Positions 1-64,000 of a stretch of DNA of 64,000 bases are shown one piece after another. Positions within the stretch are counted from its first letter, which is position 1. The number at the start of each line of letters is the position of its first letter. The stretch comes from Caldithrix sp. (GTDB taxonomy: Bacteria > Zhuqueibacterota > Zhuqueibacteria > Oceanimicrobiales > Oceanimicrobiaceae), in the NCBI GenBank assembly GCA_004356825.1, contig SMXC01000249.1:21885-85884 (forward strand). The letters are read 5' to 3'. Made by a program: the position numbers and the translations under genes. The notes beneath the pieces are model-generated. The model had not been told where the DNA came from. It saw only the letters and a list, made by a program, of their open reading frames with translations, and searched no databases.

Positions 1-554
1 CAAGCTCTTCCAATTGCTGCTCAAATTGGCGAGACGAGTTATTATTTCTCTTTGTCACTTCAGGTTTTCTGACAGAGAACTCATTCTCTGTTTGCAATTC
101 TTTTCCCTTCATCATCATAAAAAAATGAAATTCATTATCCGTCATCTCACTGATCGGCTTATTTTTGAGTTCCTCGTATTGAGATTTTGAGTCTTTTCTT
201 GAAACCCGGCGATCGATTTTAGCCACTCTACGGTTTCGTCTACTTTTTAAAACCTGAGGTTGCTCTCCTTTGCGGATGGCATCATACTCTTTTACGGAAA
301 GAATCTCGCCATTCGGCATTCTAATTCCACGAACATGGTCCAGTTGAATCACCTCACCATAATCATAGGCTTTTTTGCGATCGATGGCTTCAAAAGCTAT
401 CGTGCTATTAGAAATTTCGGCTATTTGAGCTTTAATTTTTGTCCCGTCTTTAAGGAGAATAGTAACCCGATCTTCTTTTTTTATATTCGACGTAGTGGCA
501 CAACCGGCCAAGAGGATAATTAAAAAATGCAAATCTTAAGCTGAATCTTATCAT
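1..554 (-). CDS. Putative lipoprotein of unknown function, 5' partial by window edge. Gene runs off the window start. Probable 1-nt homopolymer indel near the start codon.
   Basis: Minus-strand reading frame is open from about 532 to the window edge (no stop, so it is absent from the ORF track). As sequenced, a TTG at 530-532 gives MHFLIILLAGCATTSN..., which contains a lipobox (LAGC) but has no SD. A strong SD (AGGAGG, 559-564) plus ATG (552-554) sits 22 nt upstream in another frame and gives MIRFSLRFAFF. Removing one T from the T6 run (plus A6 at 523-528) joins them into MIRFSLRFAFLIILLAGC, a textbook lipoprotein signal peptide. Confidence 0.35.
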
Positions 555-592
555 CGTTCCTCCTTCAAAAACTCTATTAACCTCTCAAAAGT

Positions 593-1903
593 TTACAAAC
601 GAAATGTCAGCGACACAAATGCTTTGTTGACTTTAATATCTTCATAATCGATTGTTGCGTCAGTTTCCGGCAGATCCTGATTAAAATTCTTCCAAAATCC
701 ATGCACGAGCGCCACATCTAGTCGAACCTGCTTGTCCACTAAAAAGCCGATACCGGCAGAATAAAACTGTTTATCTTCATCAGAAGACGCACCCTGAAAC
801 ATGGATGGGTCTCTGAAGTAACCGGCCCGGAAACTAAGTCCCGTCAAAGGCAGGGTAAATTCTCCTCCCAATCGAATTCGCGTCGTCGCCCGATAGTTAT
901 CCCGGATTGAAAGATTTGCTTCCGTTGGAGTTACACCCGCAAAAGGAGGTTCACTCTTGTATTTAATTTGTGTCCAATCATTATACTCGACGTCTCCGGA
1001 AAAAACGAAATTCGAAAGATTTAATGAAGCGCCGCCAGTAAACGTCCACGGGGACTTAATTCTATATTCAAAAAATCCTTCGTCAAAAAATTCTTCTGCT
1101 AAATCTAAATTATCATCTAGCAATTCCTCAGAGGTGAAAAAATGCTCTTTCACTTTAAATGTAATTGGCGTTGAGATCGTGGCTCCGAGTCGCAAAAGAG
1201 GAAGATCGATGAGACCACCGAACTTTACGTTGAAGCCTGAAATATTTGTCTTGAGACCGTCATCTCTGGTAAAATTTTCAAAGTCGGCATAAATATCTTC
1301 AATGTCCACTTCCCGAAAGGTGGTATGAAAATCGCTGCCGCCAGTCCAGAAATTAAGTCCGATTCCTACCGATGTGTTTGGTGAAACGGCCATTGCACCG
1401 GCGGCTGTCCATGTATTTAAACTGCCGGTTTCCAGCTCCTTCCAGGCCTGGTTCACTGAATCATCCGGGCTGAAATTGAAAGCACGAAAGTCGAAATTGG
1501 AGTCATAGGATTTGACTTGATTATATCCAAACGAAAACACCAAACTTCCCCGTTCCGTAGGGACTGGATAGGCCAGGCCGGCAGAATTAAACTTAGTGAA
1601 GTTTTCTTCATTTTCATTTATTGCAAGATCAAATGGAATATTACCAAATTCTACCGTATTTTGCCGCATCAGGTGACTGAGCGAGCCGTAAAATTCGACC
1701 CGTCTAATATCTGCAAGGGCGGCTGGATTCCAGAAAGAGGCAGAAAAATCGCCGCCAACTGATGTGTAAGCACCGCCCATCGCGATGGCTCTTGCCCCGG
1801 TACCAAGCTGCATGCCTAAAGAGAAGATTTCTTCTTGAGCCGGGCTGCTTCCTGATAAACAAATTACAACACCCAATGTAACCACTTTACTTACAATTTT
1901 CAT
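593..1903 (-). CDS. FadL/TodX-family outer-membrane beta-barrel transporter (hydrophobic compound or long-chain fatty-acid uptake).
   Basis: 436 aa. Signal peptide, then the FadL-type N-terminal motif GARAIAMGGAYTSVGGDFSASFWNPAALA. Alternating amphipathic strands throughout. C-terminal ...LTFRL with terminal aromatic and hydrophobic residues, typical of OM barrels. Confidence 0.6.
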   Translation of the reverse strand: MKIVSKVVTLGVVICLSGSSPAQEEIFSLGMQLGTGARAIAMGGAYTSVGGDFSASFWNPAALADIRRVEFYGSLSHLMRQNTVEFGNIPFDLAINENEENFTKFNSAGLAYPVPTERGSLVFSFGYNQVKSYDSNFDFRAFNFSPDDSVNQAWKELETGSLNTWTAAGAMAVSPNTSVGIGLNFWTGGSDFHTTFREVDIEDIYADFENFTRDDGLKTNISGFNVKFGGLIDLPLLRLGATISTPITFKVKEHFFTSEELLDDNLDLAEEFFDEGFFEYRIKSPWTFTGGASLNLSNFVFSGDVEYNDWTQIKYKSEPPFAGVTPTEANLSIRDNYRATTRIRLGGEFTLPLTGLSFRAGYFRDPSMFQGASSDEDKQFYSAGIGFLVDKQVRLDVALVHGFWKNFNQDLPETDATIDYEDIKVNKAFVSLTFRL

Positions 1904-1949
1904 ATTTATTCCTCATGGTTCGGCGCTCCATTGGTTAAATTAACCATAA

Positions 1950-3188
1950 CTAGCGTCTTTTGCCCCTGCGGGAAGATGATGATCGTCCCGAAGATTTTGA
2001 TGAACCGCTGCTTTTACTGCTACCGCCTCTATAACTTTTGCCGCTGCCACCAGAGCTGTTGCCTGACTTGGAGCCACTGGGTTTGTAGCTTCTTTTCGGA
2101 CTGCTCTGGGATTTTGATGACCGCTCGCTCGAGTTTCTGCGTTTTACACTTTTACTTGACGAGGATTTACCGGCTTTTGAAGAACTTTTTCTATATTTAG
2201 GCGAGCTTCTATTGCTCTTCGACCTTCTCGAAATCGAACTTCGTGACTTTTTGGTTTTGCTTCTCCGGCTCTTTACAGCCTCGTCTCCGTCACTGCTGCT
2301 GTTTTTTCTTTTTGATTTTAATTTGGAATCACTTCGGCCACTTGACTCCCGCCCATTATCAGAACTTTTGCTGACCCTCTCAATGCGTTTCCCTCGCCTT
2401 CCCTGATCACTCGAGTCGGATCTTCTTTTCCGTCTTTTTATACGGTCTTTGCTGGATGCACTTTCTTTCCGAACACTCTGACCGCTGGATGTTCCTGCTG
2501 AAACTCTTGAGACCGGCGTATAATTGTCATCTCGTGAGCGTTCGTACCCGAAATCGGAGCCTCTTCTGCCGCGCCGGGTAAAATCACGCCGTTTTGCTGG
2601 AACACTGCGGACCGATGCAACGCTTGTCCTGGGGTAGTAATTTCCGTAATAGCCGTACGAACCTGATCTCAGGCACCCACCGTCAAAGTAGAAACCGCTG
2701 GTATAACCGAAAGAATATCGAGAGCCATAGTATCCAAAATAAAATGGATCGTAAAAAGGGTCGTAAAAACGACGCTGGTAACCGATGAAAAATGGATCAC
2801 GGTATCCTACATGCAAGGAAACATGACTTGAATAGGGTGCATACGAATCGTAAAAGTAAGGATCATAAAAAGGATCGTAATACCAGGGGGAAGGATAACC
2901 GCCATAAACATAAGTGTCGTGATAATATCTGCGCGTTAAGTGAATTTCATCATAATCCTCGATATCGCCCTCTTCATAATCCTCATAATCATCGTCTTCA
3001 CCGTATTCTTCATCTTCATAATAATCTTCTGGCTCTTCCGCATAATCTTCTGACTCGTCCGCGTATGTGCGTTGATCTGCCCTACTTGAATCAGGCTTCG
3101 CAAGCTGGGTATAACACCCGGAGAAGAAAAGCAACAAAACGAACATCAAGCTGAACAAGATTAGATTGTTAGATGTGTGCAACTTCAT
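1950..3188 (-). CDS. Lipoprotein with extreme compositional bias: an acidic D/E/Y block, an aromatic YDPF-repeat block and a long basic Ser/Arg/Lys tail. Unknown function.
   Basis: 412 aa. N-terminus MKLHTSNNLILFSLMFVLLLFFSGC (signal plus lipobox Cys). Residues about 35-80 are DEDYEE-rich. Residues about 85-190 carry YYDPFYDPYFYDSY and FYDPFYDPFYFGYYG repeats. Residues about 200-412 are almost only S, R, K and G (for example RRSKSNRSSPKYRKSSSKAGKSSSSKS). The frame stays open across 1.2 kb of repetitive DNA, which argues it is a real gene. Confidence 0.6.
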   Translation of the reverse strand: MKLHTSNNLILFSLMFVLLLFFSGCYTQLAKPDSSRADQRTYADESEDYAEEPEDYYEDEEYGEDDDYEDYEEGDIEDYDEIHLTRRYYHDTYVYGGYPSPWYYDPFYDPYFYDSYAPYSSHVSLHVGYRDPFFIGYQRRFYDPFYDPFYFGYYGSRYSFGYTSGFYFDGGCLRSGSYGYYGNYYPRTSVASVRSVPAKRRDFTRRGRRGSDFGYERSRDDNYTPVSRVSAGTSSGQSVRKESASSKDRIKRRKRRSDSSDQGRRGKRIERVSKSSDNGRESSGRSDSKLKSKRKNSSSDGDEAVKSRRSKTKKSRSSISRRSKSNRSSPKYRKSSSKAGKSSSSKSVKRRNSSERSSKSQSSPKRSYKPSGSKSGNSSGGSGKSYRGGSSKSSGSSKSSGRSSSSRRGKRR

Positions 3189-3407
3189 TTTATTCTCCTC
3201 ACAATTAATCCTAATTTATTAGCGTTAATCTATGAATGATCAGGCAAATGGCATGCCACTCTATTAATTAGTTAAGAATCTTGTCAATGCGTGCAATAAA
3301 TCTAACAGTTTATGAGCCCAATTAGTTCAAAATTAATGAAATTGATCTGGCGGATAGTATTTATAACTGGAAAGGGAATTAACGGCAACTGACAACAAAG
3401 TTAACAG

Positions 3408-4034
3408 TCAGTTTTTAATATCGAATCGGTAAGGCTGGGTAATCCAGAATTGAACCGCACGATTTCCTTCTTTGGCAGGGCGAAAACGACTCCCGTATGC
3501 AGCGTCGACAGCTGCCTGGGCGCATTTTTCGCTGTTCGTGGTATTATCGAGCACGATCACTTCAACAACTTTCCCCTTATCGTCGATATGAATACTCAAT
3601 TTCACCACCCCCTGCACGCCTTTTTTCTTTTCTTCTTTCGGGTATTCCGGGAAAACCCAGGCAATGGGTTTTGGCGGGGTGATGTTTGTTCCGGTGATTC
3701 CTGGAACACCCGGTGAGTCGTCAAAAATATTAGTATATTTCAGTGTGGTTTCTTCAATCGTAACATCTTCCGGAATGGTTTCATCTTCTGACGGCACGGG
3801 TACAGTCGGCTTTTTGGGTGGAGGCTTCATTCTCGTCTGACGTGTGATTGGAATATTCTCAACATGGATGATAATGTTTGGCGGCACGACCTCTTCAACA
3901 CTGAGCTTTATACGAGGGGAGATAGCGACTAACAGGTTAAGAAATACGAGCGTAACAACTAATGCTTTCTTAATGTTAATTGAAAATTGAGCATGGAAGT
4001 CTGCTTTAATTTTTTGGAAATCAATTGAGGACAT
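3408..4034 (-). CDS. tonB: TonB-family energy transducer (C-terminal TonB domain protein).
   Basis: 208 aa. N-terminal TM helix (LVVTLVFLNLLVAISP). Pro/Lys-rich spacer (PPPKKPTVPVPSED). C-terminal TonB_C-like domain (VFPEYPKEEKKKGVQGVVKLSIHIDDKGKVVEV...AAVDAAYGSRFRPAKEGNRAV). Last gene of the Bat-like operon. Confidence 0.65.
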   Translation of the reverse strand: MSSIDFQKIKADFHAQFSINIKKALVVTLVFLNLLVAISPRIKLSVEEVVPPNIIIHVENIPITRQTRMKPPPKKPTVPVPSEDETIPEDVTIEETTLKYTNIFDDSPGVPGITGTNITPPKPIAWVFPEYPKEEKKKGVQGVVKLSIHIDDKGKVVEVIVLDNTTNSEKCAQAAVDAAYGSRFRPAKEGNRAVQFWITQPYRFDIKN

Positions 4035-4055
4035 TTATCCGGGCAAGTTGGCTAC

Positions 4056-4835
4056 TTAGATTGTTTCTAAAACATCTACTTCTAACCAACCGATTTTTCC
4101 GTCGGCGAGACGAATCTTAACCCAAGTTTCCGAGTGATCTTTTATTTGAACTTTCACACCTTCGTGGAGAGTAAAAACCTCTGTCAGGCCGCCCGGCGCA
4201 CTTTTAACATCGACCCTATCTTTGATGACGATAGCTTCGACTTTGGTCTCATTCTCAAAAATCCTCATTACAAAAAGTCCTGTAAAGACAGTTAAAGTGA
4301 CAGAGGCAGAAATTATTGCGACAAAAGCGGTTCTTTGCAATTGAGGTGATTTTAGATAAATCCGAAGAACGGTGAGGAAGATTAAAAGTAAATACGTTGA
4401 GAGGGTAATTCCGCCGAGTACTTTTAAGTTGATTGAATGCGCTATAGTTGATGCCAACTTAAAAAGAAAGAACTGCGGCAGCTCTTGTATTCGATCGACG
4501 ATGGCCAAATTAGCCAGCTCTAAATTATAATTAATATCCTCGTCTTTTAGATTAAGTTTCTTTGCCCGCTCGAAGTTTAGAATTGCTTTCGCGGTTTGTC
4601 CATCTTTAAAATAGGCATTGCCAAGATTATAATAGACTTCCCAACTTTCATAATCTGAATTTAGAATCTTCTCGAATTCCTTGATTGCAACTTTATAATT
4701 GCCCGCCTGGTAAGACTCGTTTCCCCTCACAAAAAAAACTTCCACTTCCTTTGCGAGAAGAGTATTTGCCAAGCAAAGAATTGACAAAGTCATGATCATA
4801 AAATAACTAAAATATTTATCGAATTTCATGTCCAT
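4056..4835 (-). CDS. batE: BatE-like membrane protein with TPR repeats, TM helices and a C-terminal SH3b-like domain.
   Basis: 259 aa. TPR-like N-terminus (YYNLGNAYFKDGQTAKAILNFERA). Two or three TM helices. C-terminus DRVDVKSAPGGLTEVFTLHEGVKVQIKDHSETWVKIRLADGKIGWLEVDVL resembles bacterial SH3. Start overlaps the stop of the BatD homolog. Position in the operon matches batE. Confidence 0.55.
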   Translation of the reverse strand: MDMKFDKYFSYFMIMTLSILCLANTLLAKEVEVFFVRGNESYQAGNYKVAIKEFEKILNSDYESWEVYYNLGNAYFKDGQTAKAILNFERAKKLNLKDEDINYNLELANLAIVDRIQELPQFFLFKLASTIAHSINLKVLGGITLSTYLLLIFLTVLRIYLKSPQLQRTAFVAIISASVTLTVFTGLFVMRIFENETKVEAIVIKDRVDVKSAPGGLTEVFTLHEGVKVQIKDHSETWVKIRLADGKIGWLEVDVLETI

Positions 4836-6745
4836 TAGATTTCTTTTTCTAAATTAATAATCGCTTTTTTTGCCTTTTCAAAAAAATCACTCATTGCCAG
4901 GTTGTTTGAATCGCCTGGCGCAAATCGTTTATAGTCGCACGTTTTTAAACAATCAAGATAGCTGGAAACAGTATTTTCTTCAATCTTCTGAACATGGAGC
5001 ATTTTATCGACTTCGTCGGTGATGAGACCGGCCGACGCCACATTCAATTTGTCGCCAATGAATCCCATTAACGCTTTTGAAACTTCTCCATAAAACCCAG
5101 ATAAATTATTTGCCTTCATTTGTTTATTTGCGTCTTTCAGCCGACTCAGGGCCATATGATTTGCTTTTCGGCTGCGGGCGTAAGCCACATTTGAGCTCAG
5201 TTTATCTAAATGCGCCCGATAAGAAAAAGCAGTTCCTAAAATAATGAGAGGAAATATCAGAATCACATAGAAAAATGTTTTCTTATAAAATACACTATTT
5301 TTTCTTTGAAATTCCGGAATTCTCGTTTGGAGATAATGAATATCCTGGCCAATAAATCTCACATCCTCTTTTGAACTGCCAATGCCAACATTAACAAATT
5401 GATCATCACCCTTAGTAACCGAAATCACTTTTGTATCGGTGGATATTGTTCGATATGTTTTTGAGGGCAAATCAAAATAGGAGAATGTAACGGGTTTGAT
5501 CGACTGCTGGCCCGGGAACCGCGGGATAATCACATATTCAAATAATTTAGAACCGGAGATTTGGCCGGAGCTCCTTTTAATACTTTCATTGATTTTCGGA
5601 TCATATACCTCGAAATCCGAAGCAAAATCGATTTTTGGCTGGGGCACTATTTTGATATTTCCTGTTCCCGAAATATTTACTTTAAGCGTAATTGCCTCAT
5701 TTGTCTTTACCCTGGTTTTGTCAACGGACGAGCGGATTGAAAAACTTCCAACAGCCCCGGAAAAGTCGCTGGGTTTACCTTTCTCGGGAAGCGGCAGCAC
5801 TTCAATTGAGATTGAGTTTGACTGAATGCCTACCCTTTTGGTATTCCGGGAAAACGGATCGTCAAAAAAACTGTCAAATATATCCCGGCTTCGTCGTCTT
5901 CGGCGGGGTAACTGTACCTCACATTCAATGACCATCGGTTCTAAAGTTTTCTGACCCGAGCCTTGGGGGAAAAGAGCCATTTTTTTAATTTCGTATACTT
6001 GATACTGACGGCCATTAACAAATTCAGTAAATGACGTCAGACGCTGCGGCATTTCAAATTCCTCCGACCAAAACCCAACCGTACTAGGCAATTGAGAAAC
6101 ACCATAATTGGTCACATTCACGGTCGTATAAATTTTATAGCTGATAATAACCGGTTCGTTCTTGTAAACACGCCGTTTATCAACAGAAGCTTTTAGAAAC
6201 AATTGCTCAGATAAATCCTGCGGATCGTTCGGGGAACCAGGAATGCGGGAACTTCGTTGCTGAGGTGAGGTCCCTTTGACAATCTCAATGTCAATAACGT
6301 CGGTTGAATAGGTCTCACCTTTGTATCTAACAGTAATAGCTGGAATTTGAAACTTACCCTCAGTAGAAGCTAAAAAATGATGTTTAAAAGTTTTGGAGAC
6401 TGACATCCGGCCGTTTACAAATTGCATACTTGTAGAATTGCTGGTGCCGATAAAAGAAGCAAAGCCATCTAAAACCGGTACCTCCGGGTCAGAGACTCTT
6501 TGAACGTCTCGACCGGACAATTCGACATTCAACTCAAACTGCTGATTGAGCCGGACTGAAGATTTATTTACATAAGCTTTTATCTCGAAATCCTGCGTGA
6601 AACTTGGAACTGCCGTCAAAAAAAGAATCCAAGCGAGGGAAGTTAAAACAGAAAATCTATTCTTTCTACTCATAAAATTAATCGGATTTGCTTGCAAGTC
6701 GATAATGGGCGAGGATTTCTTGACCATTCTAGTTTTATCTATCAC
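4835..6745 (-). CDS. batD: BatD-family protein: large periplasmic domain, single C-terminal TM helix, conserved cytoplasmic tail.
   Basis: 636 aa. Signal peptide (probable true start MSRKNRFSVLTSLAWILFLTAVPSF at about 6673). Long beta-rich ectodomain. TM helix (FFYVILIFPLIILGTAF). Cytoplasmic tail ends ...LDCLKTCDYKRFAPG. Architecture and operon position match BatD of Bacteroides and Leptospira bat operons. Confidence 0.6.
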   Translation of the reverse strand: MIDKTRMVKKSSPIIDLQANPINFMSRKNRFSVLTSLAWILFLTAVPSFTQDFEIKAYVNKSSVRLNQQFELNVELSGRDVQRVSDPEVPVLDGFASFIGTSNSTSMQFVNGRMSVSKTFKHHFLASTEGKFQIPAITVRYKGETYSTDVIDIEIVKGTSPQQRSSRIPGSPNDPQDLSEQLFLKASVDKRRVYKNEPVIISYKIYTTVNVTNYGVSQLPSTVGFWSEEFEMPQRLTSFTEFVNGRQYQVYEIKKMALFPQGSGQKTLEPMVIECEVQLPRRRRRSRDIFDSFFDDPFSRNTKRVGIQSNSISIEVLPLPEKGKPSDFSGAVGSFSIRSSVDKTRVKTNEAITLKVNISGTGNIKIVPQPKIDFASDFEVYDPKINESIKRSSGQISGSKLFEYVIIPRFPGQQSIKPVTFSYFDLPSKTYRTISTDTKVISVTKGDDQFVNVGIGSSKEDVRFIGQDIHYLQTRIPEFQRKNSVFYKKTFFYVILIFPLIILGTAFSYRAHLDKLSSNVAYARSRKANHMALSRLKDANKQMKANNLSGFYGEVSKALMGFIGDKLNVASAGLITDEVDKMLHVQKIEENTVSSYLDCLKTCDYKRFAPGDSNNLAMSDFFEKAKKAIINLEKEI

Positions 6746-6786
6746 ATTGCCAGAGAATCCTCCGGGAAATTTCTACTTTACATATT

Positions 6787-7542
6787 TTACCAATCTTTTC
6801 CTCTGAAAGGTCGACCCCGCCTCTTCGGTTTCTGCTCCTTTAATAAATCTTTTTCTTCATTTTGCAAGGCATTCAAAAGCCTTTCCGCATCTTCTTTGGA
6901 AATCTCTTTGGGTTCAGTGGCTTGCTCTTGCTGCTGTTCCTGTTGTTCCTCAGGGTTTCCCTGATTTTCCTGATTGTTTTGCTGCTGTTCTTGCTGTTCT
7001 TCTTTCTGCTCTTCAGAATTTTGTTCTTTATCCTGATTCTGCTCCTCTTGCTGCTGTTGCTCCTGTTGCTCCTGTTGCTGCTGTTGTTGATTTTCTTGAG
7101 GCTGCTTCTCTGATTTATCTTTGAGTTTTGCTCTCACATACTCCAAATTATATTTAGCATCTTCATCTTCAGGATTTAATTCAAGAGCTTTTTTGTAGGC
7201 TGAAATACTTTCTGGCAGCTTGCCCATTTTATAAAGTGTATTGCCAATGTTATAATAACTTCCCGATTGCACTTTAATTTCATCGGAGGAAGTCGACTTT
7301 TCATAAGATTTAATGGCCTCTTCAAAATGGCGTTTTTTGTATTGCACGTCCCCGATATTAAAATTTATGATTGCAGACTCAGGGTTTTCGACAAGTGCGT
7401 CGCGGTATTTATTATTGGCTTCGTCATACTTTTCTTCGGCGTAGAGCTTATTGCCCGCGGTCACCTGTTTGTGGCCGCCTTGGGCAAAAGCTGAAATCAC
7501 AAAAAATACATTCAGAATTAAAAAGAGAATCATCTTCCGCAT
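6787..7542 (-). CDS. batC: BatC-like TPR protein with a Gln/Glu-rich low-complexity region.
   Basis: 251 aa. Signal peptide. Three or more TPR-like repeats (YNIGNTLYKMGKLPESISAYKKALELNP). Then QQQQQEQQEQQQQEEQNQDKEQNSEEQKEEQQEQQQ and a basic C-terminal tail. Sits between the two vWA genes and batD. Confidence 0.55.
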   Translation of the reverse strand: MRKMILFLILNVFFVISAFAQGGHKQVTAGNKLYAEEKYDEANNKYRDALVENPESAIINFNIGDVQYKKRHFEEAIKSYEKSTSSDEIKVQSGSYYNIGNTLYKMGKLPESISAYKKALELNPEDEDAKYNLEYVRAKLKDKSEKQPQENQQQQQQEQQEQQQQEEQNQDKEQNSEEQKEEQQEQQQNNQENQGNPEEQQEQQQEQATEPKEISKEDAERLLNALQNEEKDLLKEQKPKRRGRPFRGKDW

Positions 7543-7556
7543 TTATTTCTCCTAAA

Positions 7557-8591
7557 CTATTGCTCAAATCTTCCGCGCCACTCTCGACCGGTTTTAACTC
7601 TCTCAGAAATAATAAGCTCCAAAACCAGCAGTAGCATTGCAAAACCTACAACATATTGAAATCTGTCCTCATATTGTGAAAACTTCATAGAGGCCAGCTC
7701 CTTTTTTTCCATCTTTGAAATTTCCTGATAAATCCTCTCCAGCTTTGTTTCACCGGTGATTGAATGATAGAATTTCCCTCCTGTGGCCAGGGCAATTTTC
7801 TGCAGCGTTAATTCATCCAGCTTGGTCACAATAGGCTCGTTTTTTTGATCCTTCCGAAAGCCTTTCTTAGCGCCCCTTTGATCATATAAAGGAATTAGCA
7901 CGCCCTTTGGAGAACCTATTCCGACCGTGAAAATAATTACGCCCTCTTTATCCGCCGCCCCGGCAATATCTTGAGTCTTACTGCCATGATCTTCACCATC
8001 AGTGATGAGAATCAAAACCTTATACTTTCGTTCTTTTGACTCAAAACTTTTCATCGCCAATGCAATAGCAGCGCTTAGGTTGGTCCCGGGATCCGGAATC
8101 AAAGTTGGATCCATAATTTCCAGAAAGGTCTTGGCAGCGCCATAGTCCAGGGTAAGTGGACATTGGATAAATGCTTTTCCAGCAAATGCAATAAGCCCGA
8201 TTCGGTCCCCTTCAAGCAAATCAATAAATGTGGCAATTTCATGTTTTGCTTTGGCAAGCCGGCTCGGTTGAATGTCTTCCGCAAGCATGGAGAAAGAAAC
8301 ATCTAACGCCACAAAAATATCGACGCCCTCCCTTTTGACCTCTTCCAAACGAGTGCCAATTTGGGGACGGGCGAGCGCAAGGGTCATAAATAAAACGGCA
8401 AAAATCAGCAGCGCTGCTTTACCAATTTGACGGCCGTGGCTTGTGGACTGGCTTAATTTATTCACTAAATCAAGATTGCCAAAACGAGCCAAAGCCCGCT
8501 TTTTCCATTTAAATACAAAATAGTAAAATCCGATAAATACCGGGATTAAAAGCAAAAATAAGAAATATTCGTTGTCGGCAAACCTAAGCAT
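7557..8591 (-). CDS. batB: von Willebrand factor A domain membrane protein (BatB-like).
   Basis: 344 aa. Two N-terminal TM helices, then a vWA domain with the MIDAS-like DxSxS motif (VALDVSFSM). Pairs with the upstream vWA paralog and the MoxR and DUF58 genes. Confidence 0.7.
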   Translation of the reverse strand: MLRFADNEYFLFLLLIPVFIGFYYFVFKWKKRALARFGNLDLVNKLSQSTSHGRQIGKAALLIFAVLFMTLALARPQIGTRLEEVKREGVDIFVALDVSFSMLAEDIQPSRLAKAKHEIATFIDLLEGDRIGLIAFAGKAFIQCPLTLDYGAAKTFLEIMDPTLIPDPGTNLSAAIALAMKSFESKERKYKVLILITDGEDHGSKTQDIAGAADKEGVIIFTVGIGSPKGVLIPLYDQRGAKKGFRKDQKNEPIVTKLDELTLQKIALATGGKFYHSITGETKLERIYQEISKMEKKELASMKFSQYEDRFQYVVGFAMLLLVLELIISERVKTGREWRGRFEQ

Positions 8592-8726
8592 TTTATTCTG
8601 AATTCTTGATTATTTCCTGAATTCCATCTCAGGCAAAACTTCAATCTTGTCATACCCCCGCAGTCGGGTATGACCCGTTTAGTCTATGAACTTAGTGAAT
8701 TTTGTGTCTTTGTGGGTAATCTGATT

Positions 8727-9722
8727 TTATGGTATCTTTCGAAATTTAGTATTCGTCAGCACCACCTCGGCCACGATGAGGCCTAAGGCCATAAACAAAT
8801 AAGTTGAAAACAATTCTTTGAAACGCGCAAATTGTTTTATCTCGATTTTGGTTTTTTCCAGTTGATCGATTTCCTGAAAAATTTTATCCAGACTTTCTTT
8901 ATCGGTGGCTCGATAGTAACTGCCTTTGGTTATTTTAGCAATTTCTTTCAAAGTCTTTTCATCTATTTGAACGGGCATTTGCACATATCGTTTCCCAAAG
9001 ATCGGATCATCCACCGGATAAAGCGCTGTGCCTCGTTTACCGATGCCTACGGTGTAGATTCTGATGTCAAACGCTTGACCGACTTTAGCGGCTGTAATCG
9101 GATCAAGTTGCCCCTTATTATTTTGCCCATCCGTCAAGAGGATGATGATCTTGCTCTTTGCCTTGCTGTAACGGAGCCGGTTCGCGGCATTCGCAATTGC
9201 CATCCCAATCGCAGTCCCATCCTCGATCATGCCGCTTTCCACTTCATCAATAAAATTGAGTAGAATTCCATAATCCAAAGTCAGAGGGCACTGTGTGAAA
9301 CTTTTGGCGGCAAATACCACCATGCCGATTCGATCGTTTTTTCTTCCTTTAATAAAATCCTTAGCCACCTGTTTCGCTGCTTCTAACCGGTTATTCGGTC
9401 TAAAGTCCTCGGCCAACATGCTGCTGGAAATATCGAGAGCTAAGATAATATCAACCCCCTCGGTGATCACTTCTTCTTCTGTGTGACTGGACTGGGGTCT
9501 GGCAAAACAAAGAATTAAAAGAGAAAGAGCTAAAAGACGAAAAACAAAAGGAAGATGGCGGTATTTCCTTTTGCTCGAAAATTTTTCAACTGATTTCACC
9601 ACGCCCAGATTTGAATACCGTAAAGTACCGAAGCGTTTGTTATTTCTACGGAAATACCAAAATATTAGGATCGGTATTAAGACAAAAAGGAATAATAAAT
9701 TCGGATTAGCAAATGTAAACAT
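8727..9722 (-). CDS. batA: von Willebrand factor A domain membrane protein (BatA-like).
   Basis: 331 aa. N-terminal TM helices, vWA domain (ILALDISSSM... TDGQNN), C-terminal TM helix. Paralog of the gene at 7557..8591. Confidence 0.7.
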   Translation of the reverse strand: MFTFANPNLLFLFVLIPILIFWYFRRNNKRFGTLRYSNLGVVKSVEKFSSKRKYRHLPFVFRLLALSLLILCFARPQSSHTEEEVITEGVDIILALDISSSMLAEDFRPNNRLEAAKQVAKDFIKGRKNDRIGMVVFAAKSFTQCPLTLDYGILLNFIDEVESGMIEDGTAIGMAIANAANRLRYSKAKSKIIILLTDGQNNKGQLDPITAAKVGQAFDIRIYTVGIGKRGTALYPVDDPIFGKRYVQMPVQIDEKTLKEIAKITKGSYYRATDKESLDKIFQEIDQLEKTKIEIKQFARFKELFSTYLFMALGLIVAEVVLTNTKFRKIP

Positions 9723-9723
9723 G

Positions 9724-10746
9724 CTATCCCTGCTCCTCTACGGGTTCCGCCAAATGCTCTTCATGGTTTATGAGACTTTCAACTTTGGGGGGTCCCTCAG
9801 TTTTTTCCGGTTCTTCATAAATCAGTTTCGTGCATTCGACGATTTCAAAGGCTTTGTCAAGGTTCACCAAATTTTTCGCACTGGTTGGCGTGTACTTGGC
9901 AAACTTGACTAAATCGCAGGTACTGAGAAATTCCTGGAACATTGAAATTTCTTCAGCAGAAATTTCTGAGCGCTCCAAATTTTCTATCAACTCGAAAGTG
10001 GTCAATTCCATTGCAACAATGAAATAACGGCCTTCGACGTACCTGCGGATCACTTCGGAAATTCGAATGTAAAACTCTTTCACTTTGCCTTCCTGTAATA
10101 ATGATGATCCTTTTAGAGCAGTCAATTCTTGCAAAGCAATTTCATGTGGAGGGTGCGGCGGCTTAATTTTTTCCGGCAGCAATCCCTTGCCGGCCCGTTT
10201 TCTGCGCCAGATATAGAATAAAATGCCTGCAAAAAGGATTGCAGCAAAACCGATGCTTCCCCAGATAATCCACTTGCGGTAATCTTTCGGTAAAACCAAC
10301 GGAGCTTTAATATCGCGGATATCTCCCTCTTCGCTGGGTCTCATGCTTTCAACGAGAATCTTTAGTTTTTTTGTTTTCAGCTCGTGTTTTATGGAGTCGG
10401 GCGGGAATGAATAATAAAAGCTAAGCGGGGGAATTTCAAATTCCCCAACGTCAAAAGTAGAAATGATATAATCAAACTGTTCAACCGATTTACTATTCTC
10501 GATAAAAGGTTCATGAACTGTGTAATCTCTAATCTCAAAAGCTCCAAGATTGGCGCCCAATTCGGGCAGTTCAACCTGAACTCCGGCATCGTGGGTCACA
10601 ATAATCGAATAAGTTACAAGATCGCCAATTGTGATCGTGCTCTTGTCGACTTCGGAATGAATTTTAATTGAACCTTCTTGTGCAAACGAAAGCCTGGATA
10701 AAACAAATACGGCGAACGCCAAAAAAGCAATAAACTTAAGTCTCAT
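9724..10746 (-). CDS. Short BatD-family paralog: periplasmic beta-domain, one TM helix and the conserved cytoplasmic C-terminal module.
   Basis: 340 aa. Signal peptide (MRLKFIAFLAFAVFVLSRLSFA). TM helix IIWGSIGFAAILFAGILFYIW followed by RRKR. C-terminal ...AMELTTFELIENL...FQEFLSTCDLVKFAKYTPTS. This aligns with the BatD tail (LITDEV...YLDCLKTCDYKRFAPG) and with the 13820..14770 protein. Confidence 0.5.
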   Translation of the reverse strand: MRLKFIAFLAFAVFVLSRLSFAQEGSIKIHSEVDKSTITIGDLVTYSIIVTHDAGVQVELPELGANLGAFEIRDYTVHEPFIENSKSVEQFDYIISTFDVGEFEIPPLSFYYSFPPDSIKHELKTKKLKILVESMRPSEEGDIRDIKAPLVLPKDYRKWIIWGSIGFAAILFAGILFYIWRRKRAGKGLLPEKIKPPHPPHEIALQELTALKGSSLLQEGKVKEFYIRISEVIRRYVEGRYFIVAMELTTFELIENLERSEISAEEISMFQEFLSTCDLVKFAKYTPTSAKNLVNLDKAFEIVECTKLIYEEPEKTEGPPKVESLINHEEHLAEPVEEQG

Positions 10747-10889
10747 CTTTTAAGCTAATTAATTTCCTCTTGTCATTTCAATCTGCCTTAATTCATAACC
10801 GGATTTACCACAGAGTTTACCCTGATGCCCTTCGGCTGCACTCAGAGTAAACCTCTGCAGAAGCAGCCGAAAATGACATAAGAGGAGGT

Positions 10890-11822
10890 CTACTTCACTT
10901 TGTCATCGTAAATATTTACAGCCTCTGCCCGCATCATCCTTTGAACCAGGCGGTCATAGGCTTTTTTCTGCTCCTCACGTATAAGATCCTGCATCACTTG
11001 TCCCCTTACCTCATCAAATGGCTTTGTGCGAACCACTTTGCCATTGCCGTCTTTTTCGCCATATTGTTCTCTATTGGCTTTATAATAAAGCTCAACGTCT
11101 GATTCATTTATATTAACTTCTTTGGAAATTTCTTCTGCCAGAAGTTTGTCAACCATAAATCCTTTCTTCGCCCGGAAGGTTGCTTCAACGACTTCTTTAT
11201 CTTTCTCTAATCCCTTTCTCCTCGCGGTATTATAAAGTAATTCATTTGCGATAAATTTCTTAAGAAATTCTACCTTCTTATCTTTGCTATTTAATTGCGC
11301 TTGCAGATGAGGCCGCAAGAGAGAGATTTCATGGTCCAGATCGCCACTGGTGATCCGGCGCTTACCGATTTTGGCAATAACCTCTCCTGACCGGCTTGCT
11401 TGCGCTTGCGACGGATCCAGGAGGGTTGCTTCCTCCAGGACTTGCTGTGCGTCGGCGGAACGCTGAAGCCGTTCCAGGCACTCAACCATCTTTTTGTTCA
11501 CTTCATCCAATAATTCGCTTTCTGGGTAGAGGTGCTTAATCTTCAAAAAGTAGGTTAAGGCACCTTCATAATCATGAACACGTTCAAAATAAATATTTCC
11601 GATGGAGTAATTTATCTGCGCAGCCTCGGAATCATCGAGGGTATAATTGTCTAAATAAAAATTGTACTGAACCACTGCCTGTTGGTAAAGTTCGCGATTG
11701 TACAAAGCGCTGGCATACCCGCGAATTTTCGTTCCGTCGAACTTGGGTTGCGGGGCATTTTGGCACCCCACCGCTACAACCAAAACAAAAAGCAGCGACA
11801 AACTCAATTTTTTACAACTCAT
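10890..11822 (-). CDS. Periplasmic chaperone-like lipoprotein with TPR-like repeats and a SurA-N/PpiD-like domain; no PPIase domain.
   Basis: 310 aa. Lipoprotein signal MSCKKLSLSLLFVLVVAVGC. TPR-like helices (YNFYLDNY..., YSIGNIYFERVHDYEGALTYFLKI). A SurA N-terminal-like segment (GEVIAKIGKRRITSGDLDHEISLLRPHL...FLKKFIANELLYNTARRKGLE). Embedded in the MoxR/DUF58/vWA operon. Confidence 0.5.
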   Translation of the reverse strand: MSCKKLSLSLLFVLVVAVGCQNAPQPKFDGTKIRGYASALYNRELYQQAVVQYNFYLDNYTLDDSEAAQINYSIGNIYFERVHDYEGALTYFLKIKHLYPESELLDEVNKKMVECLERLQRSADAQQVLEEATLLDPSQAQASRSGEVIAKIGKRRITSGDLDHEISLLRPHLQAQLNSKDKKVEFLKKFIANELLYNTARRKGLEKDKEVVEATFRAKKGFMVDKLLAEEISKEVNINESDVELYYKANREQYGEKDGNGKVVRTKPFDEVRGQVMQDLIREEQKKAYDRLVQRMMRAEAVNIYDDKVK

Positions 11823-11846
11823 GATAAAACCCTCTTCCTCTCGAAA

Positions 11847-12725
11847 TTAACGGAACCGTTTGGCACGCATCCGGAAAAATTTGATCAGCGGCTCAATGTA
11901 CGAAACGTCGGTGTTAATATCAATGCTGTCCACATTCATGGAACGAAAATTTCTGTCCCGTTCCTCTCTTGAGATTGAAGTTTCCCGAGTAAATGCTTGC
12001 CTTGTTGTCAAATCAGCCGTGTCCAGCATAATTATTTCGCCGGTTTCGGCGTCCTCTAATTCAACCAGGCCGATATTGGGCAGCTCAATTTCCCGCGGGT
12101 CGGTAATGGTAATCGCCACTAAATCGTGGCGTTTATTGGCTATCTGCATAGCCTTCTGATAATCTTCCGAAATAAAATCTGATACAAGAAAAACTACTGA
12201 GCGCCGAGTGATGACTCTACTCAAATATTCGAGCGCAAGTGAAATATCGGTGCCTTTTCTTTTCGGTTCGTGGTACAAAAGTTCTCTGAGGACCCTGAGT
12301 ACATGAGTCTTGCCTTTTTTGGGAGGTACGAACTTTTCAATGCGATCGGTAAAAATAATCAGACCGACTTTATCATTATTCTTAATGGCCGAGAAGGCCA
12401 ACAAAGCACAAATTTCGATAGCAATTTCCCCCTTCATTCGCTCAAAAGTACCGAAGTCAACGGACGAACTGACATCTACCAAAAGCATAACTGTTAGCTC
12501 GCGCTCTTCCTCGAAGACTTTGACAAACGGATGTCCCATGCGTGCCGATACATTCCAGTCGATCAACCGAATGTCATCGCCAATTTGATATTCGCGCACT
12601 TCGGAAAATTCCATGCCCCGGCCTTTGAATACCGAATGATATTCTCCGGAGAAAACATCGTTCACCAAGCCACGAGTTTGAATTTCGATACGTTTGACTT
12701 TTTTGAGAATTTCTTTTGGGATCAT
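11847..12725 (-). CDS. DUF58 family protein (vWA-like partner of MoxR ATPases).
   Basis: 292 aa. Characteristic DUF58 N-terminus (GEYHSVFKGRGMEFSEVREYQIGDDIRLIDWNVSARMGHPFVKVFEEERELTVMLLVDVSSSVDFG). Located immediately downstream of moxR. Confidence 0.8.
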   Translation of the reverse strand: MIPKEILKKVKRIEIQTRGLVNDVFSGEYHSVFKGRGMEFSEVREYQIGDDIRLIDWNVSARMGHPFVKVFEEERELTVMLLVDVSSSVDFGTFERMKGEIAIEICALLAFSAIKNNDKVGLIIFTDRIEKFVPPKKGKTHVLRVLRELLYHEPKRKGTDISLALEYLSRVITRRSVVFLVSDFISEDYQKAMQIANKRHDLVAITITDPREIELPNIGLVELEDAETGEIIMLDTADLTTRQAFTRETSISREERDRNFRSMNVDSIDINTDVSYIEPLIKFFRMRAKRFR

Positions 12726-12730
12726 AAGGG

Positions 12731-13720
12731 TTACGGCACTTCAATCTTATTCAAAACCTTACGAACCACATCTTCCGGAGTGATTTCTTCCGCTTCCGCT
12801 TCGTAAGTCACCAGGATCCGGTGGCGCAAAACGTCCATGCCAATCGCACGGATATCTTCCGGTACAACGTAACCTCGCCGGCGTAAAAACGCGTGGGCTT
12901 TTGCGGCCTGGTGCAAAAAAATCGAGGCCCTGGGAGAAGCTCCAAAAGAAATCAAGTCTTGCAAATCATCAAGACCGTACTCCGCTGGGTTCCGAGTTGC
13001 AAAAACAATATCAATGATGTATTTTTCAACTTTTTCATCGATATAAATTTCTTTAACTAAATTTCGCGCAGAAATGATATCCTTCGGTCCAACAACGGCC
13101 TTTACTTCCGGGATTTTCTTGCCGGTCATTCGCCGCATAATTTCCAACTCTTCCTCTTTGTTTGGATAGCCGACCGACAGCTTCAACATAAAGCGGTCGA
13201 CCTGAGCTTCAGGGAGCGGGTAAGTTCCTTCCTGCTCAATCGGGTTCTGAGTCGCTAAAACCAAAAACGGATCATCGAGAGGAAATGTATTTTCGCCAAT
13301 GGTGACCTGGCGTTCCATCATCGCCTCCAAAAGCGCCGACTGAACTTTTGCCGGGGCGCGGTTGATTTCGTCCGCTAAAACCAGGTTCGAAAAAATCGGC
13401 CCCTTTTTTGTCGTAAATTTTCCGTTTTTTTGATCATAAATTAAAGTCCCAATTATATCGGCTGGCAAAAGATCTGGCGTGAATTGCAAGCGTTGAAATT
13501 TAGTCCGGATAGTGGAAGAAAGAGTTTTGACCGCCATCGTTTTGGCCAAACCGGGCACACCTTCCAACAAAATATGACCATTTGCGAGCAGCCCAATCAA
13601 GAGACGCTCAATCATGTATTTTTGGCCGACAATTACTTTTGCGACTTCTTTAGATATTTTATCGACGAACTCGCTTCCCTTTTCTATTTTTTTATTTATC
13701 GCTTCAATGTCAACAGCCAT
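12731..13720 (-). CDS. moxR: MoxR-family AAA+ ATPase.
   Basis: 329 aa. Walker A GVPGLAKT, Walker B LLADEINRAP. MoxR signature layout. First enzymatic gene of the Bat-like operon. Confidence 0.85.
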   Translation of the reverse strand: MAVDIEAINKKIEKGSEFVDKISKEVAKVIVGQKYMIERLLIGLLANGHILLEGVPGLAKTMAVKTLSSTIRTKFQRLQFTPDLLPADIIGTLIYDQKNGKFTTKKGPIFSNLVLADEINRAPAKVQSALLEAMMERQVTIGENTFPLDDPFLVLATQNPIEQEGTYPLPEAQVDRFMLKLSVGYPNKEEELEIMRRMTGKKIPEVKAVVGPKDIISARNLVKEIYIDEKVEKYIIDIVFATRNPAEYGLDDLQDLISFGASPRASIFLHQAAKAHAFLRRRGYVVPEDIRAIGMDVLRHRILVTYEAEAEEITPEDVVRKVLNKIEVP

Positions 13721-13819
13721 CTATCCTCCTCCAGTTTTTTTTGCAACGGACAAAGCATTCATTAATCTCTATTTTTTCAAATCCCGTTTCCAAATCAAAA
13801 AAACGGAAGCGAAAAAAAA

Positions 13820-14770
13820 TCAAGAGGGTTCTATGCGGTTACGCTCTTCGCGCCTTGAACTTTTATTTTTATTGAAAACATCTTCAACCAGAGTGTAGGC
13901 GCGTTCCAGGGTGGCTTTCTCCACCTGACCTCCGGAAAACTTTGCCACATCGCAGGAATTCAATATCTCATCTACTTCGTTAATTATCTTTTCAGGAACT
14001 GCCAGTTCAATCAATTTGCTTGCGATTTCTTTTGTGGTGATTTCCAGTGCCGGAATCTGGTATTTTTCAGACAAATAGCTTCGAAACACTTTTGAAAGAG
14101 AGGAAAACATTTCCACCACATTCTGATTTTTCAGATCGACCTTTTCTTTAAAGTCAGCAAGGTATCTCTCCTCAATCGGAATTAGCTCCTGGGCGTGTTT
14201 TTCCAACTCGGCTTCCCGTGTTTTTTTTCGCTTCAAAAATACAAAACCTAAGGTGACAACCAAAGCCAAAAAGAAAAGAGTGGAGGCAGCAAAAATAAAC
14301 GGTTTTAATGTTCGTTTTTTAATCGGCGTGACAACTCTGATTTCCAGACGATCCGTGACTAATCGATGTGTTTCGCCATATTTGGTATCTGTATATTCGA
14401 TAATTATACCGTCAATATAGGCCATCCCAAGCTCAATTGGCTGAAGCGTATACTCATAGGTGCGCACCGCCTGCATCACTCCCGCCACCTCACCAACCGA
14501 GTTCGAAGAAGAGTTGCCAATCTCTTCTAAATTGGTTAGAACAGGACTCTCAACCTTGTCGATCTCGTAACGGCTCAAATTACCTTGCCAACTCACTTTG
14601 ATTGTGCAAGTAACTGTTCTGTTTTGAGGAACTTCGTTTAGATCGACTTGGACTGCCGCGGTAATTGCCTCGGTCTGAGATAAGGAACTAACTGCGGAGG
14701 TAACCTGGTTTTGCGGTAAACAAAAATTTACTAAGAAAAATATGAAAACAACCGAAAATAAAAAATGCAT
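13820..14770 (-). CDS. Short BatD-family paralog (signal peptide, periplasmic domain, one TM helix, conserved cytoplasmic tail). First gene of the operon.
   Basis: 316 aa. Signal peptide MHFLFSVVFIFFLVNFC. TM helix FIFAASTLFFLALVVTLGFVFL followed by KRKK. C-terminal ...ALEITTKEIASKLIE...EVDEILNSCDVAKFSGGQ matches the CDxxKF module of the 9724..10746 protein and of BatD. Confidence 0.5.
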   Translation of the reverse strand: MHFLFSVVFIFFLVNFCLPQNQVTSAVSSLSQTEAITAAVQVDLNEVPQNRTVTCTIKVSWQGNLSRYEIDKVESPVLTNLEEIGNSSSNSVGEVAGVMQAVRTYEYTLQPIELGMAYIDGIIIEYTDTKYGETHRLVTDRLEIRVVTPIKKRTLKPFIFAASTLFFLALVVTLGFVFLKRKKTREAELEKHAQELIPIEERYLADFKEKVDLKNQNVVEMFSSLSKVFRSYLSEKYQIPALEITTKEIASKLIELAVPEKIINEVDEILNSCDVAKFSGGQVEKATLERAYTLVEDVFNKNKSSRREERNRIEPS

Positions 14771-14873
14771 TATCCCTCGAAATTTTCGAATAGATATACT
14801 TAAGTAGGCAGCAAAAGTTCCTGTGTGAGAGTGTTAAAAAAAGTTAAAACCCAGGGCCGTTTCGTTTAGATCC

Positions 14874-14901
14874 ATAATAAAAAATATCTCGACTCGCTCA
14901 A
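14874..14901 (-). promoter_or_regulatory. Candidate sigma70-type promoter for the Bat-like operon: TTGAGC-16 nt-TATTAT on the minus strand.
   Basis: -35 TTGAGC is the reverse complement of 14896-14901. -10 TATTAT is the reverse complement of 14874-14879. Spacer 16 nt. About 100 nt upstream of the 14770 start. Hexamer match only. Confidence 0.25.
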
Positions 14902-14974
14902 CAGGACAGTTTGCTTTCAGGGTGAGTAAATTACAACACTTGCGGTGCGGTTGTGCAACCAGATTTTTACCAAT

Positions 14975-15032
14975 TAAAAAAGCCGAATTAAATTAATACG
15001 AAAGAATCTCGACATTAATAAATTCGGCTTTC
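14975..15032 (-). terminator. Rho-independent terminator candidate downstream of the TPR lipoprotein gene.
   Basis: Minus strand: AAAGCCGAATT (11 bp) -31 nt loop- AATTCGGCTTT, followed by TTTTTAATTGG. A second short hairpin AAAGC-AGGCA-GCTTT lies right after the stop at 15040-15055. The long loop is atypical. Confidence 0.4.
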
Positions 15033-15055
15033 TTAAAGCTGCCTGCTTTTAAATA

Positions 15056-15574
15056 TCACTTAGTCGCTTCGTCGTTTGTTTTTTTGTTTCCGAATAAGTC
15101 ATCCAACTGATTATTAACATCCTGCCCTAAATGTTCGAGTTCCCATTTAACACTTTCAATAAGCTCATTTTGGGGATGCAGCTCGATAAATTCATTGTAG
15201 TACTGCTTAGCCAACTCGTAGTTTTCCAGGTTATTGGCATAGATAAAGCCTATCATAAACCGCGCCCGGCTCACAAACTCACTGTCCGGATAATCCTTAA
15301 TCAAGCGCTCATGATACTCGACTGCTTTTTTGAAATCATGAATATTATTATAATAAATAAAGGCTGCTCGTTCAATTGCTTCATCAGCATATTGGCCCTG
15401 GGGATAATCATCCAATTGCTCTTCATAAGTTTTTATTGCTTCATCGAAATTTTCCTGGGCCTCGTATTTTTGCGCCAGTTTCAAAAATTCTTCTTCGGTT
15501 CGTTTTTGACCGCAGGCGAGTATCGCCAAACCCAATAGAATGGTCGCGATGGGCATTGTTTTCGTCAAACTCAT
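15056..15574 (-). CDS. TPR-repeat lipoprotein (YbgF/BamD-like small periplasmic TPR protein).
   Basis: 172 aa. Lipobox LAILACG. SD GGAGAG lies 9 nt upstream of the ATG. Three TPR-like repeats (AIKTYEEQLDDYP, AIERAAFIYYNNIHDFKKAVEYHERLIKDYP, ARFMIGFIYANNLENYELAKQYYNEFIELHP). Confidence 0.5.
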   Translation of the reverse strand: MSLTKTMPIATILLGLAILACGQKRTEEEFLKLAQKYEAQENFDEAIKTYEEQLDDYPQGQYADEAIERAAFIYYNNIHDFKKAVEYHERLIKDYPDSEFVSRARFMIGFIYANNLENYELAKQYYNEFIELHPQNELIESVKWELEHLGQDVNNQLDDLFGNKKTNDEATK

Positions 15575-15737
15575 TTTTTTCTACTCTCCTCTAAATTGTT
15601 TTTTTCCGAGTAGGTTATATTAAAAAAAATTACTTCAAAATCAAGTAAATTTTACTAAAATCACGCTCGACTTTGATCCAAAAAAAGGCGAGAAATATTT
15701 ATTCCCCGCCTTTCTGGCAACTCAGTTGTTTTTCAGG

Positions 15738-17669
<1,932 letters not shown>

Positions 17670-17927
17670 TTAAGCTCTTAAGTTTTCAAAATTCTTTTTC
17701 TGAACCGAGTTCAAATGGACTCTGTTTGGCTCAAAATGAAATGTTAAAATGGCAGTTTCTAAATGATCTCCCTGCTTTTTTGCAAACACTATGCCATTAA
17801 ATAATATCCGAACACGAGCGCTGTTTTTATTGAACTTATAATAAATAGCTGGAATTATTAATGAATTGTTTTCAGCCAACAAAGATACAGACTCTGTCAA
17901 TGTGTCTCAATACTGGCGTGCAAATAT

Positions 17928-17952
17928 AAAGGGCGTCCTTGAAGCACCCTTT
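17928..17952 (-). terminator. Stem-loop between fmdB and the dnaK upstream region; weak or bidirectional terminator candidate.
   Basis: AAAGGG-13 nt-CCCTTT stem. The T-tract (TTTTTATT) is on the plus-strand side. Minus-strand side is followed only by TATATTTG. Confidence 0.25.
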
Positions 17953-17970
17953 TTATTCGATAAAAAGAAA

Positions 17971-18270
17971 TTACTTGTCCTCAGTTGATTTTTCAGTAGG
18001 CTTGGTTTCTTTTTTTTCCACTTTAGCAGGCTTTTCGGATTTTTCAGATTTCTCCGTCTTTTCAGATTTCGATTCAGAAACACGATTTGCGTTTTTATAA
18101 TCAGTGATATAAAACCCGGAGCCTTTAAAAATCAATCCGTTTCCTGCGCTGATCAACCGTTCAACCTGTCCTTTACATTCCGGACAAATTTTAACAGGAT
18201 CCGCGGTGATGCTTTGAAATTCCTCAAATTCATGACTGCATTTTTTACATCGATACTCATAAGTAGGCAT
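17971..18270 (-). CDS. FmdB-family zinc-ribbon protein with a Lys/Glu/Ser-rich C-terminal tail.
   Basis: 99 aa. MPTYEYRCKKCSHEFE...CPECKG (CxxC...CxxC zinc-ribbon, FmdB signature YEYRC). Tail SESKSEKTEKSEKSEKPAKVEKKETKPTEKSTEDK. Confidence 0.7.
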   Translation of the reverse strand: MPTYEYRCKKCSHEFEEFQSITADPVKICPECKGQVERLISAGNGLIFKGSGFYITDYKNANRVSESKSEKTEKSEKSEKPAKVEKKETKPTEKSTEDK

Positions 18271-18321
18271 ATTTCAGAATCCTTTATTTAGCTGAAATGT
18301 TCAGTTAATAAATTGACAAGA

Positions 18322-19842
18322 TTATGATTTCGGTACTTTCATTGCAATAAAATGATTGCTTGTCTGACGTTGAATTTGAAACAACACAATGTCTCCTGGT
18401 TGGAGGCTCTCGATGATCTTTTCGACATCGCTTGCCGAACGAACTCTGCGTCTATCAACTTCTTTGATTAAATCACCGCGACGTAAACCTTTTTCAGCTG
18501 CAACGCTGTTGCGACGAATTTTAGAAACCAATGCGCCGCCATCATTGTCATAGCCGTATCTTTCAGCAAGTTCTCGGGTCAGGTTCGCTACCTGAATACC
18601 AAGTTGATTCGTTACACTGCTTTCGGAAACCGGTTCACCCGCACCATTCACACTTGGTCTTTCAGCTAATCGGACAGTTTTAAGTGCAACTTTACCGTCC
18701 CGAATGATTTTTAATGTCACCTCATCACCAGGATTAAAAGAAGCTATTAAATTTGTCAGCATCTGGTGATCTTGAATCTTCTTTCCTTCAACTTCAATAA
18801 TGACATCATATTTTTTGAGTCCTGCTTTATGCGCAGGCGTACCTTGAACCAATTCAACAATTACCGCGCCTCCTCCAACAACCTTCAATTTTAAAGCTTC
18901 ACTCAACTCAGCATCAGGCGTTTCGACACCTACTCCTAGATAACCCCGCACGACCCTACCCTCTGAGATGAGGTCGTCCATAACTTCTTTGGCTAAACTG
19001 ATCGGGATCGCGAAGCCGATGCCTACATTGCCGCCGCCATTTCCTGCATAAATCGCCGTGTTTATTCCGATAAGCTCGCCACGAATATTTACTAAAGCGC
19101 CGCCGCTGTTTCCCGGGTTAATAGCAGCATCTGTTTGAATAAAATCCTGGTAAGTCAAATTGGCGCCTAAGCTTAAATTCGAGCGCCCCTTGGCGCTGAT
19201 AATTCCCGAAGTAACCGTGTGCTGTAAACTAAGATCAAAAGGACTCCCGATTGCCAGCACGAGTTCACCAACCTCCAATTTATCAGAATCGCCGAAACGA
19301 ATTGTAGGCAGATTCTGGGCATCAATATGAACTACTGCAATATCGGTTTCGGGATCTGAGCCTACCACCCTTGCCACATATTCTTTTTTGTCGATGATAA
19401 CATTTAGTTGATCTGCATCTTTGATGACATGGTAGTTTGTTAAAATATAACCGTCGGCTGAGATAATTATCCCGGAGCCGAGCCCGTTTTGGCGAAATTC
19501 CTTGTCACCCCGGCCGCGGCCGGGAAAGAATCTTTTAAAAAATTCATCCTTGCCAAAAAAGTTGGAAAATGGGTCCCGCACTTTGATAACTTTTTCACTT
19601 GTGATCGAAACAACCGTGGGAGTAACTCGTTTTGCGATCTCCACAAAAGCTCGACTTGTGGCTTCTAAATCCGATTTTATTGGGGGCATTGATTGAGGAG
19701 CCCCGGGTGTTAAAACGGACGCTTCACTATCTGCGAAACTATTCTGTGTCCAGCTAAAATTGGAGGCAATGACGAGGCCTACAAAAATTCCTATGCAGAT
19801 TGAAAACACAACAACTAATGATCTTTTATTATTTCGAATCAT
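18322..19842 (-). CDS. htrA: HtrA/DegP-family periplasmic serine endoprotease with two PDZ domains (copy 1).
   Basis: 506 aa. Signal/TM. Catalytic triad contexts TNYHVI (His), D (DIAVVHI), GNSGGALVN (Ser). Two PDZ domains. Confidence 0.9.
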   Translation of the reverse strand: MIRNNKRSLVVVFSICIGIFVGLVIASNFSWTQNSFADSEASVLTPGAPQSMPPIKSDLEATSRAFVEIAKRVTPTVVSITSEKVIKVRDPFSNFFGKDEFFKRFFPGRGRGDKEFRQNGLGSGIIISADGYILTNYHVIKDADQLNVIIDKKEYVARVVGSDPETDIAVVHIDAQNLPTIRFGDSDKLEVGELVLAIGSPFDLSLQHTVTSGIISAKGRSNLSLGANLTYQDFIQTDAAINPGNSGGALVNIRGELIGINTAIYAGNGGGNVGIGFAIPISLAKEVMDDLISEGRVVRGYLGVGVETPDAELSEALKLKVVGGGAVIVELVQGTPAHKAGLKKYDVIIEVEGKKIQDHQMLTNLIASFNPGDEVTLKIIRDGKVALKTVRLAERPSVNGAGEPVSESSVTNQLGIQVANLTRELAERYGYDNDGGALVSKIRRNSVAAEKGLRRGDLIKEVDRRRVRSASDVEKIIESLQPGDIVLFQIQRQTSNHFIAMKVPKS

Positions 19843-19910
19843 CTGTAACCTCCTTAATTCATTCTATTATCTACCAAAATTTTCAATTTATACAAACCGA
19901 TTTTCTCAAA

Positions 19911-19931
19911 AGAAGTTCCGACTCGAAACTT
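19911..19931 (-). terminator. Weak hairpin after dnaJ (GAAGTT-9 nt-AACTTC, then TTTTGAG).
   Basis: 6 bp stem, short U-tract. Possible partial terminator or attenuator between dnaJ and htrA copy 1. Confidence 0.25.
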
Positions 19932-19939
19932 CTATGCCG

Positions 19940-21019
19940 TTAATTTAACTTAATTTTTATGTACTGATCTCCTTGGGAATTATTTTTCGCAATCCCCAGT
20001 CCTTTCAACCGAAATGTTTTTCCTGCATCGCTATTTGGGGGAATCGTTAACTTAACCGAATCACCATTAATCGTCTTCACTTTAATCTTGGTTCCTTGCC
20101 GGGCTTTGTTTTTGTCAATTGTCACCTCACAGTAAATATCCAATCCCTTATTTTTGAAAAACTTATGTTGTCCCACTCGAATTGTTAAAATCAAATCACC
20201 TGCAGGTTCGCCCGGCCCTCCCGGGTTCCCTTGTCCGGACAGTTTTAAATTATGGCCATTTACAGTTGCCGGCTTGATGTTTACTGAAAAAGTTTTACTC
20301 CCCCTGGTTTGCCCGGAACCACCACATTTCTTGCAGGGATCAGAAATTGTTTTCCCTTTTCCCAAACACCTTGGACAAGGACGATTCACAGCGAATGCTC
20401 CTCTCGCCATTGAAACCATACCTGAGCCTTCGCATTCCGCGCAGGTCGAAGGTTTTTGAGAGGCCCGCGATCCCGTTCCCTTACAACTTTCACAAGCGAG
20501 CCCTTTTTGAATCCTAAATTTTGCCTTGCCGCCTAGTACCGCGGTCTCAAAAGGAATTTCTAAATTTACGCTGACATCTTGACCTTTCCCCGGCCGGCCT
20601 TGAGTGCCAAAACCATTTTCTCTATCCAGTACCTGGCTAAAAAGATCACCAAGGCCGCCAAATCCAAAAAAGTCATCTAAATTGAAATCTGCTTTTCTTT
20701 TGGATCGCCGCCTGCTGCCTCCTGAAAAATTACCAAAAATTTCGCTAAGATCAATATTAACGCCCTGAGACCCAAAACCACCGCCAGAAGCTGCGCCAAA
20801 GCCATATTTTCGCATCTGGTCATACTGCTGGCGCTTCTTTGAATCGCTCAGAACATTGTAAGCTTCTGAGACCTCCTTAAATTTTTTTTCGGCCTGTACA
20901 TCACCGGGGTGTGTGTCGGGATGATTCTCTTTGGCAAGTTTCCGATATGACTTTTTTATGGCGTCAAAACCGGCGGCCTCATCGATACCTAAAATTTCGT
21001 AGTAATTCTTATTTGCCAT
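19940..21019 (-). CDS. dnaJ: Chaperone DnaJ (Hsp40).
   Basis: 359 aa. J-domain with HPD (KENHPDTHPGD). G/F-rich region. Four CxxCxGxG zinc-finger repeats. C-terminal domains present. Confidence 0.9.
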   Translation of the reverse strand: MANKNYYEILGIDEAAGFDAIKKSYRKLAKENHPDTHPGDVQAEKKFKEVSEAYNVLSDSKKRQQYDQMRKYGFGAASGGGFGSQGVNIDLSEIFGNFSGGSRRRSKRKADFNLDDFFGFGGLGDLFSQVLDRENGFGTQGRPGKGQDVSVNLEIPFETAVLGGKAKFRIQKGLACESCKGTGSRASQKPSTCAECEGSGMVSMARGAFAVNRPCPRCLGKGKTISDPCKKCGGSGQTRGSKTFSVNIKPATVNGHNLKLSGQGNPGGPGEPAGDLILTIRVGQHKFFKNKGLDIYCEVTIDKNKARQGTKIKVKTINGDSVKLTIPPNSDAGKTFRLKGLGIAKNNSQGDQYIKIKLN

Positions 21020-21194
21020 TGGTCATCAATGTGAATTCACAATCTGTCTAAACGACATTTCTTGAGAAAATATAGAAAGCATGCAATTAATATGCCATGA
21101 GAGTTAAATATTTATTTAACAAAGGGTTAGAACTGACATTCGAAAGCAAGCTGGCGAACAAATCCAAGGAAAGCACTGTCAAAGTGACATACGC

Positions 21195-21232
21195 TTTTCT
21201 TAAATAAGAAAGGCAGAGGAAAATTCTCTGCC
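21195..21232 (-). terminator. Rho-independent terminator downstream of htrA copy 2.
   Basis: Minus strand: GGCAGAG-AATTTTC-CTCTGCC (7 bp perfect stem) followed by TTTCTTATTT. Confidence 0.55.
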
Positions 21233-21263
21233 CTTAAGAATGAAACAACCTAAATGAGCGCCC

Positions 21264-22778
21264 TTACTTTTGCGGGATTTCAACGAAAACATGAACCTCT
21301 TCTTTAAATCTTATCACTGTAAAAATTGAAACCGACCCACCCTCAAGATTGGAAACAAGCTTGTATAAATGATTTTCGTTTCTGATAAATTTATTATCAA
21401 TTTCTGTAATAATGTCGTCCTGTCTTATTCCAGCCTCACTGGCTGGACTCCATCTTTGAACATCAGTAACCAGGGCACCGGAAGTGCCAGAGTAATCCAG
21501 TTCCTTAGCCATTTTACGGTTCAAATCTTTAACCGTAAGGCCTAGGTTTTCGAAATCTTTAGGAAAACTCTTTGTTGCAAAGTTAGTTTCACCCGTTTCT
21601 TTTATCCCCAAGCGGACCCTCAGCTCAACTTTACGGCCATTCCTCAACAACTCAAGAAGCACGATATCACCAGGATTTCTTTTGGCAATTATCGCCTGAA
21701 CCTGGTTGCTTTTGTTTACTTCCCGGCCTTCAATCTTAAGGATGACGTCCTTCGTCCGCACCCCAGCCCTTTCAGCCGGCTCTCCCTTTATGACCTGACT
21801 GACAAAAACACCCATTGGTCTGTCCAACTTCAAAGCACGTGCCTTCTTTTCGTCGATATCCTGCATACCAATTCCCAAATATCCCCGTTCGACTCTCCCT
21901 TTTTGGATCAAGTCGGTCATAATTTTGCTGGCAAGATTGATGGGGATAGCAAAACCAAATCCGACGCTGTAGCCAGTTTCAGTTGCAATTGCAGTATTGA
22001 TGCCAATCACCTCACCCCTGAGGTTAACCAAAGCGCCGCCACTATTCCCGGGGTTAATTGCGGCGTCCGTTTGCAAAAAACTTTCAACACCGTAAGTGTC
22101 GCTAATGATGTCTATACTTCGTTCTTTGGCGCTAATAATCCCGGCTGTGACCGTTGACTGAAGCTCTAAGGGATTTCCAATCGCCAGAACCCATTCCCCG
22201 ACTCTGGTCTTGTCAGAGTCACCTAATTTAACCACGGGCAAATCAGCCGCTTCAATTTTGACTACGGCTACCTCAGTTAGGGGATCCAGGCCGACAATCC
22301 GAGCATCAAATGCGCGCTTATCGGAAAGAATAACTCGGATTCGTTCTGATTTATCCACCACATGAACGTTGGTTAAAATATAGCCGTCTTTCGAAACAAT
22401 AATTCCGGAACCCGCGCCTCGCTGGCGGAATTCTTTAGGGACCTTAAAGCGGAAGAAACGCCGTAAATCATCGCGGTCGTGGAATCGCTCGACGTCGGCC
22501 CTTTTTATCAAACGTGTGCTTTGAATGGTAACCACGGAAGGAACGACAAGTTCAGCTATGTAAATGAATGCTTCACTTGTGCTCTGCAGATCGAGTAATT
22601 TTTGGGGAACTCGTTTTTGCGAACCCAATTGAAAATTTGGAACATTGGTTACCGGAACTACGGGGGGTGAACTTAATGAAGTTTGGGTAAGATCAAACCC
22701 CGATGAAATAATTAAACCCAACAGTAATCCAAGAAACAAAAGTAAAACGCCTAAACGAAGTGAGTGTTGTTTCGACAT
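21264..22778 (-). CDS. htrA: HtrA/DegP-family serine endoprotease with two PDZ domains (copy 2).
   Basis: 504 aa. TNVHVV, GNSGGALVN and two PDZ domains. Paralog of the 18322..19842 gene. Confidence 0.9.
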   Translation of the reverse strand: MSKQHSLRLGVLLLFLGLLLGLIISSGFDLTQTSLSSPPVVPVTNVPNFQLGSQKRVPQKLLDLQSTSEAFIYIAELVVPSVVTIQSTRLIKRADVERFHDRDDLRRFFRFKVPKEFRQRGAGSGIIVSKDGYILTNVHVVDKSERIRVILSDKRAFDARIVGLDPLTEVAVVKIEAADLPVVKLGDSDKTRVGEWVLAIGNPLELQSTVTAGIISAKERSIDIISDTYGVESFLQTDAAINPGNSGGALVNLRGEVIGINTAIATETGYSVGFGFAIPINLASKIMTDLIQKGRVERGYLGIGMQDIDEKKARALKLDRPMGVFVSQVIKGEPAERAGVRTKDVILKIEGREVNKSNQVQAIIAKRNPGDIVLLELLRNGRKVELRVRLGIKETGETNFATKSFPKDFENLGLTVKDLNRKMAKELDYSGTSGALVTDVQRWSPASEAGIRQDDIITEIDNKFIRNENHLYKLVSNLEGGSVSIFTVIRFKEEVHVFVEIPQK

Positions 22779-22782
22779 AATT

Positions 22783-23007
22783 CTAAGTTCCTGTCCTGGT
22801 TACATTCTTAAACTGGCTCCGAATTTTTTTTAGCAGGTTCTCACCCTCTTTCGGAAAAATTAGCAGGAAACCAAAAAATAATAGCGCGACACCTGGTAAA
22901 ATCGGTAAAAACAGGCCAAGTATTCCAAGCACAATTACCACAGGGATTAGCTTTTTTTTATTCTCCTTGAAATCCTTTATTTCATCGACCAAATCTTTTT
23001 TTCGCAT
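22783..23007 (-). CDS. Small inner-membrane protein (YbaN/DUF454-like LPxLPG hairpin).
   Basis: 74 aa. Charged N-terminus, then LIPVVIVLGILGLFLPILPGVALLFFGFLLIFP. Tightly packed between the STAS-kinase gene and htrA. Confidence 0.4.
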   Translation of the reverse strand: MRKKDLVDEIKDFKENKKKLIPVVIVLGILGLFLPILPGVALLFFGFLLIFPKEGENLLKKIRSQFKNVTRTGT

Positions 23008-23034
23008 TTCCCTCCCTAAGTCAGACTGCTCCGG

Positions 23035-24177
23035 TTAAGTTATTTTTAGATATTTTATCATTATCAAGCGGTTCCCACGTTTTTCATCGGGGTAATATTC
23101 TATTTCATCCATCGACCGGCGAATGATATAGAGTCCAAATCCGCCTGTTTGGGCTTTATCCATTGCATTTTTAACATCATATCGCTTCTTACTTATTCCT
23201 TCAAAGCTATATCCGTAATCTTGAATTTCAATTGTTATTTTCACAGCATCAAATTCCACCCACACATCTATCCAATTTTCAGGATTTGAATGATAGGCAT
23301 GTTCAATAACATTTAAAGAAGCCTCATAAACGGCTATCTTGGTTTTACCAACCTCTTTATTGTCAAGACCGGCCTTTTCAGCATATTCCGTTACAAAGTC
23401 GCAAATAGAATACAAATTTTTGGCGATACTTTTGACTCGTAAATGAGGTCTCTTTTTCTGATACGTTTTTTGGGGCTCAGGAGTTGCTATGACTTCCTGA
23501 GTTTTCGGAGAGGCCTGAATCGGTGGAGGTTCGGACGGTTCTTGAATTTCTTTCTTTTCAACCTTGTCGGGGTTCGGCATATGCTGGAGCTGGGCATTCT
23601 GAAATGTGCTTTCCAATTGTTCGATAACCGGATCTTCAACGATATCAACCTTTGGTGAAGCCTGGTCTTCTACAGGCGCCTTATCCCTGGCTTGCTGCGT
23701 AATTTCATCTTGGGTTGAAACGCGTGTTTCTGCCGCTGAAGATTTTCTTACTTCCTGGTCTGCAGTATCGTTAATTTCGTCCTGAGTGCTTTTGAGAATT
23801 TTATCTTCAGATACAAACGTTTCCTGAAAATCCTCTAAAGCAAATTTTTCTTCAGTTTCTAATGAAAGATAGCTAGTGGGTGAAAACGTAACCAGGTTGT
23901 TTTTAGCAGAACTAGATAAATGGGTAATTTTGACATCGCCGTTTAATCTTCGCGCCCGTGATGTGGCTTCAACTAATAAGGCAATGAGACTGGCGGTTGG
24001 AAATTGCACATTCTGCAAATCGACAATGATCCTGGTTTTGCCATCCCGAAAACAGACTTCAAAAGAATCCTGTAAAATCTGAAACACAATATGAGTGTCA
24101 TCAATATCTTCTAAAGGGATACGAACCACATTGTCAAATCCGGCAATTGGCTCATATGCAATTTTTTTAGTATCCAT
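23035..24177 (-). CDS. Fusion protein: N-terminal STAS (anti-sigma-factor-antagonist-like) domain, about 130 aa acidic/Pro/Gln-rich linker, and a C-terminal GHKL anti-sigma-factor-type Ser kinase (RsbW/SpoIIAB-like).
   Basis: 380 aa. N-terminus RIIVDLQNVQFPTASLIALLVEATSRARRLNGDVKITHLSSSAKNNL is STAS-like. C-terminus KIAVYEASLNVIEHAY...DYGYSFEG...GGFGLYIIRRSMDEIEY is HATPase_c (RsbW-type N, G1 and G2 boxes). Confidence 0.6.
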   Translation of the reverse strand: MDTKKIAYEPIAGFDNVVRIPLEDIDDTHIVFQILQDSFEVCFRDGKTRIIVDLQNVQFPTASLIALLVEATSRARRLNGDVKITHLSSSAKNNLVTFSPTSYLSLETEEKFALEDFQETFVSEDKILKSTQDEINDTADQEVRKSSAAETRVSTQDEITQQARDKAPVEDQASPKVDIVEDPVIEQLESTFQNAQLQHMPNPDKVEKKEIQEPSEPPPIQASPKTQEVIATPEPQKTYQKKRPHLRVKSIAKNLYSICDFVTEYAEKAGLDNKEVGKTKIAVYEASLNVIEHAYHSNPENWIDVWVEFDAVKITIEIQDYGYSFEGISKKRYDVKNAMDKAQTGGFGLYIIRRSMDEIEYYPDEKRGNRLIMIKYLKIT

Positions 24178-24231
24178 AAAAGATAGAACTTATTTTTTTC
24201 GAATTTAGAATCTTGCAGTTAAACGAACTAA

Positions 24232-25920
24232 TCAGTTCGTGCTAGAAACCACCTTTGGATTTATACTTTTCTCTTTCAACATTCTTCGGAGGACTTTACC
24301 AATATTACTTTTCGGCAATGAATCTCGAAACTCAACTTGCTTAGGGACTTTAAATGCGGCCAGTTTTGATTTACAAAATTCAATAACTTCTCCGGCAGAA
24401 AGCGAGGCGCCGTCTTTGCAAACCACAAAGGCTTTTACTGTCTCACCCCGGTATTCGTCCGGTACCCCAATGACTGCAGCTTCTAAAATTTTGGGATGCT
24501 CAAACAAAACCTCCTCAATTTCCCTCGGAAATATATTGAAGCCGCCAGCAATGATCATATCCTTCTTGCGGTCAACAATATAAAAATAACCATCTTCATC
24601 AACTCTGGACATATCGCCTGTATAAAGCCACCCGTCTCTTAAAACTTCTTTGGTCTCATTATCCATTTTCCAGTAACCGCTCATCACTTGCGGACCCTTG
24701 ATCGCAAGCTCTCCGACCTCTCCGTTGGGAAGGGGTTTTTTAGTCTCAGGATCAACTACCATTGCATCCGTGTTTGGCAGGGGCGTTCCAATCGAACCTT
24801 CTTTTCGCATCCCGTTGATGGAATTTGCATGAGTGACAGGAGAGGTTTCCGAAAGACCGTAGCCCTCAACCAGTGCACCGTGCGAAATTTCTTCAAACTG
24901 CCTGGCAACTTTTAAAGGTAATGGGGCGCCGCCGCTAACGCAAGCTTTAATTGAAGAAAGGTCATATTTGGATATTCCCGGAAAATTGTTAATAGCTACA
25001 AAAAGAGTCGGAACACCGGAAAACAAGGTCGCCTTTTCCTTTTGAATAGCTTTCAACAAAGTTTTAATATCCCTTGGATTCGGAATTAAGACCATCGGCG
25101 AGTTCAGCAAGACTGCCATGTGCAGACAGGTCGTTAAGCCATAACTATGAAAAAAAGGAAGCGCGCACAGAACGACCTCTTCCCTATCTTTGACCTCGCC
25201 GTACCATGTCCTGATCTGAATTACGTTAGCCACCAAGTTTCGATGAGTTAAAACGGCTCCTTTCGAGACCCCGGTGGTTCCTCCGGTATAGAGAAAAATT
25301 GCAGTGTCATCCGGTTTGACATCTACCTCGGGAATCTTGGAAACAAATTTTTCGGTGATTAAATCTTCAAAAAAATGAATTCCGGGGGCGCGATTTACTT
25401 TATACCAATTCCCCTCTTTCCTAGCCTTTAGAGGATATAAGAGTTTCAGCAAAGCGGGCAAATACTCTTGAATACTAGTTATAATGACATTTCTCAGACC
25501 CGTCTCGGGCTTAATTTTTTCTACTTTGGGGAAATGCATATCAAGGGCGATGATGGTTTCTGCGCCGCTGTTATTCAATTGATACTGAAGTTCACGCTCC
25601 ATATAAAGAGGGTTTGTCGGTACTAAAATCGCACCAATTTTAAGGACGGCAAAATGAGCGATCGGGTATTGAGGAATGTTCGGCAACATGATTGCTACCC
25701 GATCACCTTGTTTAACGCCTAATCTCATTAAGGCAATTGCAAACTGGTTTACTAATCTTCCGAGTTCAGCGTAGGTTATCTTCTTACCAAAAAATGAAAC
25801 AGCTGAACCGTTTGGTGTGTTCTCCACCGTCTGTTCAAAAAGCTGAGATAGGGCGATTTCCGGAAACTCAATTTCTGCAGGGACTTGATCTTCGTAAAAC
25901 TTAATCCAGGGCTTGTCCAT
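24232..25920 (-). CDS. fadD: Long-chain-fatty-acid-CoA ligase (AMP-binding, FadD-like).
   Basis: 562 aa. AMP-binding motif LYTGGTTGVSKGAVLTHRN. Full ANL-superfamily layout. C-terminal GKV/ILRR. Confidence 0.85.
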   Translation of the reverse strand: MDKPWIKFYEDQVPAEIEFPEIALSQLFEQTVENTPNGSAVSFFGKKITYAELGRLVNQFAIALMRLGVKQGDRVAIMLPNIPQYPIAHFAVLKIGAILVPTNPLYMERELQYQLNNSGAETIIALDMHFPKVEKIKPETGLRNVIITSIQEYLPALLKLLYPLKARKEGNWYKVNRAPGIHFFEDLITEKFVSKIPEVDVKPDDTAIFLYTGGTTGVSKGAVLTHRNLVANVIQIRTWYGEVKDREEVVLCALPFFHSYGLTTCLHMAVLLNSPMVLIPNPRDIKTLLKAIQKEKATLFSGVPTLFVAINNFPGISKYDLSSIKACVSGGAPLPLKVARQFEEISHGALVEGYGLSETSPVTHANSINGMRKEGSIGTPLPNTDAMVVDPETKKPLPNGEVGELAIKGPQVMSGYWKMDNETKEVLRDGWLYTGDMSRVDEDGYFYIVDRKKDMIIAGGFNIFPREIEEVLFEHPKILEAAVIGVPDEYRGETVKAFVVCKDGASLSAGEVIEFCKSKLAAFKVPKQVEFRDSLPKSNIGKVLRRMLKEKSINPKVVSSTN

Positions 25921-25950
25921 ATAGAATACCGGTATTGGGTTGCCTTGAGA

Positions 25951-25988
25951 GAAAAAAAAACACCCACCTAGGTTGGTGGGCGTTTTTT
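25951..25988 (-). terminator. Bidirectional rho-independent terminator ending the gap-tpiA-secG-tRNA-TPR transcription unit.
   Basis: CCCACC-TAGGTT-GGTGGG stem flanked by A9 upstream and T6 downstream. Read on the minus strand: GCCCACC..GGTGGGTG followed by T9. Confidence 0.6.
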
Positions 25989-26008
25989 AGTATTAGCTTT
26001 GTTTATTT

Positions 26009-27088
26009 TTAATAACTGCCGTATTTATCTCTATTCTTAATAAGGTCGATTTCATAATCTGCAGTTTTTTTCCAGACCCTGCTTTTTCCTGCAATTCCAA
26101 AATACTTGATGGCTTGGTTAAACTGCCCTAATTCCTTACACGCCTTACCAGCTTCGTATGCAGCGGGGGCATAATTTTTTTTATTATTTAAAGCCTCAAT
26201 CGCCGCCGCTTTGGCTTTCGAATAAGCGCTTTTTTTATTATAGGCCGCTGCCAATCGATAATGAGGACCTTCCCATCTTTTTTTCTTGGTGACCGCCAAG
26301 GCATTTTCCAAAGCCATGACGGCCTGATCCAGTTTTCCGAGTTCTATTAAACTTACCCCGAGGCTGTAGAACGCTTTGTCGTATGCAGGGTTAATTTGAG
26401 TCGCTTTCTGAAAGCTTTCAGAAGCTTTTTTATAATTTTTCTTCTTGTTTTGATAGACTTCACCAAGCATATAGTGCATTTTTGCATCCTTCGGATCGTA
26501 CTGGATCGCTTGATTGTAAACTGCAATGGCTTCATCTGGCTGGCTTAACTGGTTGTAAGTCTTTCCCAACGCCAGGTAGGCACTTGAGTATGCAGGGTCA
26601 TTATCAATTGCGGCCTGAAAAGCTGCCAATGCTTCTTTATATTTTCTCTGTTTCTTTAATGTCAGGCCTTTGCCGTAATGGGCTCGAACAAAAGTCGAAT
26701 CCAATGAAATTGCTTTGTTGTAATAATTAAGTGCTTCAGGCAATTGACCGAGTTTGAGGGCACTATTTCCGGCATTACCCGCCCTCTTAACCGCATTTAT
26801 TTTTTTCATTGTGGCGTCATCAGACTTCATTATTTTTTCAATTGCTTTAATTTCGGCTACAATCTTTTCCCGTTTTTTAATCAGGTCTTCGTATTCTTCG
26901 GGCGTAGGATTACTTTTGAGCTTTGCATCTATCTCAGTAACTTGTTTGCGCTTTGCTTGCTTTTGTTGATTCAAGTCCTGGCTTAAAGCTGTTGTGGTAT
27001 TAAACAAAAAGAAAGCTATAATTAACACTAAACCGGTAGTAATTCTAATAAAGAACTTCATAAGTACCTCCGATGGCTTAAAAGTCAT
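26009..27088 (-). CDS. TPR-repeat protein with N-terminal signal/TM and a coiled-coil N-region.
   Basis: 359 aa. Hydrophobic N-terminus (probable start MKFFIRITTGLVLIIAFF). At least six TPR repeats (ALNYYNKAISLDSTFVRAHYGKGLTL..., AIAVYNQAIQYDPKDAKMHYMLGEVY...). Confidence 0.6.
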   Translation of the reverse strand: MTFKPSEVLMKFFIRITTGLVLIIAFFLFNTTTALSQDLNQQKQAKRKQVTEIDAKLKSNPTPEEYEDLIKKREKIVAEIKAIEKIMKSDDATMKKINAVKRAGNAGNSALKLGQLPEALNYYNKAISLDSTFVRAHYGKGLTLKKQRKYKEALAAFQAAIDNDPAYSSAYLALGKTYNQLSQPDEAIAVYNQAIQYDPKDAKMHYMLGEVYQNKKKNYKKASESFQKATQINPAYDKAFYSLGVSLIELGKLDQAVMALENALAVTKKKRWEGPHYRLAAAYNKKSAYSKAKAAAIEALNNKKNYAPAAYEAGKACKELGQFNQAIKYFGIAGKSRVWKKTADYEIDLIKNRDKYGSY

Positions 27089-27123
27089 AACAATTTAAAC
27101 TAACTTAACAAAATCTATGAAAG

Positions 27124-27207
27124 TGCCGAAGGGGGGACTCGAACCCCCACTGGGTTGCCCCACACGGCCCTCAACCGTGCGTGTCTACCAAATTCCACCA
27201 CTTCGGC
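27124..27207 (-). tRNA. tRNA-Leu (anticodon GAG), type II tRNA with a long variable arm; CCA not encoded.
   Basis: Reverse complement folds as acceptor GCCGAAG/CTTCGGC, D-stem GTG/CAC, anticodon stem CACGG/CCGTG with loop TTGAGGG (anticodon GAG, G37), variable arm TGGGGCAACCCAGT, T-arm GGGGG-TTCGAGT-CCCCC, discriminator A. Confidence 0.8.
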
Positions 27208-27221
27208 AATGCTGCTCAAAA

Positions 27222-27602
27222 TTATTTTGCAGAATCCTGTGCAACGGGTTCAGGCTGTTGTGATTCGCTGGGGAGACGAGGTAAATCTCCGGTTGGCACA
27301 AATGGCAAATTGACGGCAGCCGAACCTCTTTTTTGTTGTTCCCGGCCCACCAGGCTCCGGCTTTCAACGCTGCCTCGACTGAGAAAAGAGAGAAGCAGCG
27401 CAATTCCCAAAAATCCTACAGCCAACCAGCTGGTCATTTTGGTTAAAAAATTCCCGGCACCCCTACCTCCGAAGACAGCTCCGGCGCCACCGCCGCCGCC
27501 AAAAGCACCCGCAAGACCTCCTCCTTTACTCGACTGAAGAAGAATCACAAGAATCAACCCAAAACAAACCATAATAAATAAAACCATTAATATTGCGATC
27601 AT
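27222..27602 (-). CDS. secG: Preprotein translocase subunit SecG.
   Basis: 126 aa. Two TM helices separated by a Gly-rich loop (LLQSSKGGGLAGAFGGGGGAGAVFGGRGAGNFLTKMT). SecG signature. Followed by tRNA-Leu(GAG), as in E. coli secG-leuU. Confidence 0.8.
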   Translation of the reverse strand: MIAILMVLFIMVCFGLILVILLQSSKGGGLAGAFGGGGGAGAVFGGRGAGNFLTKMTSWLAVGFLGIALLLSFLSRGSVESRSLVGREQQKRGSAAVNLPFVPTGDLPRLPSESQQPEPVAQDSAK

Positions 27603-27618
27603 TTTATTCCTTTTCTAT

Positions 27619-28389
27619 TTAGACGCTTGCTGATAATTTAATTATCTCTGTGAAACTATCGGCATCGAGACTTGCGCCGCCGACTAGAGCCCCGTCAATA
27701 TTCTCCCGGCTCATAAGCTCCGCCGCATTAGACGGTTTCACGCTTCCACCATATTGAATACGAATTTGATTTCCTAAACTTAGACTAAATAACCCGCTCA
27801 AAAGTTCACGAATATATCTATGAACCTCTTCTGCCTGATCTGGTGTTGCGGTCTCACCTGTTCCAATTGCCCAAACAGGTTCATAGGCGACGACGAGATC
27901 GCTTGCATCTTTTATTTCAATGCCCGAAAGCCCTTCCCTTATCTGCTCTTCAACAACTTTCTCAGTAAGACCGTTTTGCCTTTCTTCAAGCGTTTCGCCT
28001 ACACAAAACATAGGTATGAGGCCGTTTTCGAGTGCTTTTTTCACTTTTTGATTGATTTCGTTGTTTTTTTCGCCGAAAACATGCCGCCGTTCGGAATGCC
28101 CGATTACCACATATTGACAACCGGCATCTAACAACATCTTTGCAGAAACCTCACCGGTAAAAGCCCCCTCATCTTGCCAGTATAAGTTCTGTCCACCTAT
28201 TTTTATATTAGACTCTTTCAGTATCTCATTTACCGGCACCAAAGCCGGAAACGGCGGGCAAATAACCACGTCGACATTTGCGACGTTGATTAACTTAACT
28301 TTCAAAGCTTTAGCAACATGGATCGCTTCGCTGGGCGTTTTGTACATTTTCCAGTTACCGCCAATGATCAGTTTTCGCTTCTTCATCAA
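27619..28389 (-). CDS. tpiA: Triosephosphate isomerase.
   Basis: 256 aa. GGNWKM, catalytic IGHSERR and the AYEPVWAIGTG motifs. Confidence 0.9.
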   Translation of the reverse strand: MMKKRKLIIGGNWKMYKTPSEAIHVAKALKVKLINVANVDVVICPPFPALVPVNEILKESNIKIGGQNLYWQDEGAFTGEVSAKMLLDAGCQYVVIGHSERRHVFGEKNNEINQKVKKALENGLIPMFCVGETLEERQNGLTEKVVEEQIREGLSGIEIKDASDLVVAYEPVWAIGTGETATPDQAEEVHRYIRELLSGLFSLSLGNQIRIQYGGSVKPSNAAELMSRENIDGALVGGASLDADSFTEIIKLSASV

Positions 28390-29544
<1,155 letters not shown>

Positions 29545-29588
29545 GTAGAAATTTGTTCACAAAAAATGCCGGAAATTTAGCTGCACTA

Positions 29589-30299
29589 TTATAAAGTAAC
29601 CGCTGCAGTTAAGGCAAAAATCTTTGCAACTCCCGCACTTTCAAGAGATTCGGCACAAGCCAGCATGGTGGAGCCGGTTGTCAAAACATCATCAACGAGA
29701 ACAACCGTTTTTCCTTTTATAGCGGATGAATCGATGACCCTAAAAGCATCTTTAACATTCTGCTGCCGCTCAGAAGCATTCAGCTGTGATTGTGGTCTGG
29801 TAAACCTAATTCTCTTCAGTACTTTTTCTTTCACGGGAATATTGGTTAGTGTAGAAATTGCTTGAGATAACAGCAGGCTTTGATTGAAACCCCGCTCTCG
29901 AAGCCTTGTCTTATGAAGCGGCACCGGAATAATTAAATCTACCCCGCAGTAGTCCTTATCATGTGTCATTAAATCTGCCAGCTCCCTGCCGACGAATTTT
30001 GAAAGAGATTTCTTGCCGAAAAATTTTATTTCATGAATGATCTCCTGAACTGCCTTATTAAACTCCCAAACTGCGAGAAATTTGGAAATCTGTGACTCGG
30101 CAAAATCCAAATTAGCCCTGCTGCGTTTTTGGTTTTGAGCATTGTCAATTTTAGGCAGACGATGCCAGCAGGTTTTGCAAATCAAGGTTAAACCGGACTC
30201 CAATCTGGTCTTGCAAATTATGCAATAAGGTGGATAAATAAAATTTAAAACAGCGTCAGAGTATGGCTGTGCCCATTTGTAGATAGGTGCCCAGTTCAT
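29589..30299 (-). CDS. comF: ComF-family phosphoribosyltransferase-domain protein (ComFC-like).
   Basis: 236 aa. N-terminal Cys4 zinc-finger (CIICKTRL...CKTCWHRL). C-terminal PRTase motif VVLVDDVLTTGST. Confidence 0.75.
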   Translation of the reverse strand: MNWAPIYKWAQPYSDAVLNFIYPPYCIICKTRLESGLTLICKTCWHRLPKIDNAQNQKRSRANLDFAESQISKFLAVWEFNKAVQEIIHEIKFFGKKSLSKFVGRELADLMTHDKDYCGVDLIIPVPLHKTRLRERGFNQSLLLSQAISTLTNIPVKEKVLKRIRFTRPQSQLNASERQQNVKDAFRVIDSSAIKGKTVVLVDDVLTTGSTMLACAESLESAGVAKIFALTAAVTL

Positions 30300-30487
30300 T
30301 TAAAATAGAGGCTCATTTCAAATAAAGTTAGAGAAGTCTATTCTAAAATTCAACTTAAATCAAAGTACAAACAACTCGCACAAAACATGTTTCCAATTTT
30401 GAAAACTTAATTGAGAAAATTACTTTGGAAAAAACACGGCCATCCGATAATGAAATATAGGCAACAACATTTACTTGGTAAATCATA

Positions 30488-31372
30488 ATGCTGCAAAAAT
30501 CTTACACGACTTTACTACTCATTGCCTTGATTTTCTGTCGATGTGCGGAGAAGAGTCCAAGCCAAACGAAGCAAACGCCAGGTGAATTTACGCTGCTTAC
30601 TTATAATGTGGCCGGACTTCCTCAGAGTATTTCTCCCTCAAATCCGGAAAAAAATATTCCACTAATCAGCCCTAAACTAAACAAGTTTGACATTACTTTG
30701 GTGCAGGAAGATTTTGTTTATCATAAGGAATTAAAATCCAAAGCTAATCACCTTTACCAATCTCAAACTCAAATAGACTGTTCGCCGCATTTTGTTACTG
30801 ACGGATTAAACCGATTTTCTAAATTTCCATTTGGAAAATTATACCGCAAGGCCTGGGAAACCTGTTCAAATGAAAAAGGCAACGATTGTCTGGCAGCAAA
30901 AGGTTTCACCCTGGCGAAAACGGAAATTGCTCCAAAGGTTTTTATTGATATTTACAATCTCCATCTCGATTCCGGAGGAAGTCCAAACGATACGGAAGCC
31001 AGACGGTCGCAGGTTGCTCAACTGCTGAAAGCAATCCGCACCTACTCTTTCGGAAATGCCGTGATAATTGCCGGGGACCTCAACTTAAACACAACACACC
31101 GCCCGAACGATGTTGAAATTTTCAAAACCCTGCTTACCGGGGCCGGCTTGACCGATGTTTGCCGATCCCTGTCATGCGGCACAGAGTTAGTTGATCGGGT
31201 GCTGTTTCGAAATGGAAATTCTTTAGCTCTGAGGGCCGTTTCCTGGGGATTGGACGAAAATTTTGTGGACGAGCTCGGGCAGAATTTAAGCGACCACAGC
31301 GCCGTTAACGTCCGTTTCAGATGGAAAAAGCGAGACATGCAAGTGTGGACTTCCACCCCACTGGAAAAATAA
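30488..31372 (+). CDS. Endonuclease/exonuclease/phosphatase (EEP) family secreted or lipoprotein phosphoesterase. Only plus-strand gene in the window.
   Basis: 294 aa. Signal/lipobox (LIALIFCRC). EEP motifs LLTYNVAGLP, ITLVQEDF, IIAGDLNL, SDHSAVNVRF. Confidence 0.7.
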   Translation: MLQKSYTTLLLIALIFCRCAEKSPSQTKQTPGEFTLLTYNVAGLPQSISPSNPEKNIPLISPKLNKFDITLVQEDFVYHKELKSKANHLYQSQTQIDCSPHFVTDGLNRFSKFPFGKLYRKAWETCSNEKGNDCLAAKGFTLAKTEIAPKVFIDIYNLHLDSGGSPNDTEARRSQVAQLLKAIRTYSFGNAVIIAGDLNLNTTHRPNDVEIFKTLLTGAGLTDVCRSLSCGTELVDRVLFRNGNSLALRAVSWGLDENFVDELGQNLSDHSAVNVRFRWKKRDMQVWTSTPLEK

Positions 31373-31396
31373 AGTCTAATCAGCTAAAAGTTTCAT

Positions 31397-32446
31397 CTAG
31401 TTAAAAATCTTCTTATCAGTCGCGTGTGCCAGAGCTTCCTCCTTAGCAATTAGCCCCTCCTCAACATAATTCTTCAAAGCCTGGTCAAAACTCTGCATGC
31501 CAAAGGCTGCTCCGGTTTGAATGGCTGAATGAATCTGGTGAGTCTTCTCTTCACGGATCAGGTTGCGGACAGCCGCCGTCGCAATCATAATTTCATGCAC
31601 GCCAACGCGGCCTGTGCCATCTTTGGTGGGCAAAAGTCTTTGTGCTATGATGCCCTGCACTGCGTTCGCAAACATGGCGCGGATCTGCCTCTGCTGCTCG
31701 GACGGAAAAACATCGACAATCCTGTTGACTGTTTCTGCAGCACTCATAGTGTGCAAGGTTGCAAAAACCAGGTGGCCGGTCTCAGCCGCAGTCAAAGCCA
31801 AAGAAATCGTTTCCAAATCGCGCATTTCACCGACTAAAATGACATCGGGATCTTCCCTAAGAGCGCTCTTCAAAGCATTGGCAAACGAATGCGTATGTTC
31901 ACCCAATTCTCGCTGGTTAATAAGACAATTCTTACTCTTGTGTACATATTCAATCGGATCTTCTATCGTTAGAATATGCTCCCGGCGTTCTTCGTTAATC
32001 AAATCGATCATCGCGGCCAGGGTTGTCGACTTGCCCGACCCGGTAGGCCCGGTTACCAGAACAAGTCCTTTTCTCTCGCGGCAAAGATCGTGGATCCCCT
32101 TCGGAGCTCCCAACTCTTCCAGGGGTCGAATTCTATCCGGAATGGTACGAAAAGCCGCTGCCTCACCACGAAGTTGAAAAAAGAGGTTCGTTCTAAAACG
32201 AGCCACATTGGGAATGGCATAAGCAAAATCCAACTCGAGGTTTTTTTCTAATGTTTGGCGCTGTTTGTCGGTGAGGATTTCTGCAATCACCGACCTCAGT
32301 CCTGAACTGGTAATTTGAGTGTTCTCAAGCCGACGCAGGGTGCCGTGGATTCGTAGAATTGGTGGGTTGCCGGCACTCAAGTGAATATCCGAGGCATCTT
32401 TCTCAACTGCAAAGTTTAAAAGTTTATCAAGATCGGTTTTATGCAT
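31397..32446 (-). CDS. pilT: Type IV pilus retraction ATPase PilT.
   Basis: 349 aa. ASDIHL, Walker A GPTGSGKST, Asp box, Walker B ILVGEMRD and His box motifs of PilT/PilU. Confidence 0.9.
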   Translation of the reverse strand: MHKTDLDKLLNFAVEKDASDIHLSAGNPPILRIHGTLRRLENTQITSSGLRSVIAEILTDKQRQTLEKNLELDFAYAIPNVARFRTNLFFQLRGEAAAFRTIPDRIRPLEELGAPKGIHDLCRERKGLVLVTGPTGSGKSTTLAAMIDLINEERREHILTIEDPIEYVHKSKNCLINQRELGEHTHSFANALKSALREDPDVILVGEMRDLETISLALTAAETGHLVFATLHTMSAAETVNRIVDVFPSEQQRQIRAMFANAVQGIIAQRLLPTKDGTGRVGVHEIMIATAAVRNLIREEKTHQIHSAIQTGAAFGMQSFDQALKNYVEEGLIAKEEALAHATDKKIFN

Positions 32447-32452
32447 TTCTCT

Positions 32453-34246
32453 TTAGGAGCCTGTCACCAGTCGTGGTGTGATAAAAATCAGCAGGTCTGT
32501 CTGCTTTTTCGTTTTAGTTTTATGCCTGAACAAATTACCGATTAAAGGAATGTCGCCCAGCAGCCAGACTTTACTTACGGTCTCAATCGTGTTTTCACGT
32601 ATTAAGCCGCCGATCACCATGGTTTCGTTGTTTTTCAAAGTGACAACTGTTTCAACGGAGCGTTTTGAAGTAATCGGCGCGCTGTTGCCTCCCGCACTGA
32701 CTTGCCCGATGACCTCCTCAACTTCAGGGTTCACAAACAAAGTGATCGTCTCATTGTCACTGACGTGAGCGGTAACCCGCAAAGCGATATTAACATCGCG
32801 ATATTCGAACGTGACCACATCTCCCTGGCCGCCAACCCCACGGGTAATTTTCGGAATCGGAAACGTCGTTCCGACGCTGATGTAAGCCTCTTGATTATCC
32901 GTCGCTAGAATTCGCGGGTTTGAAATCAGCTTCGTATTGGTATTGCTGTTTAAGAAATCGATGACTGCACTGTACTCATCAAACGTCAGGGTACCGTAAC
33001 TAATGTTGCCACCAGTTAAAGGGATTTCGGCGCTTTGCCGCACAGGCGTTCCGGAAGGAAGAAGAACTTCGCGAAAGATCTGGGCGTTGATAGTTTTCGA
33101 CCAGTCAATCCCAAGTTTCTCATCACTCTGAGGTGAGATTTCAATTAGTTTTGCCTCAATCATGATTTGCGGAGCCGGCACATCCAGAGCTGCTATCATG
33201 GCATTTAAATGTTGAATATTCTCAGGAGAATCCGTCACAATTAAGGTACTGCTGCGATTTTTTATTTTACCGCCTTTGCCATCTTCATCCGCTGTTTGCT
33301 CCCGTCGGTAACTGTGATAATAAACCTGAACTTTAGCCTGAGGAGATAGAACCTGGATAGCGCTATTTTTTAAATTATTAGCATCGACATATTTTAGCCG
33401 ATAAATTTTTGTTTCTAGTTCCGGTGCCTCGAACTTATCTCTCGGCTTCACCAAAATGACTTGATTCTTGACAATGTAATCGAGACCGCCGGCCTTAACC
33501 ACCAAATCCAAAGCCTCTTTAACGGTCACATTCGCAAGGCTGACGGTTATCGTTGCATTTACATCTTGACTGGCTACAATATTTAAATTGCCTTGTTTAG
33601 CAATCAGGCGAAGTACATTTGAAAGCTGGGCCCCCTTCACATCTAATGATATTCTCTCGGTGCTATTTAAGGCCGGCGGCAGCACATCAACAGATCTATC
33701 TCTTAAACTCTTTGACTCCAGAAAAGCATTTTTAGTCAAAGACGGCTTAGGTTCTGAACTTTCAAATAATCCGGAAAGCTCTGCCGGATAATTAAAAGCT
33801 TCCGACTCTGAGAAGCCCGATAAGTCGGCAGATTCAGGCAAATCCGGTTTGCTTAAATCAATGTAAAACAATCCCATTATGCTTTTCTTTATTTGATATT
33901 CTACAGCACCGGCCAGAATAACAGATATTTTTGCAATCGCCGGCGTCTTCTTTAATTGCTCAACATGAATTTCTCTTACCAGGCCATTTCGATAAAGAAA
34001 ATCTGATTTTGAAAGATCCAGTTTTGTATGTTTCAAATAAACTGTTAAAGTCGAGGAGGCTTTGTCAAATTTGGCAACCGTGGTCACAGGCCCGTCGCAC
34101 TGAACCAAAATGCGATAAAAGCTCGCCATATTAAGCAGCTCAATTTCCCGCAGCTTATAAGTTTGCCCATGACCTGAAGCCGTCAGCCCGAAACTAAATA
34201 CAATAGTGATTAAGCCAAGTAAAGAAATTTTATAACATTTCATCAT
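32453..34246 (-). CDS. pilQ: Type IV pilus secretin PilQ.
   Basis: 597 aa. Signal peptide. N-terminal AMIN/N0-N1-like region. C-terminal secretin domain (VVTLKNNETMVIGGLIRE...LLGDIPLIGNLFRHKTKTKKQTDLLIFITPRLV). Confidence 0.85.
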   Translation of the reverse strand: MMKCYKISLLGLITIVFSFGLTASGHGQTYKLREIELLNMASFYRILVQCDGPVTTVAKFDKASSTLTVYLKHTKLDLSKSDFLYRNGLVREIHVEQLKKTPAIAKISVILAGAVEYQIKKSIMGLFYIDLSKPDLPESADLSGFSESEAFNYPAELSGLFESSEPKPSLTKNAFLESKSLRDRSVDVLPPALNSTERISLDVKGAQLSNVLRLIAKQGNLNIVASQDVNATITVSLANVTVKEALDLVVKAGGLDYIVKNQVILVKPRDKFEAPELETKIYRLKYVDANNLKNSAIQVLSPQAKVQVYYHSYRREQTADEDGKGGKIKNRSSTLIVTDSPENIQHLNAMIAALDVPAPQIMIEAKLIEISPQSDEKLGIDWSKTINAQIFREVLLPSGTPVRQSAEIPLTGGNISYGTLTFDEYSAVIDFLNSNTNTKLISNPRILATDNQEAYISVGTTFPIPKITRGVGGQGDVVTFEYRDVNIALRVTAHVSDNETITLFVNPEVEEVIGQVSAGGNSAPITSKRSVETVVTLKNNETMVIGGLIRENTIETVSKVWLLGDIPLIGNLFRHKTKTKKQTDLLIFITPRLVTGS

Positions 34247-34712
34247 TTTGTAAAACCAAAGTTATAACTTTTCTGCCCTTTTTGCAGACGACCCGGTTCT
34301 TGTCAATGTCCAGGATTTTCAAATCTCCGCTGCTCTCGCCTTCTTTTAAAACGGCATCTCCGATTAAAACATGGGCTTCGTCACCTTTCCAAATAACCCC
34401 CCTGAGTACAAAATTACTCGAGTCAGGGTTAACGGGATCGACTTCCGCCAAACGAAATGCTTCCCAAAAAGGATCACGTCCCCAGGTGGTAAACCTAACT
34501 TGGTTGAGCGTTTTCTTAACACGCGGCCGTACATTTTTCTTAACCTCTGGGGATGTTTGCTCTACGACTCCACTTTTGGCTTCAACTTTTTCTGCAGTTT
34601 CAATTTGAGGCTGCTCAGGCTCTCCGCAAACAAACTGGTTCAACACAAAAGTCACTACAATGCTGCCTGTGAGTGCAATTAATCTCTTTTCACTTTTTTT
34701 CAACGATGCCAT
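34230..34712 (-). CDS. PilP-like pilus assembly lipoprotein or periplasmic protein (assigned by position and size).
   Basis: 160 aa. N-terminal signal/TM. Stop overlaps the pilQ start by 17 nt. Located between the pilO-like and pilQ genes. No strong motif. Confidence 0.4.
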   Translation of the reverse strand: MASLKKSEKRLIALTGSIVVTFVLNQFVCGEPEQPQIETAEKVEAKSGVVEQTSPEVKKNVRPRVKKTLNQVRFTTWGRDPFWEAFRLAEVDPVNPDSSNFVLRGVIWKGDEAHVLIGDAVLKEGESSGDLKILDIDKNRVVCKKGRKVITLVLQNDEML

Positions 34713-34736
34713 TTAAATTCTCGATGATTATCCGTT

Positions 34737-35342
34737 TTAAATTTCAGAGTTGAATCTATCATGAAGGAAAAGCACACCATCAAATAAAACATCAACCTGA
34801 GGGTGGATGCTGTCATTATAAACAATCCTCACTTCTCCCAGTGATATATAAAACGGCAGCTTATCCAAAGAGCTTAAAAACTTACCAAAACTTTTGTAAT
34901 AGCCCTGAAGTTTAAAATGCACAATCAACTTCAAAAGGCCTGCATTGGGTTCCTGCTCATTTTCTTTTGAATTAATCAAAGAAGCATAATCCGGAATAAT
35001 GTTAAGAAATTTTAATCCGAATTTATGTCCGCTTGCTTTTATTTCCTTGATCGCAGCAGGTAAATCATCTTTAAATATGACCTTGTCTTGCAACAATTTT
35101 ATATCATTTTTGATGACCTCCACCTGTTTCCCCAGAGCAAAGACCTGAGCTTCAGTCACACGCAGGCTTTGCAATTTAAAAACGAGATCCTGGGTTTCTT
35201 CCTTAACGATATCCAACCTCGATGTTTTCGGGTGATAAAAAAAGAAAAACCAGCCAAGGCAAACCGCAATCAGCAGTACGCTCGCGATAAGCACAGTTTT
35301 TAATGTTTCGGCCATTCCGGTCATTTTATATTTCACATTCAA
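34737..35342 (-). CDS. PilO-like bitopic inner-membrane pilus assembly protein.
   Basis: 201 aa. Short cytoplasmic N-terminus, one TM helix (LKTVLIASVLLIAVCLGWFFFF), periplasmic coiled-coil then alpha/beta domain. Start overlaps the pilMN stop. Confidence 0.5.
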   Translation of the reverse strand: MNVKYKMTGMAETLKTVLIASVLLIAVCLGWFFFFYHPKTSRLDIVKEETQDLVFKLQSLRVTEAQVFALGKQVEVIKNDIKLLQDKVIFKDDLPAAIKEIKASGHKFGLKFLNIIPDYASLINSKENEQEPNAGLLKLIVHFKLQGYYKSFGKFLSSLDKLPFYISLGEVRIVYNDSIHPQVDVLFDGVLFLHDRFNSEI

Positions 35343-37854
35343 TTGTAAACTCGAGGCCCCCGTCTTCTCTAATTTTTTGGGATTTTAAATTAATTGCATA
35401 AAAATAGTTAGATTTTTCCAAATCCAATAAAAACTTCACGAGATTGACGCCTTCCATCGAATTGTTTTCAAAAGCAACCCCGGTAATCAGCAGAAGTTCC
35501 CGAGTTTGATACTCGTTATCACTGCCCTCAATTTTGCGCGTCTCGTAGCTCACCTTAAGTGAAGTGAATGCTATATTTCTCGGAACCAGATGGCTGAGCG
35601 CTCTTAAATGATTTGCCGCGTTCAGATTAATATCCAGTCTATCAGCGTGCGATTGCCTCAACGCACTTAGTTTTTTCAACTCCCGCCGCAGAAATAAGAA
35701 TCTTTCCCTTCGCGGCTTAACCGCTTCATACTCTGTGCTGATTTGTTTAAATTCCTGTTGGACTTTTTTAAATTGCCGGCCGACATTTTGTGATAGCAAC
35801 GCCATTATCAAAATCGAAATTATCAACGCGTAGCGAAAAATTCTCTTGAGAAATTGAAAAACATGAGACCCTTTCAACTCCTTCGGCAGCAGATTAAACT
35901 CCTTTTGCCTGTCCAGCGCCAGACCAATCGGGACTGCAAAGAGCGGTCCCATTTTGTGCCATTCGGGTTTTTCCTTCAATTTCTTGAAAGATACAAATTT
36001 AAAAGGATTCAGTACTTCAATCTCCAGCTTTAACTCCCTTGAGAGTCGTGGAATCAAGTTTTTCATCAAAGCGCCGCCGCCAGTCACATAAATGCTTTCA
36101 AGAGCCTCGACGTCGAACTTTTCCTTGAAAAATTCAATCGTCCGTTGAATTTCGCTGAGGAGTCTTTCCAGGACGGGTCCCATTAAAGCAGAGACTTCCT
36201 TTAGAGGGATGCCTTCTTTCGTAGTACCATCCTGAGATTCATCCGGAAATCCGTACTTGCGTTTTATACTTTCGGCTCTTTTGGCATCCAGAGAGATTTC
36301 CTCCCCATTGATAAAAATTGCACCGGTCAAAGCCTCAGTAAAGTCGCCGGCACCGGTAGAAATTTGCCTGGCGAATTCTAACTGACCGTTCTTAATAAAG
36401 ATAATATGACTGGAGTTAGCGCCAATATCGATCAATCCAAAACACTTCTGAGGCTCTTTCTTTAAAATTTCATTGAACAAGCTCCAGAGCGCCACTGGAA
36501 TAGTGGAGACTTTTGATGGAACGATTTGGGCATCCTTGAGGATTTCAATATGATTTGAAACCAAATCTTTTTGGGCAGCGATCACAAAAATATCTAACTT
36601 TTCGTCAGATTTATCTTGCTTGTCAATTCGTTTGTATTCAAACAGAGTTGACTCAACCGGAAATGGCAAATCCTTGCGGCAAGCCCACGGCACAGCTTTC
36701 GCCAGCTCCTTTCGGAAACTCTTAGGCACTTGGATCTTTTTAAATAAAACTTTAAGGCCGTAAACCGCAGATGTAATCAAGGCATTCTTAAACGGGCGAT
36801 TTTGAAAATTTTTCTGTAGAACTTCCGAGAAAAGTCGGTTTTTTTGTTTGTCATCCATCTCTGCTGAACAGTCAGGAACAGGATAGCTGCCGAAGTTTAT
36901 GACCTGTAGTCCGCGAAATGTTTTCCTCAGCTGCATATACTTAACAGAATGCGTACCAATATCAAGACCAACCAAACTACTGTTTTCAATCAAAGAGGAG
37001 AGCGGAATTGAAATTTTGAATGCACTTTGTTTTTTTGGTTTTAGCGGTGTTTTTTGAGGTGTCTTGTCCATCCGAAGAGGCGGATCTTTTCGGGAAGTTT
37101 TTTGGGTAACAAAAGCCTGAAGAACAGATGGCTTAGAAAGGGGAAGCGCAGGGGCATTTTGTTGTGTAGCTGGCTTTTCGTCTTTTTCTGGCTTTAGTTC
37201 TCCCTCATGCTCAAATAAACTTTCTTGAATATCGGATTCTTGTCTTGCAACTTCCTCCGTTCCCGCAGGCTCACTTTCAGGCTGGACTTCGGCTTGAATT
37301 TCAAAACTTAGCGCCCCCTCTGAATCCCCTTCTTTAGAATCTTCCAGGATATTTTCGGTTGGCGTCTCGGGTTTATTGCTTGATAATTGGATGTCAAAAT
37401 TTTCCTCCGGTTCCTGCGAGGACGATTCTAAAATGAAAGGGTCTTGGTTGGAAATTTGTTTGAGAACCTCCGGTGGTTCTGAAAAGTCGGTGGCTTCCTT
37501 GTTTTCTTCAGTAAGTGGCGGATCTTCTTTAAACTCTGGCAGGATGAGAGCATCATTAATATCGAATTCTAACTCTTCTGACTGTTCTTCCGAGGCTTGA
37601 GATATGAGTTCAACTCCTCCTGATGGAACCTGATCTGCTTCAACAGCAGACACTTCCTCTACAGCTATTTTCTTAGAAAAAAAATCTATCTCCGAATCCG
37701 GCGGCCCTTCTCCAGGATCAAAGTCATCAGAAGAAAGGTTGTCAGGCAACTCAATGTCCCAATCTTCGGACTGGCCCTGACCAGCTCCTTTCTTTTCATT
37801 GATCAGAAAGTCTATATCTGTTTTTTGGGAGTTCATAATCAATTGGCAAATCAA
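35326..37854 (-). CDS. pilMN: PilM-PilN fusion protein with about 290 aa acidic disordered N-terminal extension.
   Basis: 842 aa. Residues 1 to about 290 are D/E/S/P-rich low complexity. Residues about 290-640 form an actin-like PilM ATPase fold (LVGLDIGTHSVKYMQL..., DIGANSSHIIFIKNG..., IYVTGGGALMKNL). Then the PilN hallmark NLLPKELKG, TM helix YALIISILIMALL, a coiled-coil and a periplasmic domain. Confidence 0.7.
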   Translation of the reverse strand: MICQLIMNSQKTDIDFLINEKKGAGQGQSEDWDIELPDNLSSDDFDPGEGPPDSEIDFFSKKIAVEEVSAVEADQVPSGGVELISQASEEQSEELEFDINDALILPEFKEDPPLTEENKEATDFSEPPEVLKQISNQDPFILESSSQEPEENFDIQLSSNKPETPTENILEDSKEGDSEGALSFEIQAEVQPESEPAGTEEVARQESDIQESLFEHEGELKPEKDEKPATQQNAPALPLSKPSVLQAFVTQKTSRKDPPLRMDKTPQKTPLKPKKQSAFKISIPLSSLIENSSLVGLDIGTHSVKYMQLRKTFRGLQVINFGSYPVPDCSAEMDDKQKNRLFSEVLQKNFQNRPFKNALITSAVYGLKVLFKKIQVPKSFRKELAKAVPWACRKDLPFPVESTLFEYKRIDKQDKSDEKLDIFVIAAQKDLVSNHIEILKDAQIVPSKVSTIPVALWSLFNEILKKEPQKCFGLIDIGANSSHIIFIKNGQLEFARQISTGAGDFTEALTGAIFINGEEISLDAKRAESIKRKYGFPDESQDGTTKEGIPLKEVSALMGPVLERLLSEIQRTIEFFKEKFDVEALESIYVTGGGALMKNLIPRLSRELKLEIEVLNPFKFVSFKKLKEKPEWHKMGPLFAVPIGLALDRQKEFNLLPKELKGSHVFQFLKRIFRYALIISILIMALLSQNVGRQFKKVQQEFKQISTEYEAVKPRRERFLFLRRELKKLSALRQSHADRLDINLNAANHLRALSHLVPRNIAFTSLKVSYETRKIEGSDNEYQTRELLLITGVAFENNSMEGVNLVKFLLDLEKSNYFYAINLKSQKIREDGGLEFTIECEI

Positions 37855-38170
37855 ACGGATTGCCGGCTATATTTGGCTGCGGGTCAGCTTGCTTATCAAG
37901 CGCTAGAGGGATTCCACAAGTCTCGTCGAAAGTAGCATCATAAAGAACGAATCATCGACTTGGAATTTACTCTTTAATAGTGGACGGAGAAGAACCATGG
38001 GCCAGTGTGGTTTTAGGCACTTTTCGGTCAAACCTCTGGCAAAGTTATGGTAATTTTATCTTAAGCCAACAAAGTCACCGGTCCGGTTTTTATAACTGAA
38101 CCTCCAAAACTAATGGAACATTCGGTTCACACGTCACTGTGCTTGCCAAATAACCTTATCTGGCATACGT

Positions 38171-38998
38171 TTAAGGTATCGGCAGGAAATCTGAAGTATT
38201 AAGCGACAATTTACCGTCGGAAAGTTTTTTTAAATAATGGTTTACTTCAAATTCGGCGGGCACTTCCAAACCAATGTCTTTGAGCTCTTCGACTTTTTGG
38301 AAAATTACGGCGGGCTTGTCATCCAAAACAATTTGCCCCTGGTTTAGCACCAGCAGGCGATCAAATGTAAGCGTTTCTTCCGGATATTGGGTAATGAATA
38401 AAGTGGAGATTTTAGATTTATCTCCGGTTCGCTTCTCTTCATAAAATTCGGAAATGATGGAAAGCAGGGATTTCCGGCTGGCGAGATCGAGCAAAGAAGT
38501 CGGCTCATCGAAAATGAGGTATCGGGGGGACATCGCCATGACTGAGGCCAGTGCCAGGCGCTGCATTTCGCCTCCCGAAAGCAGGTGTGGCGGATGATTG
38601 CGGTACTTTTGCAGATCGAACTGCTCAAGCATTTTATCTACAATTTCGTGCATTTGCTCATAATCGACGCCTAAATTTTCAAGACCAAAGGCGATCTCGC
38701 GTTCGACTGTTGTGGAGACGATCTGGTTCTCCGGGTTCTGGAAAACCATACCCACCAGGCGTCGTATTTCGGAAATTCTGGCAGCTTCATTTGTGTTCAT
38801 GTCGTCTACAAAAACTTCGCCTTCGGTTGGCAGAAGCAGGCCGTTTAAACACCGGGCTAAAGTAGTCTTACCGGAACCGTTCGGCCCCATTAATCCAATG
38901 GACTCGCCCTCACGAATAGTCAGGTCTATGCCGTTCAGGACGCGATTTTTTTCCTCGCCATCGGTGTATTCGAAGATCAGGTTTGAAATTCTAATCAT
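38171..38998 (-). CDS. ECF/CbiO-type ABC transporter ATP-binding protein.
   Basis: 275 aa. Walker A GPNGSGKTT, Q-loop, signature LSGGEMQRLALA, Walker B LIFDEPTSLLD, and a C-terminal helical extension typical of EcfA. No EcfT or S component adjacent. Confidence 0.8.
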   Translation of the reverse strand: MIRISNLIFEYTDGEEKNRVLNGIDLTIREGESIGLMGPNGSGKTTLARCLNGLLLPTEGEVFVDDMNTNEAARISEIRRLVGMVFQNPENQIVSTTVEREIAFGLENLGVDYEQMHEIVDKMLEQFDLQKYRNHPPHLLSGGEMQRLALASVMAMSPRYLIFDEPTSLLDLASRKSLLSIISEFYEEKRTGDKSKISTLFITQYPEETLTFDRLLVLNQGQIVLDDKPAVIFQKVEELKDIGLEVPAEFEVNHYLKKLSDGKLSLNTSDFLPIP

Positions 38999-39015
38999 GC
39001 CTAAGCTGGGAATTA

Positions 39016-39432
39016 TTAGCCGAACACCTGCACAACCAGGCTGCGATTTCTTGGGCGATTATCGAAATCGATCAGAACGATCTGTTGCCAGGTGCCGAGA
39101 ATGAGATGGCCGTCTTTGAAAGGGGCGTTAAAAGAGGGGCCAAGCATTGCCGCGCGCACATGAGCGTAGCCGTTGCCGTCCCCCCAGGTTGCATCGTGGT
39201 GGTAGGTAACGCCGGTGGGCGCAAATTTTTCGAATGCTTCGGGGATGTCTTTCAATAAACCGGGTTCATATTCAATGGATGTTATGCCGGCAGTAGAACC
39301 GGCAACAAAAACCGTCAAACTGCCTTCCAAGAGTCCAGAATTTTTCAAGACGGCATCGATTTGTGGAGTTATGTCGATGATGTCTGTGTGACCTTTGGTG
39401 GAAATCTCAATTGAATCGGTTATTATTTTCAT
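39016..39432 (-). CDS. yjbQ: YjbQ/UPF0047 family protein (secondary thiamine-phosphate synthase-like).
   Basis: Family-conserved blocks DITPQI, TVFVAGSTAGITSIEYEPGL, YHHDATWGDGNGYAHVRAAMLGPS and ILGTWQQIVLIDFD. Start taken at the internal MKII (39432) rather than the longest ORF (39459). Confidence 0.75.
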   Translation of the reverse strand: MKIITDSIEISTKGHTDIIDITPQIDAVLKNSGLLEGSLTVFVAGSTAGITSIEYEPGLLKDIPEAFEKFAPTGVTYHHDATWGDGNGYAHVRAAMLGPSFNAPFKDGHLILGTWQQIVLIDFDNRPRNRSLVVQVFG

Positions 39433-39492
39433 GCTACCCCTGTTTGAATGTAGGGGCACACTGCAGTCAGCCCCTACAAATAATTAATCAAT

Positions 39493-40404
39493 TTAAACGT
39501 TTGGATCAAAATTCGTCATTTGCCAAAATTCTTTAAAACGCGTTCGAATCTCTTCGTCGCTTAAATTCTTTAATCGTTCCAAACTAAATTTTTCCACGCA
39601 GAAAGAGGCCATAGCGCTGCCAAAAACAACGGCCCGCTTTAAGTTATCAATAGAAATGTCGTCACTCCTGGCCATATACCCCATAAATCCGCCGGCAAAT
39701 GTGTCTCCGGCTCCGGTCGGATCATAAATAATTTCCAACGGATAAGCGGGCGCCCAGAAGAACGAGTTCCGGGTTATCAAAAGAGCGCCGTGTTCCCCCT
39801 TTTTGATGATGAGAGTTTTTGGGCCCATCTCCTGAACAATCTTAGATGCTTTAACCAGATTCGCTTCGTTCGCCAGCTGCCGCACTTCAGAGTCATTAAT
39901 GATCAGAACATCGACACGTTTCAGTGTTTCCCGAAGCGCCGGCAGATTTCCACCAATCCAGTAGTTCATGGTATCCAGAGCAACTAATTTGGGTGCTTGA
40001 ATCTGCTTCAGTACATCCATTTGCAGATCCGGGCCGATATTAGCTAAAAAAATATATTCGCTGTTTTTATAAGAATCCGGAATTTTAGGTTCAAATTTTT
40101 CAAATACGTTCAGGTGGGTAAAAAGCGTGTCCCGCTCATTTAAATCAAAACCGTATTTCCCACCCCAGCGAAAAGTTTTCCCGTTTGCGACCTCCAATCC
40201 ACTGAAATCAACATTCTTCTTTTTTAAGAATTCAATTTGCTCTCTGGGAAAATCATCTCCGACCACAGCGACCAAATTTACCGGCGCAAAGTACGAGGCG
40301 GCGGCGCTAAAATAAATTGCCGAGCCTCCTAATGCATCTTCAACAGACCCAAATGGCGTCTCAACTGTATCGAGAGCCGCTGACCCAACGACGAGGATAC
40401 TCAT
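39493..40404 (-). CDS. PfkB-family carbohydrate/nucleoside kinase.
   Basis: 303 aa. N-terminal GGSAIYFS (GG motif). C-terminal DPTGAGDTFAGGF (PfkB signature 2). Confidence 0.8.
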   Translation of the reverse strand: MSILVVGSAALDTVETPFGSVEDALGGSAIYFSAAASYFAPVNLVAVVGDDFPREQIEFLKKKNVDFSGLEVANGKTFRWGGKYGFDLNERDTLFTHLNVFEKFEPKIPDSYKNSEYIFLANIGPDLQMDVLKQIQAPKLVALDTMNYWIGGNLPALRETLKRVDVLIINDSEVRQLANEANLVKASKIVQEMGPKTLIIKKGEHGALLITRNSFFWAPAYPLEIIYDPTGAGDTFAGGFMGYMARSDDISIDNLKRAVVFGSAMASFCVEKFSLERLKNLSDEEIRTRFKEFWQMTNFDPNV

Positions 40405-40459
40405 AGGTTGTCTTCCTTAACTTATCCATTTTCCAATTATTTGAAAGACTCTCTAAACT

Positions 40460-42112
40460 CTACATCCGTTCCGGCGCTGAAATTCCTAAAAGCTTAAACG
40501 CATTTGCCAGAACAATTTTTGTACACTTAATTAAAATCAATCGCGCTTCTGTCAACGCTTTATCTTCGGTGACGACCCTATGGTGATGATAAAAACGATG
40601 AAAAGTTGCGGCCAGATCCTGTAAATAATTTGGGATGCGGTGCGGTTCCAAAAACTTCGCCGCCTTCGAAACAATGTCGGGAAATTCCAAAAGCTTTTTA
40701 ATTAAAGCCAACTCTTCTTCTTGTTCAAGTAAGTTTAAATTTGCATGATCTGGCATTTTAAAAGCCCGTTCTTCGGCGTGTTTGATAATATTGCAAATTC
40801 GTGCATGCGCATATTGCACGTAGAAAACCGGGTTTTCCTCAGATGTGTTTTTGGCCAAATCTATGTCGAAATCGAGGGGACTTTGGCTGCGCCGTGCGAC
40901 AAAAAAGAAACGCGCCACATCAACACCTACCTCATCAATCAGCTCTTTCATCTCGATGATTTTGCCGGCACGTTTGGACATTTTAACCACTTCACCTTTT
41001 TCCAGCAGATTCACTTGCTGAATGATATTTACCTCAAAACTGCCGTCGGGATAATCGAGAGCAACCAGGGCAGCCTTCATCCGTGGGATATACCCATGGT
41101 GATCAGGTCCCCAGAGATCAAAAAGTTTTTCAAATCCGCGTTGATATTTGTCGACATGGTAAGAAATATCGACCAAAAAATATGTCGGTTCTCCCTCGCT
41201 GGTCACCAAAACACGATCCTTTTCATCCCCGAACTCTGAGGATTTAAACCATTTGGCGCCGTCTTTTTCATAAACATGGCCATTCTCAGACAGGGTCTCT
41301 AAAACCTTTAAATGAACATTCTTGGTCCGCAAATCACTTTCACGAAACCAGATGTCAAAATTAACCCGGAAATCTGAAAGTGTCTGTTGCTGCTCAGCTA
41401 ATATTTTTTCCAAGGCAAGCTCGGAGAACTCCTGCCATCTCTGATTTTGTTCCACCGATCCGAACTTTTCACCATGCTCCGTGTGAATATCCTTCGCTAA
41501 CTGCCGAATGTAATCGCCGTGGTACCCTTCCTCCGGGAAAGGTTCCTCTCGACCTATTAATTCCATGTAACGCGCACTGAGAGACTTGCCCAAAAGCCTT
41601 ATTTGCCGGCCAGCATCATTAACGTAGTATTCTCTTTTCGCGTCAAATCCGACGGCATTAAACAGGTTGACCAACACATCTCCCACGGTCGCTGCCCGTG
41701 CATTGACCACATTTAAAGGCCCGGTAGGATTAGCGCTCACAAACTCAATCTGCACCTTTTTTCGAGCGCCCCAATCACTACAGCCAAATTTATCCAGCTC
41801 TTTGAGTATCGTGGTTAAAGACTCGCCCAAATATTGATTTTCGAGATGAAAGTTAATAAACCCTGCGCCGGCAATTTCTGCTTTTGATACAATCTTTGAA
41901 TCCAAATCTAATTCGTCCAGCAATTCCGCGGCAATCTCTCGAGGACTTCGTTTTAATTTTGAAGCGAGCAACATCGCAACATTGGTTGCAAAATCACCGT
42001 GCTCCGGATTCTTGGGCCGTTCCAGTGTAATTTCAAACTCACCAGAGCAGGCAAATCCTTTTGACTCGAGCGCTTTCGAAAGTTTTGTTTTTAGGTATTC
42101 TTGTTCTGACAT
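40460..42112 (-). CDS. argS: Arginine-tRNA ligase.
   Basis: 550 aa. N-terminal add-domain. SANPTGPL...NAR region. KMSKR motif (VVKMSKRAGKII). DALR anticodon-binding domain and the typical C-terminal ...ERM. HIGH motif reads NVVN. Confidence 0.9.
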   Translation of the reverse strand: MSEQEYLKTKLSKALESKGFACSGEFEITLERPKNPEHGDFATNVAMLLASKLKRSPREIAAELLDELDLDSKIVSKAEIAGAGFINFHLENQYLGESLTTILKELDKFGCSDWGARKKVQIEFVSANPTGPLNVVNARAATVGDVLVNLFNAVGFDAKREYYVNDAGRQIRLLGKSLSARYMELIGREEPFPEEGYHGDYIRQLAKDIHTEHGEKFGSVEQNQRWQEFSELALEKILAEQQQTLSDFRVNFDIWFRESDLRTKNVHLKVLETLSENGHVYEKDGAKWFKSSEFGDEKDRVLVTSEGEPTYFLVDISYHVDKYQRGFEKLFDLWGPDHHGYIPRMKAALVALDYPDGSFEVNIIQQVNLLEKGEVVKMSKRAGKIIEMKELIDEVGVDVARFFFVARRSQSPLDFDIDLAKNTSEENPVFYVQYAHARICNIIKHAEERAFKMPDHANLNLLEQEEELALIKKLLEFPDIVSKAAKFLEPHRIPNYLQDLAATFHRFYHHHRVVTEDKALTEARLILIKCTKIVLANAFKLLGISAPERM

Positions 42113-42113
42113 G

Positions 42114-42572
42114 CTATTCGTCTTTTACTTCGATAATTTCCGCGTCCCCCCAAAGTCTCTCTAAACTATAAAATTCCCTTCGCGCCGGTTGAAACACATG
42201 CACTAAAACGCCAATATAGTCAAGCAAAATCCACTCCTGGTTCGATTGCCCTTCAATATGAAGCGGCCGGATTTTATCTTTTTTTAACGTATCAAAAATG
42301 TGGTCTGAAATTGCTTTAACTTGAGTGTTTGTAGAACCGGAACAGATCACAAAATAATCTGTCATGGTCGTGAGTGGGTGCAGTGTTAAAATCTGGACAT
42401 CGATTGCTTTTTTTTCTAAAGATAGATTTGCGACTTTTTCCGCAAGTTTTTTAGAATCCAAATAACTTATTCCCTCCTTTTTTTTCACAAAAAATATGCC
42501 CGACCAATGACATCGTTTGGTAGGACTTTTCCTTGTACCAAATAGGCATTCGCGATTACAAATTTCAAACAA
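42114..42572 (-). CDS. rsfS: Ribosome silencing factor RsfS (Iojap-like).
   Basis: Conserved DYFVICSGSTNTQVKAISDHI...WILLDYIGVLVHVFQPARREFYSLERLWGDA. The ORF track's N-terminal extension is probably not translated; the true start is likely an internal non-ATG codon about 30 codons in. Confidence 0.75.
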   Translation of the reverse strand: MFEICNRECLFGTRKSPTKRCHWSGIFFVKKKEGISYLDSKKLAEKVANLSLEKKAIDVQILTLHPLTTMTDYFVICSGSTNTQVKAISDHIFDTLKKDKIRPLHIEGQSNQEWILLDYIGVLVHVFQPARREFYSLERLWGDAEIIEVKDE

Positions 42573-42628
42573 GCACGGGGAATGGCAAATTAAGGATTGT
42601 TCGGGACTCCACGATAGAACGCTATATC

Positions 42629-43561
42629 TTAAAGCTTTTGCGTTTTAAACCATTTGATGGTTCTGCCCAACCCCTCACCGAGAGAAATTTTAGGTTCCCA
42701 TCCCAAAATAGTTTTCGCCTTCTCAATATTGGGCTGGCGAACTTTGGGATCGTCAATTGGAAGCGGGTTGTAAATAATCTCGCTTTTACTGCCGGTCAAT
42801 TTGATGATCCTTTCTGCCAACTGTTTGATTGTCATCTCATTTGGATTGCCGATATTAACCGGTTCATGGTGATCGGAAACCATCAGGCGGCAGACACCTT
42901 CAATCAAATCATCCACGAAGCAAAAACTTCGAGTTTGTGATCCATCTCCAAAAATTGTGATCGGTTGATTTTTCAAGGCTTGGGGAACGAAAGCCGGAAT
43001 AGCACGCCCATCTTTCGGCCGCATTCTGGGACCGTAAGTGTTAAAGATTCTTACTATTTTCGTATCCAGGCCGTGAAACCGATGGTACGCCATTGTAATC
43101 GCTTCTGCGTACCTTTTTGCTTCATCATAAACGCCGCGTGGCCCAACGGGGTTTACATGGCCCCAATAATCTTCCGTTTGCGGATGCACCTGGGGGTCAC
43201 CGTAAACCTCGGATGTGGAGGCAAGCAGAAATGTTGCTTTCTTTTCCCGCGCCAAACCGAGCGCTTTATGCGTTCCCAATGCCCCAACTTTTAATGTCGG
43301 GATTGGTAGTTCTAAATAGTCTTTTGGGCTGGCTGGTGAAGCAAAATGGATCACATAGTCGATCGGTCCGGCACAATATATATACTCGGTGACATTATGC
43401 TTGATAAATTTAAATTTTTCTCCCTGCAAATGCTCGATATTCGCAACCGTGCCAGTTAACAAATTGTCCATGGCAACGACTTCATGCCCTTTATTCAGCA
43501 GGTACTCGCAAATGTGTGAACCTAAAAACCCGGCTCCACCTGTTACTAACGTTCTTTTCAT
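42629..43561 (-). CDS. UDP-glucuronate decarboxylase (UDP-xylose synthase-like) SDR.
   Basis: 310 aa. [11 protein letters not shown] Rossmann motif. STSEVYGDP. Catalytic YDEAKR (YxxxK). Whole-length similarity to UXS1-type enzymes. Confidence 0.85.
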
Positions 43562-43572
43562 AATTTCCTTTT

Positions 43573-44586
43573 TTAATTAATTATTTCAAGATTTTCTGCA
43601 ATTCCTTTCGACACTTTCCAGTCGAGAATTAAGTCTGAATCAATTTCTTTGTGATATACAATCAAACCTTCGGTTTCAGGTAACCTTTCAATGAAATCCA
43701 ATCCTTTTTCCGGACCGAGTACAAAAACCGCTGTGGCATAAGCATCAGCCAAGGCCGTAGTTTCTGAAAAAATCGTGACACTGACAACAGGAGAGGCCGG
43801 ATAACCGGTCTCCGGGTTCAAAATATGATGAAACCGTTTCCCGTTTACTTCAAAGTAACGCTCGTAATCTCCGGAGGAGGCCACGGCTGCCTCATCCATT
43901 TTTATTTTGGCAAAAAATCCAGCAATTTTTCTCGGGTGACGAACCCAAATAGTCCGCTGTCCTTGGGTTAATTCCCCGGCAACGGCTCGCAGATCCCCAC
44001 CCGCTTCAACCATAAAATCTTTATAGTCATATTTTTCAAAAACTTCAACTGCCCTGTCAACCGCGTAGCCTTTCGCAATCGCCCCTAAATCTATCCCCAT
44101 ATTTGCTTCAGGTAAAAAAACTTTATCGTCTTTAATAACAATCTTTCTAAAATCAACTAGCTTGCGCTTTTCTAAAACTTCAGCTTCTGTTGGTACTCGG
44201 GGGTTCGAAGATTTAAAGTTCCACAGATCCAGTAAAGGTAAAATTGATACGTCAAATGCACCTTCGGAAGTTTCAGCCACTTGCCGGGCTTGCTTCAGAA
44301 GCTCCAGAACATATTTGTGAACTGAAATCCCTTTTTGTCCGGCATTTAAATTTATCTGCCCGACGTCGCTGGAATCGTTAAACGAAGTTGCCAGGTCTTC
44401 AATTTGCCGCATTTTCTCAAACGCCTGCTCAACGTGCTGCTGCCAATTCTCGGGTTCCTGTTTTGCATAAATTGTAATGGACACCAAAGTGTCCATTACA
44501 ATTTGCTTCTTCTCGAATAGCTTAATATCATTGCCGCGACATCCGAAAAAGAAAATCAGACATATAGCGGAACAAGAACTGCGCAA
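43573..44586 (-). CDS. apbE: FAD:protein FMN transferase ApbE (lipoprotein).
   Basis: 337 aa. Lipobox FFFGC. ApbE motifs [32 protein letters not shown]. Confidence 0.8.
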
Positions 44587-45567
44587 TCAACTCTCCCGAG
44601 TCGTTATAAACTCTACCAATTTTATCAAAGATCTTTTGTAGGGCGTTTCCGGGTAGCGGTCTAAACTTTTGATCGCTTTTGCACTATATTCATTAGCGGT
44701 TTTTATGGCGTATTCAACGCCGCCGTATTCTTTAACAAACGCAACGATCTCGATCAGGTCATTTTTATTCGGGTTATTTTTTATCTTTCGAATCACCCGT
44801 CGGGACTCTGATTTCTTTGCTTGTTTCAAAGCATAAATCAGCGGCAAAGTAATCTTACTTTCACGAATGTCATGACCAAAAGGTTTGCCGGTTTTCTTTT
44901 CTTTGCCTACGATGTCCAGCAAGTCATCTTTGATTTGAAAAGCAATGCCGATATTCTCCCCGAAATCTTTCATCGCAATTATATCTTCTTCATTCTCGCT
45001 TGAAGAGACAGCCCCTAACTGGCAGGCAGCGGCTAAAAGTGAGGCTGTTTTATCACCGATGAGTTTGAAATAGACCTCTTCTCCCATTCGATAATCTTTC
45101 CTTCTCTCCAAACCCAGCAATTCTCCCTGAGCCATTCTTTCTGCGGTCTCGGAATAAATTTCATAAGCACGCATGCTTTTTAAACTCAGCATTGCCAGAA
45201 GGGATTTTGATAAGAGGAGGTCCCCCATCAAAATCGAAACTTTATTTTTCCAAATGGAATTAACCGCGGGGAGGCCTCGGCGCCGAGGCGAACTATCGAC
45301 AACATCGTCGTGCATTAGGGTTGCAGTGTGCAGCAGTTCCATAATAGCAGCGGCTTTTAGTTTGCGGCTGTCTAATGCAACACCGTTATGCATCTTACTT
45401 GTCAGTATAACAAAGATTGGTCTCAGGCGTTTGCCCTTTTGGCGAACAATATATTTGACCACCTTATCGATCAAAAAAACATTCGAACTCAGCAGTTTTT
45501 TAAACTCTACTTCGTAATCTGACAGTTCTTTTTTTATCGGCTCACAAATTTCTTTTAAAGTTAGCAT
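44587..45567 (-). CDS. ispB: All-trans polyprenyl-diphosphate synthase (IspB-like).
   Basis: 326 aa. First DDxxD (LMHDDVVDSSPRRRG). Second DD motif (KDDLLD). Start overlaps the apbE stop. Confidence 0.85.
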   Translation of the reverse strand: MLTLKEICEPIKKELSDYEVEFKKLLSSNVFLIDKVVKYIVRQKGKRLRPIFVILTSKMHNGVALDSRKLKAAAIMELLHTATLMHDDVVDSSPRRRGLPAVNSIWKNKVSILMGDLLLSKSLLAMLSLKSMRAYEIYSETAERMAQGELLGLERRKDYRMGEEVYFKLIGDKTASLLAAACQLGAVSSSENEEDIIAMKDFGENIGIAFQIKDDLLDIVGKEKKTGKPFGHDIRESKITLPLIYALKQAKKSESRRVIRKIKNNPNKNDLIEIVAFVKEYGGVEYAIKTANEYSAKAIKSLDRYPETPYKRSLIKLVEFITTRES

Positions 45568-45796
45568 CCGTCTCTGGTCAAAAAAATCAGACGAATATAA
45601 GCATTAAAAGTTTCTTTGTCAATAAAAACTAAGAGTCTTGAAAGAACGGATTGCCTGACATCTTTATACGCTCGTCTTTGCGAGGCTTTTTTACCGAAAC
45701 AATCTCAAACATCCGGCAATGAAAGGATTGTTTGGCGGAGTTTGTCCTCGGCTACGTCGAAAGGCTCGCATAGACAATAACTTTTGAACAAGGACT

Positions 45797-47299
45797 CTAA
45801 CTATGTACGGCAAGCGACTCAGTTACTTCAGATGAGGGCAGCGAAATGGTAAAGGTCGTACCCTCATTCAATTTACTATCAACCAGAATCTTACCGCCCT
45901 CTCTCTCGATAATCATATGTGAGACATACAACCCCAATCCGGTGCCAACACCAACTTCTTTTGTGGTAAAGAACGGTGAAAACAAGCGCGGCAAATTTTC
46001 CTCAGGGATGCCGATACCTGTATCGGAAATTTGAATGTCAACTGATTTTTCACGGCTCTTCTTGATTGAAATTACGAGCTGCCCTCCATTCGGCATCGCT
46101 TGAATTGCGTTAATAATGATATTTAACAACACTTGCTTGAGTGAGTCCATGTTGAAATAAGCAAATGTATTTGGTTTGCCCTCGAAAATGTACTCGATAT
46201 TTCTGGCGATAAACTCTTTTTCAATAAGCGCCATGGTATCTGCAACAAGTTTTTCCAAATCGATCGATTCGTTTTCATATTCTGAATGCCGTGAATATTC
46301 CAACAGACTATTAATTATCTTAGAAGCACGTTTAACATTTTTGCTGATAATCTCCAATTTTGCCGAGATGTCATTACTTTTTTCCGGCAAAAATTGATCG
46401 ATGTAGTAACGGGCGGTCTCAATGACATTTAAAGGATTCCGTAATTCGTGAGCGATCCCCGAGGCAAGAAGACCAATTGTTGCCATTTTTTCAGATTGAA
46501 TCAAAGATTTTTCGAGTCCCCTTTTTTCGGTAATATTTTTGGAGTAGACCGCAACGGATTCCAATTTACGATCGACATTGAAAATCGGATAGCTCCGGGT
46601 GTCATAAACGTCAGCACCATTCGTTTTTTCAACAGAATGAGGTTTTAAACTGTCAAGGGTTGCTTTTACCGGGCAGCCACCGCAGGACTCGCAATTGAAG
46701 TAAACATCGTAGCACTTTTTCCCGATGAGATTTTCCGGCTGACTATTGCACAGCTCTGCGAATTTCTTATTCGCACGAATAATCTCATAATCCTTGTTAA
46801 CTTCGTAAATAATATCTTCGATGCCGTCGAACATGGTCTGCAATCGATTCTTACTCTCCAACACTTTTTCAAAAAGCTCACGGTTTTTTCTTTCGGACTT
46901 ACGAAGCTTAATATCCACCAGATTTTTTTCGATGGCTCTTTCAACAGCTTTTGGAAGAAGTGTCAGATACCCTGAATCCTTGACGAGATAATCATGGGCA
47001 CCACGTTTTAATGCTTCAACAGCAATCTTTTCATTGCCGTTTGCTGACACAATGATGACCGGTGCGTCAATTCCGGTTTGCTTTATTCTATTAAGAATTT
47101 CTATTCCGTCATATTCCGGCAAACTGTAGTCGAGGATAATGGTTTCGTAGTGATTACGGGTAAGTTTTCTTAAACAGTCCTTTCCGGAAAAAACGGTCTC
47201 AACTTCGATATGAGAATTGTAATTTCGCAAACGCTTTTGAATCAAATTCGCTTGATCCGGATCGTCTTCAACAAGCAGTATTTTTAAAGGACCATCCAT
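45797..47299 (-). CDS. Cytoplasmic hybrid signalling protein: receiver domain, PAS domain, HisKA and HATPase_c histidine kinase.
   Basis: 500 aa. REC (LLVEDDPD..., phospho-Asp in IILDYSLPEYDG, KRGAHDYLVK). PAS-like region containing CESCGGCP. H-box IAHELRNPL. N, G1 and G2 boxes (DTGIGIP, GTGLGL). No TM helix. Confidence 0.8.
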   Translation of the reverse strand: MDGPLKILLVEDDPDQANLIQKRLRNYNSHIEVETVFSGKDCLRKLTRNHYETIILDYSLPEYDGIEILNRIKQTGIDAPVIIVSANGNEKIAVEALKRGAHDYLVKDSGYLTLLPKAVERAIEKNLVDIKLRKSERKNRELFEKVLESKNRLQTMFDGIEDIIYEVNKDYEIIRANKKFAELCNSQPENLIGKKCYDVYFNCESCGGCPVKATLDSLKPHSVEKTNGADVYDTRSYPIFNVDRKLESVAVYSKNITEKRGLEKSLIQSEKMATIGLLASGIAHELRNPLNVIETARYYIDQFLPEKSNDISAKLEIISKNVKRASKIINSLLEYSRHSEYENESIDLEKLVADTMALIEKEFIARNIEYIFEGKPNTFAYFNMDSLKQVLLNIIINAIQAMPNGGQLVISIKKSREKSVDIQISDTGIGIPEENLPRLFSPFFTTKEVGVGTGLGLYVSHMIIEREGGKILVDSKLNEGTTFTISLPSSEVTESLAVHS

Positions 47300-47386
47300 G
47301 GCTCTTTCTATCCAATGGGGAATAATGAGAATTGATAAGGGTAAAATGACTTAAAAACTAAAGGGTCATCCGTGGCACTGGCAGAA

Positions 47387-48130
47387 TTATTTTGGCAGGG
47401 TAAAATAAAAGGTCGCACCTTTGTATTTTTTCGAATCCACCCAAACTTCGCCGCCATGACTCTCAATGACTTGCTTAACGATGGATAAACCCAATCCTGT
47501 GCCGGTCACGTTGTTTTTATTTCGCAGTCGGTTGAAAAGAACAAAAACTTTACTATGGTCAGCGGCCTTAAAACCTATGCCATTGTCGCGCACAAAAAAC
47601 TTATGGAAAATCTCCTCATCAGAATAGCCAATTTCAATTTCACCCCCACGTTTTTCGTGCGAGTACTTGATGGCGTTTCCGATTAGATTTGAAAATACCA
47701 AAACCATAGCACTGGCGTCGCAATTTAACTTAGGCAAGTGTGGCTGCACACGCATATGTATTTTTTTATGATGTAATTCGATAACATGGGAATCCAACGC
47801 TTTGTCGATAATTGTCAGCGCAGGGACTCGCTCAAATCGGTTTTTATCGATTGAAATTTTGGCTAATTTTGTGATATCAGTGAGCAGGCTGTCGACGCGG
47901 TTCAGATTCGTTATAATTCGATCCAGATAGGTTCGGGCCCCTTCAGGGAGGCTGTCATTGTATTCCTCGTACAAAAGGGAAGCAAAGCCCTGAATCGAAA
48001 CAAACGGTGTTCGAAGCTCGTGGGCAATTGTATGAAGATACTGATTCAGCCTATCATCCTTATGGTGAATCTCATCCGGTATAATCTTTACAACTGACTC
48101 GTTCATGATAAACTCACAAGAATTATTCAT
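47387..48130 (-). CDS. Soluble histidine kinase core (HisKA plus HATPase_c only).
   Basis: 247 aa. H-box IAHELRTPF. HATPase boxes NAIKYS, DNGIGF, GTGLGLSIV. No sensor or TM domain. Confidence 0.8.
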   Translation of the reverse strand: MNNSCEFIMNESVVKIIPDEIHHKDDRLNQYLHTIAHELRTPFVSIQGFASLLYEEYNDSLPEGARTYLDRIITNLNRVDSLLTDITKLAKISIDKNRFERVPALTIIDKALDSHVIELHHKKIHMRVQPHLPKLNCDASAMVLVFSNLIGNAIKYSHEKRGGEIEIGYSDEEIFHKFFVRDNGIGFKAADHSKVFVLFNRLRNKNNVTGTGLGLSIVKQVIESHGGEVWVDSKKYKGATFYFTLPK

Positions 48131-48339
48131 ACAAACCGATATAAAACTAATTCATCCACGGTTAAATTCCAAACAAAAAAACCAATATTACCGCTTTTTA
48201 ATAAAAGGGACTTGGATTCCATCGGAGGTTTTACGATTATTTGAGCAAAGGAATAAATCCGTGACCGGTGAGACTAGATTTTAAATATGTGAGGAGTCGC
48301 CCGTGGATTTATAAAAGTTGATTGCTGGCAGGTTTGTGC

Positions 48340-49368
48340 TTACTGCAGATATTTTAAAAACGCCCAGGAGACTGTTTTGAAACCGCTTCTTATACTTTCC
48401 TCCAATGGAACCGCAGACTTTGAATCGCCAGTGCCAATTTCTAAAATAGTGCCGGGCACCGCTTTCAGGTAGTGCGTCAAATCAGGAGAGGGATAGCGGC
48501 TATACTCAATATCCACGACTTTAACGCTTCCTAAAACTTCTTTGGCAGCATTGCTCAAATGGCAAGAAAGCGACTCATCGAAAGTTACAGTTGAATGTTT
48601 TGCTGTTTGAATTTCAAACTCAAGGCCATAAGCCTTAGTCAATCCTTGAACTGATTCTTTAATCAAAGATGGAATCTGGTGCGCCACCGCTTTATCCGAG
48701 CTCGAATAACTACCTTTGACTTCAACAGAGTTGGGAATTGACGTGTCGGCGCTTGAACTATGTATTGAAGAAATCGTGATGTTCGCCGGCTTTAACGGAT
48801 CCGTTTTTCTGCTCGTTAATTGATTTAATGTGGTGATAATATTTGCTGTCGCCGTTATGACATTTGAAGAATTACTTCTGCTAAAAATAGTAAGCGCAAA
48901 ATCCTCAACCGTGGAGAAAACAGAACCAAGTTTGATGCCAACGCACCCCGAGGAAATATTAGAATTGGTTCTCAAATTCCAAAGGCCGCAAATATTCTTG
49001 AGTTCACCTTCCTGAATCGATTTTAGAGAAAAATTAGAACCCGTTTTACTTGTGTGGAAAATGACGCGCAATTGACCCATCATCTGCTCTTTACACGAGG
49101 TCAAAAAACTAAGTGCCCCTAAACCTATGATGGCTTGAACTGGATCATCCATTACAATCCGTAAAGCAATATTCTTCGAGGCGGAATTCTGAATTTGGAG
49201 TTCAGCAACAACCCTGGTTTGTTCTACAATTTTGCTTTCAAGTCCAAATGAGCGTATTATTTTGGAAACAGAATGAACCGTTGGATGCTCGACTTCGCAC
49301 TTTTTGCTAACCTCAATTAAGGCAGGGCTAAATTCTTCTGTTAACCTATTAAATTGTTCCAGAGTCAT
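48340..49368 (-). CDS. Degenerate M20D-family (amidohydrolase/aminoacylase-like) homolog lacking the metal-binding and catalytic residues; probable pseudoenzyme.
   Basis: 342 aa. Collinear with M20D enzymes block by block: IALRIVMDD vs IALRADMDA; FLFQPAEE replaced by VIFHTSKT; HACGHD region replaced by IIGLGA; GHGA replaced by SRSN; C-terminal LKAVPGTILEIGTGD...AVPLEESIRSGFKTVSWAFLKYL matches the M20D tail. Ser/Thr-rich. Confidence 0.5.
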   Translation of the reverse strand: MTLEQFNRLTEEFSPALIEVSKKCEVEHPTVHSVSKIIRSFGLESKIVEQTRVVAELQIQNSASKNIALRIVMDDPVQAIIGLGALSFLTSCKEQMMGQLRVIFHTSKTGSNFSLKSIQEGELKNICGLWNLRTNSNISSGCVGIKLGSVFSTVEDFALTIFSRSNSSNVITATANIITTLNQLTSRKTDPLKPANITISSIHSSSADTSIPNSVEVKGSYSSSDKAVAHQIPSLIKESVQGLTKAYGLEFEIQTAKHSTVTFDESLSCHLSNAAKEVLGSVKVVDIEYSRYPSPDLTHYLKAVPGTILEIGTGDSKSAVPLEESIRSGFKTVSWAFLKYLQ

Positions 49369-49389
49369 TTTGAATACTTCTCAGATTCA

Positions 49390-50376
49390 CTAAAAAAGGT
49401 ACGATATTTCTTCGACAATCCTCTTGACATACTGGTTCAATTCACCTTCAAGCAGGACGCCAGCGGCATATTGATGTCCGCCGCCGCCATATTGCTGGGC
49501 AATGCCATTGATCACATAATTCCCTTTCGACCGCAGGCTCAATTTAACCTGGCCTTTTTCCTTTTCGATAAACATGGCCGTCACTTCAACGCCATCAATT
49601 CTTCTTGGATAATCTGCAAAGCCTTCAGTATCGTAGGATTTCGCACCGATGCTATCAATGAGATCTTTTGTGACGGTCATGACGGCAATCTTGCCGCCGT
49701 GTTCAAGTCTTAAAGTCCGCAATGCATGTGCGAACAATTTCACCTTGTTCATTGACTCGTGCTCTCTTACTTTTTCATAAATCTTGTCTGGGCGGGCGCC
49801 ATTTTTAACCAGATCAGCAACAATCGAAAATGCTTTCGAGCTCGAGTTTGAATATTTAAACCAACCCGTATCTGTTAGAATACTTGTGTATAGCGCCTCC
49901 GCGATTTGCTTTGTAATCTTTGCATCACAGAAACGAAGGAAATCATAAACCAACTCCCCCGTTGAACAGGCTTTTGTATCTATTAAATTTAGTTCGGTAA
50001 AGTTCGGATTCGCAGGATGGTGATCAATACAAATCCGTGTTATCTTAGTTTCTCTTATATCCTTCCCAACCTGCTTCAAACGGTCCCAATCGCTGATATC
50101 TAAAATAAAAATAAAATCAGCCATCAGTAGGATTTCACGGTGACTTTCACTCTCGTAGATTTGAATTTTATTATCGGGATCCAGGAATTTGTAATTATGT
50201 GGCACGGGGCTGCTATTGAAAATATAAACATCCTTCCCCAAATCAGCAAAAAAAGCCGCGAGTGCGGCTTCCGATCCCAATCCATCGCCATCAGGGTTAA
50301 CGTGGGTTGTCAATATGAAACGCTGCCCCCGTTCAATGCAATCCTTTACTTTTTCCAGTGATGTCCTATCAAGCAT
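49390..50376 (-). CDS. nrnA: DHH-family bifunctional oligoribonuclease / pAp phosphatase NrnA.
   Basis: 328 aa. DHH motifs NPDGDGLGS, DxD, ICIDHH. DHHA1-like C-terminus with GGGH. Confidence 0.8.
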   Translation of the reverse strand: MLDRTSLEKVKDCIERGQRFILTTHVNPDGDGLGSEAALAAFFADLGKDVYIFNSSPVPHNYKFLDPDNKIQIYESESHREILLMADFIFILDISDWDRLKQVGKDIRETKITRICIDHHPANPNFTELNLIDTKACSTGELVYDFLRFCDAKITKQIAEALYTSILTDTGWFKYSNSSSKAFSIVADLVKNGARPDKIYEKVREHESMNKVKLFAHALRTLRLEHGGKIAVMTVTKDLIDSIGAKSYDTEGFADYPRRIDGVEVTAMFIEKEKGQVKLSLRSKGNYVINGIAQQYGGGGHQYAAGVLLEGELNQYVKRIVEEISYLF

Positions 50377-50437
50377 GCGGCACTTTCAACCTTTCTCAGT
50401 AATGGGATAACTCTCCTTACCGCCATTAGCTTTTAAA

Positions 50438-52639
50438 TTATTGCTTAAAATTCTTTTTACCGAATCCAATGTTATCGAGCGAATCTTTGACCTTTATCAC
50501 AACGGTGTTGGTTCCTTCAAGGAGTGAAGAAACCTTTATTTCGAACTGTTCTTTTTTAGAATCACAAATGCCATCGACCGGGTAAACCAGACTCCAATCG
50601 TCCGCGTTTAGACCGTATTCGACGGATAAAATATTCATCTGACTATCAAAAACAGAGAAAGACAGAATGGTATTCTTGCCCTGTGAACGTACTTTAATCT
50701 CAGAAACTTCCGGACCTTTATTGTCAACGATAAACGGCTGGCTTATCTTTTCAGATGAAAGGGTCATCGCCGGAGGATTTGAAAGATCGTCTTTCGCCAC
50801 CAACTTTATGAAATAGCGACCGTCGGGGAAAAGTTCGCTATCCCAGGAATAGACATATCCATTAAAATTCTCAGCCAGGGTTCGCCACTGGTTTTCATTC
50901 TCCCCTTTATAAAAAAGATCAAATGATAAATGATCACGGTTTTCATCTTGTGTTCGCCAACTGACAGACCGAAATCCTTTTTTGTAAGTTTTACGCCCAA
51001 GGGATTGGCTTTGAAAACCATTTCGCCCTGATGAATTGTTCTTTCCCAAATGTGAATCATCGGAATTCTTATTGGCAGATCCGGGGTAGTAATCACCTGC
51101 GGAATGCAAAGTTATTTCTTCAATTTGCGGAGCGACATTTTTTTGAAGATACGAAAATGAAACTTGTTTTAGCACGGAAGAGTTCTTACCGTCTTTTGTC
51201 GAAAACTTTGCTTTGAACTGAATAAAACGCGCACTCGGGCTGGTAACCGCTTGTCCCATTGGATTATAGTAACTGCTTGACCACGGGCTCCAGGTCTTAT
51301 CGGGTTCTTCCGTGTTGCCGGAACGGGTGTAAAAAACCAGGCCGGAATTGGAAGTCATTTCCACTTCCCAACTGATTTCCCCCCACTGCGAGGTCACTTT
51401 TGCGTCGACAACATCCGACAAATAATACCCGTCCGAACTGAATCTTGCATTCAAAGTGTAGACGCTTCCGCTATTGGAAGTCCCGAGGTAAATTGTCCCG
51501 TGAGAATTCTTTGCCAGCACGGTAATTTGCAAATCCTCAAGCTGACTTAAAAGCGTGTGCTCACCAGATTGAGACAATGAATAGAGCCTGCCTTTATCAC
51601 CGGTGCCCACTAAAATATTACCGGATGCATTCAGAATCATGGCGTAGATGCGATCCTTCGGAGTGGACCAAAATGTACGCACCATGCCGTCCCTATCGAT
51701 ACGGTAAACTGTGCTGCCCCGTGAACTTCCCCGCCCTCTGCTGCCGGTCGAAATATTCTGAACAGGCAGGTCGAGACCCTCGTCTTCATCATCGTCGAAC
51801 TTGCTATTCTCCTGGCCACCTGAAGTAGAAGTTGCTTTGACAGCAGGAATTGCGGTTTTCAGTAAGGCGTCTCCGGAGATGGCAACATAAATATCTCCTG
51901 AACGGTCTTGCAGCAAATCAGTCACTTCAATAAGGGGAGAATCGTAAAGCACAAATGCTTTGCCGTCAGGAGATATGCGCATCGCTATGCCTTTACCCGA
52001 GGTTCCAGCCAGAATGTTGCCGCTTCTATCCAAAATCATCTTTCGGATGTGAGCGTCTTCGCTTTCGAAAAATAGAGAGTGGCCGCCTTTAGAATCGACT
52101 TTATAAATTAAACCCTTTTCGCCGGTTGCCACAAACAGGTTATTTTGCTTGTCAACGACCATCGACCAAATGTAAATATCTTCGGGATCAAAAAACACAA
52201 CATCTTCCGCTTTGGGAGTGCTTCCAAATGGAATTTTGTATACTTTCCCACGCGGTGAAGTCGCGACGAAGAGGTTGTTCTCGCCATCCGTTGCTAAAGC
52301 GTAAATCTCGATCTCATCGGCTTCAAAAATTTCGGCTGCTTCATTCTTTGAATTAATTTTAAAAACCTTACCGCCATTGCCGCCGGCAACATAAATATTT
52401 CCACGCTGATCCGCCGCCATAGCCCAGACAAAAGGCAAATCTGTGTTAAAAGTTTCATTAATTTGCGGGGCTAGTTTGATCTCACCATAGCTGTTAATTG
52501 AAACCCCTTTCGGTTCACCTTTTTCAAAATCCTTTTGAGTACGGTAGGTGATGATTTTTGGTGTTGAAGCAGCCAACAATGAAACCAAGGCTAAAAGAAT
52601 TAATTTCATGAACAACGAGGATTTTTGTATTTTTTTCAT
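50438..52639 (-). CDS. Secreted beta-propeller protein with Reg_prop-type repeats and C-terminal Y_Y_Y/Ig-like domains. No TM or kinase domain.
   Basis: 733 aa. Signal peptide. At least seven repeats of the form GNIYVAGGNGGKVFKI, NNLFVATSPRGKVYKI, NNLFVATGEKGLIYKV, GNILVGTGDKGRLYSL, GTIYLGTSNSGSVYTL. C-terminal LSFDLFYKGENENQWRTLAENFNGYVYSWDSELFPDGRYFIKLVAKDD is Y_Y_Y-like. Confidence 0.6.
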   Translation of the reverse strand: MKKIQKSSLFMKLILLALVSLLAASTPKIITYRTQKDFEKGEPKGVSINSYGEIKLAPQINETFNTDLPFVWAMAADQRGNIYVAGGNGGKVFKINSKNEAAEIFEADEIEIYALATDGENNLFVATSPRGKVYKIPFGSTPKAEDVVFFDPEDIYIWSMVVDKQNNLFVATGEKGLIYKVDSKGGHSLFFESEDAHIRKMILDRSGNILAGTSGKGIAMRISPDGKAFVLYDSPLIEVTDLLQDRSGDIYVAISGDALLKTAIPAVKATSTSGGQENSKFDDDEDEGLDLPVQNISTGSRGRGSSRGSTVYRIDRDGMVRTFWSTPKDRIYAMILNASGNILVGTGDKGRLYSLSQSGEHTLLSQLEDLQITVLAKNSHGTIYLGTSNSGSVYTLNARFSSDGYYLSDVVDAKVTSQWGEISWEVEMTSNSGLVFYTRSGNTEEPDKTWSPWSSSYYNPMGQAVTSPSARFIQFKAKFSTKDGKNSSVLKQVSFSYLQKNVAPQIEEITLHSAGDYYPGSANKNSDDSHLGKNNSSGRNGFQSQSLGRKTYKKGFRSVSWRTQDENRDHLSFDLFYKGENENQWRTLAENFNGYVYSWDSELFPDGRYFIKLVAKDDLSNPPAMTLSSEKISQPFIVDNKGPEVSEIKVRSQGKNTILSFSVFDSQMNILSVEYGLNADDWSLVYPVDGICDSKKEQFEIKVSSLLEGTNTVVIKVKDSLDNIGFGKKNFKQ

Positions 52640-52656
52640 AATCCCTTACTTGATTT

Positions 52657-54489
52657 TTACCTGGGTTCTACACTAATTAAAATGGTTTTACCGCCTGAAA
52701 CGGAATAATTGACTTCCACACTCGTCTCAAAAAGAACGCGATTTCTTAAGTTAGAAAGATTCCCAGATGATTTCTGAGCATTCATCACGGCAAGAATTGA
52801 AGGCGGAAGGGCAGGCAGTTCTTCCCCGGCGACCAGGACTCCTTTGTCTCGCAAACGAATCTGAAAAAACAGATAATTATTTTTTCGTCTTTCTTTCAGC
52901 AGCTTCGTAAGTTGTTGAAAGCTTTTGGGTCTAAACTTCTGCGGCGACGTTCTGGCCTCCTGTCGGGTGAGGGTGCCACCGCTTCCTGCATAAATCGAGA
53001 TTCGCCGTTCACGAATTCCTTCCGGAATTTTTAGCACATGGTCTATTTTGTGTTCCTCACCCTGATATTCTCTGAAATAAACAGACAGTTTAATTTCATC
53101 ACCCGGTTTAACCACCATTCTATCGACTTCAATTTTTTCAACGATGGCAAGATTCTTTTGGTGCAGGGCCTCAAAATTCAACTCAACCGACTCGATTTCC
53201 GGAGCCTCAAAATTGTTAGACAGAAGTGCGCCAACCGTTGCTGAGATTTCTCCGGTCGCTTCAATCGTGTCCGTGATGAAAGTTGAAGGTCTGCCGCCGG
53301 CATAATAATTTTGCAGGGGGATAGATTCGTAACCTTTTAAATTAATTTTGCCTTCCAGTTTCAGAGTCTGGTTCCCTTGAGACAAACGGACCGATTCCAA
53401 AGCATTTGTTAAAACAATGGTGAAAATAAACGGCGTCAAAGAATAGAGTCTGCGATCCTCTGCAATTCGAAAATTAAACTCTTTGTCGTCTTGAAACTTA
53501 GAGCGGAAACGCAGCCGGATGGGAATCATTTTAGCTGACTCACCCGTAACGCCCATAATTCCGGTTGTGCGATCCTGGTGAATCGTCCCGGCGATTTCAG
53601 TGAGCGCAGACATTTTTGTAGAAAACATCAAACTCGAGAGAGTTGTGAGAATTTTTGCTTTGCCCATCGGCAGTTCAAGCGCGCCGCTGTTCAAGAACGA
53701 GTGTCCCATTCCCAGGACTTTATTGCCATCTACATAAGTTACAGTGCCCGTTGCTTGCAGTCCCATATCGCCATCGACGATAACAATAGAATATGCAGAG
53801 CCAGGTTCTAAAGGTCCTAAATCTGGTTTTTCATTTGTGAACGTTCCGCCGCCGCTTAGAACCTGCACGCCCATTCCGTCAAAAACGGTTGAACAAAATT
53901 CTAAAACCGAATTCTCGAATCCCGAAAAAATAAGCGGCGTGTCTAAAGGATTAATTCGGGCCAGGCTTGTTTTCCTTTTGGCCCTCCTAAATTCGAGGGG
54001 AAGAATATCTTCCAGGGAGAACTCCTGTGCTCCGACCGCCATTGCGAGATAGGATTCATTAAACCCGCGAACGGCGGCCAATTCCTCGGGACGTACTTTT
54101 TCCCAGGCAAGAATTTCAAACATTTGCTCAATGGGCGTGACGCCGGCGATGGGCTCTTTCATGAAAATGCCCATGCTGTAGGACAACGCTCCGATGAGCT
54201 TGCCGTCGATGTACATCGGGCTGCCACTCATGCCCGCCACAACACCAGTGTACTCGATTTTTTCACCAATAAGTCTGGTCAAAATCAAATCGCGTTTCGC
54301 TCTGAAGTTGGGAATAATTTCGAGAACTTCGAATTCAAATTCTTCGATTTCAGTACCGACAAAAACGGTTTTGCCTATCCCGCGCATGCCCGGTTTGATT
54401 TGATTTAAGGGCATGATCTCTTCGCCGGCAAAACCGGTGTTTGCAAATAAAACCAAAATTGAAAGTAAAATCATTTTTTTTGGAATCAT
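52657..54489 (-). CDS. Secreted serine peptidase-like protein with SpoIVB/S55-like motifs (GMSGSP) and a large C-terminal domain.
   Basis: Start set at MIPKKMILLSILVLFANTGFAG (signal peptide, ATG at 54489) rather than the longest ORF. VAGMSGSPMYIDGKLIGALSY resembles the SpoIVB catalytic Ser block. TGTVTYVDGNKVLGMGHSF resembles the SpoIVB His block but lies downstream of the Ser block. Confidence 0.45.
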   Translation of the reverse strand: MIPKKMILLSILVLFANTGFAGEEIMPLNQIKPGMRGIGKTVFVGTEIEEFEFEVLEIIPNFRAKRDLILTRLIGEKIEYTGVVAGMSGSPMYIDGKLIGALSYSMGIFMKEPIAGVTPIEQMFEILAWEKVRPEELAAVRGFNESYLAMAVGAQEFSLEDILPLEFRRAKRKTSLARINPLDTPLIFSGFENSVLEFCSTVFDGMGVQVLSGGGTFTNEKPDLGPLEPGSAYSIVIVDGDMGLQATGTVTYVDGNKVLGMGHSFLNSGALELPMGKAKILTTLSSLMFSTKMSALTEIAGTIHQDRTTGIMGVTGESAKMIPIRLRFRSKFQDDKEFNFRIAEDRRLYSLTPFIFTIVLTNALESVRLSQGNQTLKLEGKINLKGYESIPLQNYYAGGRPSTFITDTIEATGEISATVGALLSNNFEAPEIESVELNFEALHQKNLAIVEKIEVDRMVVKPGDEIKLSVYFREYQGEEHKIDHVLKIPEGIRERRISIYAGSGGTLTRQEARTSPQKFRPKSFQQLTKLLKERRKNNYLFFQIRLRDKGVLVAGEELPALPPSILAVMNAQKSSGNLSNLRNRVLFETSVEVNYSVSGGKTILISVEPR

Positions 54490-54563
54490 GATAAAAAATG
54501 TTTTTAAAAAGAAGTCATTCCCGCGCAGGCGGAATCCAGAACAAAGCAGAAGCAGCCTAAGAT

Positions 54564-54597
54564 GAAAAAAACCTGGATGCCCGCCTGCCGTGGGCAT
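54564..54597 (-). terminator. Rho-independent terminator downstream of the phosphohexomutase gene.
   Basis: Minus strand: ATGCCC-ACGGCAGGC-GGGCAT, then CCAGG and T7. A second bulged hairpin (ATTCCcGC-GCAG-GCGGAAT) at 54517-54535 lies just upstream of the peptidase start. Confidence 0.5.
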
Positions 54598-54657
54598 GAC
54601 ATATTGCCAGAATCGGTTATCCATAATTATTCAATTTGACCAAATAAAACAAAAGAT

Positions 54658-56055
54658 TTAAGCAATTGCAAAATCTTCATCCGAAAATTTAATTGAAGGA
54701 TATTCCCGCAATTTCGTCTTGAAGACTTCAATGATTTCCTGCAAACGGTCTTTAGTTTTAGCTTCAAATCGCAGGACCAAAACCGGCTGCGTGTTGGACG
54801 CACGAACCAGCCCCCAGCCGTCGCCAAACAATACCCGCGCGCCGTCGATATCAATGGCGTCATAACTTTTCTTAAAGTAATCCGCAATATCCGCCACAAC
54901 GTTAAATTTGTCTTCATCGGTCGCATCAATTCGAATTTCGGGAGTCGACTCAAAATGTGGAATTTCATCGACGATCTCGGAGAGTTTTTGGTCGGTGTTT
55001 GAGAGAATTTGCATGAGCCGGCCCGAAACATAAATCGCGTCGTCGAAGCCAAAATAATCATCCGCATAAAAAATATGCCCGGACATCTCACCTGCCAAGG
55101 GCGAGTTAATTTCTTTCATTTTTGCTTTTAAAAGCGAGTGACCGGTTTTCCACATCAGGGGTTTACCGCCGTGTTTCCGAATTTCTTCAGGAAGCGCCTG
55201 GGAACATTTTACATCAAAAACAATTTCTGAACCTGGATTTCGATCTAAAACCTCGCGGCTTAAAATCGCCAGCAGCGTATCCGCAAAAATCATCCGGCCT
55301 TTTTCATCGATAACCCCAACGCGATCGCTATCGCCGTCGTAACCGATCCCCAGGTCTGCCCCGGTTTCGAGAACCTTTTCCTGCAAATCAACTACGTATT
55401 TCAGGACAGTCGGATCGGGCAGGTGGTTGGGAAAGCGGCCGTCAGGTTCACAGTAAATGCATTCCACATCGCATCCCATGTCTTCCCAGAGCTTAGGCGC
55501 AACAAGACCAGCGGTGCCATTGCCGGCATCGATGACAATCTTGAGTTTCTTATTAAATTTCAGCTTGGACTTTAAGGTCGTTACGTAATCATCCATGACG
55601 TTTTTCTCGACGATCTCTCCGGCGCCCGTGGCAAAATCGTCGCTCTCGATAATTTTGCGAATTTCCTGAATTTGCTCCCCATAAACCGGCACTACGCCTT
55701 TCTTGGAGATTTTTAAACCGTTGTAGTCAATCGGGTTGTGACTGCCGGTAATCATGACACCGCCGTCGGCGTTTAAATGAAGAATAGCAAAATATTGAAT
55801 GGGAGTAAGTGTTACACCAACATCTATGACATTGACTCCTGTTGATTGCAGTCCTTTAATAAGCGCATCCCGAAGGCGCGGCGAAGAAAGCCGAACATCC
55901 CGGCCAATAACTAAAGTCTTTGAACCCTGCCGACCCAAAAATGTGCCGATTCCTTTACCCAGCAGAACGACATTTTCATCAACCAGATCTTCATCTGCGA
56001 TTCCCCGGATGTCATATTCACGAAAAATGGTTGGTTTGAGCATTAAGTCCTCCAT
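54658..56055 (-). CDS. Phosphoglucomutase/phosphomannomutase (alpha-D-phosphohexomutase family).
   Basis: 465 aa. Active-site Ser loop TGSHNP. Metal-binding DGDSDR. Sugar-binding GEMSGH. Four-domain layout. Confidence 0.85.
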   Translation of the reverse strand: MEDLMLKPTIFREYDIRGIADEDLVDENVVLLGKGIGTFLGRQGSKTLVIGRDVRLSSPRLRDALIKGLQSTGVNVIDVGVTLTPIQYFAILHLNADGGVMITGSHNPIDYNGLKISKKGVVPVYGEQIQEIRKIIESDDFATGAGEIVEKNVMDDYVTTLKSKLKFNKKLKIVIDAGNGTAGLVAPKLWEDMGCDVECIYCEPDGRFPNHLPDPTVLKYVVDLQEKVLETGADLGIGYDGDSDRVGVIDEKGRMIFADTLLAILSREVLDRNPGSEIVFDVKCSQALPEEIRKHGGKPLMWKTGHSLLKAKMKEINSPLAGEMSGHIFYADDYFGFDDAIYVSGRLMQILSNTDQKLSEIVDEIPHFESTPEIRIDATDEDKFNVVADIADYFKKSYDAIDIDGARVLFGDGWGLVRASNTQPVLVLRFEAKTKDRLQEIIEVFKTKLREYPSIKFSDEDFAIA

Positions 56056-56223
56056 GTACTTAAAAAGTATTCAGCTTTAATAGGCTGAGCAAGTTATTCG
56101 TTTATTCGTTATTCGCCACACAAAGCTCATGCTGAGCGGAAATCCAACTCAAGATGACTCCCAGGTTAATTTTGGCAGCTGAATCAATCAACGCTCGACA
56201 AGAACTCATCACAACAGGATTAT

Positions 56224-57114
56224 TTATTCATACTCACAAAATAAGATTCGATCTATTTCGTTCAGATCTTGAAAAATATTTATATTATTGAAGCTGGTTT
56301 TTACGAAAATTTCTTTTACTGCCACCGCCTGGCCTAAACCAAGCTCAAGCATTAAGAATCCGGATGTTTTAATTAGCTCGGGTGAAAGCTCAGCAATTTT
56401 GCGATAAAAGCTTAAGCCATCCCGGTTGTCGCTGAGGGCAACTGCGGGCTCATACTTTTTGATTTCTTCGGGCAAGTCTTCAAAATCTGTTGGGGAAACA
56501 TACGGTGGATTTGAAACCAGTACGTCAAATTTGTCAGGAAAATAGTTTGCAATTTTTGATGAAGTGCAATCTTGATTTATGAACTGTATCCGGTCATCAA
56601 CGCCATTTAAGCCGGCATTTTTTTCAGCAACTTTAAGAGCGTCCCTTGATATATCTAAAGAAGTTATTCGGGCATTCTCCAAATATTTTGCTAAACTTAC
56701 GGAAATACACCCCGAACCGGTGCCAAATTCCAGAACCTCAATCTGATCTTTTGAGGCGAATTTCTCTTTGCACATTTGAATGGTTTTTTCCACCAGAATT
56801 TCCGTCTCCGGACGCGGAATCAAGACGTTCTCATCCACAACAAAAGGTAATGACATGAACTCAGCTTCGCCAAGAATATATTGCAAAGGTTCCCGGTCTG
56901 CTCGTCTTTTTAAGCAACGCTTGAATGCTGCCGCTTCGGTTTGAGTCAAATAACGATCCTGGTTCAAGTAGAGATCAACGCGATTTATCCCCAAAGTATG
57001 GCGCAATAACTGCTCTGCATTCAACCGCGCGTTTTCAATTCCTTTTTCGGACAACATTTTTGAGCTGTCGTTTAAAAGATCAACAATATTCCTTGTCATT
57101 GAAGATAGAATCAT
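56224..57114 (-). CDS. prmC: Release-factor glutamine N5-methyltransferase PrmC (HemK).
   Basis: 296 aa. SAM-binding VLEFGTGSG. Catalytic NPPY (VLVSNPPYV). Belongs to the prfA operon. Confidence 0.85.
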   Translation of the reverse strand: MILSSMTRNIVDLLNDSSKMLSEKGIENARLNAEQLLRHTLGINRVDLYLNQDRYLTQTEAAAFKRCLKRRADREPLQYILGEAEFMSLPFVVDENVLIPRPETEILVEKTIQMCKEKFASKDQIEVLEFGTGSGCISVSLAKYLENARITSLDISRDALKVAEKNAGLNGVDDRIQFINQDCTSSKIANYFPDKFDVLVSNPPYVSPTDFEDLPEEIKKYEPAVALSDNRDGLSFYRKIAELSPELIKTSGFLMLELGLGQAVAVKEIFVKTSFNNINIFQDLNEIDRILFCEYE

Positions 57115-57130
57115 TAAGGCTATTCTATAT

Positions 57131-57979
57131 CTATTGTTCCCAGCTCGATCTGGTCGCCGCCTTCCTCAGTATTTCACGATTTGTATTTGTCGGAGGCGGC
57201 TCGGATTCGCCGAAGACGGCCCTGATCCAATGACCATCCGTTGGGTTTGGGAGCAGGATGAACTTTCGCCCGAAGAGATCTTTGTCTTGCTCCATAAGCT
57301 TGGTTCGTTCGTCAATGTCTGTGACGTAGTAAACCCGCTTAAAATCGTTGAGGTTATCGCCCATAAATAGCACGATTTCATAGTCATTACCTATCTCATC
57401 CTGCCGTTTTTGCTTGTTGGATGTATCGGTTAGAACCGTTAGATGATTTTCATCGGCGTAGGGGAATCCATTGATCTTCAGGTGATCCATCGCGTACTCG
57501 AAAGTTTTCGCGCCCTGGTTCCGGCTTGTGACATAGAAGACCTCAACATCATTGTCCTTACAGAAGGCAAGAAAGTCCACGGACCCGGGCGTAGGAACCA
57601 CCTTGTTTTCCGGGATCCACCGATCCCAAATAGAATCGTCAAAAAAAGCCTGGTTATTATTAATCAAATATCCCCAGTAATTTACGGTATTGAGGATGGT
57701 GTCGTCCATATCCATTACCACTGCCAATGTTTTATCCCCGGGTGTTCGAGTAGACAACGCACGCTCCACTTGCATTCGTGCAATGTTGTAGGCCTGATAA
57801 TACAGTGCCCTGTACTCTGCTGCTGTTTGTTTCCATGCCACAGCCATCATAAGTGAATTTTGGGAACTGGGATTGGAAGATTTCGCCGACACAATGCTAA
57901 CTACGCCACATAGGAAAACAGTGCTGCAAAATTTTACGAACTGCGCCCTGATGGAACAGGGTTGGCATTTGTGATGCAA
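57131..57979 (-). CDS. HAD-superfamily class B acid phosphatase / 5'-nucleotidase, lipoprotein e(P4) family.
   Basis: 282 aa. Signal peptide. HAD motif I AVVMDMDDTILNT (DxDxT). Motif II (VTSR), motif III K, motif IV GDNLNDF. Inserted between prfA and prmC. Confidence 0.7.
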   Translation of the reverse strand: MHHKCQPCSIRAQFVKFCSTVFLCGVVSIVSAKSSNPSSQNSLMMAVAWKQTAAEYRALYYQAYNIARMQVERALSTRTPGDKTLAVVMDMDDTILNTVNYWGYLINNNQAFFDDSIWDRWIPENKVVPTPGSVDFLAFCKDNDVEVFYVTSRNQGAKTFEYAMDHLKINGFPYADENHLTVLTDTSNKQKRQDEIGNDYEIVLFMGDNLNDFKRVYYVTDIDERTKLMEQDKDLFGRKFILLPNPTDGHWIRAVFGESEPPPTNTNREILRKAATRSSWEQ

Positions 57980-58111
57980 TCGATGCTCCTTGCTTTGTGT
58001 TCGAAAATTACTTATATCAACATTATTGCGTGCTTTTTTATTGCTTCAACCGAACGATCCTAGTTCAACCAAAATCAAGGCGATTCATTTCCAAAGTATT
58101 CCCAATAATTG

Positions 58112-58215
58112 CACGGCATTCAACCGCGCCTTTTCAATTCCTTTTTCGGACAAGAATTTGGGACTGTCGTTTCAAAAGTCAACAATATTGCTTGCATTTG
58201 AGAACAGAGTCATTG
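58112..58215. repeat. Degenerate duplicate of the 5' end of prmC (about 105 bp, roughly 80-85% identical to 57009..57114); pseudogene fragment left at the original prfA-prmC junction.
   Basis: Direct repeat: gcattcaaccgcgcSttttcaattcctttttcggacaa...ctgtcgttt(c/a)aaag(a/t)caacaatatt... occurs at 57017-57095 and 58112-58190. On the minus strand, copy B reads ATG ACT CTG TTC TCA AAT GCA AGC AAT ATT GTT GAC TTT TGA (stop after 13 codons), versus the intact MILSSMTRNIVDLLND. Confidence 0.55.
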
Positions 58216-58229
58216 GATTAACTAAAATA

Positions 58230-59297
58230 CTAACCAGCCTTTTTCAACAACTCAGCCTGGTCTGCGAGACGGAGTTTGTCGATGACTTCCTGAATATCAC
58301 CATCAAGCACTTCGTCGAGGCGGTAGAGAGTTAAGCCAATCCGGTGGTCGGTAAGCCTGCTTTGGGGAAAGTTGTATGTTCTGACTTTGGCGCTGCGATC
58401 GCCGGAACTGATCATGGAACGACGACTCTCGGTTAACTTTTCCTGCTCCTCACGCTGCTTCTTTTCCAGCAACCTCGCCTTGAGAACTTTCAGGGCTTTG
58501 GCGCGGTTTTTATGCTGGGATTTTTCATCCTGGCAGGTCACCACCATGCCGGTGGGAATGTGGGTAATTCGAACGGCGGAATCGGTGGTATTCACGCTTT
58601 GGCCGCCGGGTCCCGAGGAACGGTAAACATCGATTTTCAATTCGTTGGGCTCGATTGAAATTTCAACTTCTTCAGCTTCGGGCAGCACCACAACAGATGC
58701 CGCCGAAGTATGGATTCTGCCGTTGGTCTCGGTTTTCGGCACCCTTTGCACACGATGTACGCCGCTTTCATACTTCATGACGCCGTAAACATTTTCCCCG
58801 TTCATCATAAAAATAATTTCCTTAAACCCTCCCACGCCCTGCGGATTTGAACTTAGCACTTCAATTTTCCAGCCTATCCTTTCAGCAAACCGGCTGTACA
58901 TTCGATAGAGATCACCGGCAAAAAGCCCGGCTTCATCGCCACCGGTTCCTGCTCTAACCTCAACGATTACATTTTTTTTATCTTGGGGGTCCTTAGGCAG
59001 CAACAAAACCTTGAGTTCCTCTTCGAGATCAATCTTCTTTGGTGTCAGTTCTTCAAGCTCGAGTTCGGCGAGTTCGCGCAGCTCTTCATCGCTGTCATTT
59101 TTGAGAACAGATTCGTCCTCCTGCAAGGTGGTTAAAACTTTTTTATACTCGTGATATTTTTCTATGGTTTTGTCCAGCCCACTCCTCTCTTTTGCGATTT
59201 CTTTGTATTTGGCAGGGTCTTGAGTGACATTTGGATCCATTAAAAGCTCACAAAGCTCTTGATAACGCTTATCAATTTTTTCCAATTGTTCTAACAT
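58230..59297 (-). CDS. prfA: Peptide chain release factor 1.
   Basis: GGQ motif (SGPGGQSVNTTDSAVRITHIPTG). PxT-type codon-recognition region. RF1 length (356 aa) if started at MLEQLEKIDKRYQEL (ATG at 59297). The longest ORF (to 59405) adds a non-conserved 36 aa. Confidence 0.9.
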   Translation of the reverse strand: MLEQLEKIDKRYQELCELLMDPNVTQDPAKYKEIAKERSGLDKTIEKYHEYKKVLTTLQEDESVLKNDSDEELRELAELELEELTPKKIDLEEELKVLLLPKDPQDKKNVIVEVRAGTGGDEAGLFAGDLYRMYSRFAERIGWKIEVLSSNPQGVGGFKEIIFMMNGENVYGVMKYESGVHRVQRVPKTETNGRIHTSAASVVVLPEAEEVEISIEPNELKIDVYRSSGPGGQSVNTTDSAVRITHIPTGMVVTCQDEKSQHKNRAKALKVLKARLLEKKQREEQEKLTESRRSMISSGDRSAKVRTYNFPQSRLTDHRIGLTLYRLDEVLDGDIQEVIDKLRLADQAELLKKAG

Positions 59298-59516
59298 TTG
59301 AGTCTCCGCCAAAATCCTAGTAATGTGATTCCAAAAGCCTGCGTAATCAAAGTGTCCGTACAAAGGATCGCAAAATCTGCCTTGGAGTCTGTCATTTGTT
59401 GTCATTAAGTCAATTATTGTCTGCTAATGACACAATGACCATCAATGACTGGCGCAGCATTTAAGACAACAATACGATTACCCGTTGAAATGATAATTAA
59501 GAATCGCTGCTCTAGT

Positions 59517-60491
59517 TTACTGAACGTTCTCCAACTGCGCCTTTTCTTCACCCTCGACAACCACGTTCGGGTGTTCCGAGATGCTTAAACCCAGAGCGCA
59601 TTTCAGGGCCACAATGGCAACTTCCAACTGGCTTTCATCAGGTTCTTTTGTGGTCAGTCTTTGCAGCCACATTCCCGGTAAAATGAACGGCCGCCAAAAA
59701 CTTTTCTTTGCTCCGACATCCGACAGTCGAATAAGTTCATATGAAATGCCGCCAATGAGCGGAAGAAAAGCAAGACGCAGCAATCTATCTCCCAGGTCTA
59801 CCGGTTTACCTAAAAACATATACACAAAAATGCTGACCACCATCACGATGAATAAGAAACTGGTGCCGCAGCGGGGGTGAAAGCGCGAAAGCGGTTTTGC
59901 GGCGGCTGGTGTAAGGTCCTTTTTGTTTTCAAACGCAAAAATGCTCTTATGCTCGGCCCCGTGATATTCAAAAATACGGCGAATGTCTTTCATCAATGTT
60001 ATCGCGCCGAGATAGAGAAGAAAAATCGACAGGCGTAGAAAACCGTCAACCAGGTTAAACATGAATCCGCTTTCTGCGCCTAGCAATTCGGTTAAAATCA
60101 GGGGCACATAAAAGAAAATAAACAATCCGATTCCAAAGGAGAACAGGACAGTAAGCCCCAGCCACACACTGGCCAGCCAACCTCTCTTTTCCGGGATGAC
60201 GTCTTTGTTGTTATTTTTTCTTTCATTTTTCTTCTCATCTTCAACAGCAACATCGCCTGAAAAAGTCAAAGCTCGAACTCCCAAAACCAGAGACTCTATC
60301 AGGACAACCGAGCCTCTCAGGATCGGAAAGGATAAAACTTTAAAGCGTTTGATAAAAGAAACAAACGATTTTTTCCGCACTAAAATACTGCCGTCCTGCC
60401 GGCGAACTGCCACAGAAACAATTTGTGCCGATCTCATCATCACGCCTTCAATTACCGCTTGTCCGCCAATTTGTAGTGCTTGCTCGTTCAT
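59517..60491 (-). CDS. DUF1385 (YqhQ-like) family membrane protein.
   Basis: 324 aa. Family-defining N-terminus IGGQAVIEGVMMRS. Several TM helices. Conserved HGAEHK and HPRCGTSF blocks. Confidence 0.7.
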   Translation of the reverse strand: MNEQALQIGGQAVIEGVMMRSAQIVSVAVRRQDGSILVRKKSFVSFIKRFKVLSFPILRGSVVLIESLVLGVRALTFSGDVAVEDEKKNERKNNNKDVIPEKRGWLASVWLGLTVLFSFGIGLFIFFYVPLILTELLGAESGFMFNLVDGFLRLSIFLLYLGAITLMKDIRRIFEYHGAEHKSIFAFENKKDLTPAAAKPLSRFHPRCGTSFLFIVMVVSIFVYMFLGKPVDLGDRLLRLAFLPLIGGISYELIRLSDVGAKKSFWRPFILPGMWLQRLTTKEPDESQLEVAIVALKCALGLSISEHPNVVVEGEEKAQLENVQ

Positions 60492-60552
60492 AACTTTCAG
60501 ACCCTAAAATTAAAATTTCAAACTACCAGTAATCATTTTACCCTTGGGGAAA

Positions 60553-60592
60553 TAAAAAAACGGAATGGGCCTTTTTCAGGCTCTCATCCCGT
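60553..60592 (-). terminator. Rho-independent terminator candidate downstream of rpmE.
   Basis: Minus strand: CGGGATG-aGAGCC-TGAAAAA-GGC-c-CATTCCG (two-tier stem) followed by TTTTTTTATTT. Confidence 0.45.
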
Positions 60593-60616
60593 CCTTACCT
60601 TTTACCTACAGTTCAG

Positions 60617-61054
60617 TTATGAATTGGTCACAGCTTCTTTATCTTCCACCTTTTCAGTTTTACTTTCGGTTCCAACGGATTCGGCTTGTTCTTCAGCTTT
60701 TGCCTCAACTTTCGTTTCAGCTTTCGCGGCTACATTTTTTGCTTCAGCAGCTTGCCGCTCCGCTGCAGCTTTTTCCTCAACCGCCTTTTGTTCTGCGGCT
60801 TTTGCCTCAACTGCCTTTACTTCTTCTGCTTTTTCCTGGGCAGCTTTTTTATCAGCCAAACCGTATTTTTTCATAAACTTCTCAACACGGCCAGCCGAAT
60901 CAACCAAATGTTGTTTACCGGTAAAAAACGGGTGGCAGGCCGAACAGATTTCAACATTCATATCACCGACGGTCGATCGAACTTGAAATGAATGCCCGCA
61001 TGCACAGGTTACAGTACCAACTTTGTATTCCGGATGAATATCAGGTTTCACCAT
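60617..61054 (-). CDS. rpmE: 50S ribosomal protein L31 (Zn-ribbon type) with a 79 aa Ala/Lys/Glu-rich C-terminal extension.
   Basis: Residues 1 to about 66: [66 protein letters not shown], which is canonical L31 with CxC...CxxC. Then [40 protein letters not shown]... to residue 145. Confidence 0.85.
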
Positions 61055-61156
61055 GAACTCCTTAAATTACAAATAACAATTTCTTTATTATGTCTGAAAA
61101 TTCAAGCGTTGAATATACGAAATCTGTATCTGAAATGCAAGAAAAATAATCAACCT

Positions 61157-62404
61157 TTAGGTATTCATTGATTCCAGGAAAGCCTTATTTGTCTTAGTCC
61201 CATGCATCCTGCTAAGCAGAAATTCCATAGCTTCTACAGAAGTCAAATCTGCGAGGAATTTACGTAGAATCCAAATACGTTTAATTTCAAAATCTTTTAA
61301 AAGAAGCTCTTCCTTTCTCGTGCCTGACCGGTTAACATCAATTGCCGGGAAAATTCTACGATCAGATATGCGGCGGTCAAGCTGTAATTCCATGTTGCCG
61401 GTTCCTTTAAACTCTTCAAAAATGACTTCATCCATACGACTACCGGTATCGATCAGTGCGGTGGCGATGATGGTCAAACTGCCGCCTTCTTCAATATTTC
61501 TGGCGGCTCCGAAGAATCTCTTCGGACGTTCCAAGGCCGTGGCGTCAAGGCCGCCGGAAAGAATTTTTCCGCTGTGCGGCACAACTGCGTTGTGCGCTCT
61601 CGCCAGCCTGGTTATACTGTCCAAAAGAATCACCACATCCTGGCCGTACTCAACCAGCCGTTTGGCTTTTTTCAAAACCATATCAGCCACCTGCACGTGG
61701 CGGTCCGGCGGCTCGTCAAAAGTCGAGCTGATAACCTCAGCTTTCACAGACCGCTGCATATCGGTGACTTCTTCAGGCCGTTCATCAATGAGCAAAACAA
61801 TCATTTTGATTTCCGGGTGATTGTCGCTGACAGCATTTGCAATTTTTTGCAGCAGAATTGTTTTTCCAGTTTTCGGTTGGGCAACAATTAAACCGCGCTG
61901 ACCTTTACCAATGGGTGTTAACATGTCCATGATCCGAGAAGAAAAATCCTTCGGTTTATGCTCAAGCTCAATTCTCTCCTCCGGATAAAGCGGGGTTAAG
62001 TTATCGAAGAGAATTTTCTTTTTCGCTTCTTCGGGGTTTTCAAAATTTACCGCCTCAACTTTAAGTAAAGCAAAAAACCGTTCACTTTCTTTTGGCGGAC
62101 GAATTTGCCCTGATACCGTATCCCCGGTTCTTAATCCGAAACGCTTTATTTGTGAAGGGGAGACATAAATATCATCCGGCCCCGGCAAGTAGTTGTAGTC
62201 CGGCGATCTTAGAAATCCATATCCATCGGGCAGCACTTCAAGAACGCCTTCAGCGAAAATCAACCCTTCTTGTTTGGTTTGTTCTTCCAGGATCCGGAAA
62301 ATCAATTCTTGTTTTTTAAGGCTAGTGGCGCCAGAAACATTCAGGGTTTGCGCCATTTTGGTCAATTCAGAAATTTTTAACGTCTTTAATTCAACGATCT
62401 CCAT
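61157..62404 (-). CDS. rho: Transcription termination factor Rho.
   Basis: 415 aa. N-terminal RNA-binding domain (cold-shock-like). Walker [10 protein letters not shown] and R loops. Preceded by a 325 bp leader (62405-62729), consistent with an autoregulated rho leader. Confidence 0.95.
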
Positions 62405-62729
62405 AACAATTCCTTAATTTTAGAGGAGTATTTGATACAATGAAATTGGGTTCATTTGTGAGTTAATCAACTGCTACAAATAAACTTTTTTGACTGGAAA
62501 TTTTAAGATAAATCTTTAAGGGGTAAACTCTCTTGTGAAGTATACTTTAGTGAACGAATGGATTGGTTTAAAGTATATAGGTCAAAGTTAAAATAAACTG
62601 AATCCCTAAATACGAGCCTAAAGTTAGGGCTTAGTTGACACGATTAGTAAGGTTTTTGACGGGAACTCACCTTGTTGGGATTAAACAGTCGGGGTAGTTA
62701 ATTGAATTAACTAAATATAATTCCCTTTG

Positions 62730-64000
62730 TCAAGGTTTTTTATAAAAATGCAATAATTCTCCCACAACATTATGCGAACCCAAGATACAAATCAAGTCAT
62801 TTTCATTTGCAGAAGAGATTGCATTTTGAAAACCTGTTGCCATCTGCGGGCAGTAGACAGCTTGAACTGAATATCTCAATAATTCTTCACACAGAAGGCG
62901 GCCATCGAGGGCTCTTTCTGAATTCGGAGTTACAACAAAAACAGATTCAGCAGCAGAGGCAATAATTTTAGAAATTTCCCCAAAGTTTTTATCATTAAGT
63001 AACCCAACTAAGACAATCAAACGATCAAATTGATAAATACTTTTCAGATCTTTCATTATGGCTTTCACTGCGGCGGTGTTATGAGCAACATCGACGATGA
63101 TCTTAGGGCGATCCCTGAGTTTCTGTAAACGTCCAGGCCATTTAACATTTCGTAAACCCCCATAAATATCCTCCCGGGTTAAATTGAATTTGTCATGGAG
63201 AATTTTTGTTGCGGCCACCGCAAGGGCGGCATTGTTGATTTGATAACTGCCTGGCAATTGCAGTTTTAAATCTTCAAATTTATCGTCTGCAAAAGTTAGA
63301 TTGAACTCGGAGAAATCCTCAGTGCAAACATTCGTTTGAACAGAACACATTTCATCAAGGGTGTTAAGTTGTGAATTTTGTTGAAAAGCATATTTACTGA
63401 TAACAGCCGACACTTCCGGATGCCGCGATTGCCATAAGCATGGGACGTTGGTTTTAATGATGTGTGCCTTTTCAGTGGCAATTTCACTCAAGGTTGTCCC
63501 CAGGTACTCGGTATGGTCCAAGTCAATCTGGGTGATAATGCTTAAAACGGGTGAAATCACGTTCGTGGCATCGAGCCGGCCACCCAGGCCGACTTCGACT
63601 AAAGCAACATCTATTCCAGAGTCGGCAAAGTATCGAAAAGCTAACGCAGTCAGTGCCTCGAAATAAGTGCAGTTAATTCTTTCAATATCATCTTTTAATT
63701 TATCAACGTCGGAGATTAATTTTTCCATGGGAATCGGCACAGCATTTATTTGAATCCTCTCATTTATGGTTAAAAGATGGGGAGAGGTAAATAAACCTGT
63801 TTTGTATCCCGCATGCCGATAAATAGATTCGAGAAGTGCCGCAGTTGAACCTTTACCATTTGTACCCGCGATGTGAATGCTATTAAATTCTGTTTGTGGA
63901 TTTCCCATCCCATGCAATAATTTTAAGATTTTGTCAAGACCCAGGCGCCAGCCAAATCTCTGAAGATTATTTAAGAATTCAAGTGTATCAGTTTCATTCA
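62730..64000 (-). CDS. folC: Bifunctional folylpolyglutamate synthase / dihydrofolate synthase FolC; 5' end truncated by the window edge.
   Basis: Mur-ligase P-loop HIAGTNGKGST. Upstream in-frame sequence to the window edge (...LQRFGWRLGLDKILKLLHGMGNPQTEF) matches the conserved FolC N-terminus, so the real start lies beyond position 64000. The listed ORF start (TTG at 63917) is internal. Confidence 0.8.
   Translation of the reverse strand, partial: NETDTLEFLNNLQRFGWRLGLDKILKLLHGMGNPQTEFNSIHIAGTNGKGSTAALLESIYRHAGYKTGLFTSPHLLTINERIQINAVPIPMEKLISDVDKLKDDIERINCTYFEALTALAFRYFADSGIDVALVEVGLGGRLDATNVISPVLSIITQIDLDHTEYLGTTLSEIATEKAHIIKTNVPCLWQSRHPEVSAVISKYAFQQNSQLNTLDEMCSVQTNVCTEDFSEFNLTFADDKFEDLKLQLPGSYQINNAALAVAATKILHDKFNLTREDIYGGLRNVKWPGRLQKLRDRPKIIVDVAHNTAAVKAIMKDLKSIYQFDRLIVLVGLLNDKNFGEISKIIASAAESVFVVTPNSERALDGRLLCEELLRYSVQAVYCPQMATGFQNAISSANENDLICILGSHNVVGELLHFYKKP

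Follow-up and report, generated by a model that had tools for sequence, protein, structure and literature searches.

A noncatalytic descendant of M20D amidohydrolases encoded next to nrnA in the Calditrichota/KSB1 lineage

The closest described relatives of the protein analyzed here are the M20D enzymes (amidohydrolases, aminoacylases, and carboxydipeptidases), which combine a catalytic α/β domain with an inserted lid and carry an SR-x-x-DP motif in the lid and a VPG...G motif near the C terminus. They include YxeP of Bacillus subtilis (PDB ID 1ysj), ILL2 of Arabidopsis (1xmb), SAPEP of Staphylococcus aureus (4ewt), and the N-acyl-glutamine aminoacylase of Corynebacterium (6slf). In Escherichia coli, the Mn-dependent p-aminobenzoyl-glutamate hydrolase is a heteromeric M20D pair, AbgA/AbgB, whose subunits are encoded side by side; it provides a precedent for two M20D-fold subunits in one complex. 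M20D enzymes have five metal ligands, namely, the Cys and the His of the HxCGHD motif, the second Glu of FQPxEE, the His of GxGxH, and the His of HxPxF. The bridging Cys has been described (PMC11511702). Homologues that keep the enzyme fold, have lost the catalytic residues, and are retained under selection are defined as pseudoenzymes (PMC5106787, PMC10211241). The protein described below fits this definition and can be compared with the MEROPS “non-peptidase homologues” of family M20.

The cataloguing of pseudoenzymes is poor for bacteria in comparison with eukaryotes. We know of no described clade of M20D pseudoenzymes that occupies a fixed place in the genome, and none was found in the literature searched. 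Since the gene in question is followed by genes for histidine kinases (HKs), a further set of systems is of interest, the separate proteins that control HKs, such as LuxP for LuxQ, TorT for TorS, PII/GlnB for NtrB, and KipI for KinA, all with conserved sites and a fixed cognate kinase. To our knowledge, no such accessory has the M20 fold; the literature searched contained neither an M20-fold kinase accessory nor an association of NrnA, an M20 protein, and a kinase.

The protein, here called pM20D (342 aa), is encoded at positions 48340-49368 of the window, that is, of the whole 64,000-nucleotide stretch of DNA that was analyzed; this and all other features located below are on the minus strand. 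The open reading frame (ORF) is real; the protein sequence is identical to that of NCBI entry TDI95068.1 (“hypothetical protein [Caldithrix sp.]”), and its start, MTLEQF, is kept in the orthologues. The first-pass annotation, made from the sequence alone, had proposed homology to M20D enzymes and had suggested a comparison with M20 structures by HHpred. Profile and structure searches confirm M20D. Among NCBIfam profiles, pM20D matches TIGR01891 (“amidohydrolases”) with an E value of 8.4e-21 and CpsA with an E value of 9.6e-26, and a phmmer search of the PDB retrieves YxeP (1ysj, E = 1.4e-13) and ILL2 (1xmb, E = 3.7e-11). With the profile of the clade described below, the first PDB match is YxeP (E = 5.7e-46) over profile positions 13-348, which is nearly full length, followed by ILL2, SAPEP, and the acylglutamine aminoacylase, all of them M20D. 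An AlphaFold2 (AF2) model of pM20D (pLDDT 82.4, pTM 0.70) has the two-domain M20 fold with a catalytic and a lid/dimerization domain, and a Foldseek search with it puts 1xmb, 1ysj, 4ewt, and 6slf on top (probability 1.00, E = 1e-21 to 1e-19). Significant profile-level homology thus extends across both domains, and pM20D aligns block by block with the M20D enzymes over nearly its full length, sharing their domain plan and the lid and C-terminal motifs named above. It stays below every curated family cutoff: it has no match to PF01546, scores 20.7 bits with PF07687 (M20_dimer) versus a cutoff of 21, and scores 74.5 with TIGR01891 versus a cutoff of 153.75. The M20_dimer match, together with conservation, marks a remnant of the lid/dimerization domain (approximately residues 150-262; 48583-48921), and within it lies the SRKTDPLKP motif (48787-48813).

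As a reference for lost residues, we used 94 intact M20D sequences, each 370 aa or longer, with the signature C-H-D / E-E / H / H. The same columns in pM20D read - - P / K T / - -, and the signature is likewise absent from 28 further representatives of its clade. None of the five metal ligands is left, four of them having been deleted and one changed from Glu to Thr. According to the alignment and the column table, a 24-residue in-frame deletion at the junction D74|D75 (49146-49147) takes out ...ALP..E...S....MHACGHD, which comprises the Cys and His ligands and the catalytic Asp; the column of the latter is occupied by Pro76, adjoining the deletion. A 7-residue deletion at N166|S167 (48870-48871) removes the ligand His of G-H-G/A-x-P-H, a 9-residue deletion at L322|E323 (48402-48403) removes the ligand His of the C-terminal HxPxF, and 8 more residues are missing near the N terminus, giving four in-frame deletions with 48 residues in sum. 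The FQPAEE motif is replaced by FHTSKT (residues 104-109; 49042-49059), with the general-base Glu becoming Lys108 and the ligand Glu becoming Thr. The first-pass annotation had described every metal-ligand and catalytic position as substituted. The loss is borne out against the 94 intact sequences, but its mode was mostly deletion. While the change of FQPAEE to FHTSKT was read correctly, IIGLGA does not replace HACGHD but aligns with the helix after it, HACGHD itself being inside the 24-residue deletion. The GHGA motif, thought to be replaced by SRSN, is indeed gone, with its His falling within the 7-residue deletion after SRSN, and the fifth ligand, the C-terminal His missing from the original list, is deleted too.

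The changes extend beyond the metal site. Lid and pocket positions conserved in true M20D proteins (an Arg in 99%, an Asn in 93%, and a His in 100%, plus the ED-F motif) correspond to S222, T209, R133, and P295-D296-L297 in pM20D. All these columns are variable in the pseudoenzyme clade, and the lid-domain Arg, Asn, and His are among approximately 25 active-site and substrate-binding residues, conserved at 85 to 100% in true M20D proteins, that are unconstrained across it. A retained pocket for N-acyl amino acids is thus unsupported. The column conservation analysis found no newly arisen conserved His, Cys, Ser, or Glu in the clade; the only clade-specific polar residue conserved at >90% is Q183, and no conserved ligand-binding or interaction site for a kinase cosensor is seen among the clade columns. 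Unlike the M20D enzymes, pM20D lacks the bridging Cys, the three His and the Glu ligands, the catalytic Asp and Glu, and the lid Arg and Asn. This rules out an M20D-type metallohydrolase, and pM20D is confirmed as a pseudoenzyme, i.e., an enzyme-family homologue without the essential catalytic residues.

The degenerate clade includes at least 29 representatives of 50% identity clusters from metagenome-assembled genomes (MAGs) of Calditrichota/KSB1, and no member has stop codons or frameshifts. A search of metagenome contigs with a subset of the clade alignment added one more close orthologue (L009). Clade members range from 331 to 401 aa, with several lineage-specific deletions and with all indels in frame; residues R187 and P191 are invariant over the whole clade, and G148, G219, and G280 are nearly so. 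In a neighbor-joining tree based on Kimura-corrected p-distances, the clade is monophyletic in 100 of 100 bootstraps, a value that long-branch attraction may inflate because neighbor joining was applied to fast-evolving sequences, and its sister in 93 of 100 is a Calditrichota “amidohydrolase,” P0019 (cluster of RMD95142.1). Like pM20D, P0019 is encoded at the orthologous locus (L014, in a Calditrichota MAG), 24 nt downstream of nrnA and after a β-propeller gene; the two proteins are 27% identical over 351 residues. Unlike pM20D, P0019 has a normal length (397 aa), matches the Pfam Peptidase_M20 profile and keeps HACGHD with its Cys, His, and Asp, the ligand Glu, and the C-terminal His, with the general-base Glu (now Lys) and one His as its only losses. 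A recent pseudogene, the alternative that the first-pass annotation had set against a dedicated noncatalytic role, is ruled out by the monophyly of the degenerate clade, the intact ORFs, and the dN/dS values given below: the degenerate state is common to a deep clade, with a partly intact sister at the same locus. Some clade members appear in public records as “M20/M25/M40 family metallo-hydrolase” or “amidohydrolase” without having a metal site. Calditrichota/KSB1 are discussed mainly for protein degradation in sediments, and such names inflate the peptidase counts of this group.

The gene for pM20D is the fastest-evolving one of its block. Orthologues are 25 to 30% identical to the window's pM20D where NrnA is 54 to 62%, the S55 peptidase 58 to 65%, and the short HK approximately 60% identical. 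The dN/dS ratios for pM20D are 0.32 (95% confidence interval [CI], 0.24 to 0.43) and 0.24 (95% CI, 0.16 to 0.33), which is 3 to 5 times those of its neighbors (0.08 to 0.09 for nrnA and approximately 0.06 for the short HK). The comparison shows pM20D evolving about twice as fast as the neighboring genes, yet under purifying selection, which, together with intact ORFs in at least 29 representatives, holds across independent lineages. Among close orthologues, dN/dS is 0.36 to 0.50 in the N-terminal catalytic segment, 0.21 to 0.29 in the lid, and 0.12 to 0.17 in the C-terminal catalytic segment. Conservation in true M20D proteins is higher in the N-terminal catalytic segment than in the lid (0.40 versus 0.35), whereas in the pseudoenzyme clade the lid exceeds the N-terminal segment (0.27 versus 0.20). 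By these sequence-based measures, the focus of constraint, formerly on the N-terminal catalytic half, is now on the lid/dimerization domain and the C-terminal segment. The most conserved motif of the clade, RKxDPLxP, is common to active M20D proteins as well and may be purely structural; its R187, D190, and P191 probably are, because they are equally conserved in the active enzymes, where they are noncatalytic. AF2 models this loop poorly, with pLDDT of <50 at residues 188-191. With constraint relaxed and no conserved polar patch, no interaction surface can be identified.

Upstream of pM20D, with 21 nt between its stop codon and the pM20D start, lies nrnA (49390-50376), which codes for a DHH/DHHA1 oligoribonuclease/pAp phosphatase with intact DHH and GGGH motifs, as recognized by Pfam and NCBIfam. 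Wherever Pfam or BLAST identified the gene directly upstream of pM20D, that gene was nrnA; this holds for all nine deep lineages in the sample, where nrnA is codirectional and the gap measures -1 to 37 nt. A scan for consensus σ70 promoters and terminators found nothing in the 21-nt gap, and an Rfam scan of the window found only a tRNA. Farther upstream, in the same orientation and the same conserved block, are the genes for a 733-aa β-propeller protein with a hydrophobic, signal-like N terminus (50438-52639) and an S55 (SpoIVB-like) peptidase (52657-54624). The whole lineage shares one frozen gene order, RF1-PrmC-PGM-S55-propeller-NrnA-pM20D-HKs-polyprenyl synthase-ApbE-epimerase-RsfS-ArgRS. 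Because this block consists mostly of housekeeping genes, adjacency within it is weak evidence, and the adjacency of nrnA could be inherited rather than functional. The linkage also predates the loss of catalysis, since the gene for the ancestral active enzyme was already located beside nrnA.

The next gene downstream, after a 209-nt gap counted to the listed ORF, codes for a short cytoplasmic HK (47387-48106; HisKA and HATPase_c domains, H-box HELRTP) without a sensor domain. Its listed ORF begins at 48130, but the start conserved among orthologues is the ATG at 48106, giving 239 aa within a range of 239 to 247 aa and leaving only ~20 residues ahead of the DHp domain. It is followed by a hybrid kinase with the REC-PAS-HisKA-HATPase_c architecture (45797-47299; Pfam and NCBIfam). 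These domain matches agree with the first-pass description of the two neighbors. The description of the pair as a sensor-less module does not hold, however, because the hybrid kinase has a PAS domain and other lineages encode at the same position a 350- to 373-aa kinase with its own PAS-like N terminus. Within the pM20D-kinase intergenic region (48107-48339), the distal ~110 nt (about 48107-48215) are nearly invariant among the window's orthologues and hold a promoter-like element, TTTG (48173-48170)-N20-TAGTTTTA (48149-48142); in the stretch from pM20D to the HK, the scan for consensus σ70 promoters and terminators yielded nothing convincing. Across lineages, this gap measures 105 to 319 nt. 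The downstream side can be seen in 8 deep lineages, and 6 of them (the window group, L008, L012, L013, L015, and L016) have one or more HK genes after pM20D; the number of these genes is 0, 1, 2, or 3, depending on the lineage. There are none at L010 or within 582 nt downstream of P0019, and L016 keeps pM20D while the short HK is absent.

These observations show pM20D to be a vertically inherited, noncatalytic descendant of an M20D amidohydrolase. In an ancestor within the Calditrichota/KSB1 lineage, nrnA was directly followed by an M20D gene, and the P0019 form is still found there. The main lineage then lost the five ligands, both catalytic residues (Asp and Glu), and the lid residues that bind substrate, with in-frame deletions following in individual lineages, four of them in that of the window. 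We infer that pM20D and NrnA are produced from one transcript and that pM20D would act through its retained two-domain scaffold, and not through the old substrate pocket, as a protein-binding subunit with a regulatory or structural role. NrnA would be its likeliest partner, with the adjacent kinases as second candidates, and binding might affect the oligomeric state, activity, or stability of NrnA in the turnover of nanoRNA and pAp. Taken as a whole, with the partner suggested by gene order only, this explanation is our tentative preference, with a chance somewhat short of even.

The first-pass annotation had offered a different role as one hypothesis, in which the dead enzyme still binds a ligand and has become the sensory subunit of the kinases. 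As a cytoplasmic cosensor or regulator, pM20D would pass an N-acyl amino acid or peptide signal to the short HK. Like the known HK accessories, it is a separate nonkinase protein encoded beside kinase genes and could modulate an HK devoid of an input domain; the frequent presence of HK genes after pM20D and the ~20 residues ahead of the DHp domain of the short HK fit such a role, and the absence of an HK next to P0019, albeit a single case, would fit recruitment after the loss of catalysis. In contrast to those accessories, the pocket is unconstrained, with no new conserved polar residues at the old site, and anywhere from 0 to 3 kinases are present, with none at L010 and no short HK at L016. 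Moreover, the kinase that comes first in other lineages has a PAS-like N terminus, the hybrid HK has a PAS of its own, a gap with a conserved promoter-like element separates pM20D from the kinases, and the adjacency is embedded in a frozen housekeeping block. A ligand-sensing role is therefore unlikely. Conservation of the lid raises another option, that the dead subunit forms heteromers through this domain with an active M20D paralogue, whose gene would lie at another place in the genome, and tunes the activity or specificity of that paralogue. Such an arrangement would be akin to the AbgA/AbgB pair or, more broadly, to known pairings of a pseudoenzyme with an enzyme. M20-family enzymes oligomerize via the lid, named “Peptidase dimerisation domain” in Pfam, the lid is the best conserved domain across the clade, and the fold and profile matches include the AbgB-like structure 3io1. 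However, unlike the abgA/abgB pair, pM20D has no metal site and no second M20D gene nearby: tblastn found no paralogue in the 64-kb window, and none is present in any fetched locus. In addition, the lowest dN/dS in close orthologues is that of the C-terminal catalytic segment and not of the lid. Such heteromers are quite improbable.

The rapid evolution of pM20D, with its elevated dN/dS, lineage-specific deletions, and variable length, might also be seen as the slow decay of a functionless relic or of an ORF kept for operon architecture only. Against this, the frames are intact in every member across a divergence at which NrnA is at ~55% identity, dN/dS differs significantly from 1 on the low side, no indel breaks the frame, and the confident AF2 fold comes with the invariant R187 and P191 and the nearly invariant glycines; we regard a relic as very improbable. 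Finally, catalytic residues have been found to have migrated in some “pseudoenzymes” (PMC10211241), and the conserved polar residues Q183, R187, K188, and D190 could be taken for a relocated or metal-independent active site. Nevertheless, R187, D190, and P191 have the same conservation in active M20D proteins without being catalytic there, and a lone clade-specific polar residue, with no conserved His, Cys, Ser, or Glu, makes continued enzymatic activity scarcely credible.

This one fixed locus shows the full path from partial loss (P0019) through full-length proteins with all ligands substituted to deletion of the ligand loops in lineages that include the window's. It offers a clean natural series for what selection still holds after the loss of catalysis, which in this case is the lid together with the C-terminal segment. 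A bolder version, in which the dead M20D scaffold physically couples NrnA, which turns over nanoRNA, pAp, and linear dinucleotides, with the neighboring cytoplasmic HK network, is a long shot. If true, the status of nucleotide degradation would be read by kinases without an input domain of their own, and pM20D would be the first M20-fold pseudoenzyme to act in signaling and the first protein to regulate NrnA in bacteria. Should pM20D regulate either NrnA or the kinases, it would represent a new fold among bacterial signaling adaptors.

The gene at 48340..49368 on the minus strand encodes a 342-aa protein (pM20D) whose MTLEQF start is common to all close orthologues in the alignment. The public record with the identical sequence (TDI95068.1) reads "MAG: hypothetical protein E2O76_14360 [Caldithrix sp.]", and its 90% cluster-mates are labelled either Caldithrix sp., from the phylum Calditrichota, or candidate division KSB1. 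Pfam finds only M20_dimer, below threshold (20.7 bits against a cut-off of 21), and the NCBIfam matches to CpsA (E=9.6e-26), DoeB2 (E=2.3e-24), and TIGR01891 "amidohydrolases" (E=8.4e-21) all lie far under the curated cut-offs. A phmmer search of PDB sequences retrieves YxeP (1ysj; 1.4e-13) and ILL2 (1xmb; 3.7e-11), and a profile built from the whole clade of degenerate relatives matches YxeP at 5.7e-46 (profile positions 13-348), with ILL2, SAPEP, and a Corynebacterium acyl-glutamine aminoacylase, all M20D, as its next matches. YxeP, ILL2, SAPEP, and the Corynebacterium enzyme are also the best Foldseek matches of the AF2 model (pLDDT 82.4, pTM 0.70), with a probability of 1.00 and E values of 1e-21 to 1e-19. 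Together, these searches establish the M20D ancestry that the first-pass annotation had proposed, and the two-domain fold of pM20D.

The active site was scored in seven columns, namely, the Cys, His, and Asp of HxCGHD, the two Glu of FQPxEE, the His of GxGxH, and the His of HxPxF, in an alignment of the top matches of the exhaustive profile search described below, with 94 M20D sequences no shorter than 370 aa as the intact reference. The bridging Cys and general-base Glu of M20/M20D have been described previously (PMC11511702). The remaining ligands were matched to motifs by the general pattern of the family and by their 100% invariance in the aligned intact M20D. The signature of the 94 intact proteins is C-H-D-E-E-H-H, versus "- - P K T - -" in pM20D. 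Relative to the intact enzymes, pM20D has four in-frame deletions: 8 residues near the N terminus, 24 spanning the entire ...MHACGHD segment, 7 covering GHGxxPH, and 9 covering HHPxFxxDE. The first-pass annotation was thus right that every ligand is gone and that FHTSKT stands in the place of FQPAEE, but it missed the fifth ligand, and its pairing of HACGHD with IIGLGA was a misalignment, as the motif is deleted and IIGLGA is the helix that follows it.

A word-indexed search with pM20D returned only seven close orthologues (61-97% identity), followed by real enzymes at about 24%, whereas a profile search run exhaustively against 1.84 billion representatives recovered 2018 relatives. Except for the partly intact P0019, no full-length relative among the best-scoring ones carries the signature. 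The signature-less proteins are 331-401 aa long, share only 20-34% identity with pM20D, and fall into 16 groups with mutual identities of <28%. In a neighbour-joining tree of 29 degenerate sequences, 25 intact M20D, and P0019, the degenerate sequences were monophyletic in 100/100 bootstraps and P0019, on a much shorter branch, was their sister in 93/100; long-branch attraction could inflate both values, but synteny independently supports the orthology of the clade. P0019 (L014, 2767-3960), a member of the "amidohydrolase [Calditrichota bacterium]" cluster, has the signature C-H-D-K-E-A-H: it retains HACGHD, the ligand Glu, and the C-terminal His, whereas FQPAEE is changed to FQPAKE and GxGGH to an SKDEAVRHHH segment. 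P0019 might still bind metal but no longer turn over substrate, and would be a natural "half-dead" intermediate. All named clade members come from metagenome-assembled genomes whose labels are Caldithrix sp., Calditrichota, candidate division KSB1, or simply "bacterium", and most are "hypothetical proteins" in public records. Three of them, P0021, P0025, and P0178 (MFQ5708423.1, MFQ5603144.1, and MFQ5864679.1), are recorded as "M20/M25/M40 family metallo-hydrolase" or "amidohydrolase" and appear functionally over-annotated, since the first two lack the metal-binding signature and the third clusters at 90% with the dead P0015.

Pairwise Nei-Gojobori comparisons among four orthologous loci (dS 0.6-0.8) gave dN/dS values of 0.24-0.32 for pM20D, 0.08-0.09 for nrnA, 0.05-0.07 for the short histidine kinase (HK), and 0.11-0.14 for the hybrid HK. 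Codon-bootstrap intervals for pM20D (0.32 [0.24-0.43] and 0.24 [0.16-0.33]) lie clearly below 1 and are separate from the intervals for nrnA [0.05-0.14] and the short HK [0.03-0.10]; in the closest pair, the window and L005 (dS about 0.17-0.33), every gene has a higher ratio, 0.58 for pM20D and 0.13-0.15 for its neighbours. Across the deep divergence, pM20D is the fastest gene of the block (25-30% identity, versus 54-62% for NrnA, 58-65% for the S55 peptidase, 48-54% for the propeller protein, 59-61% for the short HK, and 78-82% for the epimerase), and no clade member contains stops or frameshifts. By these sequence measures, the gene is functional, if weakly constrained.

What is constrained differs from the active enzymes. 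Of the positions conserved at 85-100% in intact M20D, about 25 vary freely in the dead clade, including a lid-domain Arg (99%), an Asn (93%), a His (100%), and an E-D-F motif. Dead-clade positions conserved at ≥70% are mostly shared with active enzymes (Gly, Pro, hydrophobic residues, and the R187-x-x-D190-P191 turn) and look structural, and those specific to the clade are few (Q183, 96%; R101, 75%) or hydrophobic. The regional profile is inverted, with mean pairwise identities in true M20D and the pseudo-clade, respectively, of 0.40 and 0.20 in the N-terminal catalytic half, 0.35 and 0.27 in the lid, and 0.32 and 0.25 in the C-terminal part; dN/dS among close orthologues is 0.36-0.50, 0.21-0.29, and 0.12-0.17 in the same order. 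This pattern speaks against a retained ancestral substrate pocket, contrary to the earlier suggestion that ligand binding was kept, and favours a scaffold or protein-interaction role.

Gene contexts were read for nine deep lineages. In 9/9, nrnA, which encodes a DHH/DHHA1 oligoribonuclease/pAp phosphatase, lies directly upstream of pM20D, separated from it by -1 to 37 nt, and by 21 nt in the window; in L012, where the upstream gene is incomplete, BLAST identified it as NrnA. The window NrnA retains its DHH and GGGH motifs. The P0019 gene occupies the equivalent place, 24 nt after nrnA and also after the propeller gene, so that the ancestor was presumably an active M20D already encoded there. 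The whole block, RF1-PrmC-PGM-S55 peptidase-propeller-NrnA-pM20D-(HK)n-polyprenyl synthase-ApbE-epimerase-RsfS-ArgRS, is collinear throughout the lineage, so that adjacency to either nrnA or the kinases partly reflects inherited gene order and is weak functional evidence. The S55 (SpoIVB-like) peptidase and a ~730-aa protein with a hydrophobic N terminus and faint Reg_prop/SGL beta-propeller matches always precede nrnA-pM20D with tight spacing (window 50438-54624, minus strand; L001, L010, L011, L013, and L015), which places a conserved S55 peptidase in a housekeeping context outside Firmicutes. The window S55 ORF (655 aa, versus 584-614 aa in orthologues) probably has an over-long N terminus, and the RsfS ORF (42114-42572, minus strand; 152 aa from TTG, versus 115-116 aa) probably starts internally. 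A tRNA at 27124-27207 (minus strand) is the sole Rfam gathering-threshold match within the 64-kb window.

The downstream kinases vary. In L013 and L015, pM20D is followed by an HK of 370-373 aa whose N terminus is PAS-like, the short HK (246-247 aa), and then a PAS-HK (478-496 aa), three in all. L008 encodes at least two HKs, the window group two (the short HK and REC-PAS-HK), and L016 only a PAS-HK; L010 has a convergent RND efflux operon instead, and no HK is present in the 582 nt available after P0019 in L014. Where kinases follow, the first begins 105-319 nt after pM20D. The extra 351-373-aa PAS-like kinase (L008, 2277-3332; L012, 2115-3230; L013, 9228-10349; L015, 9295-10407), encoded between pM20D and the short HK, is lost from the window's lineage, and tblastn detects no remnant of it in the 209-nt gap (48131-48339). 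The short HK is listed with 247 aa from 48130 (minus strand), but orthologues conserve only the second ATG of the 48104-48130 region, at 48106 (MNESV...), giving 239 aa. The ~110 nt nearest this gene (48107-48215, minus strand) are almost invariant in four orthologous loci despite a synonymous divergence of 0.7-1.1 and could be a promoter, or equally an operator or leader element of the kinase operon; they contain, on the same strand, TTTG(48173-48170)-N20-TAGTTTTA(48149-48142), which we take to resemble a Bacteroidota-type -33/-7 promoter. The PAS domain of REC-PAS-HK carries a C-x7-C-x2-C-x2-C motif (CYDVYFNCESCGGC; residues 196-209, window 46673-46714, minus strand), kept in four close orthologues and absent from the homologous kinases of the distant L013, L015, and L016; it is a possible metal, Fe-S, or redox site specific to the lineage.

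The proposal of the first-pass annotation that pM20D is a co-sensor for these kinases draws on their adjacency, but the clade has no conserved pocket, no kinase partner is constant across loci, and the kinases are not collectively sensor-less, which leaves this model unlikely. Less likely still is heteromerisation with an active M20D paralogue; none is encoded within the 64 kb. Given the intact frames and dN/dS below 1, a functionless relic is very improbable, and a relocated active site, with few conserved positions specific to the clade, slightly more so. The reading that we tentatively prefer, at somewhat short of even chances, is that pM20D would be co-expressed with NrnA as a non-enzymatic, protein-binding subunit, with NrnA itself as the likeliest partner.

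Pseudoenzymes and M20 "non-peptidase homologues" are recognised kinds of proteins, but our literature search found no described M20D pseudoenzyme and no NrnA-linked or kinase-linked M20 protein. In the uncultured Calditrichota/KSB1 hosts, pM20D is an ancient, selected, non-catalytic M20D-fold protein, packed against nrnA and derived from an enzyme at the same locus; what is new is a clade-wide M20D pseudoenzyme with an unusually clear degeneration series.

Follow-up and report, generated by a model that had tools for sequence, protein, structure and literature searches.

A conserved housekeeping operon has been opened in a bacterium of candidate division KSB1: a gene for an acid phosphatase lies between prfA and prmC, and the beginning of prmC occurs on both sides of it. 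Which arrangement is the older one, where did the additional gene come from, and what kind of event could have placed it inside the operon while a complete prmC was kept? These questions are addressed here for a 64,000-nucleotide stretch of Caldithrix sp. DNA (contig SMXC01000249.1, positions 21,885 to 85,884), which is referred to as the window, and for the corresponding loci of its relatives.

The duplicated start of prmC

The three genes concerned all lie on the minus strand. The remodelled operon begins with prfA (58230..59297), which encodes peptide chain release factor 1 (355 aa, Pfam PCRF and RF-1 domains) and scores 521.6 bits against NCBIfam TIGR00019 (cutoff 423); gene callers in public collections place its start at the same 355-aa site. 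The last is an intact prmC (56224..57114), encoding the release factor glutamine methyltransferase of 296 aa with PrmC_N and MTS domains. It reaches 267 bits against TIGR03534 (cutoff 199.1), its PrmC_N domain (PF17827) is recognised with an E value of 6e-23, and the NPPY motif is present in the translation as VSNPPYV. Some gene callers start prmC at Met6 (57099).

Local alignment of positions 56700-57200 with 57800-58300 yields one match, between 56952-57115 and 58053-58214, in which 132 of 164 positions are identical (80.5 %) with two single-base gaps. The match is highly significant, its score being 96 against 11.3 +/- 1.5 and a maximum of 18 in 300 shuffles. A BLASTN search of the whole window (E = 1.7e-37) revealed no third copy, and repeat-finding on the window recovers the same pair with a spacing of 1099-1101 nt. 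The original prediction had proposed a duplication of about 105 bp; the duplication itself stands, while its length has to be revised to about 162-164 nt, corresponding to prmC codons 1 to about 55 (56952-57114 in the intact gene). The repeat may run some 12 nt further, with one indel.

The upstream copy is a pseudo-fragment, or stub, of prmC (58053..58213, minus strand) which begins 16 nt past the prfA stop codon (58230-58232). It reads ATG ACT CTG TTC TCA AAT GCA AGC AAT ATT GVT... to TTT TGA, with the TGA as codon 14 (58174-58172), and two 1-nt deletions follow further on. The expectation of a degenerate copy with a premature TGA and 80-85 % identity agrees with this: the best-kept portion (57004-57115 versus 58103-58214) is 82 % identical. 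An insert of 937 nt separates the repeats. An assembly artefact in the form of a collapsed or chimeric repeat can be excluded as the source of this structure, because six independent assemblies from different samples (L020, L021, L022, L023, L032 and L112) are 99.7-100 % identical to the window here, and because the copies are only 80 % identical to each other. Both copies are present in each of the six that reaches both.

Ancestral arrangement of the junction

The ancestral state is evident from the relatives. Five lineages without the phosphatase gene at this junction (L024, L025, L026/L027, L001 and L002, with PrmC proteins 95 %, 86 %, 77 %, 55 % and 45 % identical to that of the window) have prfA followed directly by prmC. 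The gap between the two genes is 15-16 nt in L024, L025 and L026/L027 and 3 nt in L002; L001 shows a one-base overlap. Synteny is otherwise the same, in the order rho-rpmE-DUF1385-prfA-prmC-PGM. It had been proposed that prfA and prmC were originally contiguous and that the phosphatase gene, lying between the two copies, was placed inside the operon; the comparison bears out both points.

The spacers tell which copy of prmC occupies the old site. The 16 nt between prfA and the stub (58214..58229, minus strand; TATTTTAGTTAATCCA) are the same spacer as in L024 and L025, and are 100 % identical in L028, a relative with the same insertion. A different, new spacer, also of 16 nt, leads from the phosphatase stop codon to the ATG of the intact prmC (57115..57130, minus strand). 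Since the stub keeps the ancestral spacer and the intact gene has the new one, the stub marks the old junction, with the intact gene situated further downstream, as had been predicted. The new spacer forms the right junction of the insertion and is common to the window, L028 and L029/L114 apart from small indels, which points to a single origin of the phosphatase-prmC joint.

The inserted gene

The gene between the repeats (57131..57979, minus strand) encodes a protein of 282 aa belonging to the e(P4)-family 5'-nucleotidases / class C acid phosphatases. Residues 24-267 of 282 match the equivalog model TIGR01533 with 229.2 bits (cutoff 216.05), Pfam PF03767 (Acid_phosphat_B) is found with an E value of 1.7e-33, and the Haemophilus influenzae e(P4) structure 3et4 is matched at E 3e-36. 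Both motifs of the DDDD superfamily, DxDxT and GDxxxD, with their four catalytic aspartates, are present as VVMDMDDT and MGDNLNDF and can be aligned with 3et4. Inspection of the translation shows at the N-terminus a hydrophobic stretch, FVKFCSTVFLCGVVSIVSA, with cysteines and without the canonical L-[AS]-[GA]-C box.

The 5' non-coding part of the insert (57980..58052, minus strand) carries an AAGGAG (57986-57991) 6 nt before the TTG start codon of the phosphatase gene. A weak sigma-70-like site at 58049-58022 is a consensus match only, of a kind no commoner here than in shuffles. No terminator-like site was found between prfA, the phosphatase gene and prmC; because of this, and because the three genes point in the same direction, the phosphatase gene is probably now co-transcribed with the prfA-prmC operon.

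A foreign, horizontally acquired gene was considered and rejected, since the codon composition is host-like and a copy that is 83-84 % identical exists elsewhere in the clade. This copy (L030) is on another contig of the MAG of the relative with 77 % identical PrmC, the assembly to which L027 also belongs. In that relative, nucleotide identity to the window is 84 % for the phosphatase gene, 85 % for prfA and 80.5 % for prmC, and GC3 in the window is 0.55 for the phosphatase gene and 0.52 for prfA. The phosphatase gene is thus probably a native gene of the clade that was relocated. Its nearest named homologues, at 60-67 % identity, are proteins of Rhodoferax, Variovorax and Bacillaceae.

The L030 locus also delimits what may have travelled with the gene. 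The last 28-33 nt or so of the 5' non-coding part align with the region upstream of the L030 gene, while the upstream 45 nt or so gave no match, and the first part of the new spacer aligns with sequence downstream of it. Overall, alignment of the native flanks reaches no further than roughly 30 nt on the upstream and roughly 13 nt on the downstream side, the relative being too divergent beyond. The window contains no match to the Big_5 protein gene that adjoins the phosphatase gene of L030, and a search for the vacated native site did not find it. A metagenome scan with the phosphatase gene returned 80 loci, one of which is an additional same-species locus with the present arrangement; the other 79, at 68 % identity or less, are in unrelated contexts.

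A mosaic locus

The region around the insertion is a recombination mosaic. The prmC 3' end and the spacer downstream of it (56093..56700, minus strand) are almost identical to L024, with one differing position in 56093-56688, whereas from 56689 upstream through prfA the two are about 10 % divergent, and 11 % over the next 3.9 kb. Recombination breakpoints are located inside prmC. On trees of prfA and DUF1385 the insertion is not monophyletic: L114, a carrier, groups with the insertion-free L024.

Within the clade, the junction contains zero, one or two inserted genes and stubs of differing lengths. The sister lineage L114/L029 has the same phosphatase-prmC joint, a different stub of 56 nt with a sequence type of its own and a second inserted gene, coding for a small membrane protein and unrelated to the phosphatase; one further lineage has the second inserted gene only. 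The left joint of L114 connects nucleotide 56 of the stub, through a T/TC overlap, to a point about 25 nt ahead of the phosphatase start. In this lineage two thirds of the stub and the promoter-like site have been deleted, and the ATG of the stub has become ATA.

In a tree of prmC nucleotides 1-164, the window and L028 stubs form the sister group of the intact copies, those of L024 and L025 excepted (85 % bootstrap). The grouping fits a duplication of the lineage's own prmC; it depends on about three sites, and gene conversion between the copies could mimic it. An apparent haplotype boundary at about nucleotide 185 of prmC, shared between lineages and close behind the end of the repeat, had been entertained as evidence for a discrete mobile unit and was dropped, as the two sites that gave rise to it, 181G and 184G, also occur in L115, which has no phosphatase gene.

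The locus had also been regarded as a clean, datable footprint of operon remodelling, a description that does not survive the comparison. Among the 33 differences between the copies, 18 map to the stub branch and about 10 arose on the functional copy, and the prfA and DUF1385 trees conflict with the distribution of the insertion. Because the locus is mosaic, simple clock dating from the divergence between stub and intact copy was abandoned.

Origin of the insertion

The explanation that we consider probable is a duplicative insertion of the native phosphatase gene in the common ancestor of the window and L028, followed by decay of the stub and shuffling between lineages. A segment of about 0.94 kb would have been inserted at the prfA-prmC junction, bringing an e(P4) phosphatase gene native to the clade, together with the ribosome-binding site of that gene, and duplicating the first 165-175 nt or so of prmC, with no recombinase encoded by an element taking part. 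Owing to the duplication, prmC would have remained complete on the downstream side of the insert, and the copy next to prfA, on the old 16-nt spacer, would have become a dead stub. This copy has since acquired the stop at codon 14, frameshifts and lineage-specific indels, the L028 stub having additional ones of its own, and homologous recombination among KSB1 lineages about 5-15 % divergent later shuffled the insertion haplotype. That duplication and insertion occurred in a single step is our inference from the sequence. The mechanism of the primary event cannot itself be read there; the native flanks of the phosphatase gene come from too divergent a relative. Two observations speak against this explanation, namely the lack of monophyly of the insertion on the prfA and DUF1385 trees and the low substitution level around the stub between the window and L028, described below.

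The locus shows no signatures of mobile elements. Neither a transposase, nor an integrase, nor terminal inverted repeats were found in or beside the 1.1-kb unit. A transposon or IS would bring a transposase, terminal inverted repeats and a short (2-14 bp) exact target duplication; the repeat here is 164 nt long, the ends of the insert have no inverted repeats, and the phosphatase gene is the only sizeable ORF within it. A site-specific integrative element would bring an integrase gene and short attL/attR core repeats, and the neighbours of the unit are prfA and prmC. Direct repeats such as those left by single-crossover (Campbell-type) integration are present, 162-164 nt long and flanking the 937-nt insert.

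The main competitor, which we regard as possible and rather unlikely for the window, dispenses with intragenomic duplication: a block already composed of the phosphatase gene and the prmC 5' end would have been imported from a related donor, and the stub would be the recipient's own truncated prmC. This could have proceeded by homology-facilitated illegitimate recombination, in which the right-hand side is exchanged through homology in prmC and the left-hand side is joined illegitimately within the recipient prmC, or by a single crossover with a fragment that had circularised, both of which have been described experimentally (PMC3240628). Part of the 20 % difference between the copies would then represent divergence between donor and recipient, not time since the insertion. 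Recombination between lineages at this locus is directly demonstrated, and import very likely produced the L114/L029 arrangement. There the states 23A and 30C of the 56-nt stub are of L024/L025 type, the changes seen in the window stub are all absent, and the left joint differs from that of the window while the right joint is the same. The intact prmC of L114 falls within the window-type clade over nucleotides 1-164 (100 % bootstrap) and its phosphatase gene is window-type, yet its prfA and DUF1385 are L024-like; beyond about nucleotide 190, its prmC is neither window- nor L024-type. Donor-type sequence thus extends from joint to crossover, with recipient-type sequence outside, and the counterpart chromosome, lacking the phosphatase gene, is represented by L115. 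As regards the window itself, its stub branches as sister of the intact copies and not of another lineage, and import requires a primary donor with the phosphatase gene directly before prmC, of which none was seen among the 80 metagenome loci or the other phosphatase contexts examined. In a bolder version, which we find doubtful, the 1.1-kb unit of phosphatase gene and first 165 nt or so of prmC would be a recombinase-free mobile cassette spreading among KSB1 lineages, with the prmC 5' end as homology anchor and a fresh recipient stub at each arrival. The prfA-prmC junction would then be a recurrent landing pad, where a second, unrelated gene has also landed.

Two further readings appear very improbable to us. 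If the insertion were ancestral to the whole group, L024, L025 and others would have lost it by recombination between the 164-nt direct repeats, an exact excision that returns prfA and prmC to their contiguous state; no lateral transfer would be needed to explain the patchy occurrence on the prfA tree, and L115 could in principle descend in this way from an L114-like ancestor. Against such losses, several derived changes within nucleotides 1-164 (54A, 99A, 105G and 125G among others) are common to the intact prmC of the window, of L028 and of L114, and of the 18 changes on the branch of the window stub, the 14 also present in the L028 stub are shared by neither L024 nor L025 (0/14). A neutral stub should also change faster than a functional copy over the same interval, the distant L026, L001 and L002 have no insertion either, and the MAG containing L030 has its phosphatase gene on another contig. 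The other reading, just as hard to credit, is that the stub is kept for a function, as a leader peptide, for translational coupling after prfA, or as a promoter or leader for the phosphatase gene. The stub and spacers, 250 non-coding nt, indeed differ between the window and L028 by merely 6 substitutions (2.4 %) and 4 indels, below the divergence at third codon positions nearby (6.7 % in the phosphatase gene, 15 % in prfA), which is unexpected for neutral DNA unless the block was recently exchanged. Window and L028 alike retain an intact ATG and 16-nt spacer, and the weak -35/-10 match lies just past the stub. Nevertheless, the reading frame is not conserved, with 13 codons in the window and 30 different ones in L028. 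Moreover, the ATG, the promoter-like site and most of the stub are lost in L114/L029, the predicted RNA fold of the region is no more stable than those of shuffles (z = 0.27), Rfam gives no match there, and promoter-like matches occur at chance frequency.

Comparison with known systems

Some integrative elements, among them SXT/R391 at the 5' end of prfC, enter the end of a gene and bring a substitute for what they interrupt. Here too a 5' end is interrupted, an intact gene is restored beside the insert and a partial duplicate remains at the other border. However, elements of this type extend over tens of kilobases and have an integrase of their own that acts at a short, specific attachment site, while the present unit consists of 1.1 kb with one metabolic gene, no integrase and a repeat of 164 nt.

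A second parallel is homology-facilitated illegitimate recombination, defined in PMC3240628, where de Vries & Wackernagel 2002 and Prudhomme et al. 2002 are cited for it. One joint is made via homology and the other with little or none, no element-encoded recombinase is involved, and the L114/L029 variant fits this one-sided pattern well. Single-crossover integration of circularised fragments leaves the homologous segment directly duplicated on both sides of the insert, as in the window. The published cases differ in being laboratory transformation or conjugation with foreign DNA, whereas here the gene is native to the clade and the process is deduced from sequence alone. As for the event in the window, duplicative insertion within the genome has a slight edge over either kind of import.

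Rhs and type VI secretion effector loci contain displacement arrays of orphan gene fragments (PMC5361080, which cites earlier work on the displacement of Rhs C-terminal ends). There, arriving DNA with a copy of a conserved gene end recombines within that end, the resident copy is displaced as a non-functional remnant, and arrays can grow over successive events. The junction in this KSB1 clade, with its zero to two inserted genes and its stubs of differing lengths, is comparable. At the Rhs and type VI loci, in contrast, selection driven by conflict underlies the displacement, which affects immunity genes and the variable 3' ends of toxin genes, whereas the present locus concerns the 5' end of a housekeeping methyltransferase and a phosphatase cargo without link to the function of the operon.

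The window locus is a real but ordinary footprint of genome rearrangement, of modest interest, and bears on no major open question. It does provide a natural example, from an uncultured phylum, of a conserved housekeeping operon that was opened without loss of function, partial duplication of the start of the downstream gene having preserved prmC while a new gene was added. It also carries the practical warning that divergence between a pseudo-fragment and an intact copy is not readable as a simple clock. Finally, the four co-existing junction haplotypes, with their clear breakpoints, show that such insertions can pass between lineages about 10 % divergent.

A repeat at the prfA-prmC junction

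On the minus strand of the window, rpmE (60617-61054) is followed by a DUF1385 gene (59517-60491), prfA (58230-59297), a short non-coding stretch, an Acid_phosphat_B gene (57131-57979), prmC (56224-57114) and a phosphoglucomutase-family gene (54658-56055). The original prediction held that about 105 nt of the prmC 5' end are duplicated around a phosphatase gene inserted into the prfA-prmC operon. Local alignment of the two regions yields a single highly scoring match, 56952-57115 against 58053-58214, with 132 of 164 positions identical and two single-base gaps (score 96; shuffles 11.3 +/- 1.5). A repeat search of the window recovered this pair as well, and BLASTN against the whole window found it with E = 1.7e-37 and no third copy. 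The duplication is thus real and significant but longer than proposed: it runs from the prmC start codon to about codon 55 (~164 nt) and may extend ~12 nt more, with one indel. The upstream copy, or stub (58053-58213), is degenerate as described, its ATG lying 16 nt past the prfA stop, with a TGA at codon 14 (58174-58172) after which the frame is lost twice.

An assembly artefact was rejected, since six assemblies, made from different samples by different pipelines (L020-L023, L032, L112), match the window in this region at 99.7-100% identity and each one spanning both copies contains both. Two independent Logan assemblies, L021 and L022, end inside prfA (window 58536 and 58313), 100-320 nt upstream of the stub; co-occurring strain variants at the junction in those samples could cause these breaks.

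Ancestral gene order

In every lineage without the phosphatase gene, prfA is directly followed by prmC. The two are separated by 16 nt in L024 and L025 (PrmC identity 95% and 86%), 15 nt in L026/L027 (77%) and 3 nt in L002 (45%), and overlap by one base in L001 (55%); among named sequences, the prmC product is closest to one annotated as candidate division KSB1. Where contigs are long enough, these loci otherwise keep the order rho-rpmE-DUF1385-prfA-prmC-PGM. Five phosphatase-free lineages thus bear out the proposed original contiguity of prfA and prmC. The 16 nt from the prfA stop to the stub ATG align with the prfA-prmC spacer of L024 and L025, from which the 16 nt before intact prmC differ. 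Since the stub keeps the old spacer and the intact gene has another, the stub, to judge from these sequences, marks the old junction and intact prmC has been displaced 1.1 kb downstream, as predicted.

Codon 6 of intact prmC (57099-57114) has become a second in-frame ATG (AATGAC vs ancestral AAATAC). Public gene calls of the window species begin there (291 aa), those of relatives at the first ATG (295-298 aa), and the true start after the upstream-spacer change is uncertain. Further upstream, rpmE encodes a 145-aa ribosomal protein L31 with a Lys-, Ala- and Glu-rich C-terminal tail of ~75 residues that the 85-96-aa versions of L001 and L002 lack; those of L024 and L026 are also long (144 and 157 aa).

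Decay of the stub

The arrangement recurs in L028, which is 94% identical to the window. The two stubs have the TGA and most substitutions in common; that of L028 lacks one window deletion and has indels of its own, so that the short open frame through the stub covers 13 codons in the window and 30 in L028. Polarisation of the 33 stub-intact differences with L024, L025 and L026 assigns 18 to the stub branch (14 of them common to L028) and 10 to the functional copy, with 5 ambiguous. In a bootstrapped neighbour-joining tree of prmC nt 1-164, one clade unites the intact copies from the window, L028, L114 and L113, and another the window and L028 stubs (100% each). The two clades are sisters apart from L024 and L025 (85%), which speaks for a lineage that duplicated its own prmC once it had separated from the L024 group.

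No terminator-like site was found between prfA, the phosphatase gene and prmC, and co-transcription of the three is the natural inference. The stub region has no Rfam family match, and shuffled sequences fold as well as it does. The 250 non-coding nt at 57980-58229 (stub, spacers and phosphatase leader) differ by 6 substitutions (2.4%) between the window and L028, whereas third codon positions diverge by 6.7% for the phosphatase gene, 10% for prmC and 15% for prfA, which is not what neutral DNA would be expected to show. Most likely the block was exchanged recently, although some constraint could alternatively be the source. The stub is unlikely to have a function, since in the sister lineage L114 it is truncated and its start codon gone.

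The inserted gene

The inserted gene scores 229.2 bits (cutoff 216.05) against TIGR01533, the curated e(P4) 5'-nucleotidase equivalog. Its product can be aligned to 3et4, a structure of H. influenzae e(P4) (E 3e-36), and retains both aspartate motifs. Its nearest named homologues, betaproteobacterial and Bacillaceae proteins (60-67% identity), first suggested a foreign origin. This was rejected, as an 84%-identical copy exists within the clade and divergence and GC3 resemble those of host genes. That copy (L030) lies beside unrelated genes on a separate contig of MAG GCA_947259745.1, which also holds the contiguous prfA-prmC of the 77% relative (L027). Between the window and this relative, dS is of the same order for the phosphatase gene (0.60), prfA (0.76) and prmC (0.77), and the GC3 of the phosphatase gene (0.55) agrees with that of prfA (0.52). 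It therefore looks like a gene of the clade itself that was moved or copied into the operon, with the caveat that the two contigs belong to one genome according to MAG binning. Homology to L030 begins ~28-33 nt before the TTG start, including an AAGGAG box at 57986-57991, and stops ~13 nt past the stop codon; beyond these limits intergenic DNA is unalignable at this divergence, so only the repeats define exactly where the moved segment begins and ends.

In L028 the phosphatase gene (L028:1808-2671) has a 1-nt deletion, equivalent to window 57336, with a frameshift beyond about residue 214, and 21 changes at first and second codon positions vs 19 at third positions. It may be decaying in that lineage, or this may be an error in a low-coverage contig.

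Junction haplotypes and recombination

Comparison of the assembled sequences points to four co-existing haplotypes at this junction: H0, prfA-prmC; H1, prfA-stub (162 nt)-phosphatase-prmC; H2, prfA-membrane ORF-stub (56 nt)-phosphatase-prmC; and H3, prfA-membrane ORF-prmC. H2 is found in L114, where a ~475-nt insertion with a small membrane-protein ORF directly follows the prfA stop, and H3 in L115, which has intact prmC and no phosphatase gene. This second, unrelated insertion (L114:2446-2918, L029:1-440, L115:467-952) carries a hydrophobic ORF of 108-136 aa and occurs both with the phosphatase gene (L114, L029) and without it (L115). The ORF has no Pfam or NCBIfam match and only two homologues in a search of 5.8 billion proteins.

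The 56-nt L114 stub, its ATG changed to ATA, is joined straight to a point ~25 nt upstream of the phosphatase start. It carries none of the window stub's changes and has L024/L025-type bases at positions 23 and 30, where the window stub and all intact copies share derived bases. The phosphatase-to-prmC joint of the window recurs in L114 and its shorter copies L029 and L113. On prfA and DUF1385 trees, L114, with the phosphatase gene, clusters with L024, without it (100% support). The simplest account is that H2 arose by import: a block comprising the phosphatase gene and prmC 5' end would have passed from an H1-type donor to an H3-type chromosome, joined on the right via homology in prmC and on the left via an illegitimate joint at recipient prmC nt 56. 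Replacement of the upstream flank plus a deletion would take more steps. The import pattern is that of homology-facilitated illegitimate recombination as defined in PMC3240628, and orphan remnants at toxin loci have been ascribed to a comparable displacement (PMC5361080).

Moreover, the window and L024 differ by ~10% overall upstream of 56689 (~8% in prfA, 11% over 3.9 kb upstream) but only once across the ~600 nt of 56688-56093, within a segment (window 56093-56700, L024:5426-6022) that takes in the prmC 3' end and the spacer downstream of it. This sharp switch indicates a recombination breakpoint inside prmC near 56689. With a third of the divergence on the functional copy, a haplotype that moved between lineages and breakpoints that cut prmC, the footprint can hardly be called "clean, datable", as had been claimed.

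Origin of the insertion

Transposition and site-specific integration were excluded: the duplication is 164 nt long, and no transposase, integrase or terminal inverted repeat was found for the insertion. We consider it probable that a single duplicative illegitimate insertion, via template switching or break repair, placed the native phosphatase gene here, with its downstream consequences; this is preferred because the stub and the intact prmC of the host itself are sisters. Alternatively, a ready-made phosphatase-prmC block could have been imported, in which case the stub would be the truncated prmC of the recipient. Such import certainly operates in this clade, but it requires a primary donor that has not been seen and appears a rather doubtful origin. 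That the insertion is ancestral and was lost from the relatives through the repeats is highly improbable, as the stub's older changes are absent from insertion-free genomes and several derived changes are common to the intact copies. The observation is thus confirmed and extended, and its core interpretation supported. The locus is not a new kind of system but a good example from nature of a familiar type of event, in which a duplicative or homology-anchored insertion remodels an operon.
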